Shown here one piece after another: positions 1 to 12,343 of a stretch of DNA of 12,343 nucleotides. The stretch lies in the NCBI GenBank assembly GCA_025059595.1, contig JANXDI010000032.1, forward strand, positions 1 to 12,343, in the 5' to 3' direction. Under the pieces are notes generated by a model, which made no database searches, had not been told where the DNA came from, and worked only from the letters and a program-made list of their open reading frames with translations. The translations under genes were made by a program, and so were the position numbers. The stretch is from Candidatus Calditenuaceae archaeon. Lineage in GTDB: Archaea > Thermoproteota > Nitrososphaeria_A > Caldarchaeales > Calditenuaceae. The stretch's first letter is position 1. Each line of letters starts with the position of its first letter.

Positions 1-84
1 CTTGGAGTGGCGTTTCTCCAAGGCCGGTTTGTAGCAGAGATAGTTAATTCAGCCCATTATTTAAAGTACAGCACCCCCATTTAA
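1..84 (-). repeat. Left copy of an 84-bp inverted repeat (partner 12151-12234). Interpreted as the transcribed leader of a second CRISPR array lying just left of the window and reading leftward.
   Basis: Bases 1-84 equal the reverse complement of 12151-12234 at 79 of 84 positions with no gaps (mismatches at 33, 39, 41, 50, 57). A hairpin CTTGGAG-N8-CTCCAAG lies at 1-22. Weaker ungapped similarity (blocks GTGAA, GTTCG, ATTTAT) continues to about 118. Confidence 0.75.
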
Positions 85-106
85 ACAAGTGAACGAAGTT
101 CGCTGA

Positions 107-114
107 AAATTTAT
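107..114 (-). promoter_or_regulatory. TATA-box candidate for leftward transcription of the left leader
   Basis: The minus strand reads ATAAATTT. The ATAAAT core (109-114) lies 25-30 nt from the edge of the conserved 84-bp block, the same offset as ATAAAT at 12121-12126 next to the right copy. This spacing fits an archaeal TATA-to-start distance. Confidence 0.45.
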
Positions 115-441
115 GTTGAGCCCTGATGCGACCCACCTCCCTCAATCGGGGTGCGGGTAGCGATGTACTTTCGCGTGGAAGTAGCCGTCAGCGATCCGAG
201 GGTCGGCAGGTGTTTACTTTAGGGATTGACGAGTAGGGAAACGTGAATAGCCACGGAAAAATGAACGGAATGTAAGAAAGTTGTCTGAGAATCGGACTCG
301 GTTCGATAAAGTGTTTAGTGTGTTGAACCACGTTCGTGTCAAATTAAAGGGGCGAGCTAAGCATATAACGCAGGGTGAAATGTCCCCGTATGAAGGCCAT
401 CGCGGACTCGTATGTCTGGTTTAGAGTGATAGGGGCGTGGC

Positions 442-455
442 AAAATTTAGTAAAG
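442..455 (+). promoter_or_regulatory. Possible TATA/BRE region for the type III effector operon
   Basis: AAAATTTAGTAAAG is the only A/T-rich box in the ~60 nt upstream of the first gene. It would give a short 5' UTR containing the GGTGGTG Shine-Dalgarno at 491-497. No experimental support. Confidence 0.3.
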
Positions 456-503
456 CTTATCTCCCCCAAAACGAGTGATTAACGTTAAAAGGTGGTGCTC
501 AAC

Positions 504-896
504 ATGAGTGGAACTGGGGTCCCGGATCTCATTAAACTGGGGGTAAAGATCGGGGCCAACCTAAAGGCTGATAATGTCGAGGCGGCTCAGGTCAACAAGC
601 TACTTGAGCTCCTCAATTCAGAGGAGGACGAGAGGACAGCGGTTGCCCTCGTTGCAATCTTCGCACATCGGCAGGCCAACAGGGGGTACATGAGACAGGG
701 CTCAGCAAGAGAAATCAGCATGGCCATGAGGCAAATACTCGCGATGGGAGATGGTAATAAATTGAAGGAGAATGCGAGGAGGGTTTTGGGGACCGCCAAG
801 TGGGTGTACGAGTCCTTAGGAAGGGTTAAGCAGCCTCCCGATAGAATCAGGGGAATCAGCGATATACCTGAGCTACTCAAGCTGCTAGAGGGGTAG
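504..896 (+). CDS. cas11: Type III small-subunit candidate (Cas11; Csm2/Cmr5-like)
   Basis: First gene of the operon, 130 aa from ATG 504 (the ORF track starts at GTG 492). GGTGGTG lies 6 nt upstream of ATG 504. The sequence is small, Ala/Leu/Glu/Lys/Arg-rich and helix-like, with no RAMP motifs. Size and position beside cas7/cas10 fit Cas11, but I recognise no diagnostic motif. Confidence 0.5.
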   Translation: MSGTGVPDLIKLGVKIGANLKADNVEAAQVNKLLELLNSEEDERTAVALVAIFAHRQANRGYMRQGSAREISMAMRQILAMGDGNKLKENARRVLGTAKWVYESLGRVKQPPDRIRGISDIPELLKLLEG

Positions 897-900
897 GCGG

Positions 901-1647
901 ATGCCTGTTAAAAGCTACTTTTTGCCACAAAGTCGTGTCGCGGACTTCGACCAGTTTAGAGCTGTATACATCCTCGAGGGGAGCTTGATTAACGAGACGC
1001 CCATGCGGATTGGTATGGGCAGAACAGAGCAGCTCGGAAGCGCCGCAGACGTCCCGCACATCAGGATCAGGAGGGGCGGGGAGGAGGTGCCTTACATTCC
1101 GGGCTCATCCCTAAAGGGCGCCTTCAGGAGCCTCGTCGAAAGAGTATCCGCGGCGATCTACGGCGCCGACTCAGTCCACCCTCCATTCGACTTTAAAAGA
1201 GCCGAAGCTGAATATTTAGAAAATAGAATTTGCCCCACCTGCGGCATCTTCGGCAGCACTATGGTGGCAAGTCATGTAGCTATCAGAGACTCCCTCCCGA
1301 AGGGGAGTGCCGTGATCGCGCAAAAGACGGGCATCGGGATAAACAGGGACTTTGGGGGAGTGCAGCCTGGGGCAGGGCCTTTCGTAGAGGAATACGTGCC
1401 GCCTGGTGTCGAGTGGACATTCCATATGAGAGTTACCAACATAGCCCTAGAAAGTGAGTCAGAAGACGATCCGAGGCCGGAGCTGCTCAGATTCCTTCTA
1501 TCGAGTTTGATTAGGGGGGAGATTCAGGTTGGAGGTAGAGCGAGCATCGGAGCCGGAGTGATATCACTTAGGAACATCAGGGCGCTGAAGAGGACACTGA
1601 ACTTAGAGGGTAGGTTGGTCGAGGCCGAGGTGAAATTAAAATTATGA
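901..1647 (+). CDS. cas7: Cas7-family RAMP backbone subunit (Csm3/Cmr4-like)
   Basis: Motifs IPGSSLKGAFRS and CPTCGIFGS, plus a C-terminal glycine-rich loop VGGRASIGAG. There is an Asp in GSAADVPHIRI where Csm3/Cmr4 carry the target-RNA cleavage Asp. The start is 5 nt after the upstream stop, with GAGGGG upstream. Confidence 0.85.
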   Translation: MPVKSYFLPQSRVADFDQFRAVYILEGSLINETPMRIGMGRTEQLGSAADVPHIRIRRGGEEVPYIPGSSLKGAFRSLVERVSAAIYGADSVHPPFDFKRAEAEYLENRICPTCGIFGSTMVASHVAIRDSLPKGSAVIAQKTGIGINRDFGGVQPGAGPFVEEYVPPGVEWTFHMRVTNIALESESEDDPRPELLRFLLSSLIRGEIQVGGRASIGAGVISLRNIRALKRTLNLEGRLVEAEVKLKL

Positions 1648-2591
1648 GCGCGGGGGTCGCCCATAACTGGGTATATCATTCAGTTATGATTAGACACGTT
1701 AAGCTTGAAGGCAGGATTAGAACATTAGAACCTCTTAGAGTTGGCATGGGTCGGAGCGAACAGCCGAGCGCTGTAACCGATATGCCAGTCATAAGGATAA
1801 AAGAGTTGAGTAGGGGTTTGGAGGTCCCATATATTCCAGGCTCCTCCCTTAAAGGTCTCTTTAGGAGCGCGGCCCAATCGCTAGCAAGGGCGGCCGGCGT
1901 TAGGCCGGAGCCATGCTCAGGGCTCTCTAAAGATAACTGCATGGTCTTGAAGAGAGTTGATGGAGAGCAGCTAGGCAACTTAGTTGATCGGCTGCTTAGG
2001 ATGGGAGAGTTTCAACGTGCAATAAACACTTTCGCGGATAGCGCGTGTCTCCTATGCAAGATTTTCGGATCCCCTACATACAAAAGTAAAGTATCATTCA
2101 TAGACTCCTATCCTATTGACGATGGAGGCCAGCTAGTAAGTGTTCCAGTAAGTGTGAAGACTGGAATAGCTATAGACAGATCAACCGGCGCAGTTTTTGG
2201 AGGAGCGCTTTACAGGGTTGAATTCGTGGAACCGGGGGCCCTCTTTACCCTCTCATTCACCATTCATAACCTTCCTAACTACGCTTTAGGCCTACTGTCA
2301 GAGATAGTTGAACTGCTGAACGAGGGGTTGCTTCGCGTAGGGGGGTTCAAATCGAGAGGTTTTGGAAGGGTCAAATTCGAAAAAGTCGACATTAAGGTAA
2401 GGCATCACCTGCCTATCTCGGGAAGCGAGGAGGGTTTGAACGCCCTCGACAGTTACGATGTACCTGTGATGGTGAAGAGGAGTGAGGTCTGTGACGGATT
2501 GCTAGTTTACAGTGGTAGCGAGGCAGAGAGCCTGCTGAAGGGGCTAAGGGAGGTATGGAGAAGATATGTCTCTTCAACAGGTAAAAGTTAG
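1644..2591 (+). CDS. cas7: Cas7-family RAMP backbone subunit, second paralogue (Csm3/Cmr4-like with insertion)
   Basis: Motifs IPGSSLKGLFRS, CLLCKIFGS and glycine-rich loop VGGFKSRGFGRVKF, with an Asp in SAVTDMPVIRI. ATGA start/stop overlap with the upstream gene, and GAGGTGA Shine-Dalgarno 10 nt upstream. Confidence 0.85.
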   Translation: MSAGVAHNWVYHSVMIRHVKLEGRIRTLEPLRVGMGRSEQPSAVTDMPVIRIKELSRGLEVPYIPGSSLKGLFRSAAQSLARAAGVRPEPCSGLSKDNCMVLKRVDGEQLGNLVDRLLRMGEFQRAINTFADSACLLCKIFGSPTYKSKVSFIDSYPIDDGGQLVSVPVSVKTGIAIDRSTGAVFGGALYRVEFVEPGALFTLSFTIHNLPNYALGLLSEIVELLNEGLLRVGGFKSRGFGRVKFEKVDIKVRHHLPISGSEEGLNALDSYDVPVMVKRSEVCDGLLVYSGSEAESLLKGLREVWRRYVSSTGKS

Positions 2592-3588
2592 GCGCTCCCC
2601 GTATAGGGACCGGCGAGAATTCCAGCCGATAGAGGGTTATATGTCTGTTGAGCTGGAAGTATGCGGCCCAAGCACATGTGGAGTAGAATCTTACTTATTT
2701 GTCGGGTCAGGCGAGGAGAAGATCTTAATTCGGGATAGAGGGGAGCTGAAGCGGCAGTTAGCTGCGAGAGAGTTAAGTGACGGTCTGATTCAGAGTATCG
2801 CTAAGGAGCTTGTATCTGAGGGCGAATCGTTTCAGAGGGCAAGAGACCCTGAGACTCAAATGGTAGTTCCTGTGATATTCGGGAGCTCTGTTAAAGGCAA
2901 CATCAAGTCAAGGCTGCAGCTAACGTTGCGGCCGTCTCAGGGAACAGCGGTTACGTGTATTTTCCCCTATAGGCCGCTTAAGGGTGCCCCTCCTGTCGGG
3001 ACGCATGGCTGGAGACACTTCCGAATATGGCAAAACTCTCTAGCCTACACTAGGGAAGGCGTATGCAATGCAACCAATTCTCCCGAGGTCTGCGTGGTAT
3101 GCGATCTACTCGGTGCCCCCGGTTTGTCATCCTTAGTTAGCTTTGGAACATTTTACGGGAGGGGGGTCTCTACTACAGAGCTTAGCGAGGGTGCCGTAAG
3201 GCTCGTCGCTGCGACCCCTGGCTCAAGGTTCACAGGCTCGATAAGCTTTAGAGGGCTGAAGTTGAGTGAGGTCGGACTACTTCTCATAGGTATGGGCTAC
3301 ACACTCAAGGGTGGCAAGATAGATAAAATGCCGGTCCTCTTCGGATCCCACAAGTATAGGGGCCTCGGAGGCAAAGTAATGGGTAGAGTCGTGTACAATG
3401 TGCGAGACATATCGACGTCATCTAGATGCAGAGGCGAGTATGATGTTAATCCTGGTCGGAAGTATGATGGTGGTGGGTTAGACGACGTACTTACAAAAGC
3501 GCTTAACCGGGCATATGAGGAATATGGCCAGTATATCGAACAGATAGATGAAAGTAGGGCTGCTGAAGAAGTGATGAGACATGTGTAA
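2566..3588 (+). CDS. Large divergent RAMP (Cas7-like; Csm5/Cmr6/Csx7-type candidate)
   Basis: Motifs VIFGSSVKGNIKSRL and CVVCDLLGAPG, plus glycine-rich loop GSHKYRGLGG. An alternative start at ATG 2641 (MSVELEV...) would remove the 26-nt overlap. Subfamily is not resolvable by eye. Confidence 0.65.
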   Translation: MSLQQVKVRRSPYRDRREFQPIEGYMSVELEVCGPSTCGVESYLFVGSGEEKILIRDRGELKRQLAARELSDGLIQSIAKELVSEGESFQRARDPETQMVVPVIFGSSVKGNIKSRLQLTLRPSQGTAVTCIFPYRPLKGAPPVGTHGWRHFRIWQNSLAYTREGVCNATNSPEVCVVCDLLGAPGLSSLVSFGTFYGRGVSTTELSEGAVRLVAATPGSRFTGSISFRGLKLSEVGLLLIGMGYTLKGGKIDKMPVLFGSHKYRGLGGKVMGRVVYNVRDISTSSRCRGEYDVNPGRKYDGGGLDDVLTKALNRAYEEYGQYIEQIDESRAAEEVMRHV

Positions 3589-6295
3589 CGGACTCAAGGT
3601 TTACAGAGCGTTCATAATTCCACTTGAGGGCGAGCGTGTGAGGGAGGTTAGAGATGACGATAAGGAGTTTTGGAGAGATCTGATAACTAATAATCTCAAG
3701 ACCTTCTTACGACTCTCCCTGGATTTGGCAGGGAAGGCTAGGGGGCAGGAGTTAAACCGCGCAGAGAGACTAGAGCTTTTAGCAGATCTGATCACCTTCT
3801 TTTTCAAAGCCCCCCTCACGTTAGATCCAATCCTAAGCTTGGCTCCCTCGCCGCACAGGTTATATTTCTATCTAAGACTCATGGGTAAGACCCATGAAGC
3901 CATACTGAGACACCCAATCCCTGATAACCAGATTCTATCCAGTATCAAGGTTCTTGAAGAGAGCCTTGAGAAGGAGGGGAAAAATCCGTTAACATTCCTA
4001 TATGGAGGACATGTGAGAGAAGCGGTCAGGAGGGCTTGGCTTATCTTCCCCGCAGACACGAGGCCGGGAGCCAATACGGCCAGCCTCGTCGCACACCTTC
4101 TAGTCACATCCTCGATAGCTTGGTCGCTCGCTTATCGCTCGCGACGGTATGAAAGTGGAGAGCTCGCTATGATCAGGCTCGCCTCGCAGCTACATGACAT
4201 AGCAAAGCCATTAGAACCTATCGAGCACTTCCGCGAAAGGGTTTATGGCTCTCTAATCGACTCGCTTTTCGAGGGGTTACTTGAGGAACACGAGTTGACT
4301 CAGCTGAAGTCAACCGTCAGCTCGCACCACCAGGATAGGACGAGCTCCCTGCATAGAGCCGATACACTGTCAGCCTCAATCGATAGAGTAAGGGAACTGG
4401 TGAGAAAAGCTCTCAGCGAGGAGTTCAACTCACCGGAAGTAAGGGAGATCGTCAGGAGTATCGCCAGCAATCAGACTGACCCGTTCGAGCTGGCCTATGG
4501 AGGAGGGAAGGAGGCGTGGACATTTTGGGTCGAACTAGAGAAGAGGTTATGCGGTAAATCTAAGGAACTCTCCTTAAAGTTTCTCGAGTGGCTTGACGCG
4601 CAAAGCGAGTACAAAGTGGAGCGACTCGCAATTGATGAGTTAAGCTACTTTCTCATAGACGTCAAGGGGGTCCAGTCTTTCGTTTACCGGTCGCATAAGC
4701 TTACCGCAGTCGCGGCGGCCAGCCTCCTCATCGACTACCTCACCGCCCTGGTTATCCCTCTTTACACCCAATTATACGTGAAAAAGAAAGCGGGAGGGGT
4801 ATGGCTCCCATTAGAGTCTTTCCTCCTGACCTCGGGTGCGAACGTAGCGGGCATATTGCCTAAAAACCTGTTAGATGATTTCCGTGGCGCTCTTAAATCT
4901 TTAGATGATTTCTTGAGTGATTATCGATTAGGCTTCAACACCGCATTTACTCAATTCCAAAATTTCTATCCGCATATGTGGGAGGAAATTGGAAGGGAGA
5001 TGGCCATTGTGAAGATTTCGCCCGGAATAGGTGTTGAAAATGATGTCGAGGAAGGTTTCAACCCAGCTCAACTGTGTAGGCTTTGCTTCAAGCAAGAGGG
5101 GATCCGTGAACTGAGGACTCTGGGGCCAGTTTGCGTCACATGCGATAGGCTTCAAGACTTTGGGAGGACGCTGGGCTTCGGTTCAAAATGGGAGTCGGGG
5201 TTTTTGCTGGAGAGAAAGATCGTCCCACAACACGTCTGGGGCTGCGAATATGGAGATGAGGGAGACGTCTCAAGCGTAGCGTCTAACGTGATGGAGCTGA
5301 TATCGGGAATGGAACCACCATTCGACGGGAGGGAGTTGAATGTAGGCGTCATCAAAGGGGATGGGAATAGGATGGGTGAGTTCTTCTCCAGGTCGATATC
5401 TATTAGCGATGCTCTCGAGAGGAGCTTCCGTCTTGACCAGTCCCTGCGAATCGGATATGAAAAGGCGATCAAAGCGATACTATCAGCTTACGGAGAGGAT
5501 GATATAAAAGCAAAGAGGGATGCCTGCAGGGTCTGGCTCGGGACACTCTATATGGGAGGCGACGACTTTCTAATAATATCACCTTCCTGGCTATCACTCC
5601 CCCTCGCATACATAATTGCGAAAGAGTTCGAAAATAATATGGGCGGTAGATGCACACTTTCGATCGGAATAGCATCTGTACCGGCTAAACACAGCGTTTG
5701 GCACGCCATCAAGGCAGCAGACGAGTTAATGGATGATGCAAAGGAGTCCATAGGGAGGCGGGAGCTAAAATCAGCGGTCTCATTTGATGTCGTTGAGCGG
5801 GGGCCGCTGACAGGAGAAACGGCCTTGACTAGGCTGAAACGTCAGACGGATCTAGGGCTGAGCGCCAAGCCTTATGTCCTCCACGACTCGTCTCAACTCG
5901 CGCTAGCTGACCTCCTAAGCGTTCTCGGATACAACTTGCAGAGGTACGACCCCGCTGATATTATGCGTGTAGCTACCCTTCACAGACCGCGGGGAGGGGA
6001 TACCCAGGAAAAAGTTAGGCTTAGGAGGGTTTGTGAGGCCGTCAGGGATATCCTATCATCGGTCGCCCCCATGATTGGCGGCTGGGATGAGTCGAAAAGA
6101 CGAGTGGCGCTCCTGCTATCTCAACTCTATTGTTATCGCGAAGCTATTGATAAGAGCAGAGATGAGGAGATCCGCGCAGCCTTTAGAGACATAACAACGC
6201 TCGCATCTAAGCGCGTATGGAGATCTTCGGTGGAATCGCTCCCTCTATTAGACCTCTACTTCTGTGCGAAGATATTGGGGGGAGGGGAACTGTGA
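3581..6295 (+). CDS. cas10: Cas10 large subunit with HD nuclease motifs and an intact GGDD cyclase palm
   Basis: 904 aa. Motifs present: PADTRPGANTASLVAHL; HD at aa 205-206 (nt 4193-4198); SSHHQD/LHRAD; Palm1-like YFLIDVKGVQSFVY; four-Cys finger CRLC...CVTC (aa 499-521); IKGDGNRMG; GGDD at aa 659-662 (nt 5555-5566). Confidence 0.95.
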   Translation: MCNGLKVYRAFIIPLEGERVREVRDDDKEFWRDLITNNLKTFLRLSLDLAGKARGQELNRAERLELLADLITFFFKAPLTLDPILSLAPSPHRLYFYLRLMGKTHEAILRHPIPDNQILSSIKVLEESLEKEGKNPLTFLYGGHVREAVRRAWLIFPADTRPGANTASLVAHLLVTSSIAWSLAYRSRRYESGELAMIRLASQLHDIAKPLEPIEHFRERVYGSLIDSLFEGLLEEHELTQLKSTVSSHHQDRTSSLHRADTLSASIDRVRELVRKALSEEFNSPEVREIVRSIASNQTDPFELAYGGGKEAWTFWVELEKRLCGKSKELSLKFLEWLDAQSEYKVERLAIDELSYFLIDVKGVQSFVYRSHKLTAVAAASLLIDYLTALVIPLYTQLYVKKKAGGVWLPLESFLLTSGANVAGILPKNLLDDFRGALKSLDDFLSDYRLGFNTAFTQFQNFYPHMWEEIGREMAIVKISPGIGVENDVEEGFNPAQLCRLCFKQEGIRELRTLGPVCVTCDRLQDFGRTLGFGSKWESGFLLERKIVPQHVWGCEYGDEGDVSSVASNVMELISGMEPPFDGRELNVGVIKGDGNRMGEFFSRSISISDALERSFRLDQSLRIGYEKAIKAILSAYGEDDIKAKRDACRVWLGTLYMGGDDFLIISPSWLSLPLAYIIAKEFENNMGGRCTLSIGIASVPAKHSVWHAIKAADELMDDAKESIGRRELKSAVSFDVVERGPLTGETALTRLKRQTDLGLSAKPYVLHDSSQLALADLLSVLGYNLQRYDPADIMRVATLHRPRGGDTQEKVRLRRVCEAVRDILSSVAPMIGGWDESKRRVALLLSQLYCYREAIDKSRDEEIRAAFRDITTLASKRVWRSSVESLPLLDLYFCAKILGGGEL

Positions 6296-6924
6296 AACTT
6301 ACCATCGAACTAAAGACTTTGAGTCTTTTCAATACGGGGGGAGTCACGCCCACTTTCATGTACTACGATATCCCGTTCCACCGGACGAGAGACCCGGGCT
6401 CGAGAATTTATAAACCGACCATTTCCGGCTCGAGCCTAAAGGGGGCCTTGAGGTCGGCTCTAATAAGAATCGCCGACGCATTCGGGTTGAGCGTCTGTTC
6501 CGAAAGGCCCAACTCACGCGACAATTGTGATATATGCTACCTCTTCGGGGCCCCTGGGGGTGGAGGATCAGTCTATGTCAGCGACCTTGTCTGTGACTCG
6601 AAGACACTCCTTTTAACTCACGTCTCACTAGACGACAGGAGCCTAACTGCGAGGAGACACGCTCTATACTCGGTGGAGTACGTTCCGCCCGGAACCATCT
6701 TCAGAGGTGAGATCGATTATGAGGGTGAGGCGAGACGGCTAGGCCCTCTCCTTCTAGCATTAGCGGCTCTAAGAACCGATAGGGTGGGCAGGAGTGGGAT
6801 TTTAGACCTCAGGGTGGTAAATGCCGGAGAAGTGAGGAGGAGCGTCTTAAAAGATCTCGGGAGGTACGAACCCCTATTAGAGGGGTTAGGGGTGTGGGCG
6901 TGGGATGAGATCCTACAGATGTAG
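6292..6924 (+). CDS. cas7: Short Cas7-family RAMP (Csm3-like), third backbone paralogue
   Basis: Motifs ISGSSLKGALRSAL and CDICYLFGAPGGGG. I place the start at GTG 6292 (VKLTIELKTLSLFNTGG, a typical RAMP N-terminus). It overlaps the cas10 stop as GTGA and follows GGGGGGAGGGG. The ATG 6217 of the ORF track lies inside cas10. Confidence 0.8.
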   Translation: MKLTIELKTLSLFNTGGVTPTFMYYDIPFHRTRDPGSRIYKPTISGSSLKGALRSALIRIADAFGLSVCSERPNSRDNCDICYLFGAPGGGGSVYVSDLVCDSKTLLLTHVSLDDRSLTARRHALYSVEYVPPGTIFRGEIDYEGEARRLGPLLLALAALRTDRVGRSGILDLRVVNAGEVRRSVLKDLGRYEPLLEGLGVWAWDEILQM

Positions 6925-7966
6925 GCTGAAGATCCTATCACCCACGATAATCGGAGACTCCCGGAGCCAGAGAGGGGTATACACAGCGACCCACATAATC
7001 CCGGGGCACACATTGGGTGGAGCGATAAACAGAGAGCTAGCGAGGAAGTATGAATTAAGTTCTATGACTTCGCGGGGCTTGGTGATTTCCTCGCCAGCTT
7101 ACCCAGCTAGGGAGGGAAGTGAGGCCATACCCGCCCACCCCTTTTACTATGAATGTAAGGTCTGTGATGATTTGAGATTCTCAACACTTAGAGAAGGTAG
7201 TCTCTTGAAAGTCGTGAAGGATGGGCTGACCGGTGTAAGGAACGAAGTTATCATGCTGAAGTGCGGTGTAGGACATCTGCTCAAGTCGCTACATCCTCGC
7301 CCCATAATGTTGATCCAAGGTAAGGTCGTGAAGACGAGTGTGTTGGTACAGCCACTAATCTCTGTAGGTATTAACAGGCACACCGCCTCATCCCAGACGG
7401 GACTACTTTACGAGTACACAGCAATAGAGCCGGGACGTGAATACTGGTTTACACTAGCGTCAATAGATGATCTAGAGGTGCCCAATAAGCTCGAGGTGAG
7501 ACTGGGTAGGGGCACTTCCAGAGGCTTCGGCAGAGCTCTCATTGAGGTAATAGAAAGAGAAGTGAAATTTAGTTATGATATAGAACCTGATTCATGGATC
7601 ATGATGTACGCTTTATCTCCAGTCCCGGCGAGATACATTAATAAGCGTCTCGAACTGAAGGAAAGCGCCAATAATTATGGTCTTGGAGGCGTCGACGGTT
7701 CCCTCGAACCAGTTATGGTTTTCGGTAAGCTGGAGTCCTTCAATTTAGGGTGGCCTCACGGATCGCCAGTCTCTCGCGGAAGGATAACCTGCCTAGTCGC
7801 AGGGAGCGTCATAATTTACAGATGGGCTGAGAGGCCGACGAACCCGCTCGAGTCATTGAGGGTTCTGAGGTTTTTAGGGATGCCTTTGCGACTGACTACG
7901 GACGTTATCCATGGACTCTGTATGCTACACCCCTTTAGGGAGGAGCCTTTACTGGAGGTCAGGTAA
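6905..7966 (+). CDS. csx10: Cas5-family RAMP (Csx10/Csm4-like)
   Basis: N-terminus CRLKILSPTIIGDS...THIIPGHTLGGAINRELA and glycine-rich loop LGRGTSRGFGRALIE. There is no CxxC-FG Csm3 motif. At 353 aa it could hold two RRM-like halves. The only RAMP here with Cas5-like rather than Cas7-like signatures. Confidence 0.6.
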   Translation: MRSYRCRLKILSPTIIGDSRSQRGVYTATHIIPGHTLGGAINRELARKYELSSMTSRGLVISSPAYPAREGSEAIPAHPFYYECKVCDDLRFSTLREGSLLKVVKDGLTGVRNEVIMLKCGVGHLLKSLHPRPIMLIQGKVVKTSVLVQPLISVGINRHTASSQTGLLYEYTAIEPGREYWFTLASIDDLEVPNKLEVRLGRGTSRGFGRALIEVIEREVKFSYDIEPDSWIMMYALSPVPARYINKRLELKESANNYGLGGVDGSLEPVMVFGKLESFNLGWPHGSPVSRGRITCLVAGSVIIYRWAERPTNPLESLRVLRFLGMPLRLTTDVIHGLCMLHPFREEPLLEVR

Positions 7967-7968
7967 CC

Positions 7969-8910
7969 ATGCACCTAAACCCTCTTCAAATTAGGGCATT
8001 GGGAAGGTTCACGTTCCGATGCCATTCAGGTCTTCAGATCGGAGTAAGGGGCGAGGGCACTCAGAGGTTCGCCCTCCGAGTAGGGGAAAATCTACTCATA
8101 CCCTCAACCTCGTGGAAAGGGGCTTTTAGGTCTGTCTCAGAGAAGATAATAGGCTCGATGGATCTGAGCGGTGTCGTAGCCCTTCTCCGCGAGCTTTACG
8201 GTGAGGATGAAGATGGGGTGGCGTTTAAAGATCGCAACGGAGGAACCGGCACTTTCGATAGAGTCCTAGATCAACTCACTGCCAACCCGGGCCAACTTAT
8301 CAGGGAGTTAGAGAGGCTCGTCGTTGGCAACGAGGAGCTGATGAGTAGGTTAAGGGGGATAAGGGAGTCAAACGAGTTGAAAAGGTTCCTAAAGGAGGAG
8401 AGGGAGGGGAAGAGCCTTACTCAAAGATATCTTGGCTTGCTGTATCCGATCACATCCTTGTACGGGTCACCGGGCCTCGCCGGTAAGCTACGATTCCTAG
8501 ACACGGTCGCGAAGGCGGTTACTCATTGGAGGCCCGGTGTAGGCATAAACAGGTCGACGATGAGATCTGAGGAGGGGGTGATCTACGGTACTGAGGTACT
8601 CGTCCCCCTAGGTCAAAAGATAACGCTAAGCATGCTGATTGATAATGTCCTCCCCGCGACGACTGAGGCTGGAATCCTAGCATCAACGATAGAGTTGATC
8701 AAGAGTGAGGGTATACGGATTGGCAGCTCGAAGAGTAGGGGGCTGGGCAATTTAGAGCTTGTTGAAGAGGAGTCGTGGATTAAGGTGATGGATATCTCAG
8801 ACAAGGTGGATGCCGACGTTAAGATAAGGTATGTGACCTCCCCTCGAAACTGGACCCACCTCTCTTTAAAAGAGGCCTTGACTTGGCTCGAGGGGGGCGA
8901 TGACATCTAA
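7969..8910 (+). CDS. Cas7-like RAMP with a ~90-aa helical insertion (Csm5/Cmr6-like cap candidate)
   Basis: Motifs IPSTSWKGAFRSVSEK and LYGSPGLAG, plus glycine-rich loop IGSSKSRGLGNLEL. No Asp in the loop where the other Cas7 paralogues have one. GGAGGTCAGGT Shine-Dalgarno upstream. Confidence 0.7.
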   Translation: MHLNPLQIRALGRFTFRCHSGLQIGVRGEGTQRFALRVGENLLIPSTSWKGAFRSVSEKIIGSMDLSGVVALLRELYGEDEDGVAFKDRNGGTGTFDRVLDQLTANPGQLIRELERLVVGNEELMSRLRGIRESNELKRFLKEEREGKSLTQRYLGLLYPITSLYGSPGLAGKLRFLDTVAKAVTHWRPGVGINRSTMRSEEGVIYGTEVLVPLGQKITLSMLIDNVLPATTEAGILASTIELIKSEGIRIGSSKSRGLGNLELVEEESWIKVMDISDKVDADVKIRYVTSPRNWTHLSLKEALTWLEGGDDI

Positions 8911-9118
8911 TCTCGGAGCGCTTAAAATAAGTAGAGTTTCAGACAGCGACATTATATTGAGAGCCATCTCGACAATACTGAATAATAAGGAGGAGATTGT
9001 AGAAGACTATCTAAGAAAAAGCCTCGAGAAAGGGGACTCGCGAGACACAATACTTAGTAGTCTAACTAAGTTGTTGTACGAGGTATGGAAAAGTTTAGGG
9101 AGTATTGGGGGGAGATAA
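8900..9118 (+). CDS. Hypothetical 72-aa helical protein (possibly the N-terminal part of the next gene)
   Basis: The ATG overlaps the upstream stop by 11 nt, and GAGGGGGG lies upstream. The sequence looks helical and I recognise no motif. The last 34 nt overlap the next ORF across a G6 run. Confidence 0.45.
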   Translation: MTSNLGALKISRVSDSDIILRAISTILNNKEEIVEDYLRKSLEKGDSRDTILSSLTKLLYEVWKSLGSIGGR

Positions 9119-10092
9119 ATGAAAGAGAATTAGAGAATACACCCGCGAGAGATATCCTCTCGGAGCTCATTTCATTAGTGAACAAGGAATTTGTTAGTCG
9201 ATGCTACGATACTTACACTGAAATACTTATAAAGAAACTTTGCGAATATCAAAGTAAAAAATCTAGGATCGGAGACCTCATGATTATCAGATGCACCTTA
9301 CAAAGTCTCCTAATTGAAAAACATGTAGAAAAAATGACTTTTAGGGACGAAGCCGGTGAATTAAAACCATTAATAATTAGCGTGCGCAAAGATTTAGACC
9401 CTCGTTCGGAGGTTCAGTTACTGAAAGTAGTTTACGATCTCTACTTACGGCACGACCTTAGAGTTTTAGACCAAGTATTATATTTATTTTCAAACTATAA
9501 TTTTGAGCAGGGCGCGAGGTTGATAAATGAATACTTAATAGCTACGGACGAAGAGTCTAAGCAGAAGGCTATAAGCGAGATCGTTAAAAGTGCGCGAGCA
9601 ATAAAGAGGATTGGCGAGCTAGCACTGGCAAATGGAGATTATATGGACGTTTTGATGACACTGTTAAATGCTTTTCGATATATTTATCCAGCAAACTTAG
9701 TAGAGATGCTAACAGATCATTGGAGCAGGCTTGGCGAATATCTTTTGTGGTCTATTATGTTGCGGCATGGGGTTTTGTTTAGCCTTAACGCAGAATTGAA
9801 CCCTACCTTATGGAGCGGCACAGAGAAGAATAAGGCCGGTGAATTCGACGCGATCCTGCTCCCCCAAGAGGATCTTGATCTTATTTTTGTGGACGTAACC
9901 CTTGCGAGAGAGTTGAATGACAAGATTCAGAAATACGGCGAATTCCTTAAAAAAATCTCTCGTGAGGTTGGTGTGCGCGCGGCTGTATGGATTGTGCACT
10001 CAAGTTACGCAGATCGATTTGATGCTGATACGCAAGACGACCTCAAACTCATACCCCTGACATCCCTCCCCGACATCATTGCATCTTCGTGA
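9085..10092 (+). CDS. Hypothetical 335-aa protein: helical N-domain plus restriction-endonuclease-like (PD-(D/E)xK-type) C-domain with a non-canonical motif
   Basis: Long ORF and last gene of the operon. The C-terminal pattern reads as alpha-beta-beta-beta-alpha-beta: EYLLWSIMLRHG / VLFSLNAEL / GEFDAILL (D255, nt 9847-9849) / LIFVDVTLA (D270-V-T272, nt 9892-9900) / ELNDKIQKYGEFLKK / AAVWIVHSS. No CARF, HEPN or RAMP motif recognised. Confidence 0.7.
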   Translation: MEKFREYWGEINERELENTPARDILSELISLVNKEFVSRCYDTYTEILIKKLCEYQSKKSRIGDLMIIRCTLQSLLIEKHVEKMTFRDEAGELKPLIISVRKDLDPRSEVQLLKVVYDLYLRHDLRVLDQVLYLFSNYNFEQGARLINEYLIATDEESKQKAISEIVKSARAIKRIGELALANGDYMDVLMTLLNAFRYIYPANLVEMLTDHWSRLGEYLLWSIMLRHGVLFSLNAELNPTLWSGTEKNKAGEFDAILLPQEDLDLIFVDVTLARELNDKIQKYGEFLKKISREVGVRAAVWIVHSSYADRFDADTQDDLKLIPLTSLPDIIASS

Positions 10093-10555
10093 GAATTCCG
10101 TACATATTGTGCTATCCGCGGCTCTGACTTTCGGATTTGGATTGTTTTCAACGAATACTATGGCTACGCCGAGGCGGTTTTGCCATATTGGGGATATATA
10201 GTCTTGACTGTGTTGTTGGCTTTTCGACATGTTAGGATCTTCCCTTTCCGATATCTTTCCACGATCGTCAATAGAGGTTTAGCCGCCTCATAATCTCATC
10301 ATTGTGAGCTCCCTACATTGAATATATCGCCTCTGTCATGAATCTGTTCCGATTAACAGCGCTCTAAGGGCATTGTGGTCAAAGAACTTTCGGAAGGCTA
10401 GCGGGGAGTGTCTCCCGTCTGCGCAGACTCTTTGTAAGCCTCGATGCTCTCTGCGACGGAGTGAGGCGAGCCGCGAATTAGGCACTCTTCTCTGATTAGA
10501 TGTGGAGGGGAGACTCGACGAAAGGGTTAAAGTGAAGAAGACGCCAGTGAGTTTC

Positions 10556-11233
10556 TCACGGAGTCTCAGTCTGGATTCCGAGCTCCCGCAATATTGGCTT
10601 GATGGGAACGTCTACCCTCCTACTCTGGACAGCAACCTCAACCTTGTCAATGACCCCGGACTCTTGAGCGAGTCTCAGAGCTATGAGGAGCTGTGATAGT
10701 GAGTGATAAACCCTCGGCCAGTACCTTGAGTCTTCCGAGAGGCCCTCCCAATCGGGCGCGCTTCTAATATCTACTTTGGCCCTGTGAATCTCGGCTAGCT
10801 TCGCGGCGGGGCTAACCGACCAGCGCCTGTAAGCCCCGTCATCACCTGTGACTAGGATCTTTCCAGTTACTAGGTATGGATCTATTCTGGGGATGGCGGT
10901 GTCGCATGGATGGCCCGCAGTTGGGAAGACGTTCGGCCTTAACGTCATGACCTCTCTTAGAGAGAGGTAGGCTAAGCTGTCGAGGAGCTCTCGCGTGTCT
11001 TCGAGCCTGCCTTTCTTAACGGCTTCATAGACCCTCCGCTCAACCTCTGAAACGACGCATTCAGGCAGGACTATGGAGTGTCCCATGTAGCACAGAGTGT
11101 GGATCCCATAGTAGAGTACGTTTGTGTCGATGATTAGTTCCCTCACTCCCGCTCCATCCCTGAGGTCTAAGGAGTTGACACCCTCGGCGGATTTGCCGAA
11201 AGTCTTAAGGTTCGCACAGCCACTCCAAGCCAA
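10556..11233 (-). CDS. PIN-domain nuclease (VapC-like fold) with a ~90-aa C-terminal extension
   Basis: PIN motifs RELIIDTNVLYYG (D36, nt 11126-11128), SEVERR, CDTAIPRID and ILVTGDDGA supply the four acidic positions. The TTG start at 11233 from the ORF track is doubtful. GTG 11146 (VRELIIDTN) preceded by GGAGCGGGA is the best stand-alone start. The frame stays open upstream to 11365. Confidence 0.7.
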   Translation of the reverse strand: MAWSGCANLKTFGKSAEGVNSLDLRDGAGVRELIIDTNVLYYGIHTLCYMGHSIVLPECVVSEVERRVYEAVKKGRLEDTRELLDSLAYLSLREVMTLRPNVFPTAGHPCDTAIPRIDPYLVTGKILVTGDDGAYRRWSVSPAAKLAEIHRAKVDIRSAPDWEGLSEDSRYWPRVYHSLSQLLIALRLAQESGVIDKVEVAVQSRRVDVPIKPILRELGIQTETP

Positions 11234-12023
11234 TAATTCGTCAAACCCTCTATCACCCAGCTGTGACAGGAAACGCGACAGCCTTGAAAGAAGACCGCCC
11301 AGCTTACCCGCGGTGTAGAGTCCTCCCTCTCGAGCAAGTTCACGGCCCCCCGCGGGACTTTCACCTCAAGAACCGGGTCTTCACTTACTACGGACGGGTT
11401 TAGGAGACCTAGGTCAGCATATTCATTAACCCGCCTTGACAGCTCTCCAACACATCTTCTCGAGGGTCCAACGAGCCACCCCGCTCTCTCTTCATGTTCT
11501 AAGTCGGCGGCGAACCTGGCCGAGCTCCTGAATACTTTGGGAGCCGCGTCCTGGTGAGGCGTCAACGTGATAATTGGCTCAAGCCTCCAGGGACGTAGGG
11601 GTACGCGAGCCCAGCCCACTCGCCCCAATAGAACTCCAAGTGGGCCAGAACGATCCTCGAGAAGTCGGCGGCCTTCTTGATGAGGCCGGAGCATGCGATG
11701 GCGATGGCCGCCGCTACTCTCCTGCTGGCGGGTGAGAGGACGGCAACAACGCTCTTCGCATCGCTCAAGGCCGGCTCTATGACCTGGCCGTTTATGCTGT
11801 TAGATAGCCCAGGGCTCTCCTCAACCTCGAGCTTGGTCCTTCGAGCCCTACCCTCTCCGAACAAGGTACTCGCGACCTCCGCGACCTTCTGAGACTCGCT
11901 CTCCCCCCTATCGTAAATGATGTGGACGGAATTTACTTGAAATTCCTCGTAACATCTGTAGAGGCAGGAGAGCCCCGCCTCTACCGCGAGAGGCCCGCTA
12001 CTGACTGGTAAGACGAGCCTCAT
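11167..12023 (-). pseudogene. CARF-domain protein with a probable winged-helix C-terminus (Csa3-like), interrupted by at least one frameshift
   Basis: Frame 1 (12023 to 11565) reads MRLVLPVSSGP..., SVHIIYD... and VVAVLSPASRRVAAAIAIA..., with CARF-like strand/loop motifs, then EFYWGEWAGLAYPYVP and a stop at 11562-11564. A second frame continues protein-like (RLEPIITLTPHQ...RRCVGELSRRVNEYADLGLLNPSVVSEDPVLEVKVPRGAVNLLERE). A TTTTATAT box 27 nt upstream of ATG 12023 suggests a leaderless start. Confidence 0.55.
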
Positions 12024-12045
12024 CACATTGAATTCAAATGCCCCG

Positions 12046-12053
12046 ATATAAAA
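12046..12053 (-). promoter_or_regulatory. TATA box for the CARF gene (leaderless transcript)
   Basis: The minus strand reads TTTTATAT, centred ~27 nt upstream of ATG 12023 (MRLVLP...). This is the classic crenarchaeal leaderless geometry and argues against the ATG 12065 start of the ORF track. Confidence 0.55.
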
Positions 12054-12118
12054 GCGAGCGGCCATTCAAAGACGCGCGGCCGCGGAGGCCGACTCTACAG
12101 GCTTTCACGAGCAGAACC

Positions 12119-12126
12119 ATATAAAT
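12119..12126 (+). promoter_or_regulatory. TATA box for the right CRISPR leader / pre-crRNA
   Basis: ATATAAAT lies 25-30 nt upstream of the conserved leader block starting at 12151. A box at the same offset is present beside the left copy. Confidence 0.5.
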
Positions 12127-12150
12127 GTCTCTCGAACCCAATTCACCATC

Positions 12151-12234
12151 TTAAATGGGGGTGCTGTACTTTAAATAGTGGGCTAAATTAACTGTATCTG
12201 CCACAAACCGGCCTTGGAGAAACGCCACTCCAAG
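12151..12234 (+). repeat. Right copy of the 84-bp inverted repeat; transcribed leader of the CRISPR array starting at 12260
   Basis: The reverse complement matches 1-84 at 79/84 positions. It ends 25 nt before the first CRISPR repeat. A hairpin CTTGGAG-N8-CTCCAAG lies at 12213-12234. Confidence 0.75.
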
Positions 12235-12259
12235 TCTCAGAACCCGGAAAAAAGGCACA

Positions 12260-12343
12260 CTGACCCCAAAAAGGGAATTGAGAGTGGTAATCGAGAATCT
12301 TTAGCTTTCGAGGTAGCTCTTTGATGCTCATCCCAAAAAGGGA
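12260..12343 (+). CRISPR. Start of a CRISPR array (repeat 1, spacer 1, partial repeat 2), continuing beyond the window
   Basis: CTGACCCCAAAAAGGGAATTGAGAG (12260-12284), a 42-nt spacer (12285-12326), then CTCATCCCAAAAAGGGA to the window end. The period is 67 nt and 15/17 comparable positions are identical. The repeat resembles the crenarchaeal ...CCCAAAAGGGATTGAAAG family and ends in ATTGAGAG where those end in the 8-nt tag ATTGAAAG. Fewer than two units are visible. Confidence 0.6.

Follow-up and report, generated by a model that had tools for sequence, protein, structure and literature searches.

Does the last open reading frame of an archaeal type III CRISPR operon encode a nuclease, and if so, of what kind? 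The question arises from the window, the 12,343-nt stretch of DNA analysed here, in which an ORF of 335 aa runs from ATG to stop at 9085-10092 on the forward strand and is publicly annotated as a hypothetical protein. A sequence-only reading had taken it for the last gene of the operon, combining a helical N-terminal domain with a nuclease-like core in which Thr replaces the canonical Lys. The ORF is real and follows the last RAMP gene, but it is an incomplete gene, split by a frameshift at a homopolymer. The 72-aa ORF at 8900-9118 and the 335-aa ORF at 9085-10092 are a single 397-aa gene (window 8900-10092); the 335-aa annotation is an artefact of the split, and the 397-aa form is preferable. 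The parts of the gene model are as follows.

8900-9112, forward strand: true 5' end of the gene (protein residues 1-71), here a separate 72-aa ORF (8900-9118) whose stop lies just past the G-run
9085-10092, forward strand: the flagged 335-aa ORF, which from 9113 on corresponds to residues 72-397 of the full protein
9085-9112, forward strand: start of the 335-aa ORF, an out-of-frame overlap with the upstream piece
9107-9112, forward strand: run of six G (G6) at which the frameshift divides the gene (G7 in the intact allele)
9949-9955, forward strand: run of seven A (A7), likewise a site of slippage (contig L001 has A8, which yields a 355-aa protein without strands beta4 and beta5)

Two contigs, L001 and L018, carry G7 at the site of the window's G6, and G7 fuses both ORFs. 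L018 is 99.935% identical to the window over 12,285 nt with the G6/G7 difference as the sole indel, and L001 differs from the window by two indels in total, G6/G7 among them. The full-length product is deposited in NCBI (MDW8073143.1, 397 aa). Homologues of 389-391 aa span the junction (residues 34-396 aligned with 32-389, E = 4e-26), and residues 34-71, which belong to the upstream ORF, pair with residues 32-67 of the homologue P0002. We adopt the split-gene model because G7 fuses the ORFs in near-identical contigs and the 389-391-aa homologues align across the junction; it follows that the first 8-9 residues of the 335-aa ORF (MEKFREYW) are out of the true frame. The 5' piece at 8900-9112 has a GC content of 0.40, as low as that of the remainder of the gene, and its first 11 nt are shared with the end of the preceding RAMP gene, whose stop is at 8908-8910.

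Could the G6 allele itself be functional, via programmed -1 ribosomal frameshifting, transcriptional slippage, or two separately translated working subunits? Homopolymers can promote slippage, the 335-aa ORF starts at an ATG of its own (9085) within the upstream ORF, and frameshifts in the linker between the two domains of related genes (lineage 2, discussed below) likewise leave two complete ORFs. However, GAGGT adjoins the ATG at 9085 with no gap, a spacing ill suited to a ribosome-binding site, and the G-run does not fit the X XXY YYZ register when read in the 0 frame. Moreover, intact G7 alleles occur in near-clonal contigs, and the L001 allele does no more than cut the nuclease core short. 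No stimulatory RNA structure was found downstream of the G-run (z-score 0.57), and programmed frameshifting there was rejected. Taken together, we consider a working G6 allele highly improbable.

The genomic setting is that of an effector operon.

492-8910, forward strand: eight core genes of an SsoCsm-type III-D effector, with RAMP, Csx7, Csx10, Cas10 and Csm2 matches, all intact
10556-12065, reverse strand: convergent CARF-PIN effector pseudogene, broken over three reading frames

The core genes occur in the order cas11, three cas7, cas10, cas7, cas5/csx10 and cas7, the gene order of sso1424-1432 (PMC9945777), and the cas10 of the window carries HD and GGDD motifs. By comparison with the same system (PMC9945777), these eight genes already cover the full SsoCsm subunit set. 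All eight have RAMP, Cas10 or Cas11 profile matches, whereas the target gene has none. It is the ninth gene, directly following the eight III-D core genes wherever the context is visible (loci were examined from the protein outward), and in lineage 2 it begins 3 nt past the same cas7 gene at every locus seen. The coupling to the type III operon that had been proposed for the window thus recurs in a second lineage. The convergent CARF effector varies by lineage, being CARF-PIN here and Csx1 in lineage 2, so the linkage is to the effector operon and not to one particular CARF effector.

In the window, positions 1-130, 124-179 and 252-426 of the PADLOC profile PDLC01984 lie in three different frames of the CARF-PIN gene, and the gene is in the same broken state in L001 and L018. 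The CRISPR arrays of the window organism have just 2-3 repeats and, with this pseudogene and such tiny arrays, the locus looks eroded. The idea that the 460-nt spacer at 10093-10555 holds the remains of a Csx1 gene was rejected, as no similarity was found, and an Rfam scan of the window returned no matches.

The family to which the protein belongs is tiny, comprising four lineages of hot-spring Nitrososphaerota/Aigarchaeota MAGs. The sequence-only reading had recognised no Cas or accessory family in the ORF, and profile searches bear this out, with no match in Pfam, NCBIfam, PADLOC or PDB sequences. Scans against Pfam, NCBIfam, PADLOC and PHROGs, made with the ORF, the full protein, the C-terminal domain and all family members, gave only noise (Lant_dehydr_N, E = 0.005, under the cut-off). 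Sequence and profile searches of the PDB with the ORF and with family alignments A3 and A4 also gave only noise, and a bridge alignment that included Can1 retrieved only noise or Can1 itself. The characterised families named beforehand as possible matches, Cas4/Csa1 and DUF234, had no Pfam or NCBIfam match at E up to 10. There is no significant sequence or profile similarity to the Can2/Card1 family (CARF + INS + REase, DUF1887-type) either, although this is a weak test, given that the Can1 nuclease domain itself has no Pfam match. With hhalign, the family aligns in register with the Can1 nuclease domain at a non-significant E of 0.16-0.25. For a Can2 profile, Thermus Can1 yielded near-identical plasmid copies only, and the SthCan2 CARF fragment returned no matches. 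Finally, neither tblastn searches of phage and plasmid collections nor a scan of viral contigs identified relatives; recent acquisition from a virus or plasmid is therefore unsupported despite the low GC content of the gene.

The affinities of the protein are more readily recognised in its predicted structure, which divides into two parts.

9113-9696, forward strand: remainder of the alpha-helical N-part (residues 72-266), predicted by AF2 as all helices plus one small hairpin
9697-10089, forward strand: C-terminal PD-(D/E)xK (restriction-endonuclease-fold) domain, Can2/Card1-like by AF2 and Foldseek, residues 267-397 (~130 aa)

The AF2 model was built from a 7-sequence alignment and has a pTM of 0.65, with pLDDT values of 70-90 for most of residues 125-397; a single-sequence AlphaFold model was unusable (pLDDT 38.7). 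The C-terminal domain is predicted to consist of a helix at 267-289, strands at 294-300, 315-320 and 328-334, a helix at 340-356, strands at 361-367 and 382-386, and a helix at 387-396, with pLDDT mostly 70-90. The predicted topology is alpha-beta-beta-beta-alpha-beta, and the acidic residues expected to bind metal, D317 and D/E332, are invariant and lie on strands 2 and 3. A core of this topology had been read into the C-terminal ~120 aa from the sequence, and AF2 predicts it in the C-terminal ~130 aa.

When the model was compared with the PDB using Foldseek, the 11 best matches were Can2 (TbrCan2) and Card1, with probability 1.0 and E values of 5e-5 to 7e-4. Cdn1 (rank 14), a Can2-family protein too, and type II restriction enzymes follow. 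The lower matches include PspGI, R.BspD6I, HindIII, Bax1, NucS and the Cas4-like ACE1, the last of these a weak match (E about 0.1), and the viral library of Foldseek returned PD-(D/E)xK proteins. Alignments to Can2 cover 305-328 columns, and the global TM-scores of the model against Can2 are low (0.25-0.32). As to the DUF234/Card1-type layout suggested earlier, Can2, Card1 and Cdn1 are the nearest solved structures, and there is no DUF234 profile match. Type II restriction endonucleases and the NucS, Bax1 and Cas4-like nucleases have the alpha-beta-beta-beta-alpha-beta core and acidic ligands in common with the target, but they rank under the Can2 family, carry other accessory domains and lack linkage to a CRISPR operon. 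The Fe-S cysteine cluster of Cas4 is missing from the target, and the family alignment contains no conserved cysteines in the nuclease domain.

The helical N-part as a whole is ~265 aa long. AF2 makes it all-helical, as the sequence-only reading had expected, but the ~215 aa allotted to it there fall short of its length in the real gene. Confident helices at residues 121-262 precede the nuclease core; Can2/Card1 proteins carry a helical insertion (INS) domain ahead of theirs. The N-part has no Rossmann or CARF fold in the AF2 model, no match to CARF or to any other family in Pfam, NCBIfam or PADLOC, and no NxTGGTK-like cOA-binding motif is visible in the family sequences. The earlier impression that there is no obvious cOA sensor is consistent with this lack of a CARF fold or CARF profile match.

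Is the nuclease domain likely to be active? The residues that bear on this are listed with ORF numbering first and full-protein numbering in brackets.

9736-9738, forward strand: Glu218 (Glu280) on helix alpha1, opening Glu of the motif, conserved in the two lineages whose sequences reach this region
9841-9849, forward strand: Glu253-Phe-Asp255 (E315-x-D317), the ExD on strand beta2, invariant in all lineages
9892-9900, forward strand: Asp270-Val-Thr272 (D332-V-T334) on strand beta3, with D or E at position 332 and an invariant Thr
9922-9933, forward strand: Lys280 and Lys283 (K342 and K345) at the start of helix alpha2, candidate relocated catalytic lysines, invariant in all lineages

The ORF contains E218, GEFDAILL (D255), LIFVDVTLA (D270-x-T272) and the Lys-rich helix ELNDKIQKYGEFLKK, each exactly as first described. 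E315, D317, T334, K342 and K345 are invariant across the four lineages, and position 332 is D or E, giving a family motif of E (helix 1), ExD (strand 2), (D/E)xT (strand 3) and K..K (helix 2). The replacement of the canonical Lys by Thr, originally seen in the one sequence, holds for the family: every lineage has T334 (Thr272 of the ORF) at the position where (D/E)xK families have Lys. As the canonical catalytic Lys is absent, catalytic activity is not assured.

There is a precedent for an active enzyme of this kind. Clade-1 Can2 proteins have the motif E-ExD-SxTTS-K, in which the catalytic Lys369 sits on the next helix, and the substitutions E304A, D343A and K369A in TbrCan2 abolish DNase activity (PMC10783487). 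Because clade-1 Can2 places its catalytic Lys on the next helix, it is plausible that the family studied here uses a relocated catalytic lysine from the following helix, an option raised in the sequence-only reading that now has this precedent (PMC10783487) and two invariant Lys residues on the following helix. Residue equivalences to Can2, drawn from spacing and secondary structure, are in line with such an arrangement. Glu280 matches Glu304 of TbrCan2 by position, K345 lies 13 residues past D332, which equals the Ser356-Lys369 spacing of TbrCan2, and the motif spacings are 35/15/13 here versus 37/13/13 in TbrCan2. By these spacing-based equivalences, the family motif E-ExD-(D/E)VT-K(xx)K is a hybrid of both published Can2 motifs and identical to neither.

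Alternatively, the Lys-to-Thr change may have inactivated the fold, leaving a nucleic-acid-binding or docking adaptor, or an extra III-D subunit comparable to the lineage-specific Cmr7. The absence of the canonical Lys from every member would fit such a non-catalytic module, as would the placement of the gene inside the effector operon, overlapping the stop of the preceding gene, and the lack of a detectable sensor domain. Yet inactivated PD-(D/E)xK domains usually lose acidic residues, whereas here the E, ExD and D/E positions are all invariant, as are the two Lys residues of the next helix. TbrCan2 is active despite the same substitution pattern (SxT plus Lys369), and a stoichiometric structural subunit is not expected to tolerate frequent frameshifts. 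A non-catalytic role is accordingly judged unlikely.

The closest known counterpart is TbrCan2 (Thebr_0943, PDB 8Q3Y-8Q44), a clade-1, cA4-activated Can2 of a type III-D system and the best structural match to the model. Both proteins have a PD-(D/E)xK core with Thr at the canonical Lys position, a catalytic Lys of TbrCan2 being on the next helix, and both have an alpha-helical region (predicted in the target) before the nuclease domain and an association with type III-D. Unlike TbrCan2, the target lacks both a CARF domain and an NxTGGTK motif, and so it cannot bind cA4 in the manner of Can2. The two differ in other respects: the target keeps an acidic residue where TbrCan2 has Ser356, has no significant sequence similarity to it, is encoded last in the effector operon while TbrCan2 is a separate ancillary gene, and is archaeal and limited to few lineages. 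Card1 (6XL1), SthCan2 (7BDV), Cdn1 (8Z4I) and Can1 (TTHB155, 6SCE) also have the nuclease fold of the model, and the strands of Can1 (TEVDGVFF...LWFVECK) and SthCan2 (SNELDVVF...LHVIECK) are in register with those of the target (GEFDAILL...LIFVDVT). The target retains the acidic residue of the ECK motif of Can1 and SthCan2. However, in Card1, SthCan2, Cdn1 and Can1 the motif is ECK, which includes the canonical Lys, and one or two CARF domains are present; the target has neither that Lys nor a CARF domain.

So, does this protein represent an undescribed accessory class, as was first suggested? This is overstated, since CARF-less accessory genes with restriction-endonuclease domains have already been catalogued in type III cassettes as clusters 37 and 45 (Shah et al. 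2019, PMC6546367), and since the core resembles Can2. Like the target, members of these clusters are CARF-less nuclease-fold genes in or next to archaeal type III cassettes, and association with the complex has been proposed for them (PMC6546367). They belong to other taxa and subtypes (e.g., a Sulfolobus III variant), one is annotated as HNH, and they are set beside the target by description. No member of clusters 37 and 45 is known to have been biochemically characterised.

On balance, we favour the interpretation that the gene encodes a CARF-less, Can2-like accessory nuclease of the SsoCsm-type III-D operon, 397 aa long, with a likely relocated Lys, and dispensable or costly to its carriers. 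By analogy with clade-1 Can2, the putative metal-binding acidic residues would all be kept and the lysine would most likely come from the following helix. Most likely, the protein is a metal-dependent nuclease, expressed together with the effector complex, that assists interference. Cyclic oligoadenylate would not gate it by way of a CARF domain; control would instead come from the helical region, perhaps by dimerisation or by touching the complex. Direct docking on the effector complex, as proposed in the sequence-only reading, is pure conjecture. Can2/Card1 nucleases are understood as cOA-gated effectors. A CARF-less relative with a clade-1-like active site inside the operon would show another wiring to type III immunity, and the family would offer a compact, tractable system in which to test whether effectors can work without a messenger.

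This gene carries five different frameshift alleles, all at homopolymers, and the core cas genes carry none. Two of three lineage-1 assemblies are frameshifted, as are about 10 of about 29 lineage-2 contigs. Since such broken alleles are common, we conclude that the gene is dispensable or costly. With the frameshifts confined to this gene and the eight core genes intact, the locus offers a natural measure of how costly or dispensable an accessory nuclease is. A bolder version would have a Can2-derived nuclease whose cOA sensor was swapped for a fast-diversifying helical domain, which is activated by direct contact with the III-D complex in place of a second messenger and is phase-variable, homopolymer slippage turning it on and off across the population. 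We regard this full scenario as quite doubtful; if true, it would place a phase-variable, costly effector gene inside an archaeal CRISPR operon.

The same alleles could instead be steps of pseudogenisation in a decaying relic, perhaps of a CARF-less Can2-type effector, that is under relaxed selection and has no present immune role. The gene does evolve rapidly. Identity between lineages is 28%, compared to 44-59% for core genes, and dN/dS is 0.57-0.79, versus 0.16-0.43 for most comparisons of neighbouring cas genes. The pN/pS of the N-part is 0.6-1.1 in most lineage-2 pairs, reaching 2.3 in the closest pairs, which have very few substitutions, and GC3 is 0.38-0.44, versus 0.50-0.69 in core genes. 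The five frameshift alleles, the CARF-PIN pseudogene and tiny arrays at the window locus, and an apparent C-terminal remnant, P0004, are further features expected of a relic. Nevertheless, we find this explanation rather unlikely. Neither the motif residues nor the alpha1-to-alpha2 core varies between lineages whose identity is only 27-44% and, within lineage 2, this core is nearly invariant while the N-part and tail are variable. The exact operon position has been kept while the core genes diverged to about 50% identity, and intact alleles are the majority in lineage 2. The two linker frameshifts in lineage 2 yield two clean ORFs that match the two domains. Intact alleles in lineage 2 have A6 at one run, where broken alleles have A5 or A7, and A8 at another, where the broken allele has A7. 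A single A6 run has thus changed in both directions, by -1 (A5) and by +1 (A7), with the A5 allele on two haplotype backgrounds, a pattern that looks less like decay in one direction than like recurrent slippage in a maintained gene.

In this contig a frameshift divides a gene, and the 335-aa ORF at window positions 9085-10092 (MCS7146538.1 in NCBI) makes up its 3' 82%. The ORF exists, and the residues cited in the sequence-only reading are all where it placed them, but the ORF is not a gene in its own right. It overlaps by 34 nt a 72-aa ORF (8900-9118), and together the two make up one 397-aa gene (8900-10092, + strand). Over 12.1 kb, just three positions separate the window from a near-identical Logan contig (L001), and two of them are homopolymer lengths within the target gene (G7 against G6 in the window at 9107-9112, and A8 against A7 at 9949-9955). 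With G7, the 72-aa ORF runs on into the 335-aa frame. G7 is also the sole indel between the window and an 813-kb contig of GCA_033581375.1 (L018; 99.935% identity over 12,285 nt), whose unbroken copy yields a 397-aa protein (MDW8073143.1) with exactly the sequence reconstructed from the fused ORFs. Homologues of 389-391 aa span the junction (residues 34 to 396 of the 397-aa protein aligned, E 4e-26), and the 72-aa piece shares the unusually low GC of the remaining gene. In the predicted structure the G6 run of the window lies in a coil, and the split there gives the 72-aa and 335-aa ORFs. Programmed frameshifting at the split site was considered; no supporting RNA structure was found.

The window covers an entire contig of 12,343 bp from an Aigarchaeota / Candidatus Calditenuaceae MAG, and the gene follows a type III effector operon:

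492-896, +, cas11
901-3588, +, three cas7/Csx7-like RAMPs
3581-6295, +, cas10 (LHDIAKP and GGDD motifs seen in translation)
6217-6924, +, short RAMP
6905-7966, +, Csx10-like cas5
7969-8910, +, last Csx7-like RAMP
10556-12065, -, convergent CARF-PIN effector gene (PADLOC PDLC01984), broken over three reading frames

The eight operon genes stand in exactly the order of sso1424-1432, the type III-D SsoCsm operon of Saccharolobus solfataricus, and the eight subunits encoded there form the whole SsoCsm complex (PMC9945777).

Only four relatives emerged when 1.84 billion representatives were scanned in full with HMMER; profile word-indexed searches, look-ups in clusters and scans of genomes and metagenomes contributed nothing beyond close variants. 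The family comprises four lineages, all from hot-spring Nitrososphaerota/Thermoproteota MAGs, Candidatus Terraquivivens among them: that of the window (lineage 1), lineage 2 (389-391 aa, ~27% identity to the window protein), and P0003 (44% identical) and P0004, both represented only by C-terminal pieces at contig starts. Every lineage-2 locus has the same eight-gene operon, with the gene starting 3 nt past its final RAMP gene, and a convergent gene for an intact Csx1 (CARF-HEPN) comes next, at the position of CARF-PIN in the window. Because the convergent CARF gene differs in this way, the conserved partner is the effector operon rather than any one CARF effector. The lineage-2 locus is a complete CRISPR-Cas system with cas6, csa3, csa1, cas1, cas2 and cas4. 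In one contig (L006), cas6 and a Cas_NE0113 protein are encoded on the upstream side (1-1291), and cas4, cas2, cas1, csa1, csa3 and a second cas6 (16779-21172) lie past a ~4-kb gap that probably holds the CRISPR array. Contigs of Candidatus Terraquivivens ruidianensis and a related MAG (L003, L004, L009) have the start of the nuclease-like domain (KHEVLFSF...) at position 1, with two independent assemblies ending at the exact same nucleotide, and continue downstream into housekeeping genes without a convergent CARF gene. The shared break point may stem from data common to both assemblies or from hypervariability, at strain level, of the helical part upstream.

An AlphaFold model built from a 7-sequence alignment (pTM 0.65; pLDDT 70-90 across most of residues 125-397, low confidence for residues 1-121) reproduces the PD-(D/E)xK topology previously read by eye. 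The C-terminal 130 residues form a helix, three strands, a helix, two strands and a helix, and the N-part is all helices plus one small hairpin. The 11 best Foldseek matches in the PDB are ten TbrCan2 chains and Card1 (probability 1.0, E 5e-5 to 7e-4), followed by PspGI, Cdn1, which is a Can2-family protein (PMC12825302), R.BspD6I, HindIII, Cas4-like ACE1, Bax1 and NucS. Global TM-scores reach only 0.25-0.32, low values that would be expected from a match confined to one domain and some helices. A viral structure library yielded generic PD-(D/E)xK proteins only.

In the numbering of the 397-aa protein, all lineages share E315, D317, T334, K342, K345, W364 and S368 without exception, have D or E at position 332, and conserve E280 wherever that region is present. 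The resulting motif, E-ExD-(D/E)VT-K(xx)K, bears on the suggestion that a Lys relocated to the following helix replaces the canonical one. Most Can2 proteins carry E-ExD-(E/S)CK, but clade-1 Can2 from type III-D loci lack ECK and have E-ExD-SxTTS-K, and their DNase activity needs Glu304, Asp343 and Lys369, the last on the next helix (Jungfer, Sigg and Jinek, PMC10783487). The target motif follows the same logic as TbrCan2 with similar spacings: 35 and 37 residues, respectively, from E to ExD, 15 and 13 from D to the third motif, and 13 in both from there to K. A relocated Lys thus has a characterised precedent, and the invariant K342 and K345 are candidates for it. The rival reading, a non-catalytic adaptor, accords with the substituted canonical Lys, but the preserved acidic residues speak against an inactivated domain. 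Pfam and PDB searches gave no sequence-level match, a weak negative because the nuclease domain of Can1 itself has no Pfam match. Alignment to that domain with hhalign places ExD and (D/E)x(T/K) in register, although not significantly (E 0.16-0.25). With no CARF domain and no NxTGGTK motif, the protein is not assignable to the Can2 family; it has a predicted Can2-like nuclease module within a different architecture.

The gene evolves faster than its neighbours. Between lineages 1 and 2 the target protein is 28% identical vs 44-59% for the eight core proteins. Within lineage 2 its dN/dS is 0.57-0.79 vs 0.16-0.43 for neighbouring cas genes, bar one comparison with very few substitutions; the N-part is near neutrality and the alpha1-to-alpha2 core almost invariant. 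In both lineages GC is 0.39-0.41 (window 8900-10092; L008, an intact lineage-2 strain, 9908-11083) vs 0.49-0.59 for the rest of the operon, and GC3 is 0.38-0.44 vs 0.50-0.69 for core genes. Either a foreign origin or weakly selected drift towards AT would fit; searches for relatives in viruses and plasmids found none.

Five distinct frameshift alleles occur in four homopolymer runs of the gene. In lineage 1, intact G7 is G6 in the window and intact A7 is A8 in L001; in lineage 2, an intact A6 is A5 in L011-L016 and A7 in L019 and L020, and an intact A8 is A7 in L021. The A5 allele is found on two haplotype backgrounds, and L013, which carries it, is 99.75% identical to L008 over 12.3 kb with no further indel. 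Runs of at least 6 nt vary in 4/6 cases inside the gene and 0/16 outside (Fisher's exact test, p ~0.002, hand calculation), and the core cas genes at these loci have no frame-breaking indel. Broken alleles make up ~10/29 lineage-2 contigs and 2/3 lineage-1 assemblies. The A5 and A7 changes in the A6 run lie in what is predicted to be the linker between the domains, and each domain keeps a clean ORF of its own. Functional forms that are split or recoded are an improbable rival reading. The reading with most support is a lineage-restricted accessory nuclease whose active site is Can2-like; it would be co-expressed with the III-D complex, lack CARF gating and, as broken alleles are common, be dispensable or costly.

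A gene in decay is a further rival, and it gains weight in the window organism on four points. The CARF-PIN gene is in the same broken state in L001 and L018 and is thus a real pseudogene in all three assemblies. The flanking CRISPR arrays (window 12260-12343, cut by the window end; L018 917-1076 and 13359-13458) hold only 2-3 partly degenerate 25-nt repeats, CTGA(C/T)CCCAAAAAGGGAATTGAGAG, spaced 66-68 nt. No cas6 or adaptation gene was called in the 21-kb L018 stretch around the locus. Finally, in L018, whose 397-aa gene is intact, the third cas7 gene (2566-3588) has two substitutions (3410 and 3413), one of which changes codon 283 from TCG to TAG and truncates this Cas7. This gene is the positional equivalent of sso1427, a capping subunit reported as non-essential for RNase activity.

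The claim of an undescribed accessory class goes too far, since CARF-less nuclease-fold accessory genes in type III cassettes were previously catalogued, without characterisation (PMC6546367). Characterised relatives exist for both the fold and the active-site variant. New are the homopolymer polymorphism specific to this gene and the combination of a CARF-less Can2-like core, a novel helical region and a place as ninth gene of an SsoCsm-type operon.

Apart from the frameshifts, the operon shows a single coding indel: some lineage-2 strains (L012 and L014) carry an in-frame insertion of 24 nt in the second cas7 gene, at the site matching L008 3252. The spacer between the convergent genes (10093-10555) is unusually long (~460 nt), with no Rfam match, Csx1 similarity or lineage-2 counterpart; in L001, gene calling includes a 76-aa ORF on the minus strand (10000-10230). 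The locus lies between the arms of a 114-nt inverted repeat (window 1-114 and 12121-12234; 84% complementary), which resemble two CRISPR leaders facing outward.

Follow-up and report, generated by a model that had tools for sequence, protein, structure and literature searches.

A CARF_m3 (Crf10/Crf11) gene beside an archaeal type III-D cassette has probably been inactivated recently by two one-base deletions

Proteins that combine a CARF domain with a PIN domain have been catalogued as the families Crf6 and Crf10/11 (PMC12669027, supplement). In the 2025 CRISPR-Cas classification, Crf10/Crf11 corresponds to CARF_m3, which is archaea-specific (PMC12669027, Supplementary Table 2) and still a "predicted RNase" (PMC12669027). 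Our literature search found no experiments on any CARF_m3 member. The ST0035/Msed_1167 cluster is the "CARF+PIN" group of the Sulfolobales (Shah et al. 2018, PMC6546367), and ST0035 bound cA4 weakly in an assay in which RNase activation was not seen (PMC6546367). Crystal structures of SiRe_0806 from Sulfolobus islandicus, a "PIN domain-containing protein", were released in 2025 in the apo form (PDB 9JXW) and with cA4 (9JXX); a literature search on the biochemical activity of SiRe_0806, on 9JXW and on CARF_m3 found no paper. An earlier, sequence-only reading of the DNA described here had regarded CARF-PIN architectures as predicted and not characterised, a statement that the catalogued families, the test of ST0035 with cA4 and the SiRe_0806 structures have made outdated.

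We analysed a stretch of 12,343 nucleotides (hereafter the window), the source of which is annotated Calditenuaceae/Nitrososphaerota. The sequence-only reading had suggested that one extra base would fuse a CARF frame and a PIN frame on the minus strand. We found that one base is not enough, as a second -1 shift at 11588-11592 has to be repaired as well. With both repairs, three successive minus-strand frames (12023-11589, 11589-11347 and 11346-10559) join into a 489-aa protein. The gene is made up as follows.

11589 to 12023, minus strand: segment 1 (frame 2), the CARF domain, from ATG 12023 (MRLVLPVS...) to ...AYPYVP
11587 to 11592, minus strand: frameshift site 1 (-1, one base missing), placed by frame translations and alignments A1 and A3
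11347 to 11589, minus strand: segment 2 (frame 1, 81 codons), WRLEPIITL...GPSRRCVGELSRRVNE...EVKVPRG
11346 to 11351, minus strand: frameshift site 2 (-1), where the coding strand has a G6 run (C6 on the plus strand)
10556 to 11346, minus strand: segment 3 (frame 0), linker, PIN-like core and family-specific C-terminal part, with stop TGA 10558-10556
IIDTN 11134-11120 to TGDDGAY 10849-10829, minus strand: PIN-like core within segment 3
D 11128-11126, E 11062-11060, D 10903-10901 and D 10843-10841, minus strand: conserved acidic residues of segment 3
10559 to 10795, minus strand: C-terminal extension AEIHRAK...GIQTETP, about 80-90 aa, a conserved part of the family

PADLOC represents CARF_m3 by the models PDLC01984 and PDLC01983. 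The repaired protein matched PDLC01984, "CARF_m3--CARF_PIN", with an E-value of 3.4e-67 over residues 1-471 (profile positions 1-425 of 433). The three fragments on their own matched colinear stretches of the same profile: positions 1-130 for segment 1 (E=3e-22), 124-179 for segment 2 (E=1e-3) and 229-426 for segment 3 (E=1.8e-36), the last of which also matched the "CARF+PIN" model PDLC01182 at 7e-10. Full-length orthologues with CARF and PIN in a single ORF, for which the sequence-only reading had proposed a search, do exist: besides P0001 (476 aa) and P0002 (471 aa), there are about 100 further cluster representatives. We searched 1.84 billion representatives with a profile and obtained 116 matches, most of them 420-550 aa long and covering the whole profile. 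Intact homologues of 471-483 aa, each a single ORF, aligned with the repaired protein from one end to the other, P0001 and P0002 spanned 96% of it at 39-42% identity, and alignments A1 and A3 were continuous across both junctions. The CARF_m3--CARF_PIN profile was also matched over its whole length by all 12 close homologues. When the family was sought in species-representative genomes with 13 seed sequences, all 18 loci recovered came from archaeal MAGs (Caldarchaeum, Desulfurococcales, Acidilobaceae, Pyrodictiaceae, Aeropyrum and Thermodiscus).

Each segment of the window gene retains residues conserved in the family. Segment 1 aligns to the N-termini of P0001 and P0002, LPVSxGP and VSPASRR included, and the window protein keeps these CARF ligand-loop motifs as LPVSSGP and LSPASRR (alignment A3). 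Segment 2 holds the final strand of the CARF domain and a linker region of helical/hairpin type, and the invariant residues P187, R189, R197, R198 and N200 (alignment A3 numbering) are all kept. For segment 3, the 86-sequence alignment A2 has invariant D, E and D columns with a near-invariant Cys preceding the third acidic residue, and the conserved D (DTN), E (PECxxxE), D (CD) and D (TGDD) are all present in the window.

We examined the fold on the orthologue P0001 (43% identical) rather than on the window protein itself. An AF2 run from a 3-sequence alignment was unusable (pLDDT 41), and we used instead the model built from 86 sequences (pLDDT 93.8, pTM 0.94). Its best Foldseek matches in the PDB were 9JXX and 9JXW, that is, SiRe_0806 with and without cA4, at E ~5e-8 over the whole length, followed by the CARF proteins Cam1, Can2, Csm6, Crn1, Cdn1, Card1 and Csa3. 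Foldseek against viral structures gave nothing meaningful. Residues 1-150 of the model form a Rossmann-like domain matching Cam1, Can2, Crn1, Csm6 and Card1. The middle region consists of one helix, a beta-hairpin and two helices, and no HTH family was found there or elsewhere in Pfam, NCBIfam and PADLOC scans of the fragments or in a Pfam scan of 86 family members. Thus, of the CARF-winged helix-PIN fusion suggested from sequence, what is upheld is one ancestral gene encoding about 490 aa, with CARF at the N-terminus and a PIN-like domain at the C-terminus; the winged helix lacks support. Pfam and NCBIfam scans of the three fragments, and the Pfam scan of the 86 members, gave no significant family at all. 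The Pfam PIN_4 match to the PIN region was weak (E=0.04-0.07), a PIN-only profile had no match among PDB sequences, and profile searches of PDB sequences otherwise gave weak matches only (9JXW, 0.017; Can2, 0.021). Because the PIN sequence profiles are not significant, we base the PIN assignment on how the family is labelled, on its conserved acidic residues and on the structural match to SiRe_0806. The region of about 90 aa after the PIN core, previously left unassigned, is the conserved C-terminus of the family: its alignment extends through the RLYYSLxQLLIALxLA helix in every close homologue, the profile match reaches position 426 of 433, and the orthologue model shows it folding as strand, long helix, strand and helix, at pLDDT mostly >90.

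The observation that had first drawn attention to this gene was a PIN frame left open far upstream of its apparent start, and it was borne out in detail. On the minus strand, a frame 0 stop lies at 11368-11366, and the frame is then open from 11365 to TGA 10558-10556 (269 codons). Seventy-three codons separate 11365 from GTG 11146, with neither ATG nor GTG in between. The sole start-like codon in that interval is TTG 11233, from which NCBI calls start the PIN ORF (225 aa, MCS7146539.1/MDW8073142.1). The junction at 11346-11351 was likewise as described, with C6 on the plus strand and G6 on the coding strand, where frame 1 (CGG GGG GCC) meets frame 0. Off-frame stops occur at 7.7% per codon in the window's intact cas genes, which gives a chance probability of ~0.003 for a 73-codon open stretch. 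That the stretch is real coding sequence, as had been proposed, is supported by its homology to family members, with a conserved LAWSGCA at 11233-11213; the PADLOC profile match begins at residue 35 of open frame 0. The 73 open codons before GTG 11146 would be the still-undecayed middle of an old gene.

The gene is flanked immediately by a type III-D cassette on one side and a CRISPR array on the other, and the window contains the following parts of these.

3581 to 6295, plus strand: cas10 in the neighbouring type III-D-like cassette, identified by matches to NCBIfam, Pfam and PADLOC
492 to 896 and 6905 to 7966: Csm2-like and Csx10/Cas5 members of the cassette, which also holds Csx7-like RAMPs
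12121 to 12343, plus strand: CRISPR leader and first array repeats, the leader being one arm of an inverted repeat with its partner at 1-114
12260 to 12284, plus strand: CRISPR repeat CTGACCCCAAAAAGGGAATTGAGAG, with the next copy starting at 12327

The Cas10 GGDD motif reported earlier is present at 5555-5566. The accompanying claim that no other CARF effector is visible holds within the window and fails beyond it, where a Csx1-like CARF3 protein is encoded just past the short CRISPR array (L005, 7254-8216; L005 is an 813-kb contig of GCA_033581375.1 that covers the same locus). For the neighbour gene 8900-10092, the window and another contig of the locus, Logan L003 from run SRR15826899, have different frameshifts (G6 in the window, an extra A in L003), and L005 has an intact copy (397 aa). 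No record matches the product of 9085-10092 exactly, because other assemblies differ in homopolymer length there. The RAMP gene 2566-3588 carries a TAG in L005. Elsewhere in the family, a gene for Cas3-HD lies directly upstream of the member at locus L001. Among the genes neighbouring 10 other CARF_m3 loci with long flanks, the commonest Pfam families included neither RAMP nor Cas10; the 25 commonest in the homologues' neighbours contained no cas family; and a phmmer comparison of the window's Cas proteins with those neighbours found no resemblance. We rejected tight CRISPR linkage of the CARF_m3 family except at this window and L001.

At frameshift site 1, the coding strand reads GTC CCT GG AGG CTT GAG CCA with the break between CCT and GG, and its longest homopolymer is C3. 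The window protein thus runs from YPYVP into WRLEP where homologues have YPYTPRRLEP. From these alignments the ancestral sequence at site 1 was probably CCT (C/A)GG AGG. At site 2, G7 was probably the ancestral state. The call in the sequence-only reading to resequence 11565-11700 had foreshadowed the shift at site 1.

One explanation for both missing bases is error in sequencing or assembly, for example homopolymer under-calling, with the gene intact in the cells. Site 2 is a G6 homopolymer, assemblies of the locus differ in homopolymer length at 9107-9112 (G6 or G7) and 9949-9955 (A7 or A8), contigs of SRR15826900 break exactly at the 9107 G-run, and the gene shows no other decay. Both frameshifts, however, are identical in four other contigs, which come from two sequencing runs and one further MAG, and the same split products appear in two separate NCBI MAG annotations. 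Neither site shows an indel or any difference in the DNA of L003, L005 and L007 (Logan, SRR15826900), and contigs pass through both sites unbroken. Site 1, moreover, lies in CCCTGG, with no run >3. Since every other cas ORF across the 12 kb of the window is unbroken, the gene 8900-10092 excepted, two random errors in one 1.5-kb gene are unlikely. An exact-pattern scan of JGI metagenome contigs for G5-G8 alleles at site 2 found none. The matching assemblies may all derive from one hot-spring population or project, in which case a platform-specific systematic error could be shared among them. Overall, we consider an artefact quite improbable.

We conclude that 12023-10556 on the minus strand is most likely a CARF_m3 (Crf10/Crf11) gene inactivated by two independent one-base deletions and recently pseudogenised. 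In intact members, the N-terminal CARF domain would bind cyclic oligoadenylate (cOA) made by Cas10; by analogy with the distant structural relative SiRe_0806, the ligand is probably cA4. Binding would switch on the C-terminal PIN-type, metal-dependent RNase, the activity of which is expected to degrade RNA and thereby arrest the infected cell. In the window copy, translation from ATG 12023 would end at TGA 11564-11562, giving a CARF fragment of 153 aa without the final strand of its domain, and the PIN part lacks an ATG start. The sequence-only reading had put forward a cOA-sensing PIN RNase as the effector at this locus. Every assembly found has the gene interrupted, and as it stands it is thus probably inactive as an effector in this genome. 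The frameshifts appear recent: there are no in-frame stops in the three used frames, the conserved residues are retained, and the window deviates at 2 of 40 columns invariant in 12 homologues, compared with 0-5 for the intact homologues. This absence of further decay would also fit a gene that is somehow still expressed.

Expression could take the form of a functional split, in which the CARF fragment acts as a cOA binder or ring nuclease and a separate PIN RNase is made from TTG 11233 or GTG 11146. The PIN core with all its conserved acidic residues and the C-terminal part are intact, GGAG lies ~6-9 nt upstream of GTG 11146, and annotation pipelines call both ORFs. Stand-alone CARF ring nucleases exist, for example Crn1. 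The CARF ORF as called (153 aa, P0017, MCS7146540.1/MDW8073141.1), however, stops before the last beta-strand of the domain (residues 144-149 in the P0001 model) and runs out of frame to TGA 11564-11562 with an 8-residue tail, and the ~80 middle codons would be wasted yet are still conserved. Among five short matches examined, those that could be traced were fragments of this same locus (P0006, P0017) or lay on short contigs (P0003). A PIN domain freed of its sensor would be either inactive or constitutively toxic. We therefore regard a functional split as unlikely.

The three frames, all undecayed, could also be joined by programmed recoding, that is, by two -1 ribosomal frameshifts or by transcriptional slippage at the G-run, producing a little full-length CARF-PIN and keeping a toxic effector very low. 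Programmed -1 frameshifting is known in a crenarchaeon, for fucA1 of Saccharolobus. Both shifts in the window gene are -1, and the P-site tRNA could re-pair at each (CCU to CCC at site 1, GGG to GGG at site 2). The sequence at either site nevertheless lacks the canonical tandem X XXY YYZ heptamer, and RNA folding downstream is unremarkable (z = -0.8 and +0.2). All 12 close homologues in the alignment spanning the two junctions are unsplit at those positions, a G6 run is short for transcriptional slippage, and the yield from two inefficient events in succession would be negligible. As a result, we hold programmed recoding to be very improbable. In its strongest form, the double -1 interruption would serve as a throttling device, with slippage from CCU to CCC (11589-11592) and at the G-run 11346-11351 releasing traces of CARF-PIN, a proposal to which we give very little credence. 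If it were true, this archaeon would keep a dangerous cOA-activated RNase at sub-toxic levels, and the homopolymer variation in 8900-10092 would be the same contingency-locus behaviour of the type III-D cassette.

Taken together, these results favour a recent pseudogene, and their value is mainly corrective: the locus would hold neither a novel stand-alone PIN protein nor a new fusion. GenBank's two hypothetical proteins, the PIN ORF and the CARF ORF, are best read as fragments of one CARF_m3 effector and annotated as a pseudogene. The locus would then combine an apparently competent Cas10 cyclase and a variable array with an adjacent predicted cOA-responsive nuclease that has been knocked out. 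Together with the differing lesions in other cassette genes of the sister assemblies, this is the pattern expected if a toxic signalling effector is costly. Intact orthologues such as P0001 (HIQ29593.1) are reasonable candidates for the first CARF_m3 biochemistry.

Compared with known systems, the PIN part resembles stand-alone VapC toxins in its DTN-type first strand, its conserved acidic residues and its weak PIN_4 match. A VapC is typically a PIN protein of about 130-150 aa that has its own start and follows a small antitoxin gene. Unlike VapC, the PIN part has no adjacent VapB, the frame ahead of the core shows homology to a fusion protein's sensor and linker, and a conserved extension of about 80 aa follows the core. 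We rejected a stand-alone VapC because there is no ATG start and the upstream ORFs are CARF_m3 fragments rather than an antitoxin. Csa3, a transcription factor with a CARF domain and a winged HTH, shares the N-terminal CARF fold (Foldseek 6WXQ, E=0.1, rank 48), whereas the C-terminal half of CARF_m3 is PIN-like rather than DNA-binding. A Csa3-like CARF-winged helix regulator was rejected, as the best profile was CARF_PIN and not Csa3, and no HTH was detected. ST0035 is similar in being a CARF-PIN accessory protein encoded with type III cassettes. Over its whole chain, the orthologue model is matched best in structure by SiRe_0806 (TM 0.45-0.57), which is also the best, though weak, PDB sequence match, DTN strand included; in both, a CARF sensor is followed by a PIN domain, and the SiRe_0806 ligand is cA4. 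The two differ in length (429 aa for SiRe_0806, about 480 aa for CARF_m3) and are only 11-12% identical, and HMMER did not retrieve SiRe_0806 at significant E-values, which places it in a different CARF-PIN family. The window gene shares with CARF_m3/Crf10-11 the architecture of an N-terminal CARF and a C-terminal PIN-like domain in about 430-520 aa, and it departs from the other members in that two -1 frameshifts interrupt what in them is one uninterrupted ORF.

Encoded on the minus strand, the CARF-PIN gene is flanked by a type III-D-like cassette (a small subunit resembling Csm2, Cas10, Csx10/Cas5 and several RAMPs of the Csx7 type) on one side and a CRISPR leader with its array on the other. 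Translation placed its pieces in three reading frames, with no internal stop in any of the three as used:

12023 to 11562, minus strand: frame 2, from ATG 12023 (MRLVLPVSSGP...) to TGA 11564-11562
about 11589 to 11346, minus strand: frame 1, sensible reading begins near 11589 (WRLEPIITL...) and extends up to the G6 run (11351-11346)
11365 to 10556, minus strand: frame 0, open from 11365 to TGA 10558-10556

Frame 0 carries the motifs IIDTN (11134-11120), LPECVVSEVE, PCDTAIP and VTGDDGAY. From 11365 down to GTG 11146 its one possible start codon is TTG 11233, with neither ATG nor GTG. The sequence-only reading had this frame open for 73 codons upstream of a PIN start and meeting the CARF frame at a C6 run (G6 on the coding strand), and its coordinates, codon count and run all agreed with our re-reading. 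In the window's intact cas genes 7.7% of off-frame codons are stops, and a 73-codon open stretch would thus arise by chance with a probability of about 0.003.

We joined the three frames at both junctions and searched with the resulting 489-aa query. The search returned two intact proteins, each covering 96% of the query: P0001 (476 aa, from a Ca. Caldiarchaeum subterraneum MAG, 42% identical to the repaired protein) and P0002 (471 aa). Full-length CARF-plus-PIN orthologues, for which a search had been proposed, therefore exist as single ORFs. The repaired protein aligned colinearly with its homologues through both junctions. Among 1.84 billion cluster representatives, a profile search picked out 116 relatives (97 with E<=1e-10), the majority 420-550 aa long and spanning the whole profile; the short relatives P0006 (196 aa) and P0017 (153 aa) are gene calls of the window's own locus. 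Judged from these sequence comparisons, the three frames are one gene. At the first junction the window reads YPYVP/WRLEP where the homologues read YPYTPRRLEP, indicating a one-base deletion at 11588-11592 in what was probably CCT (C/A)GG AGG. The second, at the G6 run, sits in a variable hairpin region, with a length consistent with a former G7. Both are -1 shifts, and restoring the ORF takes two bases, one at the first junction and one at the G6 run, rather than the single base originally suggested.

Several independent assemblies contain this locus, each 99.93-100% identical to the window: Logan contigs L003 (run SRR15826899), L004 and L007 (both run SRR15826900), and L005, an 813-kb contig of GCA_033581375.1. 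No contig covering the gene had an indel within it relative to the window, and both frameshifts are therefore present in each. Neither frameshift site coincided with a contig break, and two separate NCBI MAG annotations contain identical split products (MCS7146539.1/40.1 and MDW8073142.1/41.1). The first site (11588-11592) is outside any long homopolymer. Unlike the CARF-PIN gene, the gene at 8900-10092, which is the last of the cas operon and matches nothing in Pfam, NCBIfam or PADLOC, varies between assemblies at homopolymers:

window: G6 at 9107-9112, split into 72 + 335 aa
L003 (Logan SRR15826899): G7 and an extra A at 9949-9955, 355 aa
L005 (GCA_033581375.1): G7, intact, 397 aa

Contigs from SRR15826900 start or stop precisely at the G-run 9107-9112, and these positions (9107-9112 and 9949-9955) represent either true homopolymer polymorphism, resembling phase variation, or a recurrent error site. 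Homopolymer lengths evidently do slip in this population or data set; the lesions in the CARF-PIN gene, by contrast, are fixed. We consider it very unlikely that these lesions are sequencing artefacts in a gene that is intact in cells.

The repaired protein is off consensus at 2 of the 40 columns invariant in its 12 closest homologues, and intact homologues show 0-5 deviations at the same columns. So few deviations, together with the absence of internal stops, suggest that the lesions are recent or that the gene retains some use. A functional split would yield separate CARF-only and PIN-only products, and we regard such a split as unlikely. Programmed double frameshifting would read the frames as one product, and a single P-site slip could formally occur at each of the two sites. 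No canonical X XXY YYZ slippery heptamer occurs at either site, the 95 nt downstream of each gave RNA folds no stronger than those of shuffled sequences (z = -0.8 and +0.2), and all 12 close homologues whose alignment spans the two junctions are unsplit at both. These results argue against programmed frameshifting, to which we give only a very slim chance. Taken together, we conclude that the CARF-PIN gene in the window's genome is probably a young pseudogene.

Inactivating changes are scattered through the cassette overall. In the RAMP gene at 2566-3588, L005 has two adjacent substitutions (3410 and 3413; ATA TCG to AAA TAG) that create a premature stop, with a called protein of 257 aa versus 340 aa, possibly another inactivating lesion. 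The Cas10 GGDD motif, previously described as intact, was located at 5555-5566. The stretch that separates the cas operon from the CARF-PIN gene contains a 76-aa ORF without a family match (10000-10230, minus strand) and then about 325 bp of non-coding DNA (10231-10555). Positions 1-114 recur in inverted form as the leader at 12121-12234, giving a 114-nt inverted repeat (84% complementary) around the whole cassette, the right arm of which precedes the CRISPR array. The two copies look like divergently oriented CRISPR leaders, suggesting that two divergent arrays flank the cassette. The right-hand leader of L005 carries the left-hand copy's sequence variant, which may reflect an assembly cross-over between copies. 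The CRISPR repeat (window 12260-12343; L005 8780-8972) is CTGA(C/T)CCCAAAAAGGGAATTGAGAG, 25 nt, with spacers of about 41-42 nt; the L005 array is short, with about 2 good repeats and the rest degenerate. The leader-proximal spacer differs between the window and L005, indicating that array content varies among near-identical strains.

Just beyond this short array, roughly 1 kb past the window's right end, L005 encodes an intact 320-aa CARF3/Csx1-like protein (7254-8216, minus strand of L005; N-terminus GLGTSPGAV; PADLOC CARF3--CARF E=1.3e-68, Csx1 model E=3e-37) with no Pfam match and no obvious HEPN motif. The earlier statement that no other CARF effector is visible thus holds inside the window and fails beyond it. 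This protein could be the remaining cyclic oligoadenylate (cOA) sensor of the locus.

The CARF-PIN family is absent from Pfam and NCBIfam. The PADLOC-DB model PDLC01984 (CARF_m3--CARF_PIN) matched the repaired protein at E=3.4e-67 (residues 1-471, profile 1-425 of 433) and all 13 aligned members (best E-value 1e-128), and the three window fragments matched consecutive profile parts (1-130, 124-179 and 229-426). All 18 family loci found in species-representative genomes are from archaeal MAGs, which agrees with the 2025 CRISPR-Cas classification (PMC12669027), where the family, as Crf10/Crf11, is given as archaea-specific. Elsewhere the family is mostly not beside cas genes: around ten loci with long flanks, the 25 commonest Pfam families of the neighbours included no cas family, and none of those neighbours resembled the window's Cas proteins. 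As an exception, the closest intact orthologue, on L001 (DQVM01000065.1, Ca. Caldiarchaeum subterraneum), is directly downstream of a Cas3-HD gene at the contig end (1-748; PADLOC Cas3a2, E=2.7e-26), which probably indicates a type I rather than a type III cas locus nearby.

An AlphaFold2 model of P0001 (86 homologues) was confident (pLDDT 93.8, pTM 0.94). Its top PDB matches, over the whole length at E about 5e-8, were the cA4-bound (9JXX) and apo (9JXW) structures of Sulfolobus islandicus SiRe_0806, both entered in the PDB as 'PIN domain-containing protein'; after them came CARF domains, those of Cam1, Can2, Csm6, Crn1, Cdn1, Card1 and Csa3. These matches bear out the CARF domain read from the sequence and make that assignment solid. 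No direct PIN sequence profile matched the family significantly, and the PIN assignment rests on the family label, the SiRe_0806 match, the model's alpha/beta pattern and D/E/D/D positions conserved across the family, all of which the window retains. The proposed winged helix gained no support: the model shows the middle region as one helix followed by a beta-hairpin and a further pair of helices, and no HTH profile matched it. The C-terminal extension of about 90 aa, earlier left unassigned, is a conserved, confidently modelled part of the family.

In intact members, family knowledge suggests that cOA made by Cas10 would bind the dimeric CARF domain and most likely activate the PIN RNase allosterically, as in other CARF effectors; by analogy with SiRe_0806 the ligand is probably cA4. 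CARF-PIN proteins had been thought uncharacterised, but such effectors have been catalogued, a crystal structure with cA4 exists for one, and an earlier study assayed one with cA4 (PMC6546367). The window's gene is a further, broken member of these already catalogued CARF+PIN effectors.
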